From NCBI GenBank assembly GCA_965215015.1, contig OZ244042.1:2400001-2464000 (forward strand): 64,000 nt of DNA, written 5' to 3'. This DNA is from Candidatus Poribacteria bacterium. Lineage in GTDB: Bacteria > Poribacteria > WGA-4E > PCPOR2b. The notes under the pieces are model-generated. The model saw only the letters and a program-made list of their open reading frames with translations, was not told the DNA's origin and made no database searches. Position 1 is the stretch's first letter; every line of letters starts with the position of its first letter. The position numbers and the translations under genes are program-made. This document shows, in pieces, positions 1 to 64,000 of this stretch.

Positions 1-453
1 GGACCCAATATTGAGTTTGTTCGCAATCGACACAACCACGTCTATCTTCGTGATCGTGATTCAACCGCCTCGTTGGAACTCCACCGCGATGTGAGACATT
101 GGTCACGGACCATCGTAACGGTGTTGGCCTACCTTGAGGATACCAATTTAGAAAACGGCTGCACCCATGTGGTGCCGGGATCACACATATTGCCGGACTT
201 CGTGAATCTAAACCACGGTAATCCCTTGCATCAAATTGCTTTGGACCAAGTCATCCCCGTCCCCATGAAAGCCGGTGGACTGCTGGCCATTGACAGTATG
301 ATAATTCATTCCGCTGGTAAAAACCGGACAGATGGTACACGTATGAGTATGACATTAGGGTATCATACCCTTGATGAGCTTTCTCTTGATAATCCGAAGC
401 GGATTCTGGTGCGTGGTGAGCGGATTTATAAAGGGAATGACACCAAACTATAA
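1..453 (+). CDS. Phytanoyl-CoA dioxygenase (PhyH) family Fe/2OG oxygenase, 5'-truncated by window edge
   Basis: Frame open from position 1; HxD (LHRD), NGCTHVVPGSH and distal His (IIHSAGKNRT..R) motifs. Confidence 0.85.
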   Translation, partial: GPNIEFVRNRHNHVYLRDRDSTASLELHRDVRHWSRTIVTVLAYLEDTNLENGCTHVVPGSHILPDFVNLNHGNPLHQIALDQVIPVPMKAGGLLAIDSMIIHSAGKNRTDGTRMSMTLGYHTLDELSLDNPKRILVRGERIYKGNDTKL

Positions 454-502
454 CTCGAAATGTGTAACAAGTGACCAAACAATCTGAGGGCAACAACCAT
501 AG

Positions 503-1234
503 ATGAGAAAACTGGTTTTATTTGATATTGATGGGACCATACTAAGCACAGGGGGGATTGGCGGTCGATCGCTCTACCAAGCAATCGAGGAGGTCTGCCA
601 CGAAAAGCAGATGTTCGGCGACAATCCAACACCCGAACTTGGACGGGTACGGATGTCGGGGGGGATGGACACGCAGATTGTACATGACATCTTGGAAGGT
701 GTGCTTCCCGAAAGCACCGTCCAGCAACTACTGCCTGATATTTTTGACCGTATCGCTAAACTGTTGAGAGAAGGCTGCAAAGCGGAAGGTGCAAATGTGA
801 GGTTGTTGGACGGTGTACAAGAATTGATTTTAGCGGTGATGGACCATGAGGCGTGCTTGCCTGGCCTTTTGACTGGTAATAATAAGGGCGGTGCGGCTGC
901 GAAGTTGGACGTTTTTAATTTAAACCCCTTTTTCCAGCTGGGTGCATTTGGCGACGACGCACGATCCCGTAATGCGCTGCCGGCTATCGCCGCGTGTCGT
1001 GCTTTTGAACAGACGGGCGAAAGGTTCACCGGAAAAGGCATCGTGATTATTGGAGATACACCCCGTGATATTGAGTGCGCTCGCTACGCGGGAGCCTATG
1101 CCATCGCTGTGGCTACAGGTCAATATTCTCGTGAAGAGCTAACACCATATCAACCGGATGCCCTCTTTGACGATTTGAGCGATACCCAAAGCGTGATGCA
1201 GGTGATTTTGTCGGCGAATGACGTTCAGGCGTAA
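503..1234 (+). CDS. HAD-superfamily hydrolase (phosphoglycolate phosphatase-like)
   Basis: LFDIDGT motif I and IGDTPRD motif IV. Confidence 0.9.
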   Translation: MRKLVLFDIDGTILSTGGIGGRSLYQAIEEVCHEKQMFGDNPTPELGRVRMSGGMDTQIVHDILEGVLPESTVQQLLPDIFDRIAKLLREGCKAEGANVRLLDGVQELILAVMDHEACLPGLLTGNNKGGAAAKLDVFNLNPFFQLGAFGDDARSRNALPAIAACRAFEQTGERFTGKGIVIIGDTPRDIECARYAGAYAIAVATGQYSREELTPYQPDALFDDLSDTQSVMQVILSANDVQA

Positions 1235-1950
1235 TCTTCAGCGTTGTCCTCAGGGGCATAGCCTATCTCTTTTCGGGCATTCTCAATATTCCAGTAGGCG
1301 CGTGTATTATTCGAGATACCGTAGTAGATACCAAACTTCACCGACACTGCCTCAATGCTCCGTTTGGTCAACTGCACCATATCTCGGTGGCTTAACCAGG
1401 TGGACAGGATCCGATCGCTTGTCCGGTTCTGCACCGACTCCACCGGTTGAAATGTGCCAATCCGTAAGCAGTGCACCGACAGCCCGAATTCATCGACATA
1501 GTATCTGCCCAATGCTTCACCGTAGGCTTTGCTAGCACCGTAGTGGCTATCAGGTCGTACCGGCATTTCGGGCGTTGTATAAACGCCCTCTATTTCATAG
1601 AATCCGGTTACATGGTTGGTGCTGGCAAAAATCACTTGAGGTGTGCCGGTTCGATGGGAGGCTTCGTAGATGCAATAGGTACCTAGGATGTTGTTTTCGT
1701 AGACCGATTCAAACGATGCGCCGACTTCCGGATCCCCAGCCATGTGAACGACCGAATCCACGCCCTCTACAACCTCCACCATTTTGTCGAGATCCTTGAT
1801 GCTTGCCACATAGACCTCTTCTCCCGCCGCTGCCGGAAAAACAGTCCTGTGATAGAGGAGTCGCAAATCATAATCATCTTTCAGTCCATCTCGCAGCACC
1901 CGTCCGATTTTGCCCGCCGCGCCCGTGATAAGTACCTTCTTCCGTTTCAT
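1225..1950 (-). CDS. NAD-dependent epimerase/dehydrogenase, uronate dehydrogenase-like
   Basis: TGAAGKIG Rossmann motif, ASTNHVTGFY, YGASK catalytic motif and LSTWLSHRD, all typical of Udh-like extended SDRs. Confidence 0.8.
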   Translation of the reverse strand: MKRKKVLITGAAGKIGRVLRDGLKDDYDLRLLYHRTVFPAAAGEEVYVASIKDLDKMVEVVEGVDSVVHMAGDPEVGASFESVYENNILGTYCIYEASHRTGTPQVIFASTNHVTGFYEIEGVYTTPEMPVRPDSHYGASKAYGEALGRYYVDEFGLSVHCLRIGTFQPVESVQNRTSDRILSTWLSHRDMVQLTKRSIEAVSVKFGIYYGISNNTRAYWNIENARKEIGYAPEDNAEDYA

Positions 1951-2162
1951 CTCTGTGCCCCTTTCTAATCTCTCATTGAATTAAGAATAGATTTAGTACG
2001 CACTATCTATTTTGCCATCTATTTTGCCATCTATTCGGTGTAAAGTCAAGTGTATATCCATTGAGGTTATGTCTGCCTATTCTCCGGTAATATCGGATTT
2101 GATAAGTGCCGCGTATGAAGTCTTTCCTGCCTTTCTGAATTTCTGCTACCAACTGTTTTTCG

Positions 2163-2190
2163 TTGACATTTCCGTGTAAGTCGATATAAT
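2163..2190 (+). promoter_or_regulatory. Sigma70-type promoter
   Basis: TTGACA (2163-2168), 16 bp spacer, TATAAT (2185-2190). Confidence 0.6.
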
Positions 2191-2197
2191 GTCAAAC

Positions 2198-2420
2198 TAG
2201 GGGAATTGCATCTGTTATAGAAATTAGGTAATTGAGTAATCATAAGCTTGGGTGAACCCCCGTCATGGCGCAGGTTTGCTAACCCCGATTTCATCGTGGG
2301 CAGGCTCTGTGGGCAACCCCAGGGTCCATTTGTCATTATATCCTATTGCGTTAAAATATCTTGGCTCATGTTAAGAAATCGTGCAGCAGCCCCGAGTTTT
2401 TGGCAAAAGCTCAGGGGCTC
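2198..2420. repeat. Mosaic intergenic repeat starting with TAGGGGAATTGCATC end
   Basis: First ~80 bp match 13373-13450; internal module aaccccgatttca..gggcaggctctg recurs near 46445 and reversed near 24170. Confidence 0.7.
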
Positions 2421-2447
2421 TTAGCATCTTGCACTTTCTTTTAGTAT

Positions 2448-2631
2448 TAGGACTTACGCAGTTGAAGGTTCAACGCCTCCGTTGAGAGAGTCTTTGACCT
2501 ATAGTTCGACGGTTTATCGCCGCTAGACACCGTTCCCAACGCCCGATGAATCGGGCAACTCCAGTGGGTGTACTATTAAGTATCCGTAGGAAACAGCGAT
2601 AGTTGTTCCCTACTGAAGTGGGTAACTCCTA
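2448..2631. mobile_element. MITE-like element with TAGGACTTACGCA / GGTAACTCCTA ends and internal REP hairpins
   Basis: Imperfect terminal inverted repeats; same ends and internal gatgaatcgggcaact module at 46106-46234. Confidence 0.75.
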
Positions 2632-2763
2632 AGTATAATCGGGCACCAATGAACTAATGAACCCATGAACAAATGGTTTTCACGTTTCACGCTTTTTGCG
2701 TTTTGTACTTTCTTTTAACATGAGCCAATATCTGTACGGACTTATCAACGGAGGTAACAAACT

Positions 2764-3621
2764 ATGGCACTTCTTGATATAGAAACGCAAATCTCTGTTT
2801 TGATTGGTGGTTTTACGGGAGGGTTGGACCACCCTGAATGTATCAGCTGGGGCTGCGATGGCTTTGCGTATGCCGGCGGTGAATTGGGCCAGGTGTACCG
2901 AATCAACGTGGAGCAGCGAGAGTTTGAAGAGTTTGCCAATACCGGCGGATTCGTAGGAGGAATCGCCCAAGACGCGAAGCAACACCTTTATGTATGTAGT
3001 GGGGGTGTTAAACGGGTTGAACCGGACGGAACGGTGAGCGTCTACTGCGATGGTACGGACGAGCAGTCCTTCAGCGGAGCAAATTACCCCGTATTCGATC
3101 GCCACGGCAATCTTTATGTGTCCCACTCAGGTGGGTGGAAAAAGGATAACGGTTGCATCTTTCGGATTGCTCCGGGCGGGCAAGGCGAGGTCTGGTGTTG
3201 CAGTCTGACCCAATTTCCGAACGGTTTAGCAATGGACGCAGCAGGTGCATACCTCTATGTCGCTATGAGTCTCAATCCACCGTGTGTTGACCGTGTTGAA
3301 ATCAAAGCAGATGGGAGTGCCGGCGATGTCGAGACGCTAGTTCACTTACCGGGGACCGTGCCAGACGGATTGGCGTTTGACACCGAAGGAAACCTGTATA
3401 TCTCCTGCTACCGTCCCGATCGAATCTACCGGCTGACACCGGACAGACAGCTCGACGTGCTGGCAGAAGATTACGAAGGCACAGTGATTGCTGCCCCGAC
3501 GAATATCGCCTTCTGCGGTCAGAGCCTCGATCTCTTTCTCAGTGCGAACTTGGGACGCTGGCACATCACGCACTACGACTTAGGAAAGACGGGAATGCCG
3601 TTGAACTACCCGGATATCTAA
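2764..3621 (+). CDS. SMP-30/gluconolactonase/LRE family beta-propeller protein
   Basis: LDHPE, FPNGLA, VPDGLAFD and PTNIAF motifs; GGAGG RBS. Confidence 0.9.
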   Translation: MALLDIETQISVLIGGFTGGLDHPECISWGCDGFAYAGGELGQVYRINVEQREFEEFANTGGFVGGIAQDAKQHLYVCSGGVKRVEPDGTVSVYCDGTDEQSFSGANYPVFDRHGNLYVSHSGGWKKDNGCIFRIAPGGQGEVWCCSLTQFPNGLAMDAAGAYLYVAMSLNPPCVDRVEIKADGSAGDVETLVHLPGTVPDGLAFDTEGNLYISCYRPDRIYRLTPDRQLDVLAEDYEGTVIAAPTNIAFCGQSLDLFLSANLGRWHITHYDLGKTGMPLNYPDI

Positions 3622-3777
3622 AAAACTGTGGCGGTCCCGCTCAACCCTGGCTATAACTTTGACGGCCTTAGGGCCTTTTTGAAAAGCCCTCCCCGATAGG
3701 ATTGGGATTCAGAGCAACATGACATATCGGGGTGGGACAAGATGCCCCACCTACGGGAACGATGGAAAATTATCAAG

Positions 3778-4542
3778 ATGAAAACTAACTGGGTCCGAGA
3801 AAAAATCCTCTCCGGTCAACCGACCATCGGTTGCTTCATGGGCTTGGGCAGCCCAAACCTTGCTGAACTCTTGGCACATGCTGGGTATGATTGGTTGGTT
3901 ATTGAAACAGAACACAACGCGCTCGATTCTGCCCAGATTGAGCACATGCTCATGGCGATAAATGGGGCCGAAGCCATTCCCATTGTCCGCATCCCTTCTG
4001 CCAATCCGGTCTTCATCCAAAGAGCATTAGACATAGGTGGCATGGGCATTCTTGTGCCGATGGTAAAGACAGCCGATGAAGCGCAGGCTATCGTTGATGC
4101 CACGCGCTATCCGCCGCAAGGTACGCGCGGCTGGGGACCATTGCGTGCCTCGCAATACACGGTTGACAATGAGGATTATTTCTACCGGGCGAATGACAAT
4201 ATACTTGTCTTTTTGCTCATCGAGACCAAAGAGGCTGTGGAAAACTTGGAGGCAATCGGGGCTGCCCCTGGAGTTGATGTGTTGTACATCGGTATGTGGG
4301 ATCTGTGCCTGTCGATCGGATTAAACCCGCTGCACATGCCATTTCCAGAAACTGACGCTGTCATTGAACGCGCCCTAGAGGTTGGTCGGAAGGTCGGCGT
4401 TGCCATCGGGTTCGGGGAGAGTACGCCAGAGGGATTGCAGAGGCGACAAGCACAAGGTTTCACTGTGTTGGGCTATGGCCCTGATTACTACCTGCTTTTA
4501 CAAGCAGCCCGTGCAGGTTTGGAGGTATTCAAGCGATCATAG
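3778..4542 (+). CDS. HpcH/HpaI (GarL/RhmA-like) class II 2-keto-3-deoxy sugar-acid aldolase
   Basis: GYDWLVIETEH, RYPPQGTRG and LIET motifs; ATG 3778 chosen because the upstream extension runs through a REP. Confidence 0.88.
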   Translation: MKTNWVREKILSGQPTIGCFMGLGSPNLAELLAHAGYDWLVIETEHNALDSAQIEHMLMAINGAEAIPIVRIPSANPVFIQRALDIGGMGILVPMVKTADEAQAIVDATRYPPQGTRGWGPLRASQYTVDNEDYFYRANDNILVFLLIETKEAVENLEAIGAAPGVDVLYIGMWDLCLSIGLNPLHMPFPETDAVIERALEVGRKVGVAIGFGESTPEGLQRRQAQGFTVLGYGPDYYLLLQAARAGLEVFKRS

Positions 4543-4812
4543 AGGTAGCGGTATTTCACCTGCACGATGCACCGGGGTTAAGCAAGATATTAACCTTTGG
4601 TACGAGTCGGTGAGACTGTCGTTTCCACATCGTTCAAGAGTGGGTTGGTTCATTAAAGAGGAGCTCTGTTGTTCAAGAGTTCATTAATGTACCAATAAGT
4701 TTCACTCTCCGCCTTCGATCGAAGAGTGTATCAGCAGTTGCAAACTAGCACCATTGATTTATAGCAGCCCGGAGACCAATACAACCAAGCCAACGTAGAA
4801 ACGTATCTGCAA

Positions 4813-6054
4813 TCAATGCCTCAAGTGTAGACCATTGTGGGGGTGACAATCAAAGTGCCCGCCGTAATGGACTTCATAGATGTACTCATAAACTGCTTCC
4901 GAAACGCGCCGTAGCGTATCAGATCGGCGTCGCACCCATACTGAAAAGGCTTGGGAGCGGTTGCGACGATCGGTTTTGGTCTGGTCCTCAATCATGCCGG
5001 TAAAGATGTAAGCCCGCTGTTTACCCTGTGGACCAATGATTGCCAAGACCCCACTGTCGGCGACCAAGCCATAGACGGTTCCGGTCTTGTGGTACACACG
5101 GACATTTGACGGAATACAGGTTTTATCGTGGATCCGATCGCCGTTGGGAAGTCCTAGATAGTATTTCATCTTGTCTGAATATGGCAGGTTCCTAAGCCAC
5201 AACTGGTTATAGAATTTATTCAGTTCGTGTGCTGAAGTTGTGTTTCGATAAGTTCTACCACCAATGGGAATATATTCAACGATGCGAGTCTGCTTAAAAT
5301 AGGGATAGTTCTGTTTTAAGATTCGATCCACGCTGCGAGGTCCACCGAGCAATCTTATGAAATAATTGGTTGATGTGTTCGCACTTTTCTGAATCATCTG
5401 ACGAAGATGGCTGCGATTCTGAGAGGTATGCTCGAGGCGTTTGTGTTTCACCTCATGAAAGTAAGCGAGCATAATAAAATTCTTGATTAACGAGGCCGCC
5501 ATCATTGTTCGGTCTTCGTTGATTGAAACCACTTTTTTTTGCTTGGTCACATCATAGATAACAAAGCTGGTTCGGTCGGTGTTTGCAAGTCTACCCCTGT
5601 GTCGCAGTCCCTTGATGTATCGATCAATGTTCGCCTCAAGGTTGGAATCCAAGGTAGTATCGAATCGCTGCGGCTTAGATCTGTGCTTGATTGGTATAGA
5701 GGGGTAATGCCGATTAGGAATTGGGCAGGCAGCTTCATTCCCTACCTCTTTTGTTACACCTGCTTGATGAAGCAACTTTGCCTGATACCCTGCCACCCGG
5801 CGGATCATCTCATAATTGCCATCGCGATCATAGATGACGCCGTACTGACCTTTTTGGTTCTGTACCACCTTAATCTGCTTTGCGATATTCGGACCTAACG
5901 CCTGCTTAACTTTGCTGGCATATGCTTTAGCAGTATCTTGCTTCGTCGACCAGAAATAACTCACATCATAAGTTCTAACTGCGAATGACACAGACACGAG
6001 TAATAGGAAATTGATTAAACTGCAAATGAACAAATACGTGTATATTCTCGTCAT
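4813..6054 (-). CDS. Exported serine hydrolase, class A beta-lactamase-like fold, with N-terminal extension
   Basis: Signal-peptide-like N-terminus; SxxK (ASLIK), SxN (SAN) and KTG motifs; alternative start 6084. Confidence 0.8.
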   Translation of the reverse strand: MTRIYTYLFICSLINFLLLVSVSFAVRTYDVSYFWSTKQDTAKAYASKVKQALGPNIAKQIKVVQNQKGQYGVIYDRDGNYEMIRRVAGYQAKLLHQAGVTKEVGNEAACPIPNRHYPSIPIKHRSKPQRFDTTLDSNLEANIDRYIKGLRHRGRLANTDRTSFVIYDVTKQKKVVSINEDRTMMAASLIKNFIMLAYFHEVKHKRLEHTSQNRSHLRQMIQKSANTSTNYFIRLLGGPRSVDRILKQNYPYFKQTRIVEYIPIGGRTYRNTTSAHELNKFYNQLWLRNLPYSDKMKYYLGLPNGDRIHDKTCIPSNVRVYHKTGTVYGLVADSGVLAIIGPQGKQRAYIFTGMIEDQTKTDRRNRSQAFSVWVRRRSDTLRRVSEAVYEYIYEVHYGGHFDCHPHNGLHLRH

Positions 6055-6104
6055 AGATAAAAAGATTACGTGGAAAGCAAGCACATCAACGTTTCATCAT
6101 TTCG

Positions 6105-6133
6105 TTGACAGGTTCGCCATTTTTGGTTATGCT
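6105..6133 (+). promoter_or_regulatory. Sigma70-type promoter
   Basis: TTGACA (6105-6110), 17 bp spacer, TATGCT (6128-6133). Confidence 0.65.
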
Positions 6134-6137
6134 ATCA

Positions 6138-6385
6138 TCTGAAAATGGTTTGAAACGCCACCGGAGTGTCTCCGTTGTACGAGTCTCACGCACAACGGAG
6201 GGTTGGTGATAGAGGCGAGATGATGTCTCGCTCATTTCACCTTGACTCAATTGAAGGGGACATTTCCCGCAATTCTGTTAGATCTGCGTGGCCAATTGTA
6301 CTATGATAGTCTAAAGACGTGCCAAACTTTCAAAGGTTTAACCAATGAGAGGCATCGTGGGACGTGAAAACCATAGATTTTTTTG
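6138..6385 (+). ncRNA. Candidate structured ncRNA, possibly 6S RNA-like
   Basis: No ORF; starts at the predicted TSS; the 5' 40 nt can pair with 6342-6377; followed by a T-run. Confidence 0.35.
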
Positions 6386-6676
6386 ACTGATACGAAATCC
6401 AGACAGGCAAGCCTGCCTGTTATCAACACAGCTTTCTCTTTTCAACAGCGGGCGACACTTCAGCGTTCTCCTTAGGAAAGAAATCAGAAAATTGGCTGAC
6501 CCCGACGATGTTCAGAAGTAGATGGGTGCCAACAGGAATATCTGTGGGGTTTGAATAAAGCAAAAGCACACCTCTTATTAATTAAATCAACGGGTCAAAC
6601 CACGGTTAGGTTTCTAAGTAAATTAATGGGGCCGTGCAGATTCTCGTGAATCTGCATTATTCCCAGCAGTTTTTGC

Positions 6677-6692
6677 AGCCACAACCGTGCCA
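6677..6692 (-). promoter_or_regulatory. Possible sigma54 (-24/-12) promoter
   Basis: Minus strand TGGCAC-GGTTG-TGGC (GG-N10-GC), divergent from a sigma54 activator gene. Confidence 0.35.
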
Positions 6693-6735
6693 GAAATAGT
6701 TTTCCCAACGGAAAGGGGAACCTTGAATTGATGTC

Positions 6736-8094
6736 ATGAAACAACAATTCAAACCAAACATATTAATCATCGACGATGAAGCCAGCATCTGCGAATCCCT
6801 ACAAGGTGTTTTAGAAGACGAGGGGTACAACGCCGTAACGGCTTCCAGTGGCGAAATGGGGATTCACTCCCTTGCGAGTGAGTCGATTGACTTGGTGTTT
6901 CTGGATATTTTGATGCCCGGTGGTCTTGACGGGCTTGAAACACTACGCCGAATTAAGCAAATATCCCCCGATACAGAAGTCATCATGATCACCGGCCACG
7001 GTACTTTTGAGCTTGCATTGGAGGCAGGGAGCATGGGGGCACTTGACTTCTTGGGAAAGCCCCTTTCGCTCGATATTATACTGGATAAAGTGAAAGAAGT
7101 TGTCCAGAAAATTGAACGCAGGCGGACACAACCAGCACAGGACAACAGTGATTTTGAACGTCCGATTATCGGTACTAGCCAACCGATGCAAGAAATCTTG
7201 ACAAAAATCCGACAAATTGCGCCGACCAATGGACGCGTCCTCATCACCGGCGAGAGTGGTACCGGCAAGGAATTGATTGCTTACGCGATTCATAACCTTA
7301 GTTTAAGGCATAAATCTGCTTTTGTCAAAGTAAATTGTGCGGCTATCCCGGCGGATCTCATTGAATCCGAGCTTTTTGGACATGAACGCGGTGCTTTCAC
7401 CGGCGCATCAAGCCGGCGCATCGGGAAATTTGAGCAGGCTGATGGGGGCACAATTTTTCTCGACGAAATTGCCGATATGAGTCCATCAACACAAGCAAAG
7501 GTGCTCCGTATCCTTGGGGAACAAGAATTTGAGCGGGTTGGTGGTGGACAAACCGTTCATGTTGATGTCCGTGTCATTTCTGCGACGAACAAAAACTTGC
7601 AGGAGGAGATTCAGAACCACAACTTTCGTGAGGATCTCTACTACCGATTGAATGTTGTGCCTCTCCACATCTTGCCTTTGCGCGAGCGAGTTACAGATCT
7701 CCCTTTACTCATTGATTATTTTTTGTCTCGATTCTGTCGAGAAAATCAGAAGCCGAAAATGACGATGCACAAAAATGTGCAGGAGGTTCTGAGCAGATAT
7801 AGCTGGCCCGGCAATGTCCGAGAACTTCGCAATATGATAGAGCGGCTTGTCATCCTGTGTCCGCGTGAAACCATTGAGGTTGACGACTTACCTGTGGAAC
7901 TCAATCGCCGCGACAATCTGTCTCAGATCAGCACCGAGATACCACTCAGAGAGGCGAAAAACAAATTTGAGCACCATTTTATCCGAAACTGTCTTCAGAC
8001 AAACGACTGGAATGTTACTGAAACTGCTAGGCAGCTTGGTATTGAGCGCACGAATTTGCATCGCAAAATGCGGCAATATAATATAAAGCGTTGA
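6736..8094 (+). CDS. Sigma54-dependent response regulator (NtrC/NtrX family)
   Basis: REC domain, GESGTGKE Walker A, GAFTGA, LFLDEI-like Walker B (IFLDEI), WPGNVREL, C-terminal Fis-type HTH. Confidence 0.95.
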   Translation: MKQQFKPNILIIDDEASICESLQGVLEDEGYNAVTASSGEMGIHSLASESIDLVFLDILMPGGLDGLETLRRIKQISPDTEVIMITGHGTFELALEAGSMGALDFLGKPLSLDIILDKVKEVVQKIERRRTQPAQDNSDFERPIIGTSQPMQEILTKIRQIAPTNGRVLITGESGTGKELIAYAIHNLSLRHKSAFVKVNCAAIPADLIESELFGHERGAFTGASSRRIGKFEQADGGTIFLDEIADMSPSTQAKVLRILGEQEFERVGGGQTVHVDVRVISATNKNLQEEIQNHNFREDLYYRLNVVPLHILPLRERVTDLPLLIDYFLSRFCRENQKPKMTMHKNVQEVLSRYSWPGNVRELRNMIERLVILCPRETIEVDDLPVELNRRDNLSQISTEIPLREAKNKFEHHFIRNCLQTNDWNVTETARQLGIERTNLHRKMRQYNIKR

Positions 8095-8156
8095 TGTAAT
8101 GAGATGCTGTGAGCAGCGACAGCTTACTCAGCTGCACAATGAAAGGAGAAAGAAGT

Positions 8157-8351
8157 ATGGAAATAAAAGTTTACAATAACAACGTCGAGAAAGCACTGAG
8201 GGATTTGAAACGGAAGCTCCAGAGAGACGGTTTTATCACAGAGCTCAGAAACAGGCGTTTCTATGAAAAGCCTTCCGAAAAAAGGAATCGAAAACAGAAA
8301 GAAGCAAAAAGAAAAAGGGCAAAGGCTCGAAACTTTGAACGTTTGGGGTAA
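8157..8351 (+). CDS. rpsU: 30S ribosomal protein bS21
   Basis: [18 protein letters not shown]...[11 protein letters not shown]; AGGAG RBS before ATG 8157. Confidence 0.93.
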
Positions 8352-8424
8352 GTAATCGTACAATAAGTAATCGTACAAATGGAACACTTCACACTACTCC
8401 CTATGCGTTAAAGGAGGCATTTCC

Positions 8425-9462
8425 ATGAATACAATGAAAGCCGCGATTTACACAGGTATTGAGCAGATTAGCATCCAAGAGGTCGAATACACTTCCCCAG
8501 CACCGGGGTACGTCGGAATTGATACAAAGCAGACCGGCATCTGCGGGAGTGATTTGCACAACTATTTTGGGCACTGGGATCAATCCCATACCCACGCCGC
8601 CGGGCACGAGACCTGCGGCACTGTCATCGAACTGGGTGAAGGTGTCACAGGGCTTCAACCGGGTGATAAGGTTGCCATCGAATTTTTTTCCCACTGTGGA
8701 GGCTGCCTCTACTGCCGAAAAGGCTATTACAATCACTGTCTGGAACGTAAATGGATATCACACAATGCCCACGGGGGCTTCGCGGAATACACCAATGCCC
8801 ACATTTCAGGACTCTTTAAGCTGCCAGAAAGTATGAGTTTTGAGGAAGGGGCTTTGGTTGAGCCACTTGCAGTCTCCTACCGTGCCGTGGGGCAAGCCAA
8901 CGCAACCTATCAGGACCGAGTTGCAATCATTGGCGGCGGAACCATCGGGCAATTCGCCCTCGCAGCAGCGGTAGCGGCAGGTGTCAAGGAGACTTTAATC
9001 ACCGTCAAGTATGATCAGCAAACTCAGCTGGCAAAAGAGTTGGGGGCTGACCATGTGGTTCACATTGGCGAAACGGACCTCAAAGAGTATGTCAATGACT
9101 TGACGAGTGGTTTAGGAATGGACGCTGTGATTGAAACTGTTGGTGGGGGAGACAACTTTGATGCTGCAATGGGCATCGTCCGACGACATGGCACAGTTGT
9201 GCTCGTTGCAGGGTATTTCGAGCCGCTAGAAGTAGATTTGAGCCGTATCGTCTGGTCGGAGGCGATTGTCACCGGCTCCAATTGTTACGGCTACACCGGC
9301 ATGGACACCGATTTCGATGCGGCTATTGAACTCATCTCGTCGGGTAAGGTTGATGCGACCAAATTGGTGACCCACCGCTATCCGCTGGAGGACGTTGTTG
9401 AAGCGTTCAGAGTCTCTGCTGACAAGTGCTCCGGCGCAATCAAAGTGCATTTGTGTCAGTAA
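8425..9462 (+). CDS. Zn-dependent medium-chain alcohol/sugar dehydrogenase
   Basis: CGSD, GHE, structural Zn CxxCxxCx7C and GGGTIG motifs. Confidence 0.92.
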   Translation: MNTMKAAIYTGIEQISIQEVEYTSPAPGYVGIDTKQTGICGSDLHNYFGHWDQSHTHAAGHETCGTVIELGEGVTGLQPGDKVAIEFFSHCGGCLYCRKGYYNHCLERKWISHNAHGGFAEYTNAHISGLFKLPESMSFEEGALVEPLAVSYRAVGQANATYQDRVAIIGGGTIGQFALAAAVAAGVKETLITVKYDQQTQLAKELGADHVVHIGETDLKEYVNDLTSGLGMDAVIETVGGGDNFDAAMGIVRRHGTVVLVAGYFEPLEVDLSRIVWSEAIVTGSNCYGYTGMDTDFDAAIELISSGKVDATKLVTHRYPLEDVVEAFRVSADKCSGAIKVHLCQ

Positions 9463-9520
9463 ATTTTTAACAGCATAGCTCTGCCCATCACTAGGCGTTA
9501 ATCACTTTTCCTCTAAATTA

Positions 9521-10117
9521 TTATGCCCTTAACGCCTCTCGCAACTCATGGGTTGATTCCGCAAGTGTTCCACGTAAGTAACGCACCGAGTGTTCCGCGC
9601 TTCGATTCGGTGGCGGTTCATTGGCAAGGGCAAGCTTGAGGTTAATGAGGGTGGGTCCTGCCTCCGCCAAAATTGACGGTAGCAAAGCATCTAGTGAATC
9701 CGGGGCGTCGAATTCATAAAATTTCTCAAATCCAGCACCGCGTGCAATGGTTGTAAAACTGAAATTCTGCCCGCCCGGGATAGGTTGATTTCCCGTTACC
9801 TCATACGAGCCATTTTCGCACACAAAAAGGTAGTAGTTGTGTGCAGGTTTATTTAGCGCGGTTACGGTTGCTAGTGTCCCCAAACACATTAACATGCTGC
9901 CATCCCCGTTGAGGACAAGTACTTTTTTATCTGGTCTCGCTAGTGCAATTCCTAACCCGAAGTCCGCTGCGTGTCCCATCGCACTGCCGACGGAGGCATA
10001 GTCGAGCGGATGCTCTGAAATCAGCCCCCAGGGTACGGTGACCCCCATCGTTGCAATGACAACCTCGTCCGTGCGGTGCTTCGCAATGACTTTCAGGCAT
10101 TCCTCCTTATTGAACAT
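9521..10117 (-). CDS. TPP-binding enzyme C-terminal subunit (sulfopyruvate/phosphonopyruvate decarboxylase beta-like)
   Basis: GSAMGHA..GLGIA, GDG-X-N TPP motif and YEVTGNQP. Confidence 0.8.
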   Translation of the reverse strand: MFNKEECLKVIAKHRTDEVVIATMGVTVPWGLISEHPLDYASVGSAMGHAADFGLGIALARPDKKVLVLNGDGSMLMCLGTLATVTALNKPAHNYYLFVCENGSYEVTGNQPIPGGQNFSFTTIARGAGFEKFYEFDAPDSLDALLPSILAEAGPTLINLKLALANEPPPNRSAEHSVRYLRGTLAESTHELREALRA

Positions 10118-10136
10118 AATTTAACTCCTTTCAGCC

Positions 10137-11393
10137 TTACTCTTTTGATTCTTGTGGGGTAAACTGGATCACTGGTAGGGTTCGGATCTCCGTTGCCATT
10201 GCCTGAACGTATTGCTCAAACGCCTCCGGCGTCGCTATTTCAGCTGGTTCTTCCCCCAAAGCAGAAACAATTCGGTAGAAAACTTCATCGTGGTGATCAA
10301 GCTGCATTAATATAGTCTGTCCCACCTCTGAATTTAAAAATGTGTCAAACCTCTCTACCGGATAAATAACCCCAAAGCCGCTTTCAGGGGTGTTTGGCGT
10401 TTCTGCCTCCCAGTTCCATACCCAACCATCTTTCTTATTTCTGACCGGGGTGTTCCCGCGGTTCGGCAGACGGATTGCAACGCGGTATCTGTCTCCTAAC
10501 CCTTGAGCATTGATACGGTGTTCTCCCCACTGGTGCCCAGCATAGATTGAAAAAGTGGACGTGAAAGAAATCTCTAGGTCTGACGACAAAGCCCAATCAG
10601 GTATAATTCGCTGTACGATTGATCTTACGGGTCCATCAGCCAAAATGCGCACATAATCCCTTTGATTTTCAAAAGGGATTAGTGTTTGCGCGTCCATATC
10701 CCAAAGCCCGTATCCACTTCCGCCCCTAACTCCCGCTGTCGTAAGAAGTGGTGTCAGAATTTCCTCATCTGAATCTGATGGCTTTGTCGTCTGGCGAACA
10801 AACTGGTCAAGAAACAATCCCTTTGTTTTCTTTCCGTAGGCGTCAATTGAACCGTTAGAATGAAGGAGGTAGGCAATCCATTCTGATTCTAATGCGGCAA
10901 ATCCCTCTAACTCCGGGAATATCCCCGCCCGCGTCTGCCGGGTAAACCCAAGTGTGACCGACATCTGGTTATCGGGAGCATAGCGAATCGTGATACCCTT
11001 TGTTTCCTGCGACTCAAGGTCTACAAGAAAGACCAGCTCGTCTTTCTGACCGTCGTAGTTTGTGTCGTCTGCTTGGCTTGGAATCTCGATCTGAGCCGGT
11101 GGTTGCCCTGAAACGACTAGATAGGCATCAAATGAAAAGTCGGAGGCAACCTGCCTCAGTTCAGCAAGCGACAGCACAATCGGCACATTGACGCGCTTGA
11201 CCGGTAGGGTATTCTGTATGGTCAGTTGAATCTGTGGGATGTCACGGTTTTGACCGCCGGGGAAATTACAGCCAGCAATCCACAGCAATAGCAAGCCAAA
11301 ACCTAAATAATGGAAAGCCCTCTTTAGATGATAAAGATGGGGTCTTTTGCAGAGTTTCCGCTCTTTTTCTGAATTGGTGAACAAACCGGTCAA
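10137..11393 (-). CDS. DUF4861-like putative lipoprotein
   Basis: Lipobox-like IAGC; SQADD..DGQKDELVF, IDAYGK and ILADGPVRS motifs. Confidence 0.6.
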   Translation of the reverse strand: MTGLFTNSEKERKLCKRPHLYHLKRAFHYLGFGLLLLWIAGCNFPGGQNRDIPQIQLTIQNTLPVKRVNVPIVLSLAELRQVASDFSFDAYLVVSGQPPAQIEIPSQADDTNYDGQKDELVFLVDLESQETKGITIRYAPDNQMSVTLGFTRQTRAGIFPELEGFAALESEWIAYLLHSNGSIDAYGKKTKGLFLDQFVRQTTKPSDSDEEILTPLLTTAGVRGGSGYGLWDMDAQTLIPFENQRDYVRILADGPVRSIVQRIIPDWALSSDLEISFTSTFSIYAGHQWGEHRINAQGLGDRYRVAIRLPNRGNTPVRNKKDGWVWNWEAETPNTPESGFGVIYPVERFDTFLNSEVGQTILMQLDHHDEVFYRIVSALGEEPAEIATPEAFEQYVQAMATEIRTLPVIQFTPQESKE

Positions 11394-11482
11394 GATGCTT
11401 CCTCCCTGCTAAACAAAATAACCGATCTGCAAAGAAAAGTCAAGACTCATCTGATGATAAAACTCGCGTGGCTTGGTATAAC

Positions 11483-11759
11483 TAGGGCATGTTGACATTT
11501 CACTAGCACCAATTCGGCAAACGTTGTTACCGTCGGGCAAGCCGACATCAACGGAACTCGTCGGTCGAGATTCATATCTCAACAGAATACTGTCCCACTA
11601 CAATCTTGGTTCAATCCGCCTGGACTCTCGCTCTAGAGTCTAGGTCTTGTCGATTTTGGAAAATCGACCGACAACAGGGCGACCACGAGGGGTGCCCCTA
11701 CAACAATGGTCTCAAATAGGTCGAGATGGATTCAGTTTGTCAAATGTCAACAGAACCTA
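11483..11759. mobile_element. MITE-like element with IS5-like ends (TAGGGCATGTTGACATTT / AAATGTCAACAGAACCTA)
   Basis: Terminal inverted repeats; second copy with the same ends at 30313-30611; internal REP modules. Confidence 0.75.
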
Positions 11760-11863
11760 AGAACCTGTTTTGACAATAGGTGGCAAAGCCATTTTAGATC
11801 ATTTGAAGAATTTGCCCCAAAATGGACCTGCTCAAAAACGGATTTGAAATGTTTGACGGATTC

Positions 11864-12121
11864 TTAACCATCATGATTTTGCCAATCGATTTCATCAAGT
11901 GTCTCTGCAGTCAGCACTTTCTCAAAGAGCGAATCCAAACAGGAGAGACTCCGTATCAAGCTAATCTGACTGGTTACAGATTCAGGAACGGAATCAAATC
12001 GGAACCGCAGCAGCTTGAGGAGTGCCGCCTGTTTCGCTTGGGCCTCACCCTGTTCAATGCCTTGTTCAATGCCTTGGGCTTTGCCCCGTTCAATGAGATG
12101 CTCTGCCATTGTCTGCGCCAT
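11864..12121 (-). CDS. Stand-alone copy of the Rpn C-terminal domain (RpnS-like, 85 aa)
   Basis: Own AGGAGG RBS 8 nt before ATG; near-identical to the rpn C-terminus. Confidence 0.7.
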   Translation of the reverse strand: MAQTMAEHLIERGKAQGIEQGIEQGEAQAKQAALLKLLRFRFDSVPESVTSQISLIRSLSCLDSLFEKVLTAETLDEIDWQNHDG

Positions 12122-12208
12122 GAATCCTACCTCCTCTCTATCTGAAGGCTCTTGAATATGTTGGTCTACAAGTCTGCTTAACTCTTCTTTGAAATGTTTG
12201 ACGGATTC

Positions 12209-12502
12209 TTAACCATCATGATTTTGCCAATCGATTTCATCAAGTGTCTCTGCGGTCAGCACTTTCTCAAAAAGCGAATCCAAACGCGACAGACTCCGTA
12301 TCAAGCTAATCTGACTGGTTACAGATTCAGGAACGGAATCAAATCGGAACCGCAGCAGCTTGAGGAGTGCCGCCTGTTTCGCCTGGGCCTCACCCTGTTC
12401 AATGCCTTGTTCAATACCTTGTTCAATACCTTGGGCTTTGCCCTGTTCAATGCCTTGGGCTTTGCCCCGTTCAATGAGATGCTCTGCCATTGTCTGCGCC
12501 AT
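12209..12502 (-). CDS. In-frame internal gene (RpnS-like, 97 aa) within rpn
   Basis: AGGAGG (12511-12516) 8 nt upstream of the internal Met of MAQTMAEHLIE. Confidence 0.65.
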   Translation of the reverse strand: MAQTMAEHLIERGKAQGIEQGKAQGIEQGIEQGIEQGEAQAKQAALLKLLRFRFDSVPESVTSQISLIRSLSRLDSLFEKVLTAETLDEIDWQNHDG

Positions 12503-13327
12503 GAATCCTACCTCCTCTCTATCTGAAGATTCTTGAATATGTTGGTCTACAAGTCTGCTTAACTCTTCGTGCTCCGCCACAGGACGACGATGTAATATCA
12601 GCAAAAGCAGATAGGATATCGCCCGACGACGCTGCCGCGCTTGCGTTTCACCAAGAGTATTGATGTGCAACATCGCTTCGATTAACGCACCCCTTATCAC
12701 TTCCTTGGACCCATCTTCCTTTTGCAAAACCGTTAACAACCACCCAAGCGGATGGTCAGTCCGCGTCAGGATCGCCTCATCTGTCTCCTTCACACTGAGA
12801 AACAGGGTGTCGAACTTCGGGACAAACCGAGAAAACACATCGGAAGTGTCCATGACTGCATCGAGGGTCAATGGGGTGCTCCATCTCTGTTCGCCGGTGT
12901 AAAATACAATCGGGAGAATCGGACGGAAACGCCACTGACTTTTGGGAACATTGTTGGATTCCCACTCCCTGCGTTGGGCATCCCAAATCTGGGTCATGTA
13001 GAACAGCACCCGAAATCCCATTATCGCATCGACGGTGGATTGGTGTTCGATGAGGATATAGATTAGCAGTTCGTCGGTTTCGGATTCGCTATGCAGTGGC
13101 ACGCTAAATACGAGGTCCGATTCCTGCTGTCGGAGGTTGTCGGTTATAAAACTCCTGTTCATCTGTGCGAGTTGGGTAAAATCGATGAGTTCTACCAGTT
13201 CGGTTGCGAGGATTTCTAACAATCCTCGGACGTTGTGTTTATCTTGGAACAACCATCGGGCACTCCGGTCGGGGAAGTGTTCAATGTGTATGTCGAAAAA
13301 ATTGAGTATTTCTGTTGCTTCTACCAT
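12209..13327 (-). CDS. Rpn family recombination-promoting nuclease / putative transposase (YhgA-like, PD-(D/E)XK)
   Basis: ESDLVFSV, IYILIEHQS and PILPIVFYTG motifs; C-terminal (GIEQ)n repeat. Confidence 0.92.
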   Translation of the reverse strand: MVEATEILNFFDIHIEHFPDRSARWLFQDKHNVRGLLEILATELVELIDFTQLAQMNRSFITDNLRQQESDLVFSVPLHSESETDELLIYILIEHQSTVDAIMGFRVLFYMTQIWDAQRREWESNNVPKSQWRFRPILPIVFYTGEQRWSTPLTLDAVMDTSDVFSRFVPKFDTLFLSVKETDEAILTRTDHPLGWLLTVLQKEDGSKEVIRGALIEAMLHINTLGETQARQRRRAISYLLLLILHRRPVAEHEELSRLVDQHIQESSDREEVGFMAQTMAEHLIERGKAQGIEQGKAQGIEQGIEQGIEQGEAQAKQAALLKLLRFRFDSVPESVTSQISLIRSLSRLDSLFEKVLTAETLDEIDWQNHDG

Positions 13328-13372
13328 AGCTCCTTAGGTTTTCAAACAGGTTCTAAACAATCAGCCAAATTA

Positions 13373-13576
13373 TAGGGGAATTGCATCTTTTATAGAAATT
13401 AGGCAGTTGAGAAATCAGAAAGTGGAGCTAACCCCTGTCGTGGCGCAGAGACTGGCCTCGATGAAATCAGGGTATCCTTAGCTGTAGGGGCACAGGTTAG
13501 ACAACCTATGGCTACGAATAGATTGCCACTGTCGTATATCAAGGGTCTACACAATAGTTTACATGCGATTGCCCTA
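13373..13576. mobile_element. MITE-like element with TAGGGGAATTGCAT / ATGCGATTGCCCTA ends (ISAs1-like)
   Basis: Imperfect TIRs; left part repeated at 2198; internal GTAG hairpin. Confidence 0.6.
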
Positions 13577-13580
13577 GATG

Positions 13581-14198
13581 TCACCTCAGATCGTCTGACT
13601 CTAATTTCTGATCAATCTGTGATTTTACCTCATCTAGCAGGGGTTGGGCAACATCTGAATCTAACGCCTCATTTGGCTGAATTTCCTCGTCCGGTTCTTC
13701 CGTTTTCAAGAGTTCTGCGAAATCGTACGCGTCCAAATCGATTGCGTCGTACCACTCGGTTTCGGGAAAAAGATCGGTCACAGGGTCTTCTGGCTCGGTG
13801 ATTTCCTGCAAAAGTTGAAGTTTCCTCGACGCTGCTTCCTCTGTTGGAGAAGTTTGCGGGGCATTACTAAAATCTGTTCTTGAAAAATCCCACATTGAAT
13901 CTACCTCATTTCCCTGTTTTTCCGATTGGACACCCTCTGTGTTGTACTGTGAGGGTGTTGATTCTTTTACATAGCTAGGGAAATAAGTGTGCACCTCATC
14001 AGCGTTGAGGAGCTCTGGTTCCCCTCTCAGGATAATCGTGTTCGGTGAATATGCTGCCAATACCCAATCCACCATTTGACGGACCGATACGGCAATGGAA
14101 TGGAAAATTGGGTTCAAGTTGCCGATTGCATCAATCTGAAGCAATCCCAATATTAACAGTAGGGCTAATAGGAAAATGCCGATAAATTTTATCTTCAT
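13581..14198 (-). CDS. Hypothetical protein with N-terminal membrane anchor and acidic C-terminus
   Basis: 205-aa ORF with GAGGAGG RBS; no recognisable motif. Confidence 0.7.
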   Translation of the reverse strand: MKIKFIGIFLLALLLILGLLQIDAIGNLNPIFHSIAVSVRQMVDWVLAAYSPNTIILRGEPELLNADEVHTYFPSYVKESTPSQYNTEGVQSEKQGNEVDSMWDFSRTDFSNAPQTSPTEEAASRKLQLLQEITEPEDPVTDLFPETEWYDAIDLDAYDFAELLKTEEPDEEIQPNEALDSDVAQPLLDEVKSQIDQKLESDDLR

Positions 14199-14370
14199 CC
14201 ATGTCCCCTCCTCAATTTTGAAGCGAAAGCCTTTCGACGCAATGCCTACCAGCTTTGAATTCCGTGCATAGTTTTTTTACCTTAACGGATAACGTCCATA
14301 ATTCCTTTAACTTATCATAACATACAATTGTTAAAAAAGTATTAAAATAATGTGAATTCTGAATGAACTA

Positions 14371-14870
14371 TTGACGTACTCCCAAAGCGGAAGCATTGGG
14401 AGTCTTATATGCTATGCTAGCCATGTTTACATAGATGCCAGTGAAACCGGACACCTATCGGGGACGCCATCACCCTAACTACAGGACTCAACAAGCCTCC
14501 TGATACTTTGTTCATACTTTGTTCCAAAGGTTGATTGCACCCACGACGTAATAGATTTTCCCCTTGTCCATAAATAGGGGAGTCTGCTTTTCAGATGGGG
14601 AAATGCCTCTCTGAGCATTCGTGAAGTATAGCCTTTGATTCGTGTAATTGTAGAAGTAATTGCCTTTTGAGGCGGCAAACCGGCTACAAGGTGAACATGA
14701 TCAGGCATAACCTTTATTTCATGACAATATAGCCATAGTTGCTTTGTTGTTCATGAATCAAAGTGTTGAGTCGTAATGCTATATCATGGCTCAAAACAGG
14801 TCTACGGTACTTAGTACACCAGTCGCATCTATACACTGCTGACCTTTGTGGTTATATTGAGTATCTGCAT
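14371..14870 (-). pseudogene. tnpA: IS200/IS605 remnant: disrupted TnpA (Y1 HUH) plus end hairpin, no tnpB
   Basis: MPDHVHL, IKGYTSRMLREAFPHLKSRLPYLWTR; stops in the 5' part; ACTCCCAA..TTGGGAGT hairpin at 14378-14403. Confidence 0.85.
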
Positions 14871-15052
14871 AAAATAAACCTTGCCTTTCTATTAATTATA
14901 TGCAAATATTATAACATAAAAAAATACTATAAAATTAAAAAAATGCGAAAGCACTAAAGCACTATTGTATCCCAAACCTAAAGCATTAGGATTTAGCACT
15001 AAAATGATTTTTTTTCGTTAAACGCTTGATATGCTTGAATTTGACCGGATAC

Positions 15053-15952
15053 TTATTCAATTGCTTCAATCTGTGCAATGAGCTCCGGCGGTAGATAGTG
15101 CCCGTCAGCCACCGAAGCCGACATTTCCAACTCTTCAATAGATGCCACCCCTGACAGCAAGATAGACACACGCGAATCCGATAGAAGATAACGCAGGGCG
15201 ATATGAGTGATGTCTTCGGGTTGACCTGCCAGTAGGGATTCTACCTGTTCCAACCTATCGTAAAGGTTGGCGAAGCGTCCGCTTTGCATCCACAATTCCC
15301 GTTTTGATCCCAAAAGTCCGGCATGGAGCGGTGAGGCGGTAATTACGGCGACATCGCGCGCCGCCGCGGTGGGGACCAAAATTTCCTGGGCCTCCTGTGT
15401 GAGCAGGTCATACTTGCAAAAAGTGATTATCGAAACAAAGGCATCCGACTCTGTCAAAACATCTCGCATCAACCCAAGATCTGAACCGGTCAAACCGATA
15501 TGCTGGGTCAGTCCTTGCTCCCGGATTTCCAAGAGAGCTTCCAGCGTCCTGCCAGTCCCAAAGATCCCTGCTCTGCCTGCCTGCTCTGCTTCGTGGATTT
15601 GCAGCAAGTCAACCTTATCCCGTTGTAGACGCTTTAGGCTTGATTCAAATCCGCGCCAAACTGTGTCTCGCGTGTAGTCAAACGGCTCCGGGTAGTAGCC
15701 CACTTTGGTCGCTAGGTAGTACGGCTCGGTCACACCTTTCAGGGCAGCCCCCAACACCTCCTCGCTACGTCCCTGACCATAGAGGGGGGCTGTATCAAAA
15801 TAATTAATTCCGAGCTCCAACGCTCGCTCGACAATACGGGCGCCGTAGGAAAACGGCTTTAGCCCGAATTCCGGGCGTCCATAAAACCACGAGCCACCCA
15901 AGCCAATCTCACTGACCTGCCAATCTGTTTTACCAAATCGTCGGTACTGCAT
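15053..15952 (-). CDS. Aldo/keto reductase
   Basis: GINYFDTAPLYG, LATKVG and DLLQIH motifs. Confidence 0.93.
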   Translation of the reverse strand: MQYRRFGKTDWQVSEIGLGGSWFYGRPEFGLKPFSYGARIVERALELGINYFDTAPLYGQGRSEEVLGAALKGVTEPYYLATKVGYYPEPFDYTRDTVWRGFESSLKRLQRDKVDLLQIHEAEQAGRAGIFGTGRTLEALLEIREQGLTQHIGLTGSDLGLMRDVLTESDAFVSIITFCKYDLLTQEAQEILVPTAAARDVAVITASPLHAGLLGSKRELWMQSGRFANLYDRLEQVESLLAGQPEDITHIALRYLLSDSRVSILLSGVASIEELEMSASVADGHYLPPELIAQIEAIE

Positions 15953-15960
15953 CTTTCCTC

Positions 15961-16974
15961 CTAAAACCCAACTGCTTTCAGCAATCCCTTCAGATAGCCA
16001 ACTGCGTAGACAAAGCCTTGCCCGCCAATTTCGTTTTCGTAAAGCGTGTGGGGACAGTGCCCGGGAAGTAACACACTGTCAAACCCGACCTCTTTGAAGA
16101 CTTGAAGTACAGCAAGAAAATCGCAATCCGCTTCATCTAAGAAGCATTCTTGGAATTTCGGTACTGTTCCTTGAACACCTTGAGCGTGTCCGTAGACGAT
16201 TTGCTCCCGTTCTCCAAAATGACGGATTGCCGCGAGAATATCAGTCCCCATCGCTGTCCAATTTCCAAGACAGAAGTTGAGACCACTCCCCCGGCTGTTA
16301 TTGGCAATGTCCATTGCGCGATGGAATCCATCGAAATCGTGGAATAGCCGCGGGATGCCGCCCAGTTTCTCTAGCGGTGGATCATCTGGATGAAGTGCGA
16401 GCCGGACCCCAGCTGCTTCCGCCTCTGGAAGGACTGCCTTAATGAAATATTCATAATTCTCCCACATCTCATCATCTGTGTATTCCCGGTCACGAAACAG
16501 AGGCGAGTGCTTTGCGATGTCCAAATCAAAACTGCTGACATGCGAACCACCCCGCCCAAGGGTTGTCAGCGAGGTGCGCCAAGAATTCCGCGTCACGCCC
16601 GGTTGGTTGACCATCCAGTGGTAGCCGTAGACCGGAATACTCGCTCTACCCATGTTGCGGATGGTGATAATCACATTCTCAATTTGCTGATCACGTCTCG
16701 GCAGCCCTAGCATCGCTCGATCGTAACAGCACGCCGGAAGCGGATTTTCGATCCCAATGACCCTTAATCCAGCATCCTCGCAACGCTTTCGGACCATTAC
16801 GAGGTCGAGAAAATCCCAATGTGCACCGGGTTTATCAGCGTTCTCAATTGAGAATCGCTGTGCAGCGTCGGGATGAGAAGCGGAACTGAGTACCACGTCG
16901 TCAACACCATACTGTTTTAGAAAATGTAGGTAATCATCCCGTGCATCCAGCCGCGCGTAGGAACAAATCCTCAT
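15961..16974 (-). CDS. Mannonate dehydratase (UxuA) family protein
   Basis: MWENYEYF..AVLPEAEAAGVRLALHPDDPP and FCLG motifs. Confidence 0.85.
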   Translation of the reverse strand: MRICSYARLDARDDYLHFLKQYGVDDVVLSSASHPDAAQRFSIENADKPGAHWDFLDLVMVRKRCEDAGLRVIGIENPLPACCYDRAMLGLPRRDQQIENVIITIRNMGRASIPVYGYHWMVNQPGVTRNSWRTSLTTLGRGGSHVSSFDLDIAKHSPLFRDREYTDDEMWENYEYFIKAVLPEAEAAGVRLALHPDDPPLEKLGGIPRLFHDFDGFHRAMDIANNSRGSGLNFCLGNWTAMGTDILAAIRHFGEREQIVYGHAQGVQGTVPKFQECFLDEADCDFLAVLQVFKEVGFDSVLLPGHCPHTLYENEIGGQGFVYAVGYLKGLLKAVGF

Positions 16975-17086
16975 GTCTACCTCCTATGTTGATTAGATAC
17001 AAATTATTATAACCTATCTTTGGGCTGTTTTTGAATCTAAACTTGTAGGATATACCGACTTTTGTGTCGATTTTCGGACTTTGATG

Positions 17087-17115
17087 TTGACCCCATGCTA
17101 ACTTTCTGCTAAAAT
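17087..17115 (+). promoter_or_regulatory. Sigma70-type promoter of the 17226-20199 cluster
   Basis: TTGACC, 17 bp spacer, TAAAAT with extended TG. Confidence 0.55.
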
Positions 17116-17225
17116 GTACCAAAAGTGTAGGTAGATCATTAAGATGGCTTTTTTAATCCTTCGCGCGGAATTGCAATGGTTGAATCATAATCTTTCCTCG
17201 TCAAATAGGGGTAAGGCAAGCAGAG

Positions 17226-18410
17226 ATGAAAATCAGAGGCCTCAAAACCTACAAATTCAACGTACCTATGGGTAAACCAGTTCGAGATCCACATACCGGC
17301 GAACTGTTAAGCAGCCTTTCCAAGCCTTGGCTATTTCTAAAAATTGAAACTGATGCTGGCATTGACGGTTGGGGTGAAGGCAGTGGTGAATGGCTGACGC
17401 TACCGGTCGAAGCGACCCTGCACGAATGGTCAAGCCTCCTAATCGATCAGAATCCACTGTTGATTGTAGCACTGACTGAGGACATTACGAACCGCCTACC
17501 GTGGAAGGGCGGTCCCGTATTCGGCACAGCCATCGCGGCAATTAACGCCGCCCTGTACGACATCGCGGGTAAAGCGTGGGGCGTACCGGTACACACCATC
17601 CTCGGTGGTAGGCGGCGGGACCGGATTCGCGTCTACTGCGGTGGGAATCTGTTTTCTACCCCAGAGGAGGCGGCAGACGCAGCACAAGAGGTGAAGGCGC
17701 AAGGATATGCTGGGGTCAAGAGCAACCCACTAGAAAGCCGCACCTGGCAGATGGATGAAGAAGCGGTTGAACACTCAACGGCGTGTGTGGGGGCGGCGCG
17801 TGAGGCGGTGGGACCGAATTTTGACATCCTGCTGGATGCACACGGGAGCCCGACGCCAGAGTTGAGTGTTAAATTTGCTCGGTGTGTTGCCCCATTCAAA
17901 CCATTGTTTCTGGAGGAACCGGTCAAGGTGGGTTCAATTGAAGCATTGATGGAGGTCACGCGGAAAAGCACAGTGCCGATTGCGACCGGCGAAAAGTTGT
18001 TCACGATTCGTGACTTTAAGCCGTTAATTGACAATCGAGCGTGTGCTGTCCTGCAGCCGGATGTCACACACTGTTTTGGGATTACTACGCTGGTCGATAT
18101 TGCCAAATTAGCGGCATCGGAACAAATGCTCATGGCACCACACAACGCCGGTGGTCCGCTCTGTTTTGCTGCAACGCTTCACGCCGATGCGGTCATGAAT
18201 AACTTTCTCATTCAGGAGACAAGCAGCCGGCTGTCACTATTCGATCGCTGCGTTGAACATGATTGGACGATAAAGGATGGGCACGTCAACCTCTCAGACG
18301 CACCGGGGCTAGGGATTTCAGTGAAGGAATCCGATCTTGGTGCTTTGCCTTATGAATCGTTGCCCTATCGGCAGTACCGACATGCGGATGGCAGTTGGAA
18401 GGGTTGGTGA
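17226..18410 (+). CDS. Enolase-superfamily acid-sugar dehydratase (galactonate dehydratase-like)
   Basis: ALYDIAGKAWGVPV, LDAHG, LEEP, ATGE, LQPD and APHN motifs. Confidence 0.88.
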   Translation: MKIRGLKTYKFNVPMGKPVRDPHTGELLSSLSKPWLFLKIETDAGIDGWGEGSGEWLTLPVEATLHEWSSLLIDQNPLLIVALTEDITNRLPWKGGPVFGTAIAAINAALYDIAGKAWGVPVHTILGGRRRDRIRVYCGGNLFSTPEEAADAAQEVKAQGYAGVKSNPLESRTWQMDEEAVEHSTACVGAAREAVGPNFDILLDAHGSPTPELSVKFARCVAPFKPLFLEEPVKVGSIEALMEVTRKSTVPIATGEKLFTIRDFKPLIDNRACAVLQPDVTHCFGITTLVDIAKLAASEQMLMAPHNAGGPLCFAATLHADAVMNNFLIQETSSRLSLFDRCVEHDWTIKDGHVNLSDAPGLGISVKESDLGALPYESLPYRQYRHADGSWKGW

Positions 18411-18511
18411 GCGATGCATTAAGAAATACAGTCTGCCGGTGAATAACAAGCGCGTAGGTTCTCGGTTTACCTGCGGAGATTAGCAGGTGTTAAAAGAAAG
18501 GAACTGCCACA

Positions 18512-19330
18512 ATGATTAAGCTCGGAATAATGGCGCGTGCTACGGATGAGGCCGTATTTCAAAACCACGTCCAATTCGCGCACGAATTGGGATTGGATGT
18601 CATTGATTTCCATCTATCGGGTTTACCGAGAGCCCCCGATTTTCTGCGCCGAATAAAGATCTTATGTATGCAGCACGGTTTACCCATCGGCTATCTGGGA
18701 GCCGGTAGTTTTGTGGGACCCGAGGAAGAGATGCAGCATGTAGTGGCGCGAGGCAAGGCAGATGTTGACCTGGCAGCGTTTCTATCAGCACAAATGATTC
18801 GCGTGTTTGCAAGATACAAATGGCCAGATACCGTTGAGGAACAAGAAGCCTTGTGGGGGCCGATGATCGCTCGTTTCCAAGAACTATCTGACTATGCAGC
18901 GGAGAAAGGTGTCTTCTTAGGGCTGCAGAATCATAACAACGGCAGTTTTGCGATGACAGCGGATCAGGTTTTGCACATCCTGCGGGAGACGGACCGTGAA
19001 AACTTTACCTTTATTATGGATACCGGTCAATGGTTGAATGCCATTGGATCGCATCCCCGCGGCGAGTTTGATCCAAACGTAAATCTCTACAAAGACTACC
19101 TGGAGCCGACCGTCCCATACGCGACCTACGTCCGTGCCAAAATTTACAAAATTGACAGCGGACGGGAAGAATGGCTTGATTACAGACGGATTCTAAAAAT
19201 TTTGAAGGCGGTGGGCTTTAATGGCAATATGTCCATCGTATTTGAAGGTGGTGACCGCAATAGATACGATACGGACGCGTGCCTTAGACTTGCCGTCACG
19301 CATCTACGCGAGTTGCTCGCTGACTACTAG
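18512..19330 (+). CDS. Sugar phosphate isomerase/epimerase (xylose isomerase-like TIM barrel)
   Basis: IRVF, LGLQNH, MDTG, LDY.RI and GFNGNMSIVFEG motifs. Confidence 0.82.
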   Translation: MIKLGIMARATDEAVFQNHVQFAHELGLDVIDFHLSGLPRAPDFLRRIKILCMQHGLPIGYLGAGSFVGPEEEMQHVVARGKADVDLAAFLSAQMIRVFARYKWPDTVEEQEALWGPMIARFQELSDYAAEKGVFLGLQNHNNGSFAMTADQVLHILRETDRENFTFIMDTGQWLNAIGSHPRGEFDPNVNLYKDYLEPTVPYATYVRAKIYKIDSGREEWLDYRRILKILKAVGFNGNMSIVFEGGDRNRYDTDACLRLAVTHLRELLADY

Positions 19331-19374
19331 CTTATTTCAGTTGTCCGAGGATGTTCTGTTTTAGGGAGGAATGG

Positions 19375-20199
19375 ATGATTATTGATACACATTTACACGT
19401 TTGGAGTGAGGACTTCTCTCGTTATCCATTTACCGATGGGAGACAAACGGATGAAGGCGCACCGGTTGAGTTGCTAAACGAGGTGATGGCTGAGACAGGG
19501 GTGGATAGAGCCGTTATCGTTCAGCCAATCTATTATCTCTATGACAACCGATATGTAGCGGAATGTCTTCGACGCTTCCCGGGGAAATTTGCGGCAATCG
19601 GGTTGGTGAATCGTCTCGCCCCTGATGCGCCGGACCAACTTGAACGTTTAGTCATGGAAGATGGATTCGGGGGGCTGCGGATACATTTGGCACGGGTCGA
19701 CGACCCCGCGGAATGGGCGGCACCCGACCAGGACCCAATATGGCGACGTGCTGAGGATTTGGGAGTCTGTTTCATTGTGTACGGTCCAGCGACCCATTTG
19801 CCCGCTGTCGAGCCCATCATCGCCCGTTTTCCAAATGTCCCCGTTGTGCTAGATCATATCGGTGGAGCACCGACGGACGAAGACCCACCGTATCCACTTC
19901 TCAGCAACGTGCTAAACCTAGCGCGGTATCCACAGGTCTATGTGAAATTCACCCCCCAATCCCATAAGTCGAAGCTGCCATATCCGCACGAGGATACATT
20001 TCCTACGTTTCGCCGTCTATACGATGCCTTCGGACCGGAACGGTTGATGTGGGGGACAAACTTTCCGGGCGTACTCAGAGGAGTTGGGTATCTGCCTGCA
20101 TTGGAGATGTTCAGAACGCATCTGGACTTTCTCACGGATTCAGACAAAGAGTGGTTGTTCTGCAAGGCAGCGTTGAAGGTGTGGAAGTTTAGGGATTGA
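19375..20199 (+). CDS. Amidohydrolase_2 family (sugar lactonase-like)
   Basis: IIDTHLHVW, VVLDHIG and FGPERLMWGTNFP motifs. Confidence 0.88.
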   Translation: MIIDTHLHVWSEDFSRYPFTDGRQTDEGAPVELLNEVMAETGVDRAVIVQPIYYLYDNRYVAECLRRFPGKFAAIGLVNRLAPDAPDQLERLVMEDGFGGLRIHLARVDDPAEWAAPDQDPIWRRAEDLGVCFIVYGPATHLPAVEPIIARFPNVPVVLDHIGGAPTDEDPPYPLLSNVLNLARYPQVYVKFTPQSHKSKLPYPHEDTFPTFRRLYDAFGPERLMWGTNFPGVLRGVGYLPALEMFRTHLDFLTDSDKEWLFCKAALKVWKFRD

Positions 20200-20486
20200 T
20201 GAACAATCCCTAAAGAAGGGGGACGATGCCTTGCTAGGTTCTGTTGGCGTTAGCGGGCGGGTGCGTATCAGTCCAGAATCGAGCGGTGCATTGCGACGGT
20301 CGCAACGCTTTGGACGAGCACATTGTAGCTGGCGTCTGTTTCTATTATAGCTGTCTTAAAGTAGTAGGCATACTCTGTATGCCGTGCCCGTTGTGCAAAT
20401 GATGGCACGACGGATTGTGCCTACTACTATATGCTACTGTTGGTGCATTACGCGTCACACTTCACACAATCTTGCGAGGTGTTAAG

Positions 20487-21548
20487 ATGAATTTTGAACC
20501 GACCGATCAAGATATTGTCGTTAATGCTGATGGATTAAAGGAGTTTGCTAGTCAATTGTATCAAAAAGCAGGCGTCCCACGATCGGATGCCGATGCTGTT
20601 GCACATCTGCAAGTTGAGACGGATCTGCACGGCATCCATTCCCACGGAACTCGGGCGCTGGCTGGCTACGTCCGAAGCATTCTAGCCGGAAGAATCAATC
20701 CTACTCCGAATCTCACGATTACCCGTGAGGGACCCGCATTTGCACGTGTCAACGGCGATCGTGCGTTGGGACATGTGGTTGGTAAGTTCTCAATGGAGTT
20801 AGCAATCGAAAAGGCGAAGAGTGCCGGTATCGGTGCCGTGGGTGCATATGCCACCAATCACTTCGGTGCTGCGAGTGCCACCGCGATGCTTGCCCTTAAA
20901 CATGGCATGATTGGGTTTAGCACATCAACTAGTGGTCCAGGAGTTGCGCCCTTTGGGGGCAAGACGGGCGTTGTCGGAAACAATCCGTTTTCTTATGCTA
21001 TTCCCGCGAAGACGGAGCCGCCCATTCTCCTTGATATGGCGTGTGGCGTTTCGGCGTGGGGTAGGGTTGGCACGAGGCGGTTATACGGAGAGAGGTTGAC
21101 CTCCGGCTGGGTGTTGGATGAAGAGGGCAAGGAGACGGACGACCCCAGCAAAGCACATGTCCTGTTGCCGATGGGTGGTGCAAAAGGGTACGCCCTTGCA
21201 TTGGTGGTGGACGCACTGGCAGGTCCCTTGACAGGCATGATTGCAACTGTCAATCAGACAGGCGATGTTCCGCTTGACAAACAGGGATCAGGGCTGTTCT
21301 ACTACGCAATTAATATTGATAGCTTTGTGCCGCTTGACGAGTTCACCGAGGAGATTGATCGGGAGATTCGTGTACTTCGGTCAAGTCCCCCTGCCGAGGG
21401 GTTTGATCGGGTCTATTTTCCCGGCGAGTTGGAGGCGATGAAACATGCCCAGTGGACCAAGAACGGGCTCCCGTTACATCGGGATCATTTGCAGGGATTG
21501 GCGGATTTGGCAGATGAACTAGGTGTCCCCATATTCTGGAAAGCGTAA
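20487..21548 (+). CDS. Ldh_2 family (type 2 malate/L-lactate/sulfolactate dehydrogenase-like) oxidoreductase
   Basis: DLHGIHSHG, NHFG, GNNPF, LDMA and GGAKGYAL motifs. Confidence 0.9.
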   Translation: MNFEPTDQDIVVNADGLKEFASQLYQKAGVPRSDADAVAHLQVETDLHGIHSHGTRALAGYVRSILAGRINPTPNLTITREGPAFARVNGDRALGHVVGKFSMELAIEKAKSAGIGAVGAYATNHFGAASATAMLALKHGMIGFSTSTSGPGVAPFGGKTGVVGNNPFSYAIPAKTEPPILLDMACGVSAWGRVGTRRLYGERLTSGWVLDEEGKETDDPSKAHVLLPMGGAKGYALALVVDALAGPLTGMIATVNQTGDVPLDKQGSGLFYYAINIDSFVPLDEFTEEIDREIRVLRSSPPAEGFDRVYFPGELEAMKHAQWTKNGLPLHRDHLQGLADLADELGVPIFWKA

Positions 21549-21569
21549 GGTATATCATACTCTAAGTTG

Positions 21570-22105
21570 TTAGGTTCTGTTGAGATTTGACAGTAGGTTG
21601 GGTTAAACGGTTAAAAGCAAATCCATATCAACTACAATAGCGATTCTGCTTTTCAACAACGGTTTCTTATTATTTAAGACTTCGCTGTTGACCCCTCAAA
21701 GCCTCGTAGTTGGGTGATTCGTCACCCCATAACACGACTCACAAGGTCCGATGAATCGGGCAACTCCAGTGTAGCCGACAGGAGTCGGCACGCTCCCGTG
21801 CCGACTCCCCTCGAATCCCGAATACCCACACGGTATCAGCCCCCTAAAAACCCCACCCCCCCAAGCGAGGGAAAATCGGCTCAATGAACCTGTTTCCCCT
21901 GCTTGCGGGGGGACACCCCACCGGGTTTTAGCGGGGAAGAGGGGACGGCATACAGCGTATGCCTACTCCCTTAAGGACGCGCAATGAATTGTGCGACTGC
22001 AAACGGAAGTACATAATTCCTAACAGTAAGCCCCAACTGTATAATGGCTTGTGTAGGTTGATTTTCCAAAATCGACGTTTCGGTGTTGAAATATGAATCT
22101 TGAAT
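21570..22105. repeat. Cluster of GTAG-type REP palindromes and mosaic repeat modules
   Basis: taggttctgttgag end, gtaggttgggttaaacgg, ccgatgaatcgggcaact and gtaggttgattttccaaaatcgac, each seen elsewhere in the window. Confidence 0.75.
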
Positions 22106-22168
22106 AGCGAATTGGGATAAGTAGTAACTTGCCTTACAATAAACATATTTAGGAGGAAATCGAAGAGA

Positions 22169-23179
22169 ATGAAATCAAGGTTATTATTATTAATCGTCTG
22201 CTTGCTCTTTTTTACGCTAATGGTGATACCGCTCGAATCTAACGGACACAGTGTGGAAATATACAGTGTACAAATGAGTGATGAGGATCCCATCGTCCGC
22301 CGCGCCGCTGCCGAACAATTGGTTCGGGTGAGTAAAAACCACGCGGAAACCGTGCTACCATTACTAGTAAAGGCATTAAAGGACGAAGATAAACATGTTC
22401 GTCGCTACACGGCGATGGCACTTGGTACAATGGGTAAACCTGCCATAGATGCTATTCCTGCATTAATCGAAGCACTAAAGGCTGAAGAAGATGTGACAGT
22501 CCGTTCCAAAATTGCTGAATTATTGGGGCGGTTTGGCAAGAATCACACGCAAGATGTCGTTCCGGCACTGATAACAGCCTTAAAAGATAAAGATCCATGG
22601 GTGCGTTCCAAGGTTGCGACGGCATTAGGTAAGCTTGGTGAACCAGCACACGAGGCTATCCCTGCATTGATAGCAGCATTACAGGACGAGGATGAAGGGG
22701 TACGCCGCAGGACTGCTGAAGCACTTGGAGGGATTGGTGAACCAGCACACGAGGCTATCCCTGCATTGATAGCAGCATTGCAGGACGAGGATAAGGGAGT
22801 GGGCCGCTACGCTGCCGCCGCGTTGGGACGGATAGGTAAAACAGCACAAGCAGCTGTGGCGGCATTAACGCAAGCACTGAAGGAGGAAGATGAAAAGATT
22901 GCTCTTGCCGCTGCCATTGCTCTAGGGCGAATCGGTGAGCCTGTTGAAGAGGCCATCTCAATGTTGATAGATGCTTTACAGACGAAAGAGTGGCATATTC
23001 GTGAAGAAGCGGTTACGGCCCTGGGTGGTGTGGCGGATTCTGCTCAAGGTATCGTGCCTGTGTTGATAGGGGCATTGGAGGATGAGCATAAAGGTGTTCG
23101 TTACCATGCTCTCGAAGCATTAATAGAGATAGACACGCCAGAAGCAACAAAAGCGGTCGAAGAATTTAGAAAAAAATAG
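22169..23179 (+). CDS. Secreted HEAT/PBS-lyase repeat protein
   Basis: Signal peptide; about nine AIPALIxALxDED..VR..AAxALG repeats. Confidence 0.92.
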   Translation: MKSRLLLLIVCLLFFTLMVIPLESNGHSVEIYSVQMSDEDPIVRRAAAEQLVRVSKNHAETVLPLLVKALKDEDKHVRRYTAMALGTMGKPAIDAIPALIEALKAEEDVTVRSKIAELLGRFGKNHTQDVVPALITALKDKDPWVRSKVATALGKLGEPAHEAIPALIAALQDEDEGVRRRTAEALGGIGEPAHEAIPALIAALQDEDKGVGRYAAAALGRIGKTAQAAVAALTQALKEEDEKIALAAAIALGRIGEPVEEAISMLIDALQTKEWHIREEAVTALGGVADSAQGIVPVLIGALEDEHKGVRYHALEALIEIDTPEATKAVEEFRKK

Positions 23180-23190
23180 TGAAAAGAAAT

Positions 23191-23710
23191 ATAGTGAATC
23201 CTACAATTAATGATACATATTGATAATATCCTCAAGGTGTCTATCAGCATTGTATGAACGGTGCCTCTGGAGATTGGCAGAATCGTGTTCAACGGGATTA
23301 TAATCAGGCGAATAAGGTGGCAAGTATACCAACGCCGCGCACACCCTTCTATCAATGCCCGAGTCTCAACCGTCCTGTGAATACGCGCATTATCCATTAT
23401 CACCACACTCTTGGCGTCCAAAAGTGGACATAACTCCTCATCAAGCCATGTGTTGAAACTTTTGGTATGACAACCCCCGATACTCACCTCAGGGCAGTCA
23501 ACTGATTGTTCGGCCGCGCCGCTATCAAAGTCATCGGCCGCGTTTTCTGACTGGATAGCAAGCCATGGACGGATTCGCCCCGGGGGCATAACCATAATTT
23601 CTGAAAGTTTCATCTTGGAAACTGGTCTCGTCAATGTAAACTATGGTTTTGTCAGAGGTCTCTGCGGCTGCGAGTTGCTGCCGATAGGCTGCCCGTTTTT
23701 TTGAACATTA
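23191..23710 (-). pseudogene. IS630-family transposase remnant
   Basis: FNTWLDEELCP...VVIMDNARIH, then after a frameshift YLPPYSPDYNPVE; upstream VYIDET. Confidence 0.85.
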
Positions 23711-24038
23711 CTCCTTACCGGCCGATTCTATTAAACCTCAACAAAAAGATCCTATAAAATAGAATAAAAACAAATTACTATTAATTGAACCAGGAATAGG
23801 GGTATTCAATATACGAATAAGTAATAAGAAAGCTAATGTGTTAAAGCTCTATTCTATGCTCTATTCTATAACGAACCTTTCATGAATCAAGGGGATCTCT
23901 TAGGATATATGATCCCAAATATAGGGGTGTTTGGAGTCAGCTTTGATGCTGAAAGCTTTGTAGACAGTATTCTAATTATGGATCCTAACGAAGCAAAAAC
24001 GGCAGACGGAAATGGTATTGGTTCTACAGTTTAAAAAA

Positions 24039-24300
24039 TAGGGTTACGCACTTGAGTTTGTCGTAACGCCCTTTAACCCCCATCACGATAGACGCTAAAT
24101 CGCTAACTGTCACCACCTGATTCATCGGGCGTCAAGAGGCATGTTCACCTAATCTGTAATCGTTGCACAGGGCCTGCCCTCGCTGAAATCGGGGTTGCCT
24201 AAACTGCCAAATGCACCCACATAGGCCTTCTGCCTGTCAATTTTCCACAATCGAGACTATAGACATTTGGGGGTCGAAATATGAATCTTGACCTATTTAT
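24039..24300. repeat. Mosaic repeat (TAGGGTTACGCA end plus shared modules)
   Basis: aacccccatcacgatagacg shared with ~57438; 24148-24210 matches the reverse complement of ~46432-46494. Confidence 0.7.
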
Positions 24301-24464
24301 GCAAATTACGGTACCCACCAATATTTGCGTTGAAAACAAAAACAGGCTCAACTCTGCGGTGAACAGAGCGAGCCTGCGATAAACTTTACAAAATACAGGT
24401 CAGGTCAATCGGGATAACAAGCAGTGTGTGACGGCGACCATGCAGTGCCCCTACCCCGCCGAGA

Positions 24465-26672
<2,208 letters not shown>

Positions 26673-26944
26673 CTATGTAGTTAGGGTAGTTTGATTAAAC
26701 AATCAAGGTTAATGTTAAACAATCGTGCAACAGAGTCCGAGTTTTTCCGAAAAAAAACTCAGACTCAAATACCAATCGTGTTGGACTCTGGTTTTTGATC
26801 TGTTGAAAATACTTCGTATGTTGCGCTATGGCATACCCGACACCGTTATGCACGTTGCGCGAGATTCCGGGTATTTTTGCACTTTCTTTTTACATGACCC
26901 ACCTGTTTTTGAAACCTACTTTGAGGGTTCATTGGTTCAAAAAT

Positions 26945-27523
26945 TCATCTAATATACCAATGAACCCAGGCAAGCAGATCCGGGAGCGATGCCCACCATG
27001 CCTCCGTTGCACTGACGTGCAACAGGTGGGTATTGCCCGGCACATCGTTCGCCCCCAAGCCGCGCTCAATAATCTGCGTATGTGGGTCTTCCTCTAGCTG
27101 CTTGGCGAGTCTATCTTCCAATCGCTTACGTGAGCGAATTGCGACGAGCCCCACAAGCTCCACCGATGGCAAATCTAAGAGGAAATCAACGTTCCAGTGC
27201 AAGGTTTTGCCCCGTTGTGGCAATAGATTCCCGTTTCCCAAACCGCGTTCAGCAAATCGACGGAGCATCGTCTCGCGGATAGGATGTGGGTGTTGATCAC
27301 CGCTCCGCGTTGCGTGTCGAATGAGCCGCCGCGCCAAGGTGGTCGGTCCCTTCTCTGCGAGTGCGGAGCCGACATAAGCGTATTCACCAGCGGGCAGTGC
27401 AATCAACTTCCCTTTCTTGAACCGTCCGAATCGTAAGATAGCACCCTTTTTGAGGTGAATCCGCAGGATATAGGTTCCGGCCCGTGATTCATCGCCGATT
27501 ATAAGGATGCTTGGAGTTTCCAT
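26945..27523 (-). CDS. GIY-YIG (Uri superfamily, DUF123-like) endonuclease
   Basis: GTYIL...GEYAYVGSA...RLIRH...LHWNVDFLL...GLGAND. Confidence 0.8.
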   Translation of the reverse strand: METPSILIIGDESRAGTYILRIHLKKGAILRFGRFKKGKLIALPAGEYAYVGSALAEKGPTTLARRLIRHATRSGDQHPHPIRETMLRRFAERGLGNGNLLPQRGKTLHWNVDFLLDLPSVELVGLVAIRSRKRLEDRLAKQLEEDPHTQIIERGLGANDVPGNTHLLHVSATEAWWASLPDLLAWVHWYIR

Positions 27524-27588
27524 TAAATCACCGAGTGTATCATCGGTTTACGTCGTCCTGTTCTCTTTGAGTCAATCAATTAACCAGT

Positions 27589-28020
27589 CTATTCAGGTTG
27601 TCTTTTCATCTGAAAGTGTGTAGAGTTTTCATCCATGATTGTGAATCCTAGTCTTTGGTAGAAGGCGGTAGCACGGGTGTTAATCTTCAGCACCTGAAGC
27701 GTCACAGGTTTTTGTTCAAAAATAATACGGGTCATACACGCCGACCCGATTCCCCTTCCTTGGTACTCAGGCAGGATATAGAGCTGATTGACCTTGAGGG
27801 TGTCGGGAGTGGCAGATGTTGACAAGAAACCGACGTCGGTTCCGTGAAACTGGATGATGCGAAGATCCTGTGAAGCGAATCGCCCATTGTGCAAATCCCT
27901 TTGATAGGCCTCATCCCACCCCCAGATTTGCTCCACATATTCTCGGAATGCCGCCTTCTTTACGGCAAAAACAAATTCGCTGTCGGTTGCCTGGGCCTTG
28001 CGTACCTTCAACGCTTCCAC
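27589..28020 (-). CDS. GNAT family N-acetyltransferase
   Basis: LYILPEYQGRGIGS and NTRATAFYQRLGF. Confidence 0.9.
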   Translation of the reverse strand: MEALKVRKAQATDSEFVFAVKKAAFREYVEQIWGWDEAYQRDLHNGRFASQDLRIIQFHGTDVGFLSTSATPDTLKVNQLYILPEYQGRGIGSACMTRIIFEQKPVTLQVLKINTRATAFYQRLGFTIMDENSTHFQMKRQPE

Positions 28021-28166
28021 TCAAGATCTCCATGTCCGTGTGATTGCAGATAACCCAGATTAGAAAATCCGCGCCCACGACTCGAAGCCCTATCCACCCG
28101 ATGGCCTTGACCTAATAGCATCGGTTCTAATCCGGTATAGAACTGTTTCCAAAGACTGGATTTAAG

Positions 28167-28595
28167 TCAACTTCGATTGATTGCACATGTTGGACATAAG
28201 CCGTATAGCTCTAGTTTGTATCCTTGAACTTCAAACCCTCTGGCTTTGAACTGATGCGTATTAAGCGGTTCAGAGAGCGGTGCGTCAACATCGAGTAACT
28301 GATCGCAATCAGTACAGATCAGGTGGTAATGCTCTGCGAGGTTTGCGTCAAAGCGGGCATATTCACCGTGCTCGACCTTGAGGATTAAACCGAGCTCGAC
28401 CAAAACGCCGAGGCTCCGATAGACAGTGCCCAAGCTGATATTTGGCAGACGGACCTTCACCGCATCATAAACCTCTTTCGCGCTTGGGTGATATTGCTGC
28501 CGTCGCACTTCTTCGAGAATAATCCGGCGTTGACGGGTAAATCGATAGCCTTCCTGCCTGAGCCCTTCACTTAATTCTTTCACATTAGCACGCAT
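28167..28595 (-). CDS. Fur family transcriptional regulator (PerR-like)
   Basis: TRQR..IL, HPSA, ISLGTVYRSL, HYHLICTDC and GLCPTC. Confidence 0.9.
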   Translation of the reverse strand: MRANVKELSEGLRQEGYRFTRQRRIILEEVRRQQYHPSAKEVYDAVKVRLPNISLGTVYRSLGVLVELGLILKVEHGEYARFDANLAEHYHLICTDCDQLLDVDAPLSEPLNTHQFKARGFEVQGYKLELYGLCPTCAINRS

Positions 28596-28610
28596 AATAG
28601 GTTTTATTTA

Positions 28611-28944
28611 TAGGACTTACGCAGTTGAACGCTCAACCCCAACACCAGACAAGGGCGCGCAATGCTTATCGTTGGTTGCAAACCCCCGGACTCTCGCGCA
28701 ATGTTCCGGGTGGATTGAGCCAATCGTGGGGCGCAACAGTGTCAGGTATTCTATTGCGCTAGAGTCAGGTATCCTCGGTGATTCATTGCCAGAGATAACA
28801 ACTCCTGACGCCCGATAAATCGGGCAACTACAGCAAGGACTCCATCAATGGACGCGTGGGAACGCAAATCTGCCTTCCCTACACCAGTTGACGCCTACCA
28901 ACTTCAAAGGAATAAATACTAACTGAGGGGTGTGCATAATGCCA
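28611..28944. mobile_element. MITE-like element (TAGGACTTACGCA end) in the fur 5' region
   Basis: Same left end as 2448 and 46106; internal caaaaccccggact..ggattga..ccaatcgtggggc module shared with ~30383; right end degenerate. Confidence 0.65.
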
Positions 28945-28971
28945 TATTAGTAATAATTCCTATTACTAATA
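28945..28971. promoter_or_regulatory. Perfect 11-5-11 palindrome, probable Fur/PerR-type operator
   Basis: TATTAGTAATA-ATTCC-TATTACTAATA at the predicted TSS. Confidence 0.65.
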
Positions 28972-28977
28972 GATGTA

Positions 28978-29006
28978 ATTATATCAGAAAAAAATTAACA
29001 GGTCAA
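28978..29006 (-). promoter_or_regulatory. Sigma70 promoter for the fur gene
   Basis: TTGACC, 17 bp spacer, TGn-TATAAT on the minus strand. Confidence 0.7.
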
Positions 29007-29038
29007 GCCAAAAATGAGGTTTTTCCACGAAAAGGATA

Positions 29039-30103
29039 TTAAGCAAGCGCATTCACCACAGCGTTGCCGACCTGTGAGGTTGTGGCTTGACCGCCGAGGT
29101 CCGGCGGGAGGGTTTTGCCCTTCTCGACCACCTTTAGTACGGCTGCGTCTATGGTGTCCGCTGCCTCCACCTCACCGACGAAGCGCAGCATCATTGAACC
29201 GGACGTAATTGCCGCCAGTGGGTTGGCGATACCTTGCCCCATAATATCCGGTGCACTGCCGTGAACCGGCTCGAACATTGACGGGAATCGGCGTTGTGGG
29301 TCGATATTGCCGCTCGGGGCCAATCCCATGCTGCCGGTGATAATCGCGCCGATGTCCGTGAGGATATCCCCAAACAGGTTGCTAGCAACTACCACATCGA
29401 AGCCCTCTGGTCTCCGGACGAAATCCATACATGCTGCGTCCACAAGCAACGATTCCGTCTCAATGTCGGGATACTTTGTCGCCACTCGCTCGAAGGCGGT
29501 ATCCCATACAATCATGCCGTAGCCTTGCGCGTTCGACTTGGTGACCGAAGTAACTTTGCGCTTCTTATTTCGCGCCCGCGCTTGCTCAAAGGCGTAGGTA
29601 ATAACGCGCTCGCTGCCGTGGCGGGTGAATACACCGACCTGCACACCAATCTCTTCGGGGAACCCTTGATACTGAAATCCACCGACGTTGGCATACTCGC
29701 CCTCTGTGTTTTCCCGTATCACTAGCAGATCAATGTCCCACGCCCCTTTGCCTTTCAGCGGTGCATTGATGCCGGGATAGAGAACACTTGGTCGCTCGCA
29801 GACGTACTGATCGAATCTGCGCCGAATAGGCAGCAAAAGCCCGTTGAGTGTTAGATGGTCTTGGATGTCGGGGTGCCCGACCGCGCCAAGATAGATCTGG
29901 TCAAACTCTGCCAACGTATCGAGGGCATCGGTTGGCATCATGTGCCCATGCTTGAAGTAGTAGTCTGAACCCCAAGGAAACTCGACAAAGTCCCATTCGA
30001 TGTCATACCTGTCGGCGATGGCGTTGAGTATCTTGAGCCCCTCTTCCATCACCTCGATCCCAATCCCGTCTCCTCGAATAACTGCAATTTTGTATTGAGT
30101 CAT
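29039..30103 (-). CDS. Tartrate dehydrogenase/decarboxylase (D-malate dehydrogenase; isocitrate/isopropylmalate DH family)
   Basis: GDGIGIEV, RENTEGEY, TKSNA, SNLFGDILTD and FEPVHGSAPDI; start taken at MTQYKI. Confidence 0.88.
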   Translation of the reverse strand: MTQYKIAVIRGDGIGIEVMEEGLKILNAIADRYDIEWDFVEFPWGSDYYFKHGHMMPTDALDTLAEFDQIYLGAVGHPDIQDHLTLNGLLLPIRRRFDQYVCERPSVLYPGINAPLKGKGAWDIDLLVIRENTEGEYANVGGFQYQGFPEEIGVQVGVFTRHGSERVITYAFEQARARNKKRKVTSVTKSNAQGYGMIVWDTAFERVATKYPDIETESLLVDAACMDFVRRPEGFDVVVASNLFGDILTDIGAIITGSMGLAPSGNIDPQRRFPSMFEPVHGSAPDIMGQGIANPLAAITSGSMMLRFVGEVEAADTIDAAVLKVVEKGKTLPPDLGGQATTSQVGNAVVNALA

Positions 30104-30312
30104 GTTTTGCCTTTCTGGTATTCCTAACTTAGGTAAGGAGTGCTCATAAAGAGGTTTTGATGTGTTTATTTTTTTACACCTCTCCATGCGTAGGGAGTGG
30201 GTTTCTCAACCCGTCTGGCTTGGAAACCAAGCCCCTACGATTGACCCAGGTGCCCTCGCCTAAATTCAGCTATAATCCGTTTCCAATTATGCACACCCTT
30301 CACTTAGGTTGC

Positions 30313-30611
30313 TAGGGCGTGTTGACATTTTGCTGTCGCCAGTTCCACAAATGCTGTAAGTCGGTCTAGATTCATATCTCGACAAAACCCCCGGACTCTG
30401 GCGCAATGTGCCGGGCGGATTGAACCAATCGTGGGGCACAACAGTGTTGAGTATTCTGGTGCCCCATAGTCTCTGGTATTTTATCGCGCAAATATTCTCA
30501 GTATTTTCGATTTTGCAGAATCTACCCAATGTAGGGGCGGGTCCTGTGCCTGCCCATCGAAGATTCTCGGAGCGGAGATGAATTCAATTCGTCAAATGTT
30601 AACAGAACCTA
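30313..30611. mobile_element. MITE-like element with IS5-like ends (TAGGGCGTGTTGACATTT / AAATGTTAACAGAACCTA)
   Basis: Same ends as 11483-11759 with a partly different interior. Confidence 0.75.
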
Positions 30612-30677
30612 CCTATTAGTCAGAGAAACAGAGTCTTGCAAAAAAACTCTGTTTCTGCCAAGATGTAAGATCTATTA

Positions 30678-30905
30678 TAGGACTTAGCAAGTTGTATCTG
30701 AATAGCAGGTGATTTCAATTGGTGTCTCAAGTATTGGGAGAATAAACTGTGTTTGACTTGATAAATGGTTTGGTCTGTCTGATAGACAACTTGCTTGAGT
30801 CGCACCCAAACCAACATCCCATAACCGATAGGGTTGCGAACAATCCGTGCCAAGCGACATTGACACCTTTCAAGAACGGCTCAATCTTCCACCGCCAGTT
30901 ACACC
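30678..30905 (-). pseudogene. 3' remnant of an IS701-like DDE transposase with its end
   Basis: RWKIE.F then ARIVRNPIGYGMLVWVRLK...YLRHQLKSP; ends in TGC-TAAGTCCTA. Confidence 0.7.
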
Positions 30906-31075
30906 AGGGGTGCTCATAATTCCGCCAAGAGCCTGTGCAAACATAGACGCCTATGGAGGGCAAATCGTAGCAAGAAAGCCACTCCCACAGAGAGCCCCCC
31001 TCATATACATTGCACTCCTCTAGAGAGGGTATTTCTGTTGTGCTGTTGGGGTTTTTGTGTATTTGGGTTGCCGTG

Positions 31076-32374
31076 TCAAGAGGTGCTGAAACCGTTCAGT
31101 AGCTGTAACGCTGCGTCGACCATCTGCCCTCCGGCGTCGAGTGCGAGATAGCTGCTCCGCGCTAACCATGTTTCATAGCCACCATGTTCATGTCCAATTG
31201 GGGTTGGGACATAGCCGGTGTAGTCGTTGGCAAGCTCGATGATAAAGGTCGGGTTGAACGGTGAGGCAGCCTTGAGATCGATGCCGAATTGACAGAAGAT
31301 TTCCCCCGTCAACGCAACCACCCCACAATCTCCGATACGGAAGGCTTGAATCGGTGTTGTGCGAGTATCTTCCCAGTCGTTGACTAGAATGCGCTCGCGG
31401 GCGTAGAGTTCATCGACAGTCGGATCATCGCTTGCGTTTGCCCATTTTGCTTCATACTTGGCAAGCTCTGCACTGGTCGGTTTCCGTATACCGCACGTAA
31501 TTTCCATCTGCGCCGCTGAAAGCCCCGCGTCATCGCGCATCGGTGCCAGTTGCCACGTCCGCCACACTTCTGCCGCCACTATCCGAGCAACCTTCCGTGT
31601 TTGGGCAAAGGGGCGTCGATCCGTCGGTGGATGATGGACATCGATGTTATTGATGTCGCCGGAACAACCGTTGGAGAGCATCGCAACAAATTCCGCGCCT
31701 GCTGTCCGCTGAAGTTCTTCGGCAAACAGTCCGAAATAGTCTGCCGAGATCATGTGCCCCGGCGCACCGACATAGTGCAGGGCGTAGTTGGCGAGGACGG
31801 CTATTGGTTGACCATCAACTGACTCAACGAAAAGCGCGGCGATGTCCGGATCAGTAGGGCCAACGGGTTCAACGATATCGGGGTTGTTATACCCCGGATT
31901 CATCTTCACCGTGCCATCCTTCATGCGAAACCGCCGATTGAACACACAGCGCGGTTCTGTCCCGACGCCGTAACCGAGTCTCGCTGGCTGCGCTCGTCCT
32001 GCCGCCAACTGAACGGCGTCAGCAACGCGCGTCGAAAAGAAGTCGAGGTAGCCTTGGTCGGGAACAGTTTCAAACCCCGGCTTCATCGCGGGAGCGGAGT
32101 GCGTATGGGTCCCCGCAATCAACACCCCCTCGCCCGGAATCCCAACCCGTTCCGCAATCATGGCTTTGGCAGCGTTGCATGTTTCGCGGGGCATACAGAT
32201 AACATCGCAGATGACAAAAGCGAGTTGCGTAGTCCCGTCCTCAATTACTAGTGCCTTGGCATGGAGTTCGTCGTGGATTTCGGTCGCATGGCGGGCCTTT
32301 AGTGAACCGGCAAGGTATGCGCCGAGCGGCGGCGTGATGTTGGTTTGTGCAGCACCCGCTTTTAGCGTAGCCAT
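31076..32374 (-). CDS. Neutral/alkaline ceramidase N-terminal-like metallohydrolase
   Basis: IHDELHAKAL, THTHSAP, NYALH, SADYFG, GCSGD and ELANDYTGYVP. Confidence 0.75.
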   Translation of the reverse strand: MATLKAGAAQTNITPPLGAYLAGSLKARHATEIHDELHAKALVIEDGTTQLAFVICDVICMPRETCNAAKAMIAERVGIPGEGVLIAGTHTHSAPAMKPGFETVPDQGYLDFFSTRVADAVQLAAGRAQPARLGYGVGTEPRCVFNRRFRMKDGTVKMNPGYNNPDIVEPVGPTDPDIAALFVESVDGQPIAVLANYALHYVGAPGHMISADYFGLFAEELQRTAGAEFVAMLSNGCSGDINNIDVHHPPTDRRPFAQTRKVARIVAAEVWRTWQLAPMRDDAGLSAAQMEITCGIRKPTSAELAKYEAKWANASDDPTVDELYARERILVNDWEDTRTTPIQAFRIGDCGVVALTGEIFCQFGIDLKAASPFNPTFIIELANDYTGYVPTPIGHEHGGYETWLARSSYLALDAGGQMVDAALQLLNGFSTS

Positions 32375-32395
32375 TCGTTTGCTCCTCTTATTGGG

Positions 32396-33124
32396 TTACC
32401 GAGTGTAACGGGCAAAGTAGAACGTCTTGAGGGGTTCGGTTGTATCGTTGATAAGGGTATGCCCTGGCTTTGACGGTGCAACGGAGACCGCATCGCCCGG
32501 ATGTTGTCGATAAACGTTCTGGCTCACCACATGGATGCCGTTTCCCTCTAGCATATACCATACCTCATCCATATCGTCAGCATGTCCATGGGTATCAGGG
32601 GTCTGCATCGCATCAATTGTGACCATCAGGACGGAGTGCAGTTTCGCAAGTCCGTCATCTACTCCGAAAATAGGGTGGACGAGATGGGTCCAATGTCCCT
32701 GACTGAGTGGGTTTTCCCGGTAGTTTCTGATGAGTACATCTTCTCGTGGCGTTCCTTCGGCGTCGGCGGTGGTCTCTTCCAAGATCAGGAATTCTAAGGG
32801 CTCCTCTGCCTCATTTATTAGAACATGTGTGGTCCCCGGCGGGACGATGATACCATCTCCTTCGCAGACTTCCTGCTTGAGGTCGCCCCCCCTAAAAATG
32901 CCATTTCCATCAACGATGTAGAAGATCAGTTGCCGATCGTCGAAAACCGTTGGTATCGACGCGATTCGCGGCTCAAGATAGCACCGGGCGAAGCTATCAA
33001 TGTAGTTGAGGATTGCTCCCGGTTTGTGGGGGTCATCGGAGCTTTTCTTGGAGAAGATTTCTCGCCTGATGATGTTGCCGTGTGTGAGACTTGAGGGGGA
33101 TTGTAACCAACTTCTCATTTCCAT
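32396..33124 (-). CDS. Bicupin-domain protein
   Basis: Two cupin motifs; HGH..DEVWY..GHTLIN. Confidence 0.8.
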   Translation of the reverse strand: MEMRSWLQSPSSLTHGNIIRREIFSKKSSDDPHKPGAILNYIDSFARCYLEPRIASIPTVFDDRQLIFYIVDGNGIFRGGDLKQEVCEGDGIIVPPGTTHVLINEAEEPLEFLILEETTADAEGTPREDVLIRNYRENPLSQGHWTHLVHPIFGVDDGLAKLHSVLMVTIDAMQTPDTHGHADDMDEVWYMLEGNGIHVVSQNVYRQHPGDAVSVAPSKPGHTLINDTTEPLKTFYFARYTR

Positions 33125-33194
33125 TTGTATTGACCTCCAATTTGTTCAAACGCAATAAGTCATTACAGACTTTTGTTAAAACTGACCGCAGTTC

Positions 33195-33450
33195 TCCCAA
33201 CTGGTAATGGGCTCAGTCTGTCGATTTGCCAAAATCAAAGATACCTAGAACATTACGCTATAGTCCGGATGTTTTGTTGATATGTGAATCTTGACCTACG
33301 GGTATACTGTTGTCGCTTCGTAGGTTAGCAAACCCGTGCCACGATGGTGTTGGGTTTCACTGTCTCTATCTATAGGACAGTGTTGTTGAAAGGCAGCCAC
33401 TCTATTGTGTTTGATAGGGATTCGCTTTTAACCGTTCAGCCCAACCTATT
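33195..33450. repeat. Mosaic REP repeat, with ~130 bp nearly identical to 36637-36765
   Basis: tatgtgaatct.gacctacg.gtatactgttgtcgcttcgtaggttagcaaacccgtgccacgatgg... in both. Confidence 0.85.
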
Positions 33451-33538
33451 GAACTCAGTGGTAGATTTGGCTAATAAGATTATAGCACGGTTCCTGAAAA
33501 AATAGGAACCGAAAACGGGTTGACGCTTCATAAGAAAG

Positions 33539-35131
33539 TTATGCAGGCATTACCACCACTTCAACTTCATCAATGATAACCTCGTTGTTTGTATGGATGG
33601 CGCTGTGTGTGAGTCCTACCTTTAGATGATTGTCCCCGTTGTTAAGCAAATCCTGATTTAGGTTGAACCACACGCTTGAAAACGGCGACAGTGGTCGTCC
33701 GAACCTCTCCAATCGGCCCTCTGAGTGGAAGACGCGCTGAAGGTCTTGGATTTCAGTTCCGTTAAGTTCAACGGCGATTTCATCTTTGGGGAGCAGCCCC
33801 AGCGCGCTGAAGTACAGGACGGCGTGTATCCCCTGTGTGCATCCCTCACAGAGGCGGAAACGGTATTCTCTGTCCCGATAAGATTGGGATTCAGAGTAAC
33901 TTGAGTCGATCTCGCGGGTGAGGGTTATCTTGTCGTCCTTCAGGGCTCCGGTGGGTGCTGTGCCCCCCCATAGGGAATGGTAGCGGTAGTGACGCGTCCG
34001 GCTCACGATGGTTTTAGGGTCGCGTAGATCGCGCAGATAGCTCAATGAGAGCGGATAGCCTTCGACGGGGCCCGGATAGCGAGCGGTGCCTCCCTTTCGC
34101 GCCCAGTGATATTGGTAGTTGAAAACAGAAATGCCGTCGGCACCTGCGCCATAGAAATTTTGTGCGAGTGCTCGATAGTTTTCAGGTCTGAGCAGCGTCG
34201 TATCATCCCCACGGCACAGCATGGGACTCAGTGTGGGGTACAACAGACAATCTGATCCGCGTGTCAATTGGCTGAACTCCTCGTAGGGTGCGTTGAAATC
34301 GGGGTGGCCGAAGTCACAGGGACAGATGTAGTCGATGAGCCCTTCCCGAATCCATGTGGGGATGTCGAAGCCCAAGTTATGGCACTCCTCCAATTTTTGT
34401 GGAATCATCACCCCCAGCGTCAGGTTTTTCCGCTGCTGTGCACCTCGCCGATCCAACATCTCGCGTACCCGCCGCAAGAAGCCTGTCATCACCGGCTGAC
34501 GGTCGAGGGCAACGTCGGTAGGAAAGCAGTGTCCATGCCGGATATAGTTGAACAACAAACCGTCAACGTCGAACCGTTCTACCACTTCATCGGCGACGGA
34601 GAAAACGTAATCCCGCACAGGTTCAAAGCTAAAGTCCTGACCGCCCGGAAATTCCTCCAGCTGCCACGACGGGTTGTCCAGTATGAATCGCGCACCCTGA
34701 TCTCCGTTGCCGTGGCGGTCGTTCATACGAAACTTTGCGATGAAGGCCATACCTCGCTTGTGTGTTTGTTCGATCAGTACCTCCAACGGTGTGATACCGG
34801 TATCCATCATGGAGACGAAACGTTGATGCTGGGGTCTTGCGTCATACTCAAACCGATCGGAACGGAAAAAGACCGTCCATCCCTGTGCGTAGATGGCTTG
34901 TGCGTAGGTGTCCACGCTGTGATGTGCGAGGTTGTCCACCCATTTGACCAAATCCTCCCGCCGGGCGGGGTCCGCCCGCGCTGTGAATGCATCGGGGCTG
35001 TGAGCGACCTGTTGTCCCACCTGATAGAATGCCAGGTTCGATGGATCGCTTGTGTAGATCAGTCTTCGCTCGCCACGGGGTTCAAACGTGGGTAGGGATT
35101 GATATTCAGTTTTTGTTGTGTCGATAGTCAT
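33539..35131 (-). CDS. Glycoside hydrolase-like TIM-barrel protein (GHL10/DUF187-like) with C-terminal beta domain
   Basis: FRMNDRH, DFSFEPVR, FDVDG, WIREGLID and GADGISVFN. Confidence 0.65.
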   Translation of the reverse strand: MTIDTTKTEYQSLPTFEPRGERRLIYTSDPSNLAFYQVGQQVAHSPDAFTARADPARREDLVKWVDNLAHHSVDTYAQAIYAQGWTVFFRSDRFEYDARPQHQRFVSMMDTGITPLEVLIEQTHKRGMAFIAKFRMNDRHGNGDQGARFILDNPSWQLEEFPGGQDFSFEPVRDYVFSVADEVVERFDVDGLLFNYIRHGHCFPTDVALDRQPVMTGFLRRVREMLDRRGAQQRKNLTLGVMIPQKLEECHNLGFDIPTWIREGLIDYICPCDFGHPDFNAPYEEFSQLTRGSDCLLYPTLSPMLCRGDDTTLLRPENYRALAQNFYGAGADGISVFNYQYHWARKGGTARYPGPVEGYPLSLSYLRDLRDPKTIVSRTRHYRYHSLWGGTAPTGALKDDKITLTREIDSSYSESQSYRDREYRFRLCEGCTQGIHAVLYFSALGLLPKDEIAVELNGTEIQDLQRVFHSEGRLERFGRPLSPFSSVWFNLNQDLLNNGDNHLKVGLTHSAIHTNNEVIIDEVEVVVMPA

Positions 35132-35190
35132 GGTATTATGGCTCCGTTCATTATAGTTCATTGGTTTATTAGTTCATGGGTTTGTTGAAC

Positions 35191-36408
35191 CTACAGAGCT
35201 CCCTTCCGGCGAAGTTTCTCAATCTCTTGGGGCGACATGTTGAGGTTATCCCTGAGCACTTCATCTGTATGTTCGCCCAGCTTTGGTCCACAGCGATGTT
35301 CAGTTTTGGAGTCGCTGATTTTAATCGGGCTCGCCACCTGACGGGTAACGCCAAATTCCGGATGTGGGATCTCAAGCACCATCTCATCTTCAGCTACCTG
35401 TGGGTCCCGGAATGCTTCCACGACGGTGTTCACAGGGGCACATGGCACTTCACCTTTGAGCAGATTCAACCAATCGGCGGTTGTCCGGCGACGAAATAGG
35501 TCTTTCAAGATTGGCACCAGCGTTTCACGATTCTTCAGTCGATCCGCAAACCCCCGAAAGCGCGGGTCGTCAGCGAGTTCGGGGGCGCCTAAAAGCCGCA
35601 CCAAACTTTGGTAGAACTTCTGCTTTGCACACACCACGACAATCCAGCTATCCTTTGTGGGCATCACCTGAAACGGCACTTGAGATGGATGTGAGGAATC
35701 TGGCATCCGTTGCGGTTGATACCCCTTGGTCAGATACCAAGCCCCAACATAGCCTAATTGGGATAGGGCGGTGTCAAACAGGCTCACATCGACATCGCAC
35801 CCCAAACCGGTGTCCCGCGCCCGTAGAATGGCACACATCAAGCCGAGTACTGCCATCACGCCTGCGCTCAGGTCAACCAGCGATAGTCCTGTCTTCTGTG
35901 GTGGGGTATCGGGTTCACCTGTTATGCTCATCCAGCCGGCGTATCCTTGCATCAGGTAGTCGTACCCCGGTTCCGCAGCACGGGAGCCGTTACGTCCAAA
36001 GGCGGAAAGGGAACAGCAGACAATTGACGGTTTCACCTTTCCGAGGGCTGCGTAGTCCAAGCCGAGTTTGCGGGGTAGATCACCCCGCAGGTTGTTAAAA
36101 ACGCCATCCGAAATGGATACTAGTCGGTGGAAGACTTCAGTTGTGTCGGGGTGTTGCAGATTCAGGGTGATGCTCTTCTTGTTTCGGTTGAAGCTCTGAA
36201 AATAGACGCTATCGCTTTCAACAGTGTAGGGGGGAACATAACGCGCCACGTCTCCACCTGTTTGGGGGTTTTCAATTTTGAGAATCTCTGCGCCTAGATC
36301 TGCAAGCATCATTGTCCCCCAGGGTCCTGCGCCGAACTGTTCGACCGAAAGAATCCGCACCCCCTGCAGAGGTAGGCGAGCATCAGTATTTCTCTGCGCT
36401 TCTATCAT
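35191..36408 (-). CDS. CaiB/BaiF family III CoA-transferase
   Basis: AGPWGTMMLADLGAEILKIE, NRNKKSITLNL and PGYD. Confidence 0.93.
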   Translation of the reverse strand: MIEAQRNTDARLPLQGVRILSVEQFGAGPWGTMMLADLGAEILKIENPQTGGDVARYVPPYTVESDSVYFQSFNRNKKSITLNLQHPDTTEVFHRLVSISDGVFNNLRGDLPRKLGLDYAALGKVKPSIVCCSLSAFGRNGSRAAEPGYDYLMQGYAGWMSITGEPDTPPQKTGLSLVDLSAGVMAVLGLMCAILRARDTGLGCDVDVSLFDTALSQLGYVGAWYLTKGYQPQRMPDSSHPSQVPFQVMPTKDSWIVVVCAKQKFYQSLVRLLGAPELADDPRFRGFADRLKNRETLVPILKDLFRRRTTADWLNLLKGEVPCAPVNTVVEAFRDPQVAEDEMVLEIPHPEFGVTRQVASPIKISDSKTEHRCGPKLGEHTDEVLRDNLNMSPQEIEKLRRKGAL

Positions 36409-36479
36409 CTAATTTTCCTTTATTTTAGTTCACTGGTTCATTGAACTGGCGAGCTATATATGTTGCTCCCTTGGGGTTG

Positions 36480-36862
36480 TGGGAGTCGGGCTAGGAAGTC
36501 CGACCTACGAGTTATAGATCAGTACGTAGGTTGGGTTGAACGGCACCAATGAAACATACCAAGCATTCTACTTGGATTGCAGGATTTGATTCTGCGTAAA
36601 CTCTCCTAACTGGTAAGGACATTAATGTTTCGTCTATATGTGAATCTCGACCTACGAGTATACTGTTGTCGCTTCGTAGGTTAGCAAACCCGTGCCACGA
36701 TGGTATTGGGCACTGTATCTATCTATAAGACTGTGTTGTTGAAAGGCAGCCGCTCTATTTTGTTTTTCCCATTCGGGTTGGGGGTTTAATGGCAGTTGGG
36801 TGTTAGTCAAGCCATGTGCCATAACGGTTGTGGGGTTTAGGGCACGCGGATCGTGCCTACTC
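36480..36862. repeat. REP/mosaic repeat cluster
   Basis: GTAG-type hairpins; segment shared with 33281-33410. Confidence 0.8.
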
Positions 36863-36864
36863 CT

Positions 36865-37392
36865 TTATAAGCACTCCTCAGCTATTTCAGGGAAAAGGTC
36901 CTTTTTAGGAGCACTGTCCCGTTTGTAGACCATGATTGCCCGCACGAGGTCGATCACTACTGTTCCGTCCTGATTAATGCCGCGTGAGCGGACCCTGACG
37001 ATACCGGCTTCGGGATATGAATTCGATTCTCGCTTCGATATGACCTCTGTTTCGCAGTATAGGGTATCCCCTATAAAGACAGGGTTCGGGAGCTTGACCC
37101 CCTCCCATCCTAGATTTGCCATTGCGTTTTCGCTGACATCTGGAACGCTCATGCCGGTGATCAGTGCCAGCGTGAAGGTGCTGTTGACTAGGATTTTCCC
37201 CCACTTTGTCTGTTGGGCGTAGTGTTGGTCAAAATGCAGTGGGTTAGTGTTGTGGGTGAGTTGGGTGAACAATGCGTTATCGGCTTCCGTAACGGTGTGT
37301 CCAAACCTGCTTCGATAGACATCCCCGACTTCAAAATCTTCGTAGAAACGCCCCTCCCATCCCGTTTGAATTTTATCTTTGGATCTCATCAT
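36865..37392 (-). CDS. MaoC family (hotdog-fold) dehydratase
   Basis: GRFYEDFEVG, TVTEADN, NPLHFD and PVFIGDTL. Confidence 0.92.
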   Translation of the reverse strand: MMRSKDKIQTGWEGRFYEDFEVGDVYRSRFGHTVTEADNALFTQLTHNTNPLHFDQHYAQQTKWGKILVNSTFTLALITGMSVPDVSENAMANLGWEGVKLPNPVFIGDTLYCETEVISKRESNSYPEAGIVRVRSRGINQDGTVVIDLVRAIMVYKRDSAPKKDLFPEIAEECL

Positions 37393-37526
37393 CTATTTCT
37401 CCTGTTATATTTGGTTCGCCTATGGTTACGGCATAGGGAGTATGTCTGCTACTTTGGTTCATTCACGTTTCAGATGTGGCCTATAACTCTACAATGGATG
37501 GGAAGAATAATCAAGCCTTTTTGTCC

Positions 37527-37555
37527 TTGCACCACTTTCGTATTTGTGCTATAAT
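37527..37555 (+). promoter_or_regulatory. Sigma70 promoter immediately before smpB
   Basis: TTGCAC, 17 bp spacer, TGc-TATAAT; ATG 9 nt after the -10 box. Confidence 0.65.
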
Positions 37556-37564
37556 TCATAGATT

Positions 37565-38029
37565 ATGAAAGCTGCGAAGTCTGTTGAGACCACAGGTCCG
37601 GTTGCTAGGAATAAGAAAGCGCGGTACGATTATCACTTGATGGATCGTTTCGAGGCTGGGCTGGTGCTTCAGGGAACGGAAGTGAAGGCGATTCGTGCGG
37701 GTAGGATGAATTTGACCGATAGCTACGCTCGCGTTGAGGCAGGCGAAGTTTTTTTAGTTGATGCCCACATCGGCCCTTACGAGCAAGGTAGTCGAGAGAA
37801 TCATGAGCCGAAGCGCAAACGGAAACTCCTGCTGAACCATCGCGAGATTAAGCGAATCGAAGGAAAAACCCGACCCACTGGCATGACGATTGTGCCGACG
37901 AAGGCTTATTTCAGTAATGGTAAAGTAAAGGTCGAAATTGCGGTGGCGCGTGGTAAACACGATTACGATAAGCGCGAAGATATGCGAAGGGAAGTAGATC
38001 AACGAGCGATCCAATCGTATATGAGATAG
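37565..38029 (+). CDS. smpB: SsrA-binding protein SmpB
   Basis: NKKARYDY, EAGLVLQGTEVK, RKRKLLL and GKHDYDKR. Confidence 0.98.
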   Translation: MKAAKSVETTGPVARNKKARYDYHLMDRFEAGLVLQGTEVKAIRAGRMNLTDSYARVEAGEVFLVDAHIGPYEQGSRENHEPKRKRKLLLNHREIKRIEGKTRPTGMTIVPTKAYFSNGKVKVEIAVARGKHDYDKREDMRREVDQRAIQSYMR

Positions 38030-38077
38030 CATCTGCATATACCGATTATAAGTGTAGGAACAAGCACAAAAACAATT

Positions 38078-38392
38078 ATGGCTTTGAAATTTCAGCGTAG
38101 AAACTGTGGCGAAGACATTGTCGTTAGGTTCTTGAAAGTTGGTGAGGCTGCCGAATGCAAAAACTGCAGGGCAAGTAATTCTGTTCCCGAATTAGCAAAA
38201 AGCATTAGTGGCGAAGGCGCAGACAATGAACCTATAGCTAAGGCATTACGCATAATCGGTAGACTACTAATAGACCTCGGGATTGTAATAGCGTTTAGTA
38301 TAATGCTTTTCTACCACTTTTGGTATACTTTGTCTAGGCGTTGGCAGGATTATCGAGTTGTTGAACCAATAAAAATAGGGAGGATTACCTAA
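38078..38392 (+). CDS. Small hypothetical protein with degenerate zinc ribbon and TM segment (possibly a relic)
   Basis: QRRNC...CKNC (first Cys lost), then a hydrophobic stretch. Confidence 0.4.
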   Translation: MALKFQRRNCGEDIVVRFLKVGEAAECKNCRASNSVPELAKSISGEGADNEPIAKALRIIGRLLIDLGIVIAFSIMLFYHFWYTLSRRWQDYRVVEPIKIGRIT

Positions 38393-38492
38393 TTAATACG
38401 GGGGTGAAAAGGTTTCGACGGAAGTAGATGATATAAAGGTTGCATGTCGAGGTCTCCGCAGGCCTCGTTAAACAGGCGGAAACAATTTAATT

Positions 38493-38522
38493 GCCGATGA
38501 AGAATTGGCTCTAGCTGCTTAA
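38493..38522 (+). other. tmRNA proteolysis tag frame (A)ADEELALAA*
   Basis: GCC GAT GAA GAA TTG GCT CTA GCT GCT TAA TAA after an AT-rich resume context. Confidence 0.9.
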
Positions 38523-38740
38523 TAAAGCGGCTCGTCCGGCTAATTTGCGGTCCCGTCGAGTTAGCCCGACGTCAACAAACGGGCTGTGCGCCTTACTTGT
38601 TCTCAAGGGGCATGGCGCGAGACATAACTTGAGATAGTCCGCGGCGAATCCGGCATAAGGGAGTCCTGTGGACGAAACACCAAAATTTATGCTAAGCATG
38701 TAGTAGCCTTTATTGAAATGCTCTCGGACGCGGGTTCGAT

Positions 38741-38974
38741 CAGTTTGGTCGACTTGGAGGGCAACCTCCTCGATTAAACCTGGCTTACATCGGTGAAATC
38801 TAAGAGATGGCGACATCTTATGGCAACACCGAGGGATTGCATGGTCCTGTAGAGACTGTAATGATAGGAGATAATGTCAGCGACAAATCTATGTCTCCTA
38901 TAACACGCTAGGCTCCATCATTTTGGTGGATGAAGATATAGTCCACGCCTCTGGGAAACCTGAGGATTAACGTG
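38741..38974 (+). ncRNA. Group I self-splicing intron (234 nt, ORF-less, P7.1 extension suggests IA-like) in the tmRNA T-loop
   Basis: P1 with U.G at the 5' splice site; R GTAGAGACTGTA (38849-38860); S AAGATATAGTCC (38933-38944); P2, P3, P4, P8, P9 and terminal G. Confidence 0.93.
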
Positions 38975-39112
38975 TCCCGCCACCTCCATCTTTTTAAGAT
39001 TTTGGTACATTGGATCATTCGTTCATTGAAATGTTGTCCCATGCACATTTTTATTCGTTTATTGATTGAATTGATGCAGGGTATACATTATTTATCGTAA
39101 TTTATCGTATCG

Positions 39113-41488
39113 ATGGAATCTCTGTGGGATAAGAAAGCAATGTCAGTGAAAATTACAGAAACGGACCTGAAAGCTGCCCTACCTGATATCACCACCACGA
39201 TGCGCTTTTCGGGACTCCACAACCCCGTTGATGTGTATCGGGACAGATGGGGCATTCCTCACATCAAGGCGGAGAACGAAAACGACCTATTTTTTGCACA
39301 AGGTTTTGCTACCGCGCAGGACCGGCTATGGCACATGGATTTTGATCGACATCGGGCACTCGGCAGATGGGCGGAGTTCGCTGGGGGTAGTGGCGTCCTT
39401 CAAGACCGGCTGTTGCGAGCGGCGGGAATGGGGCGCACCGCGAAACTCGACTACGAAATCGCTAGCCCTGAAGCGAAGGTGATGATTGATGCCTACACCG
39501 CTGGTGTGAACGCCTTCCTTGACACAGCTCAAACCCTGCCTATTGAATACACAATCCTTGACCAAATCCCTGAACGCTGGGAGAATTGGCACTGTCTCGC
39601 TGTCTACAAGATACGCAATACCCTCTTGGGAACGTTTGAACCGAAGCTTTACCGGATGCGCTTGGTAAAGGCACTCGGCCCCGATAGACTCGCTGAACTC
39701 ATGAGGGGATACCCGAGTGGTCACCTGCTCACTGTGCCGCCGGGCGAAACTTATGAAGGCCCCTCCCTTGAAGGGCTTGATGAACTGAGCGAGGCCGCTA
39801 AAGCGGCGAACTGGCTTGATGAGGTGGATGCGGGGTCAAATGGCTGGTCGATTTCCGGTGAACTGACCGAATCGGGGTTGCCACTGGTGGGGGGTGACTC
39901 GCATCGCGCCCTTGATACACCGAGCGTTTACTACCAAGTCCACCTATCGTGTCCTGAATTTACGGTTATCGGTCACGCTGTGCCGGGGATGCCGGGAGCG
40001 CTCCACTTCTGCCACAACGAGTATGTAGCGTGGGGGATGACGCATGGCGGCGCGGATACACAGGACCTCTTTATTGAACGCTTCCGTGAGGGGCCAAATA
40101 GTCGTGAGTATCTGTTCAAGGAGGAGTGGAGACCTGCGGAAGTGCTTAACGAAACAATTGAGGTGCGTGGTGCCGACGCAGTGCCGCTGGAGGTGACGAT
40201 TACCCACCACGGTCCCGTTGTCGCCGGTGATCCCGCATCGGGGATGGCCATATCAATCAGTGATCCGGGATTAATTGCCGGATCCCCGTGGGTTGATGCC
40301 GCACGCGACGCCATGCAAGCGAAGTCCGTAGATGAATTGCATGAGGCATTTCGCAACTGGACAGATCGTGTAAATAACTACGCTGTCGGTGATGTGCACG
40401 GGAATTTTGGCTACCTGCACGAGGGCAAAATCCCGATTCGGCCCGAATCAAACGGTTGGCGAGCGGTGCCGGGTTGGACGGGCGAATATGAGTGGAATGG
40501 CTACATCCCCCACGACGAACTGCCAAAAGCTATCAACCCCGACACCGATTATGTAATCACTTGCAACCAACGTGTTGCCGATTACGACTACCCCTACTAT
40601 GTGGGACTGTCTTTCACACCTGAGTATCGCGCTCGACGGGTTCAAGCGCAGATTCTTTCGCTTGAACCGGGGACCGCAACTATTGACGATATGGCGCGTA
40701 TTCACGCCGAACGAATCTCAAATCCGGCGCGTATCTTCACAGAAGCGTTAGTCCGCGTCACACCGCTTGACGAAGATTCGGCGGAAGCCCTGGGGCTGCT
40801 ACGAGCGTGGGGCTATAGCATGGATCGCGACCAAACCCAACCGTTGATTTATGCCAAGACCAAAACACATGTCATCGAATTTCTACTCGATTATCTGATG
40901 GAAGATATGGCGGAGGAGGTATTTTCAGGTGCTGCGGGAAGTGATGCCCATGTCCGGCAGATCGTAGTGGAAATGAACCTGGCACTTGAGGGGGAGCACA
41001 TCTTCTTCTTGCTACCGCCCAGATACGATTGGTCCGATGTGCTGGCTTCCGCACTCCGGCTTGCTGTTGCGGACCTCAAAGAACAGCTCGGTGATAATAT
41101 GTTCAAGTGGCAGTGGGGGGAGCTCCATCACACACACCCACAACACCCGCTTTCGGTGGTGTTTCCAGAGTTTGCCGACCTGCTAAATCCCCCGTCGATC
41201 CCGACGCATGGGGATGGCGACACACCGCTTGCTGGGAGTTATGCCCTCCACAACGAATTCATCGCCACAGGCATGTCCGTCAATCGTTATATCCACGATC
41301 CGTCAGACTGGACCAATTCACGGTGGATTGTGCCGTTGGGTGCATCAGGGCACCCCGGCAGCCCACACTATGCGGATCAGGCAGAAATGTGGGCAAACGT
41401 CGAGTATATCCCGCAACTTTGGGACTGGCAACAGATTTCGGCTGAAGCGGAATCGCAGCAACGAATCGAACCGGCAGAATCAGGGTAG
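39113..41488 (+). CDS. Penicillin acylase family Ntn-hydrolase (peptidase S45)
   Basis: RDRWGIPHI, AQDRLW, GSNGW catalytic Ser and GASGHPGSPHYADQ. Confidence 0.95.
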   Translation: MESLWDKKAMSVKITETDLKAALPDITTTMRFSGLHNPVDVYRDRWGIPHIKAENENDLFFAQGFATAQDRLWHMDFDRHRALGRWAEFAGGSGVLQDRLLRAAGMGRTAKLDYEIASPEAKVMIDAYTAGVNAFLDTAQTLPIEYTILDQIPERWENWHCLAVYKIRNTLLGTFEPKLYRMRLVKALGPDRLAELMRGYPSGHLLTVPPGETYEGPSLEGLDELSEAAKAANWLDEVDAGSNGWSISGELTESGLPLVGGDSHRALDTPSVYYQVHLSCPEFTVIGHAVPGMPGALHFCHNEYVAWGMTHGGADTQDLFIERFREGPNSREYLFKEEWRPAEVLNETIEVRGADAVPLEVTITHHGPVVAGDPASGMAISISDPGLIAGSPWVDAARDAMQAKSVDELHEAFRNWTDRVNNYAVGDVHGNFGYLHEGKIPIRPESNGWRAVPGWTGEYEWNGYIPHDELPKAINPDTDYVITCNQRVADYDYPYYVGLSFTPEYRARRVQAQILSLEPGTATIDDMARIHAERISNPARIFTEALVRVTPLDEDSAEALGLLRAWGYSMDRDQTQPLIYAKTKTHVIEFLLDYLMEDMAEEVFSGAAGSDAHVRQIVVEMNLALEGEHIFFLLPPRYDWSDVLASALRLAVADLKEQLGDNMFKWQWGELHHTHPQHPLSVVFPEFADLLNPPSIPTHGDGDTPLAGSYALHNEFIATGMSVNRYIHDPSDWTNSRWIVPLGASGHPGSPHYADQAEMWANVEYIPQLWDWQQISAEAESQQRIEPAESG

Positions 41489-41589
41489 GTTGTTGATGAC
41501 TGTCAAAGAATTAATTTCCCTGTTCTCTTTCCACCAACAGCAAAAATGAAAGGAAGGATGGAAGATATGGGAGGAGGTAAACGCCTGCG

Positions 41590-42600
41590 GTGCCTAAACT
41601 TCCGGCCCCGTCCGCAAAAACAGCTATGAATAGCCGAAATAGCAAACTTTCTGAATACCTTACAGCCAAGCAAGATCGGCGCAAGAAAGCCATCCAACGC
41701 CGAAAGCGGTTGGCAGCGGGCCTGCCGGCTGCCGCTCCGTTGAAGCGCGTTTCACTCGATTATAAACAGCAAGAGGCTATTGCTTCTCTAGAAGCGATTG
41801 GTACGGCAAAACGCAAGCGGACCTTTGTCACCCGGCACTTTGCATGGCCCGTCTCGCTCGGCCTCCATCTCTTTGCGGCCTTTCTGCTGACCCTCTACGT
41901 CGTTCAAGAGTATATCCCCGAAAACGAGTCTGTCTCCCTGGCCTTCGTGAATCCAATTCGTGAACCCCGGGTTATAAGGCGCCGATCTCCTATAAAACCC
42001 GCGGCACCAGCCAAATCATTGAAAATTCAGGCACAGCGTGTACCGCGGTCAACGCCGGCAGCTGTGGAAATCCCAACGGAGGAGGCACGATTTTATACAC
42101 CGGAGGATGATCTCGTTGATGCAGGGGCGGGGCCAACCGCTGGTGGTGTTGCAATACCCGAAGGGCTCGGTAACATTCAGGTCGAGCAGCAGCGCGCAGA
42201 AATTCCGACGGAAGCACTGGAGCTCAAAATCGAACGCTCCACGTCGATTGCCCCGGAAGATAGTGAAATAGGTATTTCCGATGCCGGCCTCGGTGGCCGC
42301 ACCATTGAGGCAGAGGGGTTGGTGGAGGTCGAACAAAAACCTCGCTTCCTCAGAAGGGTTGAGCCAAAGTACCCTGAACCTGCAAAACGCGCTGCACTGG
42401 AAGGCGTTGTTGAACTTGAGGCGACTATCGGCGTGGACGGAAGGGCAAAGGACATTAAGGTGGTGCAACCGTTAGGATTTGGCTGCGATGAGGCGGCGGT
42501 TGAAGCCCTAAAAAAATCACGCTTTACCCCAGCCAAGCGTGGCACAGAGGCCATCCCTAAACGGATACGAATTAAATTTCGGTTTACCCTTGACGATTAG
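41590..42600 (+). CDS. Energy transducer TonB family protein
   Basis: SLGLH TM helix; C-terminal PKYPEPAKRAALEGVV...GCDEAA...FTPA domain. Confidence 0.85.
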   Translation: MPKLPAPSAKTAMNSRNSKLSEYLTAKQDRRKKAIQRRKRLAAGLPAAAPLKRVSLDYKQQEAIASLEAIGTAKRKRTFVTRHFAWPVSLGLHLFAAFLLTLYVVQEYIPENESVSLAFVNPIREPRVIRRRSPIKPAAPAKSLKIQAQRVPRSTPAAVEIPTEEARFYTPEDDLVDAGAGPTAGGVAIPEGLGNIQVEQQRAEIPTEALELKIERSTSIAPEDSEIGISDAGLGGRTIEAEGLVEVEQKPRFLRRVEPKYPEPAKRAALEGVVELEATIGVDGRAKDIKVVQPLGFGCDEAAVEALKKSRFTPAKRGTEAIPKRIRIKFRFTLDD

Positions 42601-42666
42601 ACCGCGATAGCAATTTGGGGCTGCCTGACTATCTCTGTGTGATGTTTCTGTTTCAATCGTTTTCAA

Positions 42667-42840
42667 TTTGTAGGTTGATTTTCCAAAAGCGAAAATACCT
42701 ACAACATTGTCTTATAGGATACCAGACACTGTTGCGCCACAGAATACCGGATACTATAATGCTACAATCCCGGCTCAATCGGCCCAGGGCATTGCGCTAT
42801 AGTCCGGGGAGTTTGTCGAGATATGAATCTTGACCTACAG
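42667..42840. repeat. Mosaic REP repeat
   Basis: Reverse-complement match to modules at 30360-30470 and 46280-46400. Confidence 0.75.
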
Positions 42841-43029
42841 TTGAGGCGAGCAAGCACAACCGACAAATTATTGACATTACCGTGAATCCACGAAGAAACG
42901 AGCAAGAGAGTGTGAGGAAACAGGACCCCCTACGCTCCCTCGTTCACCCACCCTCTCGTCCCGTCCCTCCGATTTCGTTAGCGTCGTTCCAACGCAACGG
43001 CATCGGGACTTCACGTTTCATACTCTGTT

Positions 43030-43776
43030 TCAATATGTTGCCCTGCCGCCGCTGACATCGTAACACTGCCCGGTCACAAAGCTGGCATCGTCCGATGCTA
43101 GGAAATGCACCACCGCTGCGACCTCCTCGGGTTTTCCAACCCGTCCCAGCGGAATCTTGCTGACCATATAATCGATAGTTGACTGCGACACCTGTTCCAG
43201 AATCGGAGTCTCAATGACCGCTGGTGAAACGCAGTTGACGTTTATGCCGTACTCAGTGACTTCTTTCGCCAAGGCTTTCGTCAGGCAGATGACGCCTGCT
43301 TTGGACGCCGAATACGGGATGAGCGTTGGATTGCCCTCCTTGCCAGCAATCGAGGCGACACTGACAATCTTGCCGTACTGCCGCTCAATCATGTGGTCAA
43401 TTACCGCTTTGCAGCAGAGAAAAACGCCCTTCAGATTCACATCCAGAACCGCATCCCAATCCGATTCATCCAAATCTGGCAACGGCGCGGTTTTCCCAGC
43501 AATTCCGGCGTTATTTACCAGAATGTCAATCTGGCTAAAGGTTTCCAACGTTTGCTGCGCCATCCGTTGTACCTGATCTAGTTTTGAGACATCCGTCTCA
43601 ATGACGAGCGATTTACGTCCCAACGCCTCAATTTCTTTTGCAACCGTTTCACCTGCCTTACGGTTCAGCTCGACTACGCCAACCGTTGCGCCGGCACCTG
43701 CGAGCCGCAGCGCAATCGCCCGACCGATTCCCTGGCCCGCGCCTGTCACAATTGCAATTTTATCGGTTAAATCCAT
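43030..43776 (-). CDS. SDR family oxidoreductase (FabG-like)
   Basis: TGAGQGIG, NNAG and YSASK. Confidence 0.95.
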   Translation of the reverse strand: MDLTDKIAIVTGAGQGIGRAIALRLAGAGATVGVVELNRKAGETVAKEIEALGRKSLVIETDVSKLDQVQRMAQQTLETFSQIDILVNNAGIAGKTAPLPDLDESDWDAVLDVNLKGVFLCCKAVIDHMIERQYGKIVSVASIAGKEGNPTLIPYSASKAGVICLTKALAKEVTEYGINVNCVSPAVIETPILEQVSQSTIDYMVSKIPLGRVGKPEEVAAVVHFLASDDASFVTGQCYDVSGGRATY

Positions 43777-43841
43777 TAAAGTTCCTCCTTGCTATTGAGT
43801 TCAAGAGTTCATTCTAATGTACTAGTGAACCAATGAACCAA

Positions 43842-44594
43842 TTAGGTTTGGGCGTATTGCACCCAACCTGCGAAATAATGCGGTGCCCACCTGCGTGCCA
43901 GATAAAAGGTCTTGGCAGAATAGCGACCGTGGGGAGGAAGCACTTCGGCATCAATCCACGCCTCCGCTCCCGCCAAAGTCGGAAACTCAATTACCCATGC
44001 CCGATGCCATGCCTCTTGCGCTCCCATCAGCTTGAACGCTTCTAAGCGCATCAACCCGTGTTCACGAGCGACTGACTGCATTCGCTCAATATGTTCGGCA
44101 TCATCCCGCGCCTCCGGCGTTGCCTCGCTCGCCTCTGGTTGCCAACGCCCGAAAAGTAGGACAACGACGCTGTTCCTGTCCACGTCAAGTATGGGGACCC
44201 GGTGCGAATCTGTTTCGTCTGGCACAACCTGTTTGGGAGGACGAGTCACCCATTGGGAAAAGTGGCCCCGCCCCCAATGCCGTGCGGTGTAATATTCGTA
44301 GTATCCATAGCGTCCATAGGGCGGTGCCATTTCAGTATCGATCCACGCCTCTGCGCCCGTTAGGGTAGGAAACTCGATAACCCAGAAGCGTTCCCACGAC
44401 CTTTGCGGTGTCATCAGCTTAAAGCCTTCCAGACGCATCAGTCTGTGTTCGCTGGCAACCGATAACATCAGATCGACATGCTCTTGCTGATAGGCATCTC
44501 GCTCCGCTGGTGTCAAATCGTGCCACGTGGGCAGTCGACCACCCTTGTAGAGTATAATAACGCTATCTTTGCTGACTTCCGGTGTAGTTGCCAC
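43842..44594 (-). CDS. Hypothetical protein of two duplicated ferredoxin-like (dimeric alpha-beta barrel-like) domains
   Basis: Repeated EH...LMRLE.FKLM...W.R.WVIEFPTL.GAEAWI..E..PP.GRY; GTG start with AGGAGG RBS. Confidence 0.7.
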   Translation of the reverse strand: MATTPEVSKDSVIILYKGGRLPTWHDLTPAERDAYQQEHVDLMLSVASEHRLMRLEGFKLMTPQRSWERFWVIEFPTLTGAEAWIDTEMAPPYGRYGYYEYYTARHWGRGHFSQWVTRPPKQVVPDETDSHRVPILDVDRNSVVVLLFGRWQPEASEATPEARDDAEHIERMQSVAREHGLMRLEAFKLMGAQEAWHRAWVIEFPTLAGAEAWIDAEVLPPHGRYSAKTFYLARRWAPHYFAGWVQYAQT

Positions 44595-44637
44595 GGACCT
44601 ATCCTCCTTTGCGATAGGGAGGTCTTTTTTGATAGAT

Positions 44638-46071
44638 TTATCGAGAGGTGAGCCATTCCACGAGGAGGTCAACTTGCCGCAAACCTTTATCGTCGAGTGC
44701 TCGCGGTTCGATAGCCTCATGCGTGATACCTGCCACAGTGATGATCCCCGTCATTGTGGGATGCGGTGCTGCGACGCGAATAGCGGCAGCCTGTGAGGTA
44801 ATCTCAGTTTTTTGCAGAAATCCAAGGATGGGTAGCACTTTTGACATCGGGATGCGGACGATCCGAATATTGGTGTTTTTCCCAAAGACCCGCCACGCTG
44901 CCTCTCGCGTTACGGGACCCTTATTGAGGCCCTTCCTTGCACCCACTAGGGCGAAGTTCACCCCTGTTTTTTCTTTAATCAGCAGTGCGAGTGCCCCCTC
45001 GATTTGCTTTGCATCGAGCGGCTCACTGAGAGTGACAATTGGCTCCGCACCGGTCTCATCGGCGGCGGGCGGGCGGAGGTTGCGATGGCGCATCGGTCCA
45101 TCTTTAGATTTAATCCAAGCAAAACGCCCCCGCTGGAGACGACGGTGTGTTTGCGTGAGATCTATGTACTGTCCCACAACGCCTGCCGATTCGAGGACGT
45201 GGATTTCGACGTAGCCGTTGGGAGTCATGGGGCCAGGGTAGTTCACTGCTCCAGTGTTGATGCAAACAGCATCTCCTGCCTCAAACCCCTCCGGCACCCA
45301 TGCCTCAAATCTGTGGGTTGTGGCAGAGAGAACCAGATCCACCTTGTTGAGCAAGAATTGGCGTCGTTTTGGAGAAAGCACCATGTCCCACGATCCCGCC
45401 CGCGAATGCGCCGCTACTATAATCAGGTCCTTATCCCCTTTTTCGATGCCTTTGAGGGTTTCCATCATCCACACTCGGCTACTTTCCGGAAATGCTACTG
45501 CTGCGTCCTCTGGCTGATCTGAGAAGTGCATCTGAATCAGGTGAACGGTGTAATCGCTGACCGAAATTTGGGCGTAGTATTCCGATTTGTTCGGACGGAT
45601 AACGCTTGCATGGGCTTCTAGCACTACCAGATCGAGTATCGGCGCGCCCGCGCCATAATCCGATTGTTTGTGGGTCGGACTGTAGTATTCGTTCTCACCG
45701 TCCGCAACGTTGGGGTAGAAGTGCTCACGCCACCACGGCTCGGATTGTATCCAAGGGATAAAGGTATTTTCCCAGCGGTATTTGACATGATCGCCCAAGC
45801 CTATCACAAAGGCGGGATTTCCCTCCTTTATCCAAGCGGTCATCCGGGCAAATTCCACACTACTGAGAGGGGAGTCCCCCTTGTTGTCGCTCATAATGGC
45901 AAAGTGGAGGCTTGCTTGCCGATCTAGGTCCGCTATGGATTCGAGACCCGGCAGTCCTTCTCCAGTGGTAGTCTGCGGGTTAGTCACACCGGAATCCGCA
46001 TATACAGGTTGCGAAAGCCGCCATGAAATCAGCAGGATAAGTGCAAGGAGCTGTCCCAGCTTTCTCATCAT
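44638..46071 (-). CDS. Exported metallophosphoesterase-fold protein with C-terminal extra domain
   Basis: Signal peptide; SDNK, GLGDH, DGENE and ATTH variants of calcineurin-like motifs. Confidence 0.65.
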   Translation of the reverse strand: MMRKLGQLLALILLISWRLSQPVYADSGVTNPQTTTGEGLPGLESIADLDRQASLHFAIMSDNKGDSPLSSVEFARMTAWIKEGNPAFVIGLGDHVKYRWENTFIPWIQSEPWWREHFYPNVADGENEYYSPTHKQSDYGAGAPILDLVVLEAHASVIRPNKSEYYAQISVSDYTVHLIQMHFSDQPEDAAVAFPESSRVWMMETLKGIEKGDKDLIIVAAHSRAGSWDMVLSPKRRQFLLNKVDLVLSATTHRFEAWVPEGFEAGDAVCINTGAVNYPGPMTPNGYVEIHVLESAGVVGQYIDLTQTHRRLQRGRFAWIKSKDGPMRHRNLRPPAADETGAEPIVTLSEPLDAKQIEGALALLIKEKTGVNFALVGARKGLNKGPVTREAAWRVFGKNTNIRIVRIPMSKVLPILGFLQKTEITSQAAAIRVAAPHPTMTGIITVAGITHEAIEPRALDDKGLRQVDLLVEWLTSR

Positions 46072-46105
46072 TTGTTTTCCCTCATTTTTGTATATTAATC
46101 GTAGG

Positions 46106-46234
46106 TAGGACTTACGCGGTTGAATGCTCAATGCCTTGTCGTTCGGCGATGAATTGGGCAACTACAGCAGAGACTCCATAAGGAATCCATAGGGAACACC
46201 GATCGAGGTTCCCTACTGAAGTGCGTAACTCCTA
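46106..46234. mobile_element. MITE-like element (TAGGACTTACGC / TGCGTAACTCCTA)
   Basis: TIRs; shorter relative of 2448-2631. Confidence 0.78.
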
Positions 46235-46262
46235 CTAGTGTTACCAGTTATTGGCAATAGTT

Positions 46263-46530
46263 CTAGGGTTAGGCTGTCAGTCGAGACTCATATCTCGACA
46301 AAACCCCGGACTATAGTGCAATGTCCCGAGCGGATTAAGCCAGGATTGTCGCCCCATAGCGTCTAGTATTCTATAGCCTAGGTATTGTCGATTTTGGCAA
46401 ATCGACTGACAGAAGGCCTATGTTAGTGTATTTGGCAGTTTGGGCAACCCCGATTTCAGGGAGGGCAGGCTCTGAGCGACCATTACAGATTAGGAAACTG
46501 TGCCTACGAAGGGGGGCGACATAGGGAGCC
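46263..46530. repeat. Mosaic REP repeat
   Basis: gtcgagactcatatctcgac, caaaaccccggact and gtcgattttggcaaatcgac modules. Confidence 0.75.
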
Positions 46531-46566
46531 CCGATAGGATCGGAATTCAAAGCAATATGTCTAGAT

Positions 46567-47826
46567 TTAGATTTCCCAAATGGGCCAGTCAGTCTCATGG
46601 AGCCGCTGCCAGAGGCCATCGAACCTTTCGCTGCCATCGTCCTCCCATTCGTCTAACCTGACGCCGGGCGCGAAAGATTCGTCTACGCCCTGCTTCATCA
46701 GGCGTTCCGCTTGCTGTAGGCTTTGGTAGTAGTGCTTGACACCGCCGGGGAGCGTAACGACGGAGATATGTCGCAGCCACTCCGGGGCAGACGTTTGAGA
46801 ATAACGGTTGATGGCATCTTCATCTAATTCCACGCCCAGTCCTGGTCCCTCTGGAACTTTCATGAACCCCCGCTGAACCGTGTGGCCTTGCGTAATCAGG
46901 TCATCTTCGTAGGTATGGCTCGCTGTCACGCCTGGCAACGTCGCAGTCGGCATGACTGCACCCAGATGACAGGCTAACGCTGCGGTTATACCGGTGCCGA
47001 CGTACTGTAACAGGATTGGCGTGTTTGCAGCGGCAAAAGCCCAACTGGACGCCAATGCGCTTTTGAGTGATTCATGGCTGCAGAGGGCCCCATCGAAATC
47101 GCCGGAGCGAAGCCCGATCCAAGGTCCTGAAGGTTGACGCGACGCCCCTTCTTGGATGACACCGACACCGTGCAGGTAGAATGGGATGCGAATCTCCTGA
47201 TGCAGCCGACGCCATCCTTCAACGTCATAGGCGAAAATTGGCTCTTCCACACCCTTGACTATAGGAATCTTCTCCAATTCTCGCAGGATGGGCAGGGCTT
47301 TCTCCACGTTGGTCAATGCGCCATTAAAGTCGAACTCCACACGAAAATCCGGCGGTGCGACCGCCTGCATTGCCCGTGATTGCTCGACGATGTCATAAAA
47401 TGCTCTAGCTTTGCATTTAAGCCCGCGATACCCGCGTTCAGCGGCTACCTGAACTTCAGCGGCACTATCTTCGGGAGACATGGACGGCATCCACCAACCC
47501 ATTGACACCCATTGACGCACCTGTTGCCCCATCAGCTTCCATGCGGGCAGGTCCAAATATTTGCCCATCAGGTCGTAGCAAGCCATGTCGAGGTTGAACC
47601 GCCCCTGTCCCATGAGGTGATCGAACGGATTCGTGCCGATGTATGGGTCGAGGAGCTCCTGCTCAAAGGGGGGACCGGGGTTTTCTCCCAGTCCGATTAA
47701 GCCGGTATCTGTATGAAATTTATAGACCGTCACCCGTTCGTCCAGTCCAAAATGATAAAATTGCTTGCGAATGCGTTCTTCGTAAGGAACTTGCAGGAGG
47801 ATTGGTTCAATCTCGGTGATTTTCAT
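46567..47826 (-). CDS. Mandelate racemase/muconate lactonizing enzyme family protein
   Basis: LDMACYDLMGK, KCK, DFN, VEEP and PEGPGLGVELD. Confidence 0.88.
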   Translation of the reverse strand: MKITEIEPILLQVPYEERIRKQFYHFGLDERVTVYKFHTDTGLIGLGENPGPPFEQELLDPYIGTNPFDHLMGQGRFNLDMACYDLMGKYLDLPAWKLMGQQVRQWVSMGWWMPSMSPEDSAAEVQVAAERGYRGLKCKARAFYDIVEQSRAMQAVAPPDFRVEFDFNGALTNVEKALPILRELEKIPIVKGVEEPIFAYDVEGWRRLHQEIRIPFYLHGVGVIQEGASRQPSGPWIGLRSGDFDGALCSHESLKSALASSWAFAAANTPILLQYVGTGITAALACHLGAVMPTATLPGVTASHTYEDDLITQGHTVQRGFMKVPEGPGLGVELDEDAINRYSQTSAPEWLRHISVVTLPGGVKHYYQSLQQAERLMKQGVDESFAPGVRLDEWEDDGSERFDGLWQRLHETDWPIWEI

Positions 47827-48273
47827 AGAAGGCGTCCTTTCGTCGTGATTATAAACTCGTTCATAATAGCACAGATCCGATTCTCAGACAATAGAAATGT
47901 GGAAGGGAATAAGTAGGGGCTCATGTTACATGAGCTTTCGATATTTTCGATTTTAGAAAATTGACTACAGAAGCCCGAAGTCGTTTGTTTAACTTGTTAA
48001 ATATCACCAGAACCCAGATATTGAAAATCCATCAGTTCTCTTGTAGAGGTGGGATCACCCCGCCCGTCAAGTCTTAACCTTTCGCTCCATTTATCAGCCC
48101 CGCTCGGCTGCGAGGGCTGATTTTCTCGTTCTTCGGTCCAGAGGAGCGATATGTCTATGGAAGGAAAATTCGTCCAATCTCCACGCCCCAGTTTTGAATT
48201 CCCAGCGGGGGGTATGTGTATAGAATACCACCACCCCAAATCCCCTAAAGCCCTAGTAGGGCGACATGTATAT

Positions 48274-48368
48274 CAAAATACATCACACCCGTAGGTCGGG
48301 CATTTGACTTTGGGAAACAGTAATGATATAATTTTGCCTGCAAAACACATCACACCCGTAGGTCGGGC
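48274..48368 (+). promoter_or_regulatory. Sigma70 promoter (48304-48332) enclosed by 28-bp direct repeats, upstream of the hsd operon
   Basis: TTGACT-17-TATAAT between CAAAA(T/C)ACATCACACCCGTAGGTCGGGC copies. Confidence 0.7.
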
Positions 48369-48666
48369 GTTCCCGATAAATCGGAATTTTCAACTTGCCC
48401 GATTCCAAGCCCCGGTTGCTTTGAATCCTAATCTTATCGGGCGTTGAGAGGCATCCTTACCGGCGATGAATCGCCGAGTATACCGTGCCCCTAGCGCAAG
48501 AGAATACTAGACACTGTTGCGCCACCTTTTCTGGTATTAGCTTCAAGGGTTCAACCGCATAAGCCTTACATTATATGGAAATCCGAGTGAGCCCAAAATC
48601 AAGCTGCGACACACGGAAAACCATCAACATCTTTTTAATTTCACATCTTCCGTAGGAGCATAACCA

Positions 48667-50295
48667 TTGCCAAAAAACAACACCACCGCAGCTGCAACAC
48701 AAACCACAATTCCGTTTTCCTCCCCAGATGAGGAACAATTAGACATATCCACCCTTGAAACATGGCTATGGGACGCTGCCTGTGTCATTCGAGGGACGAC
48801 CGATGCCCCGAAATTCAAGGATTTCATCTTACCCCTGATTTTCTACAAACGGCTTTCCGATGTATTCGATGATGAATGTGCGAAACAGATTGAGGAATTC
48901 GGCGATGCAGAAGTGGCACAGGAAATCATTGACGCCGACCACCAGGACGCACTCAAGAGCGGACGCAACCCAATTGTCCGTTTTTACATCCCTCACGAAT
49001 ATTGTTGGGAGGCACTTCGCCACCATCCGGCAGATGGTCGCTTGGGAGAGTTTGTCACCGAGGCGATGTACAAAGTTGCCCGCCTAAACCCACCGTTGCA
49101 GGGGGTTCTGGACGTGGAGGACTTCAACGAGCAGCGGAGCGGCCAGCGCACCCTAGACGATGACCGACTGGAGGCACTAATTGAGGTCATAAGCCAGCAT
49201 CGACTTGGGCTGCAAGATACAGAACCGGATATCCTTGGGCGTGCCTACGAATATCTGTTGCGGAAATTTGCTGAAGGACAGGGACAGAGCGCAGGTGAGT
49301 TCTACACGCCGAAAGAGGTCGGTTGGTTAATGGCACATCTCATCAACCCCGCCCCGCACACCACCATCTACGATCCAGCCTGCGGTTCAGGCGGGCTGCT
49401 TATCAAACCTCGTCTCCTATTTGAGAGGACGCACCCGGATGAAAAGAGCGCGGCTCCCAGAATCCATGGGCAGGAACTGACCGCGACCACCTTCGCCATG
49501 GCGAAGATGAACGCCTTTCTGCACGATTTCATCGGTGCCGAGTTGCATATCGGCGACACCTTCCGCAACCCGCGTTTTGTTGCTGACGATTCGGAGCTGC
49601 AACGCTTTGACTATGTAATCGCCAATCCGATGTGGAATCAGAAAGAGTATAACGATGCCTTCTACGCGGATGATAGTTGGCAGCGATTTTCCTATGGTGT
49701 TGCACCGAGTTCATCCGCGGATTGGGCATGGGTGCAGCATATTCTCACCTCTCTGAAAGAAACAGGGCGCGCCGCTATTGTCCTTGATACCGGTGCGGTG
49801 TCCCGCGGCTCGGGCGACGAACAGACCAATCGGGAGCGCGATATCCGCAAAGGATTTGTAGAGGCCGACCTGATTGAAGGCGTGATACTTCTGCCCGAAA
49901 ACCTGTTTTATAATACCACTGCACCGGGAATCATCCTGCTGCTGAACCGCAGCAAGCCAGTGGAACGCAAAGCACAAATCCTACTTATTAACCTCTCTAA
50001 ATATTCCGTCAATGAGAAACCGAAAAATGTCTTGACCGATGAAGGGATTGATGTCGCGACGGAGGTATATCAGACGTGGGAATCCCGTGAGAAGTTGAGC
50101 GCGATTATCACACTTGAAGATGTCCGAAAAACCGATTACAACCTGAGCCCTTCCCAGTTCGTGGATGTGGGGGATAAGGTGGAACATCGTCCTATCTATC
50201 AGATTCTAGCAGATTTGACAGAAGCCCGTATCGCTCGCGAAAAGGCGGATAAGGCATTGGAGGATGTGTTGGTCCGGCTTGGACTTAGCGGATAA
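48667..50295 (+). CDS. hsdM: Type I restriction-modification methyltransferase subunit
   Basis: LWDAAC, GEFYTP, YDPACGSGG and motif IV variant NPMW; TTG start with AGGAG RBS. Confidence 0.93.
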   Translation: MPKNNTTAAATQTTIPFSSPDEEQLDISTLETWLWDAACVIRGTTDAPKFKDFILPLIFYKRLSDVFDDECAKQIEEFGDAEVAQEIIDADHQDALKSGRNPIVRFYIPHEYCWEALRHHPADGRLGEFVTEAMYKVARLNPPLQGVLDVEDFNEQRSGQRTLDDDRLEALIEVISQHRLGLQDTEPDILGRAYEYLLRKFAEGQGQSAGEFYTPKEVGWLMAHLINPAPHTTIYDPACGSGGLLIKPRLLFERTHPDEKSAAPRIHGQELTATTFAMAKMNAFLHDFIGAELHIGDTFRNPRFVADDSELQRFDYVIANPMWNQKEYNDAFYADDSWQRFSYGVAPSSSADWAWVQHILTSLKETGRAAIVLDTGAVSRGSGDEQTNRERDIRKGFVEADLIEGVILLPENLFYNTTAPGIILLLNRSKPVERKAQILLINLSKYSVNEKPKNVLTDEGIDVATEVYQTWESREKLSAIITLEDVRKTDYNLSPSQFVDVGDKVEHRPIYQILADLTEARIAREKADKALEDVLVRLGLSG

Positions 50296-50303
50296 GAAAG
50301 GTA

Positions 50304-51524
50304 ATGAGTAAGAGGAATTTAATGGAATATTGGAAGGTAGTTCGGTTAGAGGAAATTGCTGATATACGTGGAGGAACGTCGTTTCCCAAAGCGTATCAGG
50401 GCAATACAGAGGGGAAATACCCTTTTTACAAAGTGTCAGACATGAATATAGTAGGCAACGAAACTTTAATGCAAGCATCAAATAACTGGGTAGAGGAAGA
50501 TACTGTTGAGGTGCTTAGAGCAAAATTATTTTCAAAAGGTACAGTAATCTTTCCAAAAGTAGGTGCTGCTGTTCATACCAATAAGAAACGTCTCTTATCT
50601 TGCGATAGTTTGGTGGACAACAACGTGATGGGGATAACGATTCGGAATTATGACCTATGTATTCCTTATTATTTATTGTATTGGTTTCAATCTGTTGATT
50701 TAGTCGGCTTTTCAAATCCAGGCCCGCTTCCTTCGATTACTGTGACTACAGTAAAAAACGCAAAAATTCCCCTTCCCCCACTTCCCGAACAACGCGCCAT
50801 TGCCCACGTTTTACAGACAATCCAAGAAGCGAAAGCCGCACGGCAACGCGAGCTGGCCTTAGAACGCGAATGTAGAGCGGCGTTAATGGATTACCTTTTT
50901 TCATGCGGCACGAAGGGCGAACCCCACAATGTTCAACTCAAACAGATAGCTAGTTTAAGACGTGAGAATATCAAGCCGGAAGCTGATCTATACTCAAGCT
51001 ATGTAGGGCTTGAACATATTGATTCAGGTGAAAGCCAACTGAAACGTTGGGGGGATGCTTCAGAGGTAAAAAGCACAAAAAGTCGTTTTTATCCTGATGA
51101 TGTTTTATATGGTAAATTGCGAACCTATTTAGACAAGGCAGTCATTGCTGAAATGGAAGGAATTTGCTCTACTGATATTCTCGTTGTTACTGCAAACTCG
51201 AAAACGCTTCCAAGATTTTTAGTTTATCTTCTCCATACGCGTCCATTCATTAGTCATGCCGTGGCGACATCAACAGGGGTAAATCACCCAAGAACCTCGT
51301 GGAATTCTTTGGGAAGATTCACTTTCGCACTCCCCCCACTTCCCGAACAACGTGCTATCGCCCAAACCTTACAAGCCTGTGATACAAAAATCGATGCCCT
51401 TGAACAGGAAGCGGAATATCTAGACGATCTGTTCTACGCCATGCTTGACGAACTGATGACGGGGAAAAGATCTGCTGCGCCACTGATTGATGTAGAATCC
51501 GTGCAATCCACTTCATCAGTTTAA
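50304..51524 (+). CDS. hsdS: Type I RM specificity subunit
   Basis: Two TRDs, each followed by a conserved PPLPEQRAIA helix. Confidence 0.93.
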   Translation: MSKRNLMEYWKVVRLEEIADIRGGTSFPKAYQGNTEGKYPFYKVSDMNIVGNETLMQASNNWVEEDTVEVLRAKLFSKGTVIFPKVGAAVHTNKKRLLSCDSLVDNNVMGITIRNYDLCIPYYLLYWFQSVDLVGFSNPGPLPSITVTTVKNAKIPLPPLPEQRAIAHVLQTIQEAKAARQRELALERECRAALMDYLFSCGTKGEPHNVQLKQIASLRRENIKPEADLYSSYVGLEHIDSGESQLKRWGDASEVKSTKSRFYPDDVLYGKLRTYLDKAVIAEMEGICSTDILVVTANSKTLPRFLVYLLHTRPFISHAVATSTGVNHPRTSWNSLGRFTFALPPLPEQRAIAQTLQACDTKIDALEQEAEYLDDLFYAMLDELMTGKRSAAPLIDVESVQSTSSV

Positions 51525-51828
51525 TCCGTGATTCAGACAATTTTTACATGAGCGGAAAGCTTTAGGGGGCAACGTCGGGCTCCGCGTAACGTTCCGAGTA
51601 CCTTCTCGCCCAAACCCTTCGGAACGCAGTCATAGCCTGAATTTTTACACTTTTTTGTCTCTATCAAAGTCTCGCATTTACTATGAAAATTATGAAACTT
51701 TCAAACATCTCTCAATAGGGTTTACCACTGTCGGCCGACTCTTTTTTACGAAGATAAAGCGAGTTTGTTCTTGAAAACTCGGTTTCTGTTGCATAGGCGA
51801 CACCATTTAGGATCATTCAGAGAAGCTT

Positions 51829-54696
51829 ATGTCTGAACGCCCCGCTGTACAGAGTCCAATGATTAAATACGCCGATGGAATCGGTTGGGAATCTATCTCT
51901 GCCTCGGAGGCTGTGCGGATGCGCGGCGGGGAGACAGGGCGTTACTTCGCCGATGTACTAAAAACACAACTGATGAAACTCAACAGGGGGATACTAGACG
52001 AATCTCGTTGCGAGGAAATTATGCGACAGTTGCGTTTTCTCAATCCGACGTTGGAAGGAAACCGGGATGCCCTCTCTTGGCTGCGTGGAGAGAGGGCAGT
52101 TTTTGTCCCAGATGAGAACCGTGAGCGGAGTGTCACCTTGATTGATTACGATACCCCTACGAATAACCAGTTTCATGTAACCGACGAATGGACACAAAAA
52201 GGGGCAGTACACCGCAACCGTGCCGATCTTGTGTTTCTGATTAACGGGATTCCTGTGGCAGTGGTGGAGACCAAATCTGCTAACAAGCGGGAGGGATTGG
52301 CGGAAGGTGTCGATCAGATCCGCCGCTACCATCGCGAAACGCCGGAGATGTTTACCATCGCCCAACTGTTCGGTGTCACGCAACTGCTAGACTTTTTCTA
52401 CGGCGTGACATGGAACGTCAGCCGTAAAAACCTGTTTAACTATAAGATTGACGAACCCACAAATTACGAGGAGAAAGTCAAGACCTTCTTTGACCGTGAC
52501 CGATTCCTGAAAGTGTTACGAGAGTCGATTATTTTCCAGAGCAGAGACGATGCGCTGACCAAAATTGTGTTACGTCAGCACCAGGCCCGCGCTGTGGAGA
52601 AGGTGATTGAGCGAGTACACAATCCGAATAAGCGGCGCGGGCTAATTTGGCACACCCAGGGCAGCGGCAAGACCCTCACCATGATAACAATTGCGTCCCG
52701 GTTGTTGCGCGGTGGCGCGGCGGCGGAAAAGCCGACGGTGTTGATGTTGATTGATCGCAATGAATTAGAGAGCCAGCTATTTAGAAATATCACCGGCTAC
52801 GGCATCACCTCACATAGAGCCGCAAAGAGTAAGCGAGACCTGCAAGAGATTTTAGTATCCGATTATCGCGGCTTGATTGTCTCAATGATTCATAAGTTTA
52901 ACGATATACAGGCGAATATCAACACCCGCAAGGGTGTGACAGTACTGGTTGACGAAGCGCACCGAACGACCGGCGGCGATTTGGGTAACTACCTGATGGC
53001 AGCCCTTCCCAATGCAACCTATGTCGGCTTTACCGGCACCCCGATTGACAATATTTCTCAGGGCAAAGGAACCTTTAAGGTGTTCGGTGCGGACGACGAG
53101 CAGGGCTATCTGGATAAATACGCGATAGCCGAATCCATTGAAGACGGCACCACCGTTCCGTTGAATTATGCCCTTGCCCCCTCCGATTTGCAGGTTGACC
53201 GCGAAACGCTGGAACAAGAGTTTTTAAGGCTCGTGGTAGCAGAGGGTGTGAGCGATTTTGAGGAACTGGACGCGCTCCTTGACCGCGCGGTCCGGTTGAA
53301 AGCGATAATGAAAGCCCCCGATCGCGTGGATAAAATCGCCGCGGCTGTCGCCAAACATTTTCAGGAAAACGTGGGGCCGATGGGATTCAAGGCGTTTCTA
53401 ATCGCCGTGGACCGCGAGGCGTGTGCATTATATAAAACGGCACTCGATAGATATTTACCGCCAGAATATTCGGAGGTCGTCTATTCCCCTTACCATCAAG
53501 ATCCCGAAGCCATGAAAGCGTATCACCGCACCGATGACGAAGAGAAGGAGATTCGCAAAAAATTCGCTGATAAAAACGAGCCTCCCAAGATTCTGATTGT
53601 GACCCAAAAGCTGTTGACCGGCTTCGATGCTCCGATTCTTTACTGCATCTACCTCGATAAACCGATGCGTGACCATGTATTACTACAGGCAATCGCGCGT
53701 GTCAACCGCCCCTACGAGGACGACGACGGACTGATAAAACCGTACGGGTTTGTCCTAGATTTTGTCGGTATTTTTGCAAATTTGGAAAAAGCCCTCGCTT
53801 TTGATTCAGAAGAGGTGGGGAGCGTGATTCGGAATCTTGACCTACTCAAGCAACTTTTCACTAAACTAATTCAGGAGGATGCGGCACAATATTTGTCCTT
53901 TGCGAGAGGTTGGGACGATAAGGCGAAAGAGCGAGCGATTGAGCACTTTGAGGACAAGAAGGACAGAGAGGCGTTTTTCAAATTCTTCAAACAGCTGCAG
54001 GATATCTATACTATTCTTTCGCCGGACGCCTTCTTACGCCAGTTTATAGGTGATTATCAGTCGCTTGCCTTGCTCTATGGATTGATCCGTAACGCCTACG
54101 CCGACCGTATTTACGTCGATAAGGAGTTGACTGCCAAGACACGGGAACTGCTACAGCAACATACGGGCAGCGATCGGTTTGCGTTACCGGGATCTATTCA
54201 AGCGTTGAACGCAAACACATTGAGGGAAGTTGGGAACAGCGATGTGTCCGATAGGGTGAAGGTACTGAATTTGCGAAAGGTCCTGCATAAAACAGTAACA
54301 GAGGGAAGCCGGTCAAAACCGTTTCTCATTTCGATTGGGGAACGGGCGGAGGCACTTACAGAAGCGTACGAAAATCGCCAACTGACAACGCAAGAGGTAC
54401 TGGCTGCGTACAGGGAGTTAGTGGAGGAATGTGAACAGGCGTCAAGCGAACGGCTCCGAATGAACCTAGACGAAAACGCCTACGCAGTTTATACGGTTCT
54501 TAAAGAGTTTGCAGCGGACATTACCCCAGAACGGGTGCTAGAGGTCAATAGCGTGTTTGGCCAATTTCCCGATTATCAATGGAACGAACAGCAGGCCCGT
54601 GAGTTAAGAATTGAACTTTACCGTACCTTGAGACCAATTGTTACGCAAGGTGTTATGGCACCAACAAATGCCTTATTGAATATACAACGGATATGA
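51829..54696 (+). CDS. hsdR: Type I RM restriction subunit
   Basis: ADLVFLINGIP..VETK nuclease, HTQGSGKT, DEAH, GFTGTP and QAIARVNR. Confidence 0.95.
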   Translation: MSERPAVQSPMIKYADGIGWESISASEAVRMRGGETGRYFADVLKTQLMKLNRGILDESRCEEIMRQLRFLNPTLEGNRDALSWLRGERAVFVPDENRERSVTLIDYDTPTNNQFHVTDEWTQKGAVHRNRADLVFLINGIPVAVVETKSANKREGLAEGVDQIRRYHRETPEMFTIAQLFGVTQLLDFFYGVTWNVSRKNLFNYKIDEPTNYEEKVKTFFDRDRFLKVLRESIIFQSRDDALTKIVLRQHQARAVEKVIERVHNPNKRRGLIWHTQGSGKTLTMITIASRLLRGGAAAEKPTVLMLIDRNELESQLFRNITGYGITSHRAAKSKRDLQEILVSDYRGLIVSMIHKFNDIQANINTRKGVTVLVDEAHRTTGGDLGNYLMAALPNATYVGFTGTPIDNISQGKGTFKVFGADDEQGYLDKYAIAESIEDGTTVPLNYALAPSDLQVDRETLEQEFLRLVVAEGVSDFEELDALLDRAVRLKAIMKAPDRVDKIAAAVAKHFQENVGPMGFKAFLIAVDREACALYKTALDRYLPPEYSEVVYSPYHQDPEAMKAYHRTDDEEKEIRKKFADKNEPPKILIVTQKLLTGFDAPILYCIYLDKPMRDHVLLQAIARVNRPYEDDDGLIKPYGFVLDFVGIFANLEKALAFDSEEVGSVIRNLDLLKQLFTKLIQEDAAQYLSFARGWDDKAKERAIEHFEDKKDREAFFKFFKQLQDIYTILSPDAFLRQFIGDYQSLALLYGLIRNAYADRIYVDKELTAKTRELLQQHTGSDRFALPGSIQALNANTLREVGNSDVSDRVKVLNLRKVLHKTVTEGSRSKPFLISIGERAEALTEAYENRQLTTQEVLAAYRELVEECEQASSERLRMNLDENAYAVYTVLKEFAADITPERVLEVNSVFGQFPDYQWNEQQARELRIELYRTLRPIVTQGVMAPTNALLNIQRI

Positions 54697-55016
54697 AAAT
54701 CGAAGGTGTCTGGAGTGATCCAGAAGATTTGAAAGGTGCTGTGTGGGGATGGGCGGACCGCATCGGCGTGGAAGTTCGGGAGGTACATCTACGCGACATG
54801 CGGAGGAAGTGGGCATCTATATCAACGAATGGGCGGTTGACCCTCAGCACCGACTTGCTTAACCTGCCGGAAGCGTTGAGAGAGTTTGTCATCGTTCACG
54901 AATTAGTCCATCTCCTCGTCCCGAACCACGGGAAGGTGTTCAAGAGTTTCATGTCTGCCTACCTACCCGATTGGGAAGAACGGCAGCACCACCTACAAAC
55001 CTTGCCAAATGCCTAG
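54693..55016 (+). CDS. YgjP/M48-like (DUF45) metallopeptidase
   Basis: HELVH zinc motif; ATGA overlap with hsdR. Confidence 0.88.
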   Translation: MKIEGVWSDPEDLKGAVWGWADRIGVEVREVHLRDMRRKWASISTNGRLTLSTDLLNLPEALREFVIVHELVHLLVPNHGKVFKSFMSAYLPDWEERQHHLQTLPNA

Positions 55017-55178
55017 AGATCAACCCCTTCCATCCTGTAAACCAGCATCGTCCCGATGTTCTCCCCAATTGTGCCCCCGTCTAAAAAACTCAATTGTTTT
55101 CTTAGTGAGGTGTCAACTCAGATCAAAATATTTCCGTCATAGAAACAAACTAAAAATATCAAAGGAGAATAGTGCCTC

Positions 55179-57422
55179 ATGAGGAGATTTTTAATTTTTT
55201 TTCTATTTATCCTATCCATCTACCCCGTTATCGCATTTGGACAACAATCCCCAACCCCCCCCGGAGAAATTTACGGTACAGTCTATCAACGAGATCCTGA
55301 GCAGCAAGTCGCACCCGCGCAGGTCCGCATCATAGAAACAAATCAGCGCGCCACAACCGATCAGAACGGCGAATTTCGATTCCGCAACCTATCCGCCGGA
55401 AAATATACACTCACCGCCTCCGCTCCCGGTTATCGTCTGCCGGAGGATGTCGTCGTTACCATCAAGCCGGGGGAAGCAACCCAACTTAAAATTTACCTTG
55501 AGCAGATTGCAGTTATTCTTGATGAGGTAGAAGTGACGGGAGAGCGTGCCGTGCCAACCGTTGGCAGACAGAGTCTCGGTAGCTCAGAGATTCAGCGCGT
55601 TCCCGGTGCCGTAGGCGATGCCCTGCGCGCCCTGCAAGCCTTGCCCAGTATCGGCGTCGCAAACGACTTTAGCGGTGCCCTCTATATTCGCGGCGGCTCC
55701 GATGAAGATAATCTATACTATTTTGACCGGGTCCCGATCGGTTATCCCTACCATTTTGGCGGAATTGTCTCGTCCCTCAGCTCCGAAGTCATCGAGCGGA
55801 TCGATGTCTACGCCGGCGGCTATGGTGCCGAATTTGGTGTCGATTCTCAGGCGGTGATTGACATCTATTCCCGGAACAAAAACACCGATGGTTTCCGCGC
55901 AAAATTGAACCTGAACGTGCTTTACTCCGAAGGACTGTTGGAGGGCAAAGTCGGCGATCAGGGGTTCTGGTATGCTGCAGGGCGGCGGAGTTACATTGAC
56001 CTGTTCCTTGGATCGTTATCATTTGATAGTGGACAAATCACCGCCTTCCCCCGGTTCTGGGATTATCAGGTAAAGGGTGGCTATAACCTCAATGACAAGC
56101 ATCAACTCTCTCTGAACCTGTTTGCCTCTGGGGACAACTTTGCACTTAAACTGGATGGCGAGGATGTAGACGAGGATGTTAGAGGGAACATTAGCTTCGG
56201 GAGCGGCTTTGAAGGGGCTGGGGTGCATCTTCGTTCCCGGCTCACAGACCGCTTGACCTCCTTTTTATCCTTGACTCGTTCCTATTTCCAATTCGATGTG
56301 AATGTCGGTCCGGAACTTTCTCTCAAGATTGATGCACCAGATTACGTGCTCCGCGAGGATATTACCTATACCTTAACACCGAAACATCGACTTGAATCCG
56401 GCGTGATACTTGGGCTCGAACCGGGCAGAGCGACTGGCAGGTTTATCCGTCCGCCCGATGAAGGTGAGATTGATTATGATCCACGGTTTATCGAAAAGCA
56501 AATGTTCGATGAATCCGTACTTGGCAAACGGATGGAAGTGTATCTGCAGGACCGGTATCAGGTGTTGCCATTCTTGTCAGTTGTGCTCGGTTTACGTGGG
56601 GATTACTTTAACCGTGTTGACGAACTTTCCATCCAACCGCGCGGGAGTCTCCTCTTTGAAATTATGGAAGGCTCTCAACTCCAATTCTCTTACGGCAACT
56701 ATTATCAGGTGCCGGGGCCACCGCGACTTACCCAGAGCGTTGGGAACCCCGACTTGAGCACAAGCCAAGCCAGTCACTATGTATTGGAGTTCACACGCCA
56801 AGTCTCGGAAGGGACAGTGTTCAAATTCGCAGGTTATTACAAAGACCTTGCGAACCTTGTAACCAACGATGATGATATGGCCTATCTTAACCAAGGCGTT
56901 GGATTTGCACAGGGGACTGAGGTGTTCCTACGCCATCGCGCAGGGAATCGATTTTTGGGTTGGGGCTCTTACGCGTATGGGCTCTCTAAACGCCGTGACC
57001 GGCCGGGGGAACCGTATCGCTACTATTCGTTTGACCAGACGCACGTGGCTACCTTGGCAGCGACTTACAACCTCACGCCGACTTGGGAAATCGGTGTGAA
57101 ATGGCAGTACCGAACCGGCAATCCCTATACCCCGGTGCTAGATGCAATCCTTCAAACTGATCCGCGTAACGGCGAATCTATCTACATCCCAATTTACGCG
57201 GAAACAAATTCAGCGCGGCTGCCACCCTATCACCGGCTGGATGTGAAACTCAGTAAAGCGTTTCGGTTTGAGAGTTGGGAGATGCGTCTCTTTCTTGAAC
57301 TCCTAAACGCCTATAATCGCAAAAATCTGCTCGATTTCAGCTACAACGATGATTATACAGAAAAAGACGAAATCTACCAATTCCCAATCATCCCCTACCT
57401 AGGAATTACCACCGAGTTTTGA
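55179..57422 (+). CDS. TonB-dependent receptor with N-terminal carboxypeptidase-regulatory-like domain
   Basis: Signal peptide, TDQNGEF, plug (LYIRGG..DEDNL), PYHRLD, NAYN and C-terminal Phe. Confidence 0.93.
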   Translation: MRRFLIFFLFILSIYPVIAFGQQSPTPPGEIYGTVYQRDPEQQVAPAQVRIIETNQRATTDQNGEFRFRNLSAGKYTLTASAPGYRLPEDVVVTIKPGEATQLKIYLEQIAVILDEVEVTGERAVPTVGRQSLGSSEIQRVPGAVGDALRALQALPSIGVANDFSGALYIRGGSDEDNLYYFDRVPIGYPYHFGGIVSSLSSEVIERIDVYAGGYGAEFGVDSQAVIDIYSRNKNTDGFRAKLNLNVLYSEGLLEGKVGDQGFWYAAGRRSYIDLFLGSLSFDSGQITAFPRFWDYQVKGGYNLNDKHQLSLNLFASGDNFALKLDGEDVDEDVRGNISFGSGFEGAGVHLRSRLTDRLTSFLSLTRSYFQFDVNVGPELSLKIDAPDYVLREDITYTLTPKHRLESGVILGLEPGRATGRFIRPPDEGEIDYDPRFIEKQMFDESVLGKRMEVYLQDRYQVLPFLSVVLGLRGDYFNRVDELSIQPRGSLLFEIMEGSQLQFSYGNYYQVPGPPRLTQSVGNPDLSTSQASHYVLEFTRQVSEGTVFKFAGYYKDLANLVTNDDDMAYLNQGVGFAQGTEVFLRHRAGNRFLGWGSYAYGLSKRRDRPGEPYRYYSFDQTHVATLAATYNLTPTWEIGVKWQYRTGNPYTPVLDAILQTDPRNGESIYIPIYAETNSARLPPYHRLDVKLSKAFRFESWEMRLFLELLNAYNRKNLLDFSYNDDYTEKDEIYQFPIIPYLGITTEF

Positions 57423-57424
57423 GT

Positions 57425-57775
57425 AGTCACGCTATTCAACCCCCATCACGATAGACGATAAATCGCCCGACAGGAGTCGGCATACACCGTATGCCGCAAC
57501 TGTTGGGCCAATGATGGCACGCAGAGCGGTTCTACCACTGTCGGATGAACTGGAGTTGCCCGATTCATCGGGCGGCGTGAGTCGGATAGATACCAACACT
57601 GTTGTGCAACAGTGGACACCCGACACGGTTGCACAACGTTCCGGGTAGGTTGAGCCAGGGCTGTCGCGCAATATACTAGATATTTTCAATTCACCAAACA
57701 CTGTCGAGTAACACACTTGGTATTTGATGAATCACCGCCCTACGAGGGCTTGAACGTTCAACTGCGTAAGTCCTA
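57425..57775. mobile_element. Mosaic MITE/REP element ending in TGCGTAAGTCCTA
   Basis: Right end is the reverse complement of the 2448/28611 left end; REP modules inside. Confidence 0.72.
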
Positions 57776-57865
57776 CCGGTGTCCAAGGAGTGACAGAATC
57801 TTCGACGGAAACGCGAATCTGTTTGACCACTTAACCGTCCAGATAATCTTCATACGGGAGGAAAC

Positions 57866-59332
57866 ATGAGACCCAACATTCTTATCTTTATGACCGATCA
57901 GGAGCAAGCCGACGTGGTGCATCCAGACCATCCATGTATCACACCAAACGCTACAAGGTTAGCGCAGGAAGGGGTTCTCTTTCGCCGTTCATTTTGTCCG
58001 ACGGCACACTGCTGTCCCTCACGGGCAACCTTCATGACCGGCCTATATCCCAGTCGGCACGGTATCTACAACAACGTCAGCAATCCGACCGCCATCCACC
58101 ACACCCTCTACGAAGGTGTCGGGATGTTCAGTGAAGTACTACGATCTTCGGGCTATAACTTGGCATACGCCGGGAAATGGCATGTCACTGACGCAGAGAA
58201 CCCATCCGACCGTGGCTGGGAGGATTTACATGTCACAGCGGGCAAAGGCAGCTACATGCACCGCTCAGTTACCCAGTGGCAGAAGCAAGCCAAACAACCC
58301 GAATCGACGGAACGCCAGCGTGGGCAAATTCTCCGTCCCGGCTGGGGACACTATCAATTATATCAATCCTACCCGACCGACACACCGAAGGGCTACGAAG
58401 ACCATCGAGATTATCGCGTTGTGCAGTCCGGGTTGGATGCGTTGCAGCGATTATCCCAGGGAGACGCGCCGTGGTGCCTATACATCGGACCGAGCGGACC
58501 CCATGACCCGTTCATCGTACCGGAGCGATTTGCCCAAATGTATGACCCCAAAGAGATTCCGCTGCCCTCAAACTTCCACGATACACTTGAAGACAAACCC
58601 CGTGTGTATCAACGGGCGCACCGACAGTATTGGGGACAACTTTCGGAAGACGAAGTGCGCGAGTCCATCCAGCACTATTGGGGCTACTGCACAATGGAGG
58701 ACGCGATGTTTGGCGAGGTGGTTGAAGCACTGGAGGAGACAGGACAGGCGGAGAACACCCTTGTTTTACGAATGAGCGACCACGGCGATTACTGCGGCGC
58801 ACACGGCTTGTATCTCAAAGGGGTGCCTGCATTCCGTGAGGCTTATAACATCGCCACGATTGCCCGGTGGCCCCAAGGGATTGCCAATCCCAACCGCGAA
58901 GTCGATGAATTTGTCAGCCTCGCCGATTTCGCACCGACCTTCATTGAATTGGCAGGCGAATCCGTACCAGAGGACCTGACAGGCAGGAGCCTTGCGCCAT
59001 TCCTGAGAGATGAAACTCCCTCCGATTGGACGGATACATTCTACACACAGTTCAACGGTGTTGAGTTGTATTACAGCCAGCGTGTTGTGAGCACCAAAGA
59101 ATTCAAGTACGTCTACAACGGCTTCGATTTCGATGAGGTGTACGACCTCCGGAACGACCCGCACGAGATGGTGAACCTCAGCGATCACCCCGACTATCAG
59201 GAAGTAAAGCGCGATCTGGTGCGTCGGATGTGGCGATTCGCGGGACGTGAAGACGACATTATCTTCAACCCGTATGCAACAGTGGCATTTGCGCCGTGGG
59301 GGCCCGCCGATGCCTTACGGGACGAAGCGTGA
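57866..59332 (+). CDS. Cys-type sulfatase
   Basis: PNILIFMTDQ, CCPSRATFMTG (CxPxR), GKWH and SDHG. Confidence 0.95.
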   Translation: MRPNILIFMTDQEQADVVHPDHPCITPNATRLAQEGVLFRRSFCPTAHCCPSRATFMTGLYPSRHGIYNNVSNPTAIHHTLYEGVGMFSEVLRSSGYNLAYAGKWHVTDAENPSDRGWEDLHVTAGKGSYMHRSVTQWQKQAKQPESTERQRGQILRPGWGHYQLYQSYPTDTPKGYEDHRDYRVVQSGLDALQRLSQGDAPWCLYIGPSGPHDPFIVPERFAQMYDPKEIPLPSNFHDTLEDKPRVYQRAHRQYWGQLSEDEVRESIQHYWGYCTMEDAMFGEVVEALEETGQAENTLVLRMSDHGDYCGAHGLYLKGVPAFREAYNIATIARWPQGIANPNREVDEFVSLADFAPTFIELAGESVPEDLTGRSLAPFLRDETPSDWTDTFYTQFNGVELYYSQRVVSTKEFKYVYNGFDFDEVYDLRNDPHEMVNLSDHPDYQEVKRDLVRRMWRFAGREDDIIFNPYATVAFAPWGPADALRDEA

Positions 59333-59346
59333 AGAGGATCAACTTC

Positions 59347-60789
59347 ATGGCAACTCTTAAAGGCGTTATTCGAGACAGTGTTTCGGGTGCCTCCGTCGAG
59401 GCGAAAGTCCATGTCCTGACCAGTAGCGGTCGTTTTGTCCATCCGGCTGATAGTATCCTGAAGATTGGGCCGGGCGACCCATTTTTCTATTGTTCGGGGG
59501 AGTTTAGCGTGGACGTGCCACGTGGTTCGACAGACATCGTGGTTGAACGTGGGACGGAGTACGAACCCCTTAGGAAGGTTGTTTCAATGCCCGCGAAGGG
59601 GGCGATTGAAGTCGAGCTGCATCTCAAACGGTGGGCAGACCTTCCATCGCAGGGATGGTATCCTGGGAATACACATCTCCACTACAACGAGGAGGAGGCT
59701 ATGCCCGATGATCGGTTGCGGCTTGATCCAAAGGTCCACGATTTGAATGTGACTGTTATCAGCATCCTGCAGCGAGGTGAAATACCCTATGCTAGCAATA
59801 AGTATCCGCTCGGATTCATGACCGATTATTCGACCGCCCACCATCTAGTGGATTGCGGCGAGGAGAACCGCCACAACTCCCGTCACGGCGGTGGGTCTGG
59901 GCATGTCATGTTCTTGCACATCAAGAATTTGGTTGAGCCTGTCAGTCGCGGCGACCTCGTCAGCAACTTTGACCCCGACTATCCACCGATCTGTTACGCC
60001 TGTGACGACGCTAAACGACAGGGAGGCATCGTGTTGTGGTGCCACAACGGACGGGGAATGGAAGCACCGGTGGCGGCAGCATTAGGAAAGTTGGATGCCT
60101 TTAATCTGTTCGATCCCTCTTGGAAAGACCTCGAATATGACATCTGGTATCATCTGCTTAACTGCGGCGTTTCACTGCCTGCATCAACCGGGACGGATTG
60201 GTTCATCTGTGCAAACAACCGCGTCTATGTCCAAACCGATGGCGAATTTACCTATGAAAACTGGTTGAGGGGTTTGCAGGCGGGACGCACCTTTATCACG
60301 AATGGACCGGCCCTATTTCTGAACCTCGATGGAAATACACCCGGCAGCACTATCGAATCGCCGAATGGGCATCCTCGCACGATGTCGGGGCAAATCGCGT
60401 GGCAGTCGTACTACCCGCTCAACCGCGTTGAATTGGTTCACAACGGGGCAGTCACACAAACGGTGTCACTCGACGAGGTAAGACAGGGTGGGGAATGGAC
60501 GTTTGACCTCAGGATCGAAACCGATGGCTGGGTCGCGGCACGCGCCTTCGGAGAAGCCCGTGACAGCTTTGCACAACCGATTTATGCACACACAAGTCCC
60601 ATCTATATCGGCATAGGTCTCCCTGCCGACATCGTGCATGGGTCAGCAGCGTTCTTTGTCCGCTCGATTGATAGTGCGATGGAGATAGTGAAGCGGGATT
60701 GGCGGTTTACAAAAGATACACAGCGGGCAGAAGTCCTACACCTATTCAACGAAGGACGAAAAGTTTACGCAAACTTAGCAGGGCTTTAG
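59347..60789 (+). CDS. CehA/McbA family (PHP-like) metallohydrolase
   Basis: ERGTEY, GNTHLH, STGTDW, GRTFITNGP and AHTSPIY; ATG 59347 with GAGGA RBS. Confidence 0.8.
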   Translation: MATLKGVIRDSVSGASVEAKVHVLTSSGRFVHPADSILKIGPGDPFFYCSGEFSVDVPRGSTDIVVERGTEYEPLRKVVSMPAKGAIEVELHLKRWADLPSQGWYPGNTHLHYNEEEAMPDDRLRLDPKVHDLNVTVISILQRGEIPYASNKYPLGFMTDYSTAHHLVDCGEENRHNSRHGGGSGHVMFLHIKNLVEPVSRGDLVSNFDPDYPPICYACDDAKRQGGIVLWCHNGRGMEAPVAAALGKLDAFNLFDPSWKDLEYDIWYHLLNCGVSLPASTGTDWFICANNRVYVQTDGEFTYENWLRGLQAGRTFITNGPALFLNLDGNTPGSTIESPNGHPRTMSGQIAWQSYYPLNRVELVHNGAVTQTVSLDEVRQGGEWTFDLRIETDGWVAARAFGEARDSFAQPIYAHTSPIYIGIGLPADIVHGSAAFFVRSIDSAMEIVKRDWRFTKDTQRAEVLHLFNEGRKVYANLAGL

Positions 60790-60889
60790 GGATTGCTCGC
60801 TTAATTGAGGAAATTAGGTGAGGGGTGTTAGAAAATAACTGAGGCGTGCTCATAAATAGGACCTGATGTGTATACCCCTTCATATCCCT

Positions 60890-61270
60890 TAACGGGTAGG
60901 GTTGGGGCTCCCAACCCGTTGGACTTGGAAACCGAGCCCCTACAATTGGCCAAGGCAATCTTGCCGAAGCGAGCAAGGACACGCATTGAATAATGAGCAC
61001 CTCTCAAATAAATAACCCTGTTCGTAGTAGCGCAATTCATTGCCCGTTTGTTCCTACGCGTTTGTTGCTATCCATGCCCTCCGCTAAAGCCGCGATCCAA
61101 CGCTTTTTTCATTCATGTCAATTGGCGGAGATTTGCGGAGGTATTTTTCAATCATGAATCCGCGCGAATCTTCGCTAATTGCTATTCACACGCGCCGACA
61201 GATTTTCCCGAACGTTCAATCGTTTCTCAATCCGTGTCCTCTGTTTAATCCGTAATTCAGACAATGATTA
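60890..61270. repeat. REP and AATCCG-type intergenic repeats
   Basis: gtagggg..gcccctac pair; tttaatccgt.attcagacaat shared with ~51520. Confidence 0.6.
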
Positions 61271-61305
61271 TGTACACTCCTTGCTTAATTCATTCCAACT
61301 CAGGT

Positions 61306-62667
61306 TTAAGCACGTGCTTCTTCAGGAGAAACCCGCCGCTGCCCACTCGCTTGCGGCGGCGCAATTTCAATAGTTGGTGCCGCTTCTCCTGCTTCAATCA
61401 TGCGTCGGATAAGACGATCTCGCATCACCGCAGCAACCTCCTGATGCGCCTCTCGTCCGATGAGATTTGCCAACTCATACGGATCTGCCTGTAGATCATA
61501 GAGGGACTCCTCGATATACAGCTCTGATGCTGCGCCCTGTGCGCCGCGTCCCCCCGGCGCAGCAACACCGTACTTCCATCGGTGTGTGCGGACAGCGCGT
61601 CCTACCTGTGCCTCACTTACCTGAACAAAAACCTCCTCGGGCCACCCCTCCGTTTGACCTCTTGTCAGTGGAAGGATTGAACGTCCTTGCATCTCTTCAG
61701 GCACGGGAATCCCTGCAGCATCGAGAAGCGTTGGTGGTAAGTCAACAAGACTGACCAGCTGTTGCAGCTGCCCTCTACCATTGAAACCGGGCCCATGCAG
61801 TGCTGTTGGAACACGGATGGAACTTTCGTGGCAGGAACGTTTATATTCCGCATTTCGTGTCTTGAAGTGACAACCGTGATCCGATGTAAAGAGCAGAATC
61901 GTGTTATCAAGCAGGTTAAGACTCTTGAGGGCGTCCAGTACTCTGCCGAGCCCCTCATCAAGACGTTTGACCATACCGTAATAACCGGCAATGTGCTGAT
62001 GTGTTGAGCCACCCAACGCGGCGAGATCCGGCGGAATCCATCTTCCCGTGTAACGTTCACGATAGCCATCGGGCGGCGGGTAATCATCAAGGTGATTCTG
62101 ATGGTGCGGTTCGATGTATGAGGTGAACAGGTAAAATGGATCACCTTGGTGTGCGTCAATGTAGCGAATCATGGCATCGGTAACGGCATCCACACGATAG
62201 CCGGGGAGTTTGACAGGTTGGTTATCATTATTGTAGAGAACGGTGTGATAGGCGTCGGAGGTAAATTCAAGCACATTGGAGGCCAGCCAATATTCATAAC
62301 CCCCACGCGCGGACTCAGGGACGGCTCCCTCAGTGCCCCTATCGTAGAGATGCCACTTGCCGATGTAACCAGTTCTGTAGCCATTTTCACGAAAATGGTG
62401 GGCAAGCGTCTTCAGATTTGACGACAATGGGATACCGTTTCGGTAACAGCCCGTTTCAGTGGCGTAAAGCCCAGTCTGCAAACAAGACCGGGCAGGGCCA
62501 CAAACAGGCTGGCATGTGAAGGAGTGGTAGACGTGCGTGCCTTGTCGTGCCATCCGATCAAAATTCGGCGTCAAATCCAACGGATTGCCGTGGATGCCGG
62601 TTGTGTCCCACCGTTGCTGGTCTGTGAAAAACACGATTACATTAGGCTGATCCGAAGTTCTTGCCAT
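61306..62667 (-). CDS. Cys-type sulfatase
   Basis: PNVIVFFTDQ, CGPARSCLQTG, GKWH and TSDHG. Confidence 0.95.
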   Translation of the reverse strand: MARTSDQPNVIVFFTDQQRWDTTGIHGNPLDLTPNFDRMARQGTHVYHSFTCQPVCGPARSCLQTGLYATETGCYRNGIPLSSNLKTLAHHFRENGYRTGYIGKWHLYDRGTEGAVPESARGGYEYWLASNVLEFTSDAYHTVLYNNDNQPVKLPGYRVDAVTDAMIRYIDAHQGDPFYLFTSYIEPHHQNHLDDYPPPDGYRERYTGRWIPPDLAALGGSTHQHIAGYYGMVKRLDEGLGRVLDALKSLNLLDNTILLFTSDHGCHFKTRNAEYKRSCHESSIRVPTALHGPGFNGRGQLQQLVSLVDLPPTLLDAAGIPVPEEMQGRSILPLTRGQTEGWPEEVFVQVSEAQVGRAVRTHRWKYGVAAPGGRGAQGAASELYIEESLYDLQADPYELANLIGREAHQEVAAVMRDRLIRRMIEAGEAAPTIEIAPPQASGQRRVSPEEARA

Positions 62668-62772
62668 GCCGCTATCTCTCCATTTCCTATTACCGTTAAA
62701 GTCAATTGTACTTCGTTGCGTTTCGCATTCGACAAAGACGCGATCTAAAGCATCAGTTAATTTTCTGGGGCG

Positions 62773-63243
62773 CTACACGCTCTCAATTTTTCGTGTAGAA
62801 AGTTTATCTTTCAAACTGGATCCATTTAATCCTTCGAGGAGCCCAGTCAAAAAGTGCCTATACAGGTGCTCTAATAAAAAAAAGAAGATTTCCTGTTGAA
62901 CGTTTTCTGATACGCGATCCTGTGACCCAAGCAGCCGGGATATTTCTTTTTCGGCTTCATGCTCAAGTTCTGGATATTTACTGATCACAGACGCATGAAG
63001 ATTCTCAAACCATTTTCCAGTATCGCTCATCGGATCTAATGTTGCATTAAGGAAATCTGTAATCTGTAAAAGAATCGGATCTATGCATTCTTCTATGAAA
63101 TTTTGATTGACTCGGGTTAACTCAAAAAGCCAAAGCAAACTATCAGCCACTTCCGACCAATACTGAATTGAAAAATCAGGGGTTCTAAGATTGTCACGTG
63201 GGTCTCTCTGTCTTTTCGGCGGGGGTGCGCCCTGCTGTGCCAT
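62773..63243 (-). CDS. Hypothetical protein (AT-rich ORFan-like)
   Basis: 156-aa ORF with AGGAGG RBS; no recognisable motif. Confidence 0.65.
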   Translation of the reverse strand: MAQQGAPPPKRQRDPRDNLRTPDFSIQYWSEVADSLLWLFELTRVNQNFIEECIDPILLQITDFLNATLDPMSDTGKWFENLHASVISKYPELEHEAEKEISRLLGSQDRVSENVQQEIFFFLLEHLYRHFLTGLLEGLNGSSLKDKLSTRKIESV

Positions 63244-63327
63244 AATGGCCTCCTGTTGTTGTAGGGATATGACTTCATCGTTGACATATTCTTAAACCTA
63301 AAAGTGAGTATATTATCCATCCCGTGG

Positions 63328-64000
63328 TTAATCAAAGCATTCTCCAAGACTTTGCAGGAACAAGCGACCGACATCAAGGTTATACGCAAAATCGCTTGCT
63401 CTCCACGAACTGTTATAACCGATGACCGGCACTTCGCTCTCATGGCGTGAACCGTGAGATCTGATAGCGACGGGTATCTCCGTCTCGGCGAGTTCACCAA
63501 AGACGGTATCTCGATCTGCGAGGACGAAAATATCCCCAATCCGTTCCGGATGGAGCCGAAATTGACGCGCCGCTTCGTTTGAAGCGTAAATCTCCTCGAC
63601 ACCCGGTGCAGCGCGTAATGTTTCTATTGCCTTTGGAAGGTCCGCTGCCTTCTGTAGAAATACATACGCAGCCCCTCCCAAATTACCATGATGTGCAACG
63701 TAGCGGTCTTTAATGATAGGGATAGCACTTGACGGGATACCATAATCGGTCAACCAACGCCCCGGATCGAGTGCGCGGGTCTTTGGCAACATCGCGTGAT
63801 CCGCGGTGATATAAATCTCTCGTTCCGGGTTATCGTCCACAATCTCTCCAATGAGTCGATCCAGCTCAGCAATATGCCGCAGCGAATGTTCCTCCGTTGG
63901 GGCGTACTTGTGCTGAGTCCAATCTGTCGTTGAGCAGTAGGCGAGTGGTGGGTCATACTTACCTAGAACCTCGCGCAACGCCCGCAGCAACCACCAATTA
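63328..64000 (-). CDS. Alkaline phosphatase-superfamily enzyme, phosphonoacetate hydrolase-like, 5'-truncated by window edge
   Basis: STTDWTQHK, ITADHAM, DRYVAHH, RIGD and RSHG; frame open to the edge. Confidence 0.8.
   Translation of the reverse strand, partial: NWWLLRALREVLGKYDPPLAYCSTTDWTQHKYAPTEEHSLRHIAELDRLIGEIVDDNPEREIYITADHAMLPKTRALDPGRWLTDYGIPSSAIPIIKDRYVAHHGNLGGAAYVFLQKAADLPKAIETLRAAPGVEEIYASNEAARQFRLHPERIGDIFVLADRDTVFGELAETEIPVAIRSHGSRHESEVPVIGYNSSWRASDFAYNLDVGRLFLQSLGECFD

What the first reader, a model, noticed from the sequence alone, without database searches (positions are those of the whole stretch)
38741..38974. Group I self-splicing intron inside the tmRNA T-loop
Seen: removing 38741-38974 restores the T arm GCGGG-TTCGATT-CCCGC, the Ala acceptor stem and a 355-nt tmRNA. 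The insert has P1 (TCGAT|CA with TGGTCGA, U38740.G38748 at the splice site), P2 GGAGG-GCAA-CCTCC, P3 CCTGGC/GCTAGG, P4 TCGGTG/CACCGA, R and S elements forming P7, a P7.1-type stem (ATAGGAGATA/TGTCTCCTAT), P8, a GAAA-capped P9, P9.0 ACG/CGT and a terminal G. It has no homing endonuclease ORF. Known: a T-loop group I intron in tmRNA was first described in Clostridium botulinum and such introns are rare, so the phenomenon is not new, but this compact intron in this lineage may be unreported and standard annotation may miss the gene. Inference: trans-translation here depends on ribozyme splicing and could be sensitive to GTP or Mg.
Basis: partly seen in the sequence, partly recalled or inferred. 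Interest (0 to 1): 0.9.

Follow-up and report, generated by a model that had tools for sequence, protein, structure and literature searches.

The report
Group I intron splitting the tmRNA gene
The only tmRNA (ribosome-rescue RNA) gene of this sponge-symbiont-type bacterium is interrupted in its T-loop by a small ribozyme-type (group I) intron, a real feature of a kind that has already been catalogued in hundreds of bacteria.

Summary
A 234-nt insert (38741-38974) splits the genome's only ssrA gene. Exon 1 is 38400-38740 and exon 2 is 38975-38988. Removing the insert in silico gives a 355-nt tmRNA that ARAGORN accepts, with tag ADEELALAA. The restored T arm is identical to that of 10 of 10 intron-less species of the same genus.

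The insert is a group I intron:
- U-1.G wobble in P1 and a terminal G.
- Helices P1-P9, including P7.1 and P9.0, hold across 93 aligned matches: 92% of cells paired against 35-44% in slid controls, and 54 of 72 pairs change on both sides.
- P7 has the usual bulge and one covarying pair.

Rfam's Intron_gpI model scores it only 34.9 bits (cut-off 50), and ARAGORN misses the gene on genomic DNA. Mis-annotation is therefore likely.

The novelty claim does not hold. A 2025 census lists 883 unique intron-form tmRNA genes in 21 phyla, most at this same T-loop subsite.

The lineage is Candidatus Poribacteria. The intron is in 10 of 176 sampled genomes of the phylum, is patchy within the genus, and shows a decay series of a LAGLIDADG endonuclease gene in the P7.1 loop.

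Splicing itself is inferred. Metatranscriptome contigs carry the ligated junction, but intron-less relatives give the same sequence.

The parts
38400..38740 (+). ssrA exon 1 (341 nt): the acceptor 5' strand, the tag reading frame GCC..TAA at 38493-38522 (ADEELALAA), the pseudoknot region, the T-stem 5' strand and T-loop nucleotides 1-6. It ends in U38740.
   Evidence: RF00023 scores 136.3 bits. ARAGORN finds the gene on the spliced construct.
38741..38974 (+). Group I intron of 234 nt with no ORF. It has P1-P9 plus P7.1 and P9.0, and ends in G38974.
   Evidence: RF00028 scores 34.9 bits, E 4e-7, below the cut-off of 50. Covariation was counted on 93 aligned matches. P7 was inspected by eye.
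38975..38988 (+). ssrA exon 2 (14 nt): T-loop nucleotide 7, the T-stem 3' strand, the acceptor 3' strand and discriminator A38988. CCA is not encoded; TCT follows.
   Evidence: The uninterrupted T arm and acceptor are identical in 10 of 10 intron-less species of the genus.
38736..38752 (+). P1 hairpin. The last 5 exon bases and the first 2 intron bases pair with the internal guide 38746-38752. The 5' splice-site wobble is U38740.G38748.
   Evidence: The U.G pair is kept in 78 of 85 scored rows (columns 12/96).
38852..38857 (+). P7 5' strand, G(A)GACU with bulged A38853. It pairs with AGUCC at 38940-38944 and forms the putative guanosine-binding helix. It crosses P3, giving the usual pseudoknot.
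   Evidence: The outermost pair is G-C in the poribacterial/Peptococcaceae clade and U-A in the Bacillaceae-type introns.
38864..38901 (+). P7.1 hairpin with a 20-nt loop at 38873-38892. This loop is where relatives carry a LAGLIDADG gene or its remains.
38770..38775 (+). UCGAUU, an intron-internal repeat of the 5' exon end. It can pair with the internal guide 38747-38752 and so exclude P1.
   Evidence: It is part of the MFE structure of the free intron. With it enforced the precursor energy is -90.4 kcal/mol against -89.5 with P1 enforced. It is present in 9 of 9 poribacterial introns and not in the other tmRNA introns of the alignment.
37565..38029 (+). smpB, the protein partner of tmRNA, 371 nt upstream of ssrA.
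   Evidence: Pfam SmpB, E 4.1e-57.

Best explanation
The insert 38741-38974 is a homing-endonuclease-less group I intron of the established tmRNA-intron family. It sits between T-loop nucleotides 6 and 7 ('position 7') of the single ssrA gene of a Candidatus Poribacteria genome.

The following mechanism is inferred from the anatomy and from what is known of group I introns; it is not shown here:
1. The precursor folds so that the exon end UCGAU pairs with the internal guide GGUCGA (P1).
2. An exogenous guanosine bound in P7 attacks after U38740.
3. The terminal G38974, positioned by P9.0, then takes the G site.
4. The freed 3'-OH of U38740 attacks after G38974 and joins the exons into a 355-nt tmRNA with an intact T arm (GCGGG-UUCGAUU-CCCGC).
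5. CCA is then added, and the RNA is charged with alanine and used with SmpB.

There is no second tmRNA gene, so trans-translation in this organism requires removal of the intron.

The intron descends from a mobile element that carried a LAGLIDADG gene in the P7.1 loop. This copy has lost that gene completely.
For: Exons:
- RF00023 scores 136.3 bits and stops in the T-loop.
- ARAGORN finds a 355-nt tmRNA only after the insert is removed.
- The ligated T arm and acceptor equal the uninterrupted genes of 10 of 10 intron-less species of the genus. Those genes score 188-199 bits, against 117-139 bits for the 9 interrupted genes.

Intron:
- RF00028 spans the full model length, E 4e-7.
- A covariance model built from 7 poribacterial copies finds tmRNA introns of Bacillota and other phyla. 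It gave 93 matches at E <= 0.001 in 98 loci, and the best non-poribacterial matches scored 118-137 bits.
- On that alignment 92.2% of cells pair, against 34.7-43.5% when partners are slid by 1-3 columns. 54 of 72 pairs change on both sides, and 0 of 500 shuffles reach any of the five measures.
- P7 has its bulge and a G-C to U-A switch.

Dependence on the intron's removal:
- One tmRNA in the whole genome; the next best match is 33.9 bits and tRNA-sized.
- No permuted tmRNA.
- Only two RF-1-domain frames, of 361 and 363 aa, so no ArfB-sized protein.
- smpB is intact.

Mobility history:
- G019 has a 638-nt intron with a 99-aa LAGLIDADG_3 frame (E 5.6e-8) that ends at a stop, with similar-looking sequence continuing in another frame.
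- G030 has a 586-nt intron with no ORF. G003 has a 264-nt intron that keeps about 30 nt of the 3' end of that insert.
- Presence needs 7 changes on a smpB+exon 1 tree, at least 4 of them forced by well-supported branches.

Precedent: the Clostridium botulinum tmRNA intron (287 nt) is described as previously shown to self-splice (PMC2729099, passages).
Against: - Splicing was not shown for this genome.
- RNA contigs from 3 studies (X1, X5, X7) continue from 38740 directly into TCCCGCCACCTCC (table 7). These are metatranscriptomes, and intron-less relatives encode exactly that sequence, so the junction cannot be assigned to this organism.
- The same libraries hold contigs that run from exon 1 into the intron (records 8, 20 and 25). 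These may be precursor RNA or carried-over DNA.
- The Rfam score is below the curated cut-off (34.9 against 50).
- P9 has a U-U mismatch in this copy.
- No P10 pairing is evident.
- A helix that sequesters the internal guide is predicted to be about as stable as P1, so efficient self-splicing is not guaranteed.
- The alignment used for pair counts was fitted to the model's structure, which favours that structure.
Confidence: 0.9

Rival explanations
1. The intron is real but no longer splices, or splices poorly. On this reading ssrA is a pseudogene in this species and ribosome rescue runs by another route.
For: - There is a U-U mismatch in P9 of this copy.
- A competing helix can hide the internal guide.
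- The endonuclease gene has been lost.
- There is no direct splicing evidence attributable to this genome.
Against: - All core helices and the J8/7-P7 segment are intact. The intron is 92-96% identical in six species of the genus (a seventh, G003, 83%), with pairing kept.
- The exons are intact and equal to functional-looking intron-less genes.
- smpB is intact.
- No ArfB-sized RF-1 protein and no other tmRNA were found.
Confidence: 0.05
2. The intron is removed in vivo only with help from a host protein, such as a chaperone or a tRNA-synthetase-like cofactor. It would then not be autonomously self-splicing under physiological conditions.
For: - The intron is short and has few peripheral elements.
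- It encodes no maturase or endonuclease.
- A competing guide-sequestering helix is predicted.
- From general knowledge (recalled): many group I introns need protein help in vivo.
Against: - A related tmRNA intron (C. botulinum) is described as previously shown to self-splice (PMC2729099, passages).
- Two GNRA loops (P2 GCAA, P5 GCGA) and a GAAA cap on P9 could supply tertiary contacts.
Confidence: 0.05

Closest known systems
Intron-form tmRNA genes: group I intron at TpsiC-loop position 7 (Williams 2002, Clostridium botulinum; census in PMC11915505, 2025)
   Same: - Same host gene and the same subsite, between T-loop nucleotides 6 and 7.
- U at -1 and a terminal G.
- Same helices, including P7.1, which is the main site of LAGLIDADG genes in that census (19 of 23 in the P7.1 region).
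- Detectable homology: my model from the poribacterial copies scores Bacillota tmRNA introns up to 137 bits.
   Different: - The host phylum is Candidatus Poribacteria. The paper's main text names no such phylum, and its phylum table is a supplement I could not open.
- It is shorter (234 nt) than the census mean (293 nt) and than C. botulinum (287 nt).
- P2 is a 5-bp GCAA hairpin flanked by a repeat of the exon end, which the other clades lack.
tmRNA introns of Candidatus Formimonas warabiya (L133), a Peptococcaceae MAG (L076), a Bacillota MAG (L118) and an Omnitrophota MAG (L071)
   Same: - They are the nearest relatives in my sample: a 12-row clade with 98% SH-aLRT support.
- They share the G(A)GACU/AGUCC form of P7 and an intron that starts with C or U followed by A.
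   Different: - Their introns are 249-253 nt or longer.
- Their P2 is longer.
- They have no guide-mimic after P2.
- The tmRNA exons differ: T stem AGGGG/CCCCU, and CCA is encoded.
[quoted passage not shown]
   Same: - A small ribozyme inside a tRNA-like domain.
- The exon's own stem helps bring the splice sites together.
- The conserved J8/7-P7 segment AGAUAUAGUC is shared.
   Different: - The site is the T-loop of the tRNA-like domain of tmRNA, not an anticodon loop.
- P7.1 is present.

Membership tests
Group I intron (Rfam RF00028 Intron_gpI) | U at -1 forming a wobble pair with G of the internal guide in P1 | tested here: met
   The pair is U38740.G38748. U.G is kept in 78 of 85 scored rows of the family alignment.
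Group I intron (Rfam RF00028 Intron_gpI) | Terminal G (omega G) before the 3' splice site | tested here: met
   G38974 is the terminal base. All 9 poribacterial copies end in ...CGUG before UCCC.
Group I intron (Rfam RF00028 Intron_gpI) | Conserved core helices P3-P8 supported by covariation | tested here: met
   Cells paired: P3 99.4%, P4 99.8%, P5 86.5%, P6 90.7%, P8 93.4%. In these five helices 26 of 31 pairs change on both sides. The alignment was fitted to the model.
Group I intron (Rfam RF00028 Intron_gpI) | P7 guanosine-binding helix with a bulged base, crossing P3 | tested here: met
   P7 is G(A)GACU with AGUCC, and its outer pair switches G-C to U-A between clades. The automatic count failed because the 5' strand is misaligned in A2: only 31-72% of cells paired (helices 8-10).
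Group I intron (Rfam RF00028 Intron_gpI) | Score at or above Rfam's gathering cut-off (50 bits) | tested here: not met
   The window scores 34.9 bits. The 8 relatives score 30.8-37.3 bits. According to bioRxiv 10.1101/2020.01.27.920355 (passages), none of the model's 12 seed sequences is bacterial.
Group I intron (Rfam RF00028 Intron_gpI) | Guanosine- and Mg-dependent self-splicing | not testable with these tools
   This needs in vitro transcription and a splicing assay.
Intron-form tmRNA gene, T-loop position 7 (PMC11915505) | Removing the intron restores a 7-nt TpsiC loop, the T stem and the acceptor stem | tested here: met
   ARAGORN finds the tmRNA on the spliced construct. The restored arm is identical to 10 of 10 intron-less species of the genus. 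The intron lies between loop nucleotides 6 and 7.
Intron-form tmRNA gene, T-loop position 7 (PMC11915505) | Homology of the intron to other tmRNA introns | tested here: met
   Model R1 gives 93 matches at E <= 0.001 in 98 loci, 84 of them outside the poribacterial loci. On the tree the intron falls in a clade with Peptococcaceae-type introns.
Intron-form tmRNA gene, T-loop position 7 (PMC11915505) | Match to the authors' tmRNA_intron covariance model, or presence in their database | not testable with these tools
The model is not in Rfam 15.
tmRNA (RF00023) | Ala-type acceptor stem with G3.U70, a tag reading frame ending in ..LAA, and smpB in the genome | tested here: met
   The acceptor GGGGGUG/CACCUCC gives G3.U. 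The tag is ADEELALAA followed by two stops. SmpB matches at E 4.1e-57.
Group I subgroup IA3 (the assignment of the C. botulinum tmRNA intron is recalled, not seen in any call) | Extra helix P7.1 between P7 and P3', and other subgroup signatures | tested here: inconclusive
   P7.1 is present and covaries (96.7% of cells paired, 7 of 9 pairs change on both sides). No P7.2 is seen. I had no subgroup-specific models, and a paper search for tmRNA + IA3 + intron found nothing relevant.

The most novel reading that the evidence does not exclude
In the poribacterial clade the intron has acquired an internal copy of the 5' exon end, UCGAUU at 38770-38775. This copy competes with the real exon for the internal guide. 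P1 formation, and with it tmRNA maturation, would then be a two-state switch, set for example by temperature, Mg, co-transcriptional folding or a protein. That would give these sponge symbionts conditional control of trans-translation. Alternatively, the helix could lock the excised intron so that it cannot reverse-splice.
Probability: 0.08. Interest if true: 0.5.

Novelty: new member of a known kind. Interest (0 to 1): 0.2.

Why it matters
The practical point concerns annotation. ARAGORN misses this ssrA entirely. Rfam-based pipelines would report a tmRNA truncated in the T-loop and would not report the intron, because it scores below the cut-off. Genomes of this lineage may therefore appear to have a defective tmRNA gene or none.

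Biologically, the finding adds sponge-associated Candidatus Poribacteria to the hosts of the tmRNA intron family. It also gives a tidy within-genus series: an endonuclease-bearing but decaying copy, a remnant, a clean short intron, and empty sites. That series illustrates the gain-decay-loss cycle of homing introns in an essential-type RNA gene.

It does not open a new question. The class, its site and its spread over 21 phyla are in print.

Tried and rejected
- Promoter and terminator scan of 38000-39150. It found no terminator-like site and only one promoter-like site, on the minus strand inside the intron. This is fewer than the shuffles give, so it says nothing about the transcript ends.
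- RNA evidence. I laid 4 metatranscriptome runs from 4 studies.
  - No joint across 38741-38974 was listed in table 5.
  - The ligated sequence appears only as 13-14-nt loose ends behind 38740, in X1 (1 contig), X5 (2) and X7 (1).
  - Intron-less relatives encode the same junction, so I do not count this as proof of splicing.
  - The large excess of exon depth over intron depth sums many organisms, so I do not use it either.
  - The single listed joint (38524 to 38693, X6, one contig, side 29) is most likely another organism's tmRNA.
- P7 on alignment A2. The automatic count fails because the model did not include P7 and its 5' strand is scattered over insert columns. I inspected it directly instead.
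- G016 and G017, same genus. No tmRNA was found with RF00023 or with exon 1 as a BLAST query. I leave them as unknown, not as lacking the gene.
- Papers:
  - Poribacteria + tmRNA gave 6 papers, none about tmRNA introns by title or abstract start.
  - Poribacteria + 'group I intron' gave 1 unrelated paper.
  - The main text of PMC11915505 has no occurrence of 'Poribacteria'.
  - Its phylum table (Supplementary Table S2) and its tmRNA_intron model (Supplementary File S1) could bear on whether this lineage is already listed. I could not see them.
  - Williams 2002 (PMC99078) is not held. What I say of it comes from citing papers and from recall.
- Rejected: an assembly artefact. The same interrupted gene is present in six other single-contig genomes of the genus.

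Full report
**What is there**

The region 38400-38988 holds a tmRNA gene in two pieces.
- Rfam's tmRNA model matches 38408-38742 at 136.3 bits. The match breaks off in the T-loop and has no partner for the acceptor or the T stem.
- ARAGORN reports no tRNA or tmRNA anywhere in the 64-kb window.
- I cut 38741-38974 out in a script. ARAGORN then found a 355-nt tmRNA with a tRNA-like 5' domain, a tag frame (ADEELALAA, two stops) and a 3' domain ending ...GCGGGUUCGAUUCCCGCCACCUCCA.
- Exon 1 is therefore 38400-38740 and exon 2 is 38975-38988.
- The acceptor stem GGGGGUG/CACCUCC has G3.U. CCA is not encoded.
- smpB lies at 37565-38029.

**The insert is a group I intron**

- On the 751-nt region, Intron_gpI aligns over its full length (38731-38965) at 34.9 bits, E 4e-7. 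This is under the curated 50 bits.
- The free intron folds at -77.3 kcal/mol, z = -3.75 against 200 shuffles.

For a comparative test I aligned 7 copies from the genus (A1) and built a covariance model with the hand-drawn structure (R1). I searched 98 loci with it and obtained 93 matches at E <= 0.001. These include full-length matches to tmRNA introns of Bacillaceae, Clostridia, Peptococcaceae and an Omnitrophota MAG.

On the resulting alignment:
- 92.2% of 5911 cells form standard pairs, against 34.7-43.5% when the 3' partners are slid by 1-3 columns.
- 54 of 72 pairs show changes on both sides.
- None of 500 shuffles reaches any of the five observed measures.

The alignment is fitted to the model, which favours the structure, but the margin is large.

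P7 cannot be in a covariance model because it crosses P3, and it is misaligned in A2. Read directly, it is G(A)GACU/AGUCC in the poribacterial and Peptococcaceae-type introns and UAG(U)ACUA/UAGUCA in the Bacillaceae type. The outer pair thus switches G-C to U-A while the rest is kept.

**Boundaries**

The ligated product equals the natural uninterrupted gene. All 10 intron-less species of the genus that I fetched carry GCGGGTTCGATTCCCGC followed by CACCTCCA. Their genes score 188-199 bits with RF00023, against 117-139 bits for the 9 interrupted ones. Only one placement of the boundaries gives both U at -1 and a terminal G.

**Dependence on the intron's removal**

- The genome is one contig of 5.94 Mb, 98% complete. 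It has a single tmRNA match above the cut-off, and the next match is tRNA-sized at 33.9 bits.
- No permuted tmRNA was found.
- No other group I intron match was found at E below 0.7.
- Only two RF-1-domain frames were found, of release-factor size, so no ArfB-like rescue factor.

That trans-translation needs the intron's removal is thus a sound inference. That the removal is autocatalytic is inferred from family membership and from the C. botulinum precedent, which is described as previously shown to self-splice (PMC2729099, passages).

**RNA data**

Eighteen RNA runs share words with the stretch; they are sponge, coral and marine metatranscriptomes. I laid four runs from four studies.
- Contigs in X1, X5 and X7 continue from 38740 straight into TCCCGCCACCTCC(A). 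This is the ligated junction.
- Contigs that cover the intron also exist, at lower depth.
- These samples hold several related species, and the intron-less ones encode the same junction.

The data are therefore compatible with splicing but do not show it.

**Lineage and distribution**

Locus L141 from the pattern scan is titled as a Candidatus Poribacteria MAG. The window's organism therefore belongs to that phylum.

- The intron was found in 8 of 20 genomes of the genus (counting the window's own), in one genome of another family of the order (G030) and in one of another family of the class (G077). That is 10 of 176 sampled genomes of the phylum.
- On a tree of smpB plus exon 1 (805 columns) presence needs 7 changes, at least 4 of them forced by well-supported branches. 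G004 (with intron) and G002 (without) are close sisters.
- The poribacterial introns form one clade (98% SH-aLRT). That clade lies inside a 12-row clade (98%) with Candidatus Formimonas warabiya, a Peptococcaceae MAG, a Bacillota MAG and an Omnitrophota MAG.
Of those 119, 89 went into the model search.

**Endonuclease history**

- In G019 the P7.1 loop holds about 400 extra bases. They contain a 99-aa frame that matches LAGLIDADG_3 (E 5.6e-8) and ends at a stop, with similar-looking sequence continuing in another frame.
- G030 has about 350 extra bases with no open frame.
- G003 keeps about 30 bases that match the 3' end of the G019 insert.
- The window's copy has a 20-nt loop and no remnant.

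This matches the census statement that the endonuclease genes of tmRNA introns sit mostly in the P7.1 region (PMC11915505).

**Comparison with what is known**

PMC11915505 (2025; passages read) reports the following:
- 883 unique intron-form tmRNA sequences, all in the TpsiC loop.
- Most are at internucleotide position 7.
- They occur in 21 phyla, predominantly Bacillota.
- The mean intron length is 293 nt in the founding set, and 4.1% carry an endonuclease gene.

An earlier preprint counted 343 such genes. The window's intron is an ordinary member of this class, at the main subsite. Whether Poribacteria are among the 21 phyla is in a supplement that I could not open. Full-text searches for Poribacteria with tmRNA or with 'group I intron' found nothing on the subject.

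**One unexplained detail**

Directly after P2 the poribacterial introns repeat the exon end (UCGAUU, 38770-38775).
- It can pair with the internal guide and extends P2 by 10 bp.
- It is part of the minimum-energy structure of the free intron.
- It is about as stable as P1 in the precursor: -90.4 against -89.5 kcal/mol.
- It is present in 9 of 9 poribacterial copies and absent from the other clades.
- These copies are too alike to give covariation.

It may be a folding competitor, a post-splicing lock, or nothing.

**Verdict**

The observation and the identification are correct. The mechanism is the standard one and is inferred. Novelty is low: this is a new member of a well-catalogued kind.

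Noticed in passing
window 38743-38779: The internal guide (38747-38752) can pair with an intron-internal repeat of the exon end (38770-38775), extending P2 by 10 bp and excluding P1. The repeat is in all 9 poribacterial introns and not in the other tmRNA introns aligned. The predicted energy is about equal to the P1 state.
   Followed up: partly
L018 (G019) 1203-1499 minus strand; L019 (G030); L017 (G003): A decay series of a LAGLIDADG gene in the P7.1 loop. G019 has a 99-aa LAGLIDADG_3 frame that ends at a stop. G030 has a 350-nt insert with no ORF. G003 keeps a 30-nt remnant. The window has a clean loop.
   Followed up: yes
G016 and G017 (same genus): No tmRNA gene was found with RF00023 or with exon 1 as a BLAST query, although G017 is in 2 contigs and 96% complete. 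The cause could be an assembly gap, withheld bases or a divergent gene.
   Followed up: partly
G021, G029, G035, G047, G050, G052, G060 (same order or family): Extra matches to the tmRNA model of about 86 nt at 57-71 bits, aligned over model positions 1-374. In six of these genomes they occur beside the full gene; in G029 this was the only match over the cut-off. They look like tRNA-like-domain fragments or mini-tmRNA-like genes. I did not examine them.
   Followed up: no
window 38078-38392: A 104-aa ORF with no Pfam match fills the gap between smpB and ssrA and ends 8 nt before the tmRNA 5' end. The DNA just downstream of smpB, reaching into this ORF, is 83-88% identical in relatives of the genus.
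   Followed up: no
window 1-64000: ARAGORN finds no tRNA gene in the whole 64-kb window.
   Followed up: no
L150 (G009): About 1.7 kb of extra DNA lies between the smpB region and ssrA in this intron-less relative. I did not examine it.
   Followed up: no
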